From: Naegleria gruberi
Taxonomy: Eukaryota
DNA length: 2,862 nucleotides
Strand: one strand, 5' to 3'
Assembly: GCA_000004985.1 (NCBI GenBank)
Contig: GG739243.1
A program made the position numbers and the translations under genes. The notes under the pieces were generated by a model. That model worked only from the letters and a program-made list of their open reading frames with translations, was not told the DNA's origin and searched no databases. Positions 1 through 2,862 of the stretch are shown in pieces (the first letter of the stretch is position 1; each line of letters opens with the position of its first letter).

Positions 1-3
1 TCA

Positions 4-915
4 TCAGCACAAACCATCAGGTCTGTTAATTGAACAAATGCCAACGAATCCTCTGTTGATTTCTTTTTGATTTTCTCTGTGTTGAGTCAAGAGCTTTTCA
101 TTATTGAAACAAATTCTCAACCCATTACCGAATCTCAATACTCTTTCGTGGAGTTGAGCATATGTAAACCAACGATACTTGTTCTCATATTGATCCTTGG
201 CAATTTTTCTTCTATAACCCAAACAAGGTCTATCAGCATAGGCCAATAGAGCATTATTGAGAGTTTCAGCAACGTAGGAACCTTTGGTGAGCCAATGCAA
301 ATGAGCAGGATGTTTCGAATTTTTCACCAAGAAAACATCATGAATAGGAATTGGTTTACGCTGGGCAATAGTTTCTCTTGCTTTAATCTTCCACTCCTCC
401 ACACTCTTCTTCTCCCATTCCTCCATTGAAATATTAAAATCCTCAAATTTATCACTCTCCAAACAGTGCATCTTTGGTACATTGGTTTTGAGTTTTGCCT
501 TTGAAATCATACAAACATCCTCATGTCTATCTCTATAGTATCCTTCATAAATATAAAATCTGACACCAATCTTCTTCTGATACTCTTCTCCATTCTCACT
601 CAGAGCCACTTGCAAATCGAGTGGCACAGAAGGATCAAATTTCTGTGGTTCAAATCGAAGAGCAGCCAAGAAGGCAGTCGGAACAAAACCAATATGCTTC
701 TCATTACGTGGAATATCATGATCATAGACTCGACATCCATTTCGATGAACATCACGAATATCCACTTTTTGAACCAATGCCCAACCCAAACCAGTTTCAT
801 ACTCACGAAGGAGAATCATCAGATCACCAACTTTGAGTGATATCAAACCTTCAGAATTATTTGGCTCCACTTCATAGTCAGAAACCGAGATGGCATATTT
901 AGGGAATTTGAACAT
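4..915 (-). CDS. Long-chain fatty-acid-CoA ligase (ACSL/FACS, AMP-binding superfamily), N-terminal 303 aa. Probably exon 1, with an intron donor near position 15, or a truncated pseudogene. Carries a ~170-aa N-terminal extension with an SH3-like segment.
   Basis: Continuous 303-codon ORF from an ATG at 915..913 in an A-rich context (TTAAAAAAAAATG). An in-frame TGA lies 10 codons upstream, so this is the first ATG. The C-terminal part reads ETLNNALLAYADRPCLGYRRK...YRWFTYAQLHERVLRFGNGL...GFVGICSINRPDG, matching the conserved ACSL N-terminal motifs (TLYExF...PCLGxR...YxWxSYxQV...GIFxxNRPEW). Coding-like GC and codon bias contrast with the flanks. All other ORFs inside it are shorter overlapping or antisense-frame ORFs with no recognisable similarity. 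The TGA at 6..4 cuts the AMP-binding domain short, so the gene must continue beyond the window via an intron; GGTTTGT on the minus strand at 15..9 is a possible donor. Confidence 0.8.
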   Translation of the reverse strand: MFKFPKYAISVSDYEVEPNNSEGLISLKVGDLMILLREYETGLGWALVQKVDIRDVHRNGCRVYDHDIPRNEKHIGFVPTAFLAALRFEPQKFDPSVPLDLQVALSENGEEYQKKIGVRFYIYEGYYRDRHEDVCMISKAKLKTNVPKMHCLESDKFEDFNISMEEWEKKSVEEWKIKARETIAQRKPIPIHDVFLVKNSKHPAHLHWLTKGSYVAETLNNALLAYADRPCLGYRRKIAKDQYENKYRWFTYAQLHERVLRFGNGLRICFNNEKLLTQHRENQKEINRGFVGICSINRPDGLC

Positions 916-950
916 TTTTTTTAATTGTTTCTTGAGATTTAATCAATTGA

Positions 951-999
951 TTGATTGGTTGGGTGTGTACTGGATAAATAGTGCAGGTAACACACAAGG
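951..999. promoter_or_regulatory. GT/CA-rich element cluster and TATA-like TATTTAT (minus strand, 980..972) in the 5' flank of the ACSL gene. Candidate promoter elements.
   Basis: ttgattggttgGGTGTGTACTGG (961-973) and CACACAAGG (991-999) lie 45-85 nt upstream of the minus-strand ATG at 915. On the minus strand this reads CCTTGTGTG...cacTATTTATccagtACACACCCAACC. GT/CA-rich boxes are known G-box-type elements in dictyostelid promoters. Assignment is by position and motif only. Confidence 0.25.
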
Positions 1000-1033
1000 A
1001 TAAAGTTCATAGTACAGACTGTTAGCCTTTTAA

Positions 1034-1045
1034 AACAACAACAAC
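1034..1045. repeat. (AAC)4 microsatellite.
   Basis: aacaacaacaac read directly at 1034-1045. Confidence 0.6.
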
Positions 1046-1738
1046 TATATTATTTAATTTATTAGAGAAGAACATGTTTACTTCCGAATTCATGACCAAA
1101 TTTCAAACATTATGGAATCAAGATGAAACGATTCATTCTTACTGTTTTAGTCTTGATTACTGACAAGCAACTCTGTGTAAATGCAACATTTAAACCATTG
1201 GCCTTATTATATAAAAACAAACTTACTGTATTTTCTACCTTCTTGTTATATGAATTTTCACTCCTTGCCTTTTCATTCTTTGGTAAGAAATTGGGATCTA
1301 AATATTCATTTATTCCAATGGTTGGCATTTTCAGGGGGAGACGAAGATCGAAAAAATGATGTTCTGGATGAAGAGGTTGGTTAATATCAATACAACAAGG
1401 TTACTTACTATCGATTAAAATTTCAAAGCCTTGAAAAAGTTCATTCGAGTGAAATTCAATACAATGAATATATTGATGATTGTTAGATTCATTAAGGTGA
1501 ATCATGGTTGTTTGTTTTTTTTGTATGAGTGGAAGAAACTCTGTTGAGCGCTTCTACTATTTATTCGATTTTAATTGTGTTCATGTTGTTCACAAATAGA
1601 AGGTTTGTTGTGTGTACAATGTAAACAAATCGTACATCCTTATCCAAATGAGTATGTAGTCACTCAAAAATGGAGACTGTGAAAGAACCAATTGATCAAT
1701 TTCTGATTTGGTGATAATTACGAGTGAACAATAATTTT

Positions 1739-1849
1739 CAAAGGCTTGTTCAAAAAATTTGAAATAATTTGATGAACATGAGCATTAAATTGGATTCCTC
1801 TATTAATTTCTAATCAAGAGGTTATCTTATATTGTTGTGGTGATGAAAT
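1739..1849 (+). repeat. Copy A of a diverged intergenic direct repeat. Ends in the conserved core GGTTATCTTATATTGTTGTGGTGATGAAAT.
   Basis: Aligns to 2103..2239 at roughly 75-80% identity, with two indels in copy B. The shared blocks are caaaggcttgtt / aatttgwtgaacatgagyattaaat / gattcct / ggttatcttayattgttgtggtgatgaaat. Weaker similarity extends ~50-100 nt further upstream in both copies (attgatcaatttctgatttggtgataatta vs attgaatcaatcagttaatatggtgaaaaata; tggagactgtgaaagaacc vs tggcgaaagtgagagaact). Confidence 0.7.
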
Positions 1850-1882
1850 TGATGGAAAAATCAAATGCTGAAGTGAAGTTTT

Positions 1883-1895
1883 TGTGGCGGCCACA
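1883..1895. repeat. 13-bp perfect palindrome TGTGGCGGCCACA, forming a GC-rich island within AT-rich intergenic DNA.
   Basis: Read directly: tgtggc-g-gccaca, with 6-bp arms as exact reverse complements around a central G. It lies ~35 nt downstream of repeat copy A and is the most GC-dense 13-mer in the intergenic region. Confidence 0.85.
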
Positions 1896-2102
1896 GATTG
1901 TATTTGTTCAATTATTGGTGTTCATCATTCATTCCGTTCTAACAGAGTGAGTGGACTTGTTGCCAATTTAAAATTATATCAAATCACAAATCCCTTTCCA
2001 AATCAAATCATTCGATTCTATTTTGGCGAAAGTGAGAGAACTTACGAATCTATTGAATCAATCAGTTAATATGGTGAAAAATAAACTCTGATGTTGAAGA
2101 AA

Positions 2103-2239
2103 CAAGGCTTGTTAAAAAAATATTTTGAATTGAATTTTCTCAATAATTTGTTGAACATGAGTATTAAATCTTGGTCTCATTAGATTCCTTAATTCATTTC
2201 CAATCGAGTGGTTATCTTACATTGTTGTGGTGATGAAAT
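2103..2239 (+). repeat. Copy B of the same diverged direct repeat. The 30-nt core is identical to copy A except for one Y position.
   Basis: See copy A. Copy starts are ~364 nt apart and ends ~390 nt apart. The core ggttatcttacattgttgtggtgatgaaat lies at 2210..2239. Confidence 0.7.
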
Positions 2240-2339
2240 ATCGACATTCTATTGTATTATAAAGGGTGGAGTAAATAATCAAGTGAATTACATGCTTTCC
2301 TTTTTAGAAAACATACAATCAGATGACGAAGAAGATTCT

Positions 2340-2690
2340 GATTAATTTTATTTATATTGTATTATACTATTTGTCTAAATAAAATCTATTTAAAATACTG
2401 TATTTTAATTTTTTTTAAAATTAATAAAATTTGAATAGTGCCAGAACTACACTTCTTACTTCGGCAACATCAATAAACAGCAATACAACATTGATTTAAT
2501 TAAAATGGATTTTATTTAACATAATGATAAATACTATTAAAATATATAAATTAATATTATATACATTGATTTAATTTTGTTAAAAATTAAATCCAAAATA
2601 TTATTTTTAGAAGAATTATTATTAAATTGTAATTCTTTTTTAATTCTACTTTCAAATAATTGTTCTAATTGATTAATTCTATTTTCTGTA
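2340..2690. other. Extreme AT-rich tract (~90% A+T) immediately upstream of the EGF-like exon. It is either an intron or the core promoter / 5' flank of the plus-strand gene.
   Basis: Composition read directly: long runs of a/t with only scattered g/c. It ends in a pyrimidine-rich ...ttttctgtag. The GC content differs sharply from 1400-2300 (~30-33%) and from the coding segments. Confidence 0.5.
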
Positions 2691-2695
2691 GATAA

Positions 2696-2862
2696 TTCCA
2701 TGGTTACAATGGGTTTTATGGAGATAGTTGCGAGTCCACTATTGTCATTCCATTGAATTATACTTGTTTTGGTGTGAATTTCAATGATTCCAGTGTTTGC
2801 TCTGGATTTGGAAACTGTATTTCCACTGATAATTGTACTTGTAGTGTTGGTTACTCTGGAAG
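2696..2862 (+). CDS. Partial internal or second exon encoding an EGF-like (tenascin-type) cysteine-rich extracellular repeat. Runs off the window end; the 5' boundary is uncertain (candidate acceptor AGs at 2722-2723 or 2726-2727).
   Basis: The frame with codons at 2702, 2705 and so on translates to GYNGFYGDSCESTIVIPLNYTCFGVNFNDSSVCSGFGNCISTDNCTCSVGYSG. That is 7 Cys in 53 codons with CxCxxGYxG and CSGFGNC spacing typical of EGF/tenascin-like repeats; TGT/TGC codons are rare by chance in AT-rich DNA. An in-frame TAA at 2693-2695 and no in-frame ATG show it cannot be a first exon starting here. It follows a ~350-nt extreme AT tract ending ...ttttctgtag. Confidence 0.55.

What the first reader, a model, noticed from the sequence alone, without database searches (positions are those of the whole stretch)
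406..915. A ~170-aa SH3-like extension fused to the N-terminus of a long-chain acyl-CoA synthetase
Before the recognisable ACSL core (which begins around ...VFLVKNSKHPAHLHWLTKGSYVAETLNNALLAYADRPCLG) the protein has a ~170-residue extension. Residues ~6-85 (nt ~660-900) read YAISVSDYEVEPNNSEGLISLKVGDLMILLREYETGLGWALVQ...KHIGFVPTAFLAAL. This matches the SH3 beta-strand pattern (ALYDY / acidic RT loop / KGD-hydrophobic / xWxA / G-IP-NYV) with an unusual ~23-aa insertion (KVDIRDVHRNGCRVYDHDIPRNE) in the distal-loop position. Canonical ACSLs have a transmembrane or short N-terminus. An SH3-type targeting module on a fatty-acid-activating enzyme would be an unusual architecture and could tether lipid activation to a proline-motif partner, for example on endosomal or cytoskeletal machinery.
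Basis: partly seen in the sequence, partly recalled or inferred. Interest (0 to 1): 0.55.

Follow-up and report, generated by a model that had tools for sequence, protein, structure and literature searches.

The report
SH3 domain on carboxylic-acid-reductase-like enzyme
A Naegleria gruberi gene starts with a real but divergent SH3 protein-binding domain joined to the front of an enzyme that, judged from its full-length relatives, is a three-part carboxylic/fatty-acid reductase rather than a plain acyl-CoA synthetase, a domain combination found so far only in this group of amoebae.

Summary
Window 7..915(-) is one uninterrupted 303-codon ORF, the N. gruberi 'predicted protein' XP_002668177. About 190 residues precede the adenylate-forming core.

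Residues ~5-88 are a divergent canonical SH3 domain with a conserved 22-23 aa insertion in the distal loop.
- Pfam gives only sub-threshold SH3 hits.
- A profile of three homologues hits almost only SH3 domains in the PDB: E=0.0095 intact, 1.2e-5 with the insertion excised.

The start codon (MFxF) and the extension are conserved in Willaertia magna, in a metagenomic relative and, in part, in a N. gruberi paralogue. The 5'-UTR alternative is therefore rejected.

The enzyme call needs correcting. The full-length homologues are about 1500 aa with adenylation, carrier and thioester-reductase domains. Their best match is bacterial carboxylic acid reductase (PDB 5msp, E=1e-80). They are not stand-alone ACSLs.

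The window gene runs off the scaffold end, and its annotated stop looks like a read-end artefact.

Residues ~89-190 are a conserved segment of unknown fold.

A targeting role for the SH3 is inferred, not shown. The finding is a moderately interesting lineage-restricted domain architecture.

The parts
1..915 (-). 5' part of the coding sequence. It is one continuous reading frame with no intron and runs off the scaffold end.
   Evidence: ORF 4..915(-). It is identical to N. gruberi XP_002668177. Homologues continue for about 1200 more residues.
913..915 (-). Start codon (ATG), preceded by an A-run. An in-frame TGA lies 30 nt upstream at 943-945.
   Evidence: The same MFxF start is seen in Willaertia and in metagenome contig L001.
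652..903 (-). Divergent canonical SH3 domain, aa ~5-88. Predicted strands are 6-10, ~24-27, 32-38, 45-51, 75-79 and 83-86.
700..768 (-). Conserved 22-23 aa insertion in the SH3 distal loop, aa 50-72 (KVDIRDVHRNGCRVYDHDIPRNE). It includes the family-invariant G60, Y64 and D65, and also C61 and R62 in three of four sequences.
   Evidence: Alignments. HMM alignments to SH3 split around it. It is modelled with low confidence, with a short helix at 53-58.
346..651 (-). Conserved middle segment of unknown fold, aa ~89-190. Invariant residues are P90, P95, G117, E124, R128, D129, C135, T144, H150, C151, E153, N161, K169 and W175.
   Evidence: Four-sequence alignment. No Pfam hit. AF2 of aa 1-195 failed, pLDDT 41.6. 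The only match is a non-significant PDB hit to BtrH_N-domain proteins, E=0.05.
16..345 (-). N-terminal part of the adenylate-forming (AMP-binding) domain, aa 191-300.
   Evidence: 56-62% identity to the equivalent part of three A-T-R homologues. Pfam AMP-binding E=0.0023, below the cut-off.
1..15 (-). Degenerate scaffold end. The frame slips twice, with WFV in frame 2 and AD in frame 1, where homologues read D-WFV-AD-W. The annotated stop TGA at 4-6 is probably an artefact.
   Evidence: Three-frame translation and comparison with L001 nucleotides. Alignment.

Best explanation
The window holds the promoter-proximal 300 codons of a heterolobosean multidomain enzyme. The domain order is: divergent SH3 (aa ~5-88, with a conserved 22-23 aa distal-loop insertion); a conserved ~100-aa segment of unknown fold; an ACSL/FadD9-type adenylation domain; and then, off the scaffold and inferred from homologues, a phosphopantetheine carrier domain and an NAD(P)H thioester-reductase domain. 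The likely chemistry is that of carboxylic acid reductases. The A domain adenylates a carboxylic acid, probably a fatty acid. The acyl group is loaded onto the carrier's phosphopantetheine arm. The R domain then releases it as an aldehyde. The SH3 domain most likely acts as a protein-protein docking module that positions or regulates the enzyme. What is shown: the ORF, the conserved start, the SH3 homology and fold, and the A-T-R architecture of the homologues. What is inferred: that the window gene continues into T and R domains, the substrate class, and the docking role of the SH3.
For: A single 303-codon ORF joins the SH3, the middle segment and the start of the A domain, so no splicing or gene-model fusion is needed.

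HMMER against 1.84 billion representatives with aa 1-195 finds only three true relatives besides the window protein itself:
- Willaertia magna KAL9644932, 1496 aa, aligned 1-195 to 1-201, E=2e-30.
- A metagenomic exon, E=1e-18.
- N. gruberi paralogue XP_002670534, E=1e-11.

Pfam on the homologues gives AMP-binding, weak PP-binding and NAD_binding_4.

Metagenome contig L001 carries the SH3 exon, a 46-nt intron, and then one 1431-codon ORF with A, T and R domains.

The Willaertia protein matches carboxylic acid reductase structures: 5msp at E=1e-80 over residues 539-1412, and 5msc at 1e-79. Thermus long-chain acyl-CoA synthetase 1ult scores only 1.8e-5.

NCBIfam gives carboxyl_red 414 bits, Thioester-redct 213.6 bits (cut-off 213.35) and long-chain-fatty-acid-CoA ligase 98.7 bits.

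Groove residues Y14, W45, P79 and F82 are conserved across the family.
Against: - The window protein alone gives no Pfam SH3 hit.
- All SH3 Pfam scores in the homologues are below the gathering cut-offs.
- The AF2 model has only moderate confidence and rests on a 4-sequence alignment.
- The second aromatic of the ALYDY motif is not conserved (V/P at position 16), so classical PxxP binding is uncertain.
- The T and R domains are not in the window, and the rest of the gene was not located.
- The last 16 nt carry frame slips, which could mean a pseudogene rather than read-end error.
- The carboxyl_red score is far below the equivalog cut-off of 1300, so the substrate and even the product (aldehyde or alcohol) are open.
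- No expression data could be consulted.
Confidence: 0.72

Rival explanations
1. The protein is a stand-alone long-chain acyl-CoA synthetase with an SH3 targeting module, and it makes acyl-CoA.
For: The A-domain start (ADRPCLGYRR..WFTYAQLHERV) resembles ACSL N-termini, and AMP-binding is the only Pfam hit. NCBIfam long-chain-fatty-acid-CoA ligase models also hit the homologue, at 98.7 bits. The window ends before any T or R domain could be seen.
Against: All three relatives that share this N-terminus and extend far enough carry NAD_binding_4, and two also show a weak PP-binding hit at a DSL serine. CAR structures and the CAR model score much higher than any acyl-CoA synthetase.
Confidence: 0.1
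2. The window copy is a dead fragment. It would be a truncated or frameshifted pseudogene copy of the family on an orphan 2.9-kb scaffold, so the architecture exists in relatives but this locus makes no protein.
For: There are two frame slips and a TGA TGA in the last 16 nt. The scaffold is tiny and the remainder of the gene was not found. The neighbouring EGF-like fragment at 2699-2862 also lacks a start.
Against: 300 codons are intact with no stop. The invariant positions of the family are kept, with 56-62% identity in the A domain. The slips are all single-base losses in doublets at the very end of a scaffold, which is typical of low-quality read ends.
Confidence: 0.15
3. The N-terminal barrel is an SH3-fold structural or regulatory element that acts within the protein rather than as a peptide-recruiting SH3. 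It might clamp the A domain, dock the carrier domain, or mediate dimerisation together with the conserved middle segment.
For: The most conserved residues lie in the atypical insertion (G60, C61, R62, Y64, D65) and not in the RT loop. One ALYDY aromatic is lost. The barrel always occurs together with the conserved 100-aa segment.
Against: The sequence matches are specifically to canonical peptide-binding SH3 domains such as CD2AP, Nbp2, CIN85 and Hck. W45, P79, F82 and Y14 of the binding groove are retained.
Confidence: 0.3
4. The extension is untranslated leader, and the true start is a downstream Met (M137, M149 or M165).
For: None found, apart from the existence of in-frame Met codons.
Against: Protein-level conservation runs from residue 1, with an MFxF start in three genes from different organisms. 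There is 37-50% identity over aa 1-195 and there are invariant residues throughout. A conserved intron position lies inside the SH3 coding region in two relatives.
Confidence: 0.02

Closest known systems
Canonical eukaryotic SH3 domains (Pfam SH3_1/SH3_2/SH3_9, e.g. CD2AP, Nbp2, Pex13, Sla1, Hck)
   Different: Pfam gathering scores are not reached. A conserved 22-23 aa insertion sits in the distal loop, which is normally a tight hairpin. The second ALYDY aromatic is absent. The domain sits at the N-terminus of a metabolic multidomain enzyme rather than a signalling or cytoskeletal protein.
Bacterial carboxylic acid reductases (CAR; Segniliparus, Nocardia and Mycobacterium enzymes, PDB 5msp/5msc/5mso; NCBIfam NF041592)
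   Same: The full-length homologues have the same A-T-R order. They share a FadD9/ACSL-type adenylation domain, a DSL serine carrier motif, and a GxTGFxG Rossmann plus YxxSK reductase.
   Different: The score of 414 bits is far below the equivalog cut-off of 1300. The proteins are eukaryotic (Heterolobosea). They carry about 190 extra N-terminal residues (SH3 plus unknown segment) and a large insertion in the A domain. The window itself shows only the first ~110 residues of the A domain.
Long-chain acyl-CoA synthetases (ACSL/FadD)
   Same: They belong to the same adenylate-forming superfamily, and the N-terminal sequence motifs around DRPCLG and WFTY.QL are similar.
   Different: ACSLs end after the A domain and use free CoA. 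The relatives of this gene continue into carrier and reductase domains.
FUT8 alpha-1,6-fucosyltransferase
   Different: The catalytic domain is unrelated, the SH3 is C-terminal, and the enzyme sits in the Golgi lumen. This is an analogy only.

Membership tests
SH3 domain (Pfam clan SH3; SH3_1 PF00018, SH3_2 PF07653, SH3_9 PF14604) | Score at or above the Pfam gathering cut-off | tested here: not met
   The window protein gives no hit at E<=10. With the insertion excised, SH3_2 scores 17.5 bits against a cut-off of 21.8. Homologues score 12-19 bits, all below the cut-offs.
SH3 domain (Pfam clan SH3; SH3_1 PF00018, SH3_2 PF07653, SH3_9 PF14604) | Significant profile-level sequence similarity to bona fide SH3 domains | tested here: met
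   With the 3-sequence family profile against PDB sequences, 22 of the 28 hits at E<=10 are SH3 domains, including all of the top 13; the best is E=0.0095. With the insertion excised there are 152 hits, the best being CD2AP SH3 at E=1.2e-5 and Nbp2 at 8.6e-5.
SH3 domain (Pfam clan SH3; SH3_1 PF00018, SH3_2 PF07653, SH3_9 PF14604) | Five-stranded SH3 beta-barrel fold | tested here: met
SH3 domain (Pfam clan SH3; SH3_1 PF00018, SH3_2 PF07653, SH3_9 PF14604) | Conserved peptide-binding groove (two ALYDY aromatics, Trp, Pro, Tyr of the 3-10 helix) | tested here: inconclusive
   Y14, W45, P79 and F82 are conserved in the family. The second ALYDY aromatic is V/P.
SH3 domain (Pfam clan SH3; SH3_1 PF00018, SH3_2 PF07653, SH3_9 PF14604) | Binding of proline-rich or other peptide ligands | not testable with these tools
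   This needs binding assays.
Carboxylic acid reductase (A-T-R; NCBIfam NF041592) | ACSL/FadD9-type adenylation domain | tested here: inconclusive
   The window holds only aa 191-300 of it. Pfam AMP-binding gives E=0.0023, 17.2 bits, against a cut-off of 29.9. There are no PDB sequence hits for this piece. It is 56-62% identical to homologues whose A domains match CAR at E=1e-79.
Carboxylic acid reductase (A-T-R; NCBIfam NF041592) | Phosphopantetheine carrier domain with a DSL serine | not testable with these tools
   It lies beyond the scaffold end. It is present in the homologues (GSIDSLGAVRLS, GVVDSLSSVRLS, GIVDSLSAVRLS), with weak PP-binding hits.
Carboxylic acid reductase (A-T-R; NCBIfam NF041592) | C-terminal thioester reductase (NAD_binding_4 / TIGR01746) | not testable with these tools
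   It lies beyond the scaffold end. In the homologues NAD_binding_4 scores E=1.7e-52 and 5e-52, and TIGR01746 scores 213.6 bits against a cut-off of 213.35.
Carboxylic acid reductase (A-T-R; NCBIfam NF041592) | Equivalog-level score to the CAR model | tested here: not met
   The Willaertia homologue scores 414 bits against a cut-off of 1300. It is CAR-like in architecture and not a demonstrated CAR equivalog.
Long-chain acyl-CoA synthetase (stand-alone ACSL) | Protein ends after the adenylation domain, with no carrier or reductase domain | tested here: not met
   This was tested on the homologues that share the N-terminus, and all continue into T and R domains. It cannot be tested on the window gene itself.

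The most novel reading that the evidence does not exclude
Heterolobosean amoebae would have a dedicated, spatially targeted fatty-acid reductase. In this reading the SH3 with its conserved insertion and the Cys/His-conserved middle segment form a new N-terminal module. That module would recruit an A-T-R enzyme to a specific membrane or cytoskeletal partner, or add a new activity or metal site. Aldehyde or alcohol lipid synthesis would then be coupled to a cellular location, which has not been described for any carboxylic acid reductase.
Probability: 0.15. Interest if true: 0.6.

Novelty: new variant of a known kind. Interest (0 to 1): 0.4.

Why it matters
Carboxylic acid reductases are known mainly from actinobacteria and fungi as soluble enzymes, and they are of interest as biocatalysts. 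A eukaryotic, lineage-restricted version with a built-in SH3 docking domain would suggest that some protists position aldehyde or alcohol formation at defined sites. This is relevant because Naegleria relies heavily on lipid metabolism (my own background knowledge, not checked here). It also adds to the few cases of SH3 domains fused to metabolic enzymes. On the practical side, it corrects two database records: XP_002668177 is a truncated fragment with an artefactual stop, and XP_002670534 probably has a mis-predicted N-terminus.

Tried and rejected
- The word-indexed protein search returned only the query itself, three times, so it said nothing about orthologues. The exhaustive HMMER search was what found the relatives.
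- Exact-sequence contig look-ups failed for the window protein and for the N. gruberi paralogue. The rest of the gene and the paralogue's true N-terminus could therefore not be inspected.
- The scan of JGI metagenome contigs found no further relatives.
- AF2 of aa 1-195 gave pLDDT 41.6 and was not used for fold search. The middle segment therefore remains unassigned.
- A hit of aa 98-181 to 'BtrH N-terminal domain' proteins (E=0.05) was considered as a possible papain-like acyltransferase remnant. It was rejected as unsupported because there is no Pfam hit, the coverage is only partial, and no upstream catalytic Cys is present.
- PDB sequence searches with the whole window protein and with the A-domain-start profile found nothing.
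- I first read the window's end as an intron donor (GAT G|GTTTGT). I dropped this in favour of read-end frame slips, because frames 2 and 1 spell WFV and AD exactly as in the homologues.
- The afdb50 fold library was unavailable.
- Rfam found nothing in the window.
- Literature searches found no paper that describes an SH3 joined to an adenylation or thioester-reductase protein, or a Naegleria CAR.

Full report
**What is in the window**

The 2862-bp window is an entire small scaffold of Naegleria gruberi. Its only long ORF is 4..915 on the minus strand, 303 aa. It is identical to the database entry XP_002668177 / NAEGRDRAFT_54917, 'predicted protein', whose longest contig is 2862 bp. The next longest ORF in any frame is 105 aa. 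The first ATG (913-915) follows an A-run, and an in-frame TGA lies 30 nt upstream.

**Is the extension translated and conserved?**

An exhaustive HMMER search of 1.84 billion representative proteins with aa 1-195 found, besides the window protein itself, three true relatives:
- A 1496-aa hypothetical protein of Willaertia magna. It aligns 1-195 to 1-201 at 38% identity, E=2e-30.
- A 119-aa product called on an ENA metagenome contig (51% identity, E=1e-18).
- A 1202-aa N. gruberi paralogue, XP_002670534 (E=1e-11, aligned from aa 45 on).

Two further hits (E about 1e-4 to 8e-4) are repetitive, unrelated proteins.

The window protein, the Willaertia protein and the metagenome protein all begin M-F-x-F. 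In the metagenome contig L001 and in Willaertia locus L002 a short phase-1 intron interrupts the codon after GF(I/V)PSG at the same position. The window copy has no intron there. Invariant residues run through the whole 195 aa. This excludes the 5'-UTR or downstream-Met alternative. The SH3-like part, the middle part and the start of the enzyme lie in one uninterrupted ORF in the window, so the fusion is not a gene-model artefact.

**Is it an SH3?**

More sensitive tests agree with one another.
- The metagenome homologue gives SH3_2, SH3_9 and SH3_1 hits at E = 9e-4 to 2e-2. The Willaertia homologue gives SH3_1 at 0.013. The window sequence with aa 51-72 removed gives SH3_2 at 0.0034. All are below the gathering cut-offs.
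- A profile of the three N-termini (aa 1-91) searched against all PDB sequences returns mostly SH3 domains, 22 of the 28 hits at E<=10 including the whole top 13. The best is Nbp2 at E=0.0095. The alignments break into two pieces, 8-49 and 73-87, that flank the proposed insertion.
- With the insertion excised, the same profile gives 152 hits. The 60 listed are nearly all SH3 domains: CD2AP E=1.2e-5, Nbp2 8.6e-5, then CIN85, Hck, Pex13, spectrin and others.
- An AlphaFold2 model of aa 1-94, built on a 4-sequence alignment, has pLDDT 69 and pTM 0.61. Its strands are at 6-10, 32-38, 45-51, 75-79 and 83-86, and aa 52-74 form a poorly defined excursion.

Of the two ALYDY aromatics, one (Y14) is conserved and the other is V/P.

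The insertion is not a sloppy loop. G60, Y64 and D65 are invariant in all four sequences, and C61 and R62 in three.

I conclude that this is a divergent member of the canonical SH3 superfamily with a conserved distal-loop insertion. Ligand binding is untested.

**What enzyme is it attached to?**

The window shows only about 110 residues of the adenylate-forming domain. These give a weak AMP-binding hit (E=0.0023) and no PDB sequence hit on their own. They are 56-62% identical to the corresponding part of the three relatives.

Those relatives are not stand-alone acyl-CoA synthetases.
- The Willaertia protein and the 1431-codon ORF that follows the SH3 exon in L001 both contain AMP-binding and NAD_binding_4 ('male sterility'/thioester reductase) domains, with E about 1e-52 for the latter. 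The L001 ORF and the N. gruberi paralogue also give a weak PP-binding hit.
- All three have a carrier-type DSL serine motif, and a GxTGFIG Rossmann motif follows it. The two complete proteins also have YPQSK.
- The Willaertia protein's best solved relatives are bacterial carboxylic acid reductases: 5msp at E=1.1e-80 in one stretch covering 539-1412, 5msc at 1.2e-79, and 5mso. A bona fide long-chain acyl-CoA synthetase (1ult) scores 1.8e-5.
- NCBIfam ranks carboxyl_red first (414 bits; equivalog cut-off 1300, so not met). Thioester-redct just reaches its cut-off (213.6 against 213.35). Long-chain-fatty-acid-CoA ligase scores 98.7 bits.

The family is therefore CAR-like in architecture (A-T-R) and has an ACSL/FadD9-type adenylation domain. 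That the window gene itself continues into T and R domains is inferred from homology and is not shown.

**The end of the ORF**

The annotated protein ends ...NRPDGLC*. The homologues read NR(P/V/A)D-(W/F)FV-(A/S)D-W at this point. In the last 16 nt of the scaffold, frame 2 reads WFV and frame 1 reads AD. Two or three single-base losses in doublets would restore D-WFV-AD-W. The most economical reading is low-quality sequence at the scaffold end, so the TGA at 4-6 is not a genuine stop. A real frameshifted pseudogene cannot be excluded (about 15%).

**The middle segment (aa ~89-190)**

This segment is conserved in all four sequences, with invariant C135, H150, C151, E153, R128 and D129 among others. 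It has no Pfam match. Its only PDB matches are non-significant: BtrH_N-domain proteins at E=0.05 and CapZ-alpha at 0.26. AF2 of aa 1-195 failed with pLDDT 41.6. Its fold and role are unknown. It is absent from bacterial CARs, whose N-termini correspond to about aa 200 onward of these proteins.

**How it most likely works**

*Shown:* an SH3-type barrel and a conserved segment are translated as the N-terminus of an adenylate-forming enzyme, and the relatives have the A-T-R architecture.

*Inferred from the established CAR mechanism:* ATP-dependent adenylation of a carboxylic acid, probably a fatty acid; transfer to the phosphopantetheine arm; and NADPH-dependent reductive release as an aldehyde.

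*Inferred from SH3 biology:* the barrel docks the enzyme to a partner peptide, for localisation or regulation. An intramolecular role is a serious rival (about 0.3), because the most conserved residues lie in the atypical insertion.

**Distribution and novelty**

Across 1.84 billion representative proteins and the JGI metagenome contigs, the N-terminal module was found only in Naegleria, Willaertia and one metagenomic relative that has small spliceosomal introns. Full-text searches found no paper describing an SH3 joined to an adenylation or thioester-reductase protein, or a Naegleria CAR. Absence from that library is not proof of absence. I rate it a new variant of known kinds: a lineage-restricted domain architecture that is moderately interesting (0.4). 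It does not open a long-standing question.

Noticed in passing
window 1-18 (-): The annotated stop (TGA at 4-6) follows two frame slips. Frames 2 and 1 spell WFV and AD where the homologues read D-WFV-AD-W. This looks like single-base losses in doublets at the scaffold end, so the 303-aa database protein has an artefactual C-terminus (GLC*).
   Followed up: yes
L001 866-911 and L002 5242-5296: The metagenome and Willaertia genes share a short phase-1 intron (46 and about 55 nt) at the same codon, inside the SH3 coding region after GF(I/V)PSG. The window gene lacks it, which implies intron loss or gain within the family.
   Followed up: partly
P0004 (N. gruberi XP_002670534), aa 1-30: The paralogue's gene model starts with an unrelated His/Ser-rich peptide and aligns only from the SH3 distal-loop insertion onward. 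It also ends inside the reductase domain. Both ends of the model are probably mis-predicted. The locus could not be fetched.
   Followed up: no
window 1740-1849 and 2100-2239 (+): There is an imperfect direct repeat of about 110-135 nt, 87-93% identical in its ungapped blocks (about 76% over the wider 258-column alignment, with two indels), and 380-390 nt start to start. It ends in GTTATCTTA(T/C)ATTGTTGTGGTGATGAAAT. It has no Rfam match and no protein-family hit, and its nature is unknown.
   Followed up: partly
window 2699-2862 (+): A Cys-rich reading frame (FHGYNGFYGDSCE...CSGFGNCISTDNCTCSVGYSG) gives a weak EGF_2 hit (E=0.001). It runs off the right end of the scaffold. It is preceded directly by an in-frame TAA, with no ATG and no obvious splice acceptor, so it may be an exon fragment or a pseudogene.
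   Followed up: partly
window 2350-2650: This is an extremely AT-rich stretch (GC 16-21%) with several short inverted and direct AT-rich repeats. It lies between the repeat region and the EGF-like fragment.
   Followed up: no
window 346-651 (-), aa 98-181: There is a borderline profile match (E=0.05) of the conserved middle segment to PDB 'Butirosin biosynthesis protein H N-terminal domain' proteins (9qvo and others). In that alignment H150 of the window protein aligns with a His of the target. It has no Pfam support and is probably chance, but it is worth re-testing with a good structural model.
   Followed up: partly
P0002 aa ~330-540; L001 ORF aa ~250-430: The adenylation domains of the full-length homologues carry a long insertion, on the order of 150 aa, between the N-terminal AMP-binding motifs and the TSGSTSTEPKG motif. 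The core motif itself has one extra residue relative to the usual TSGSTGxPKG (the usual form is recalled from memory).
   Followed up: no
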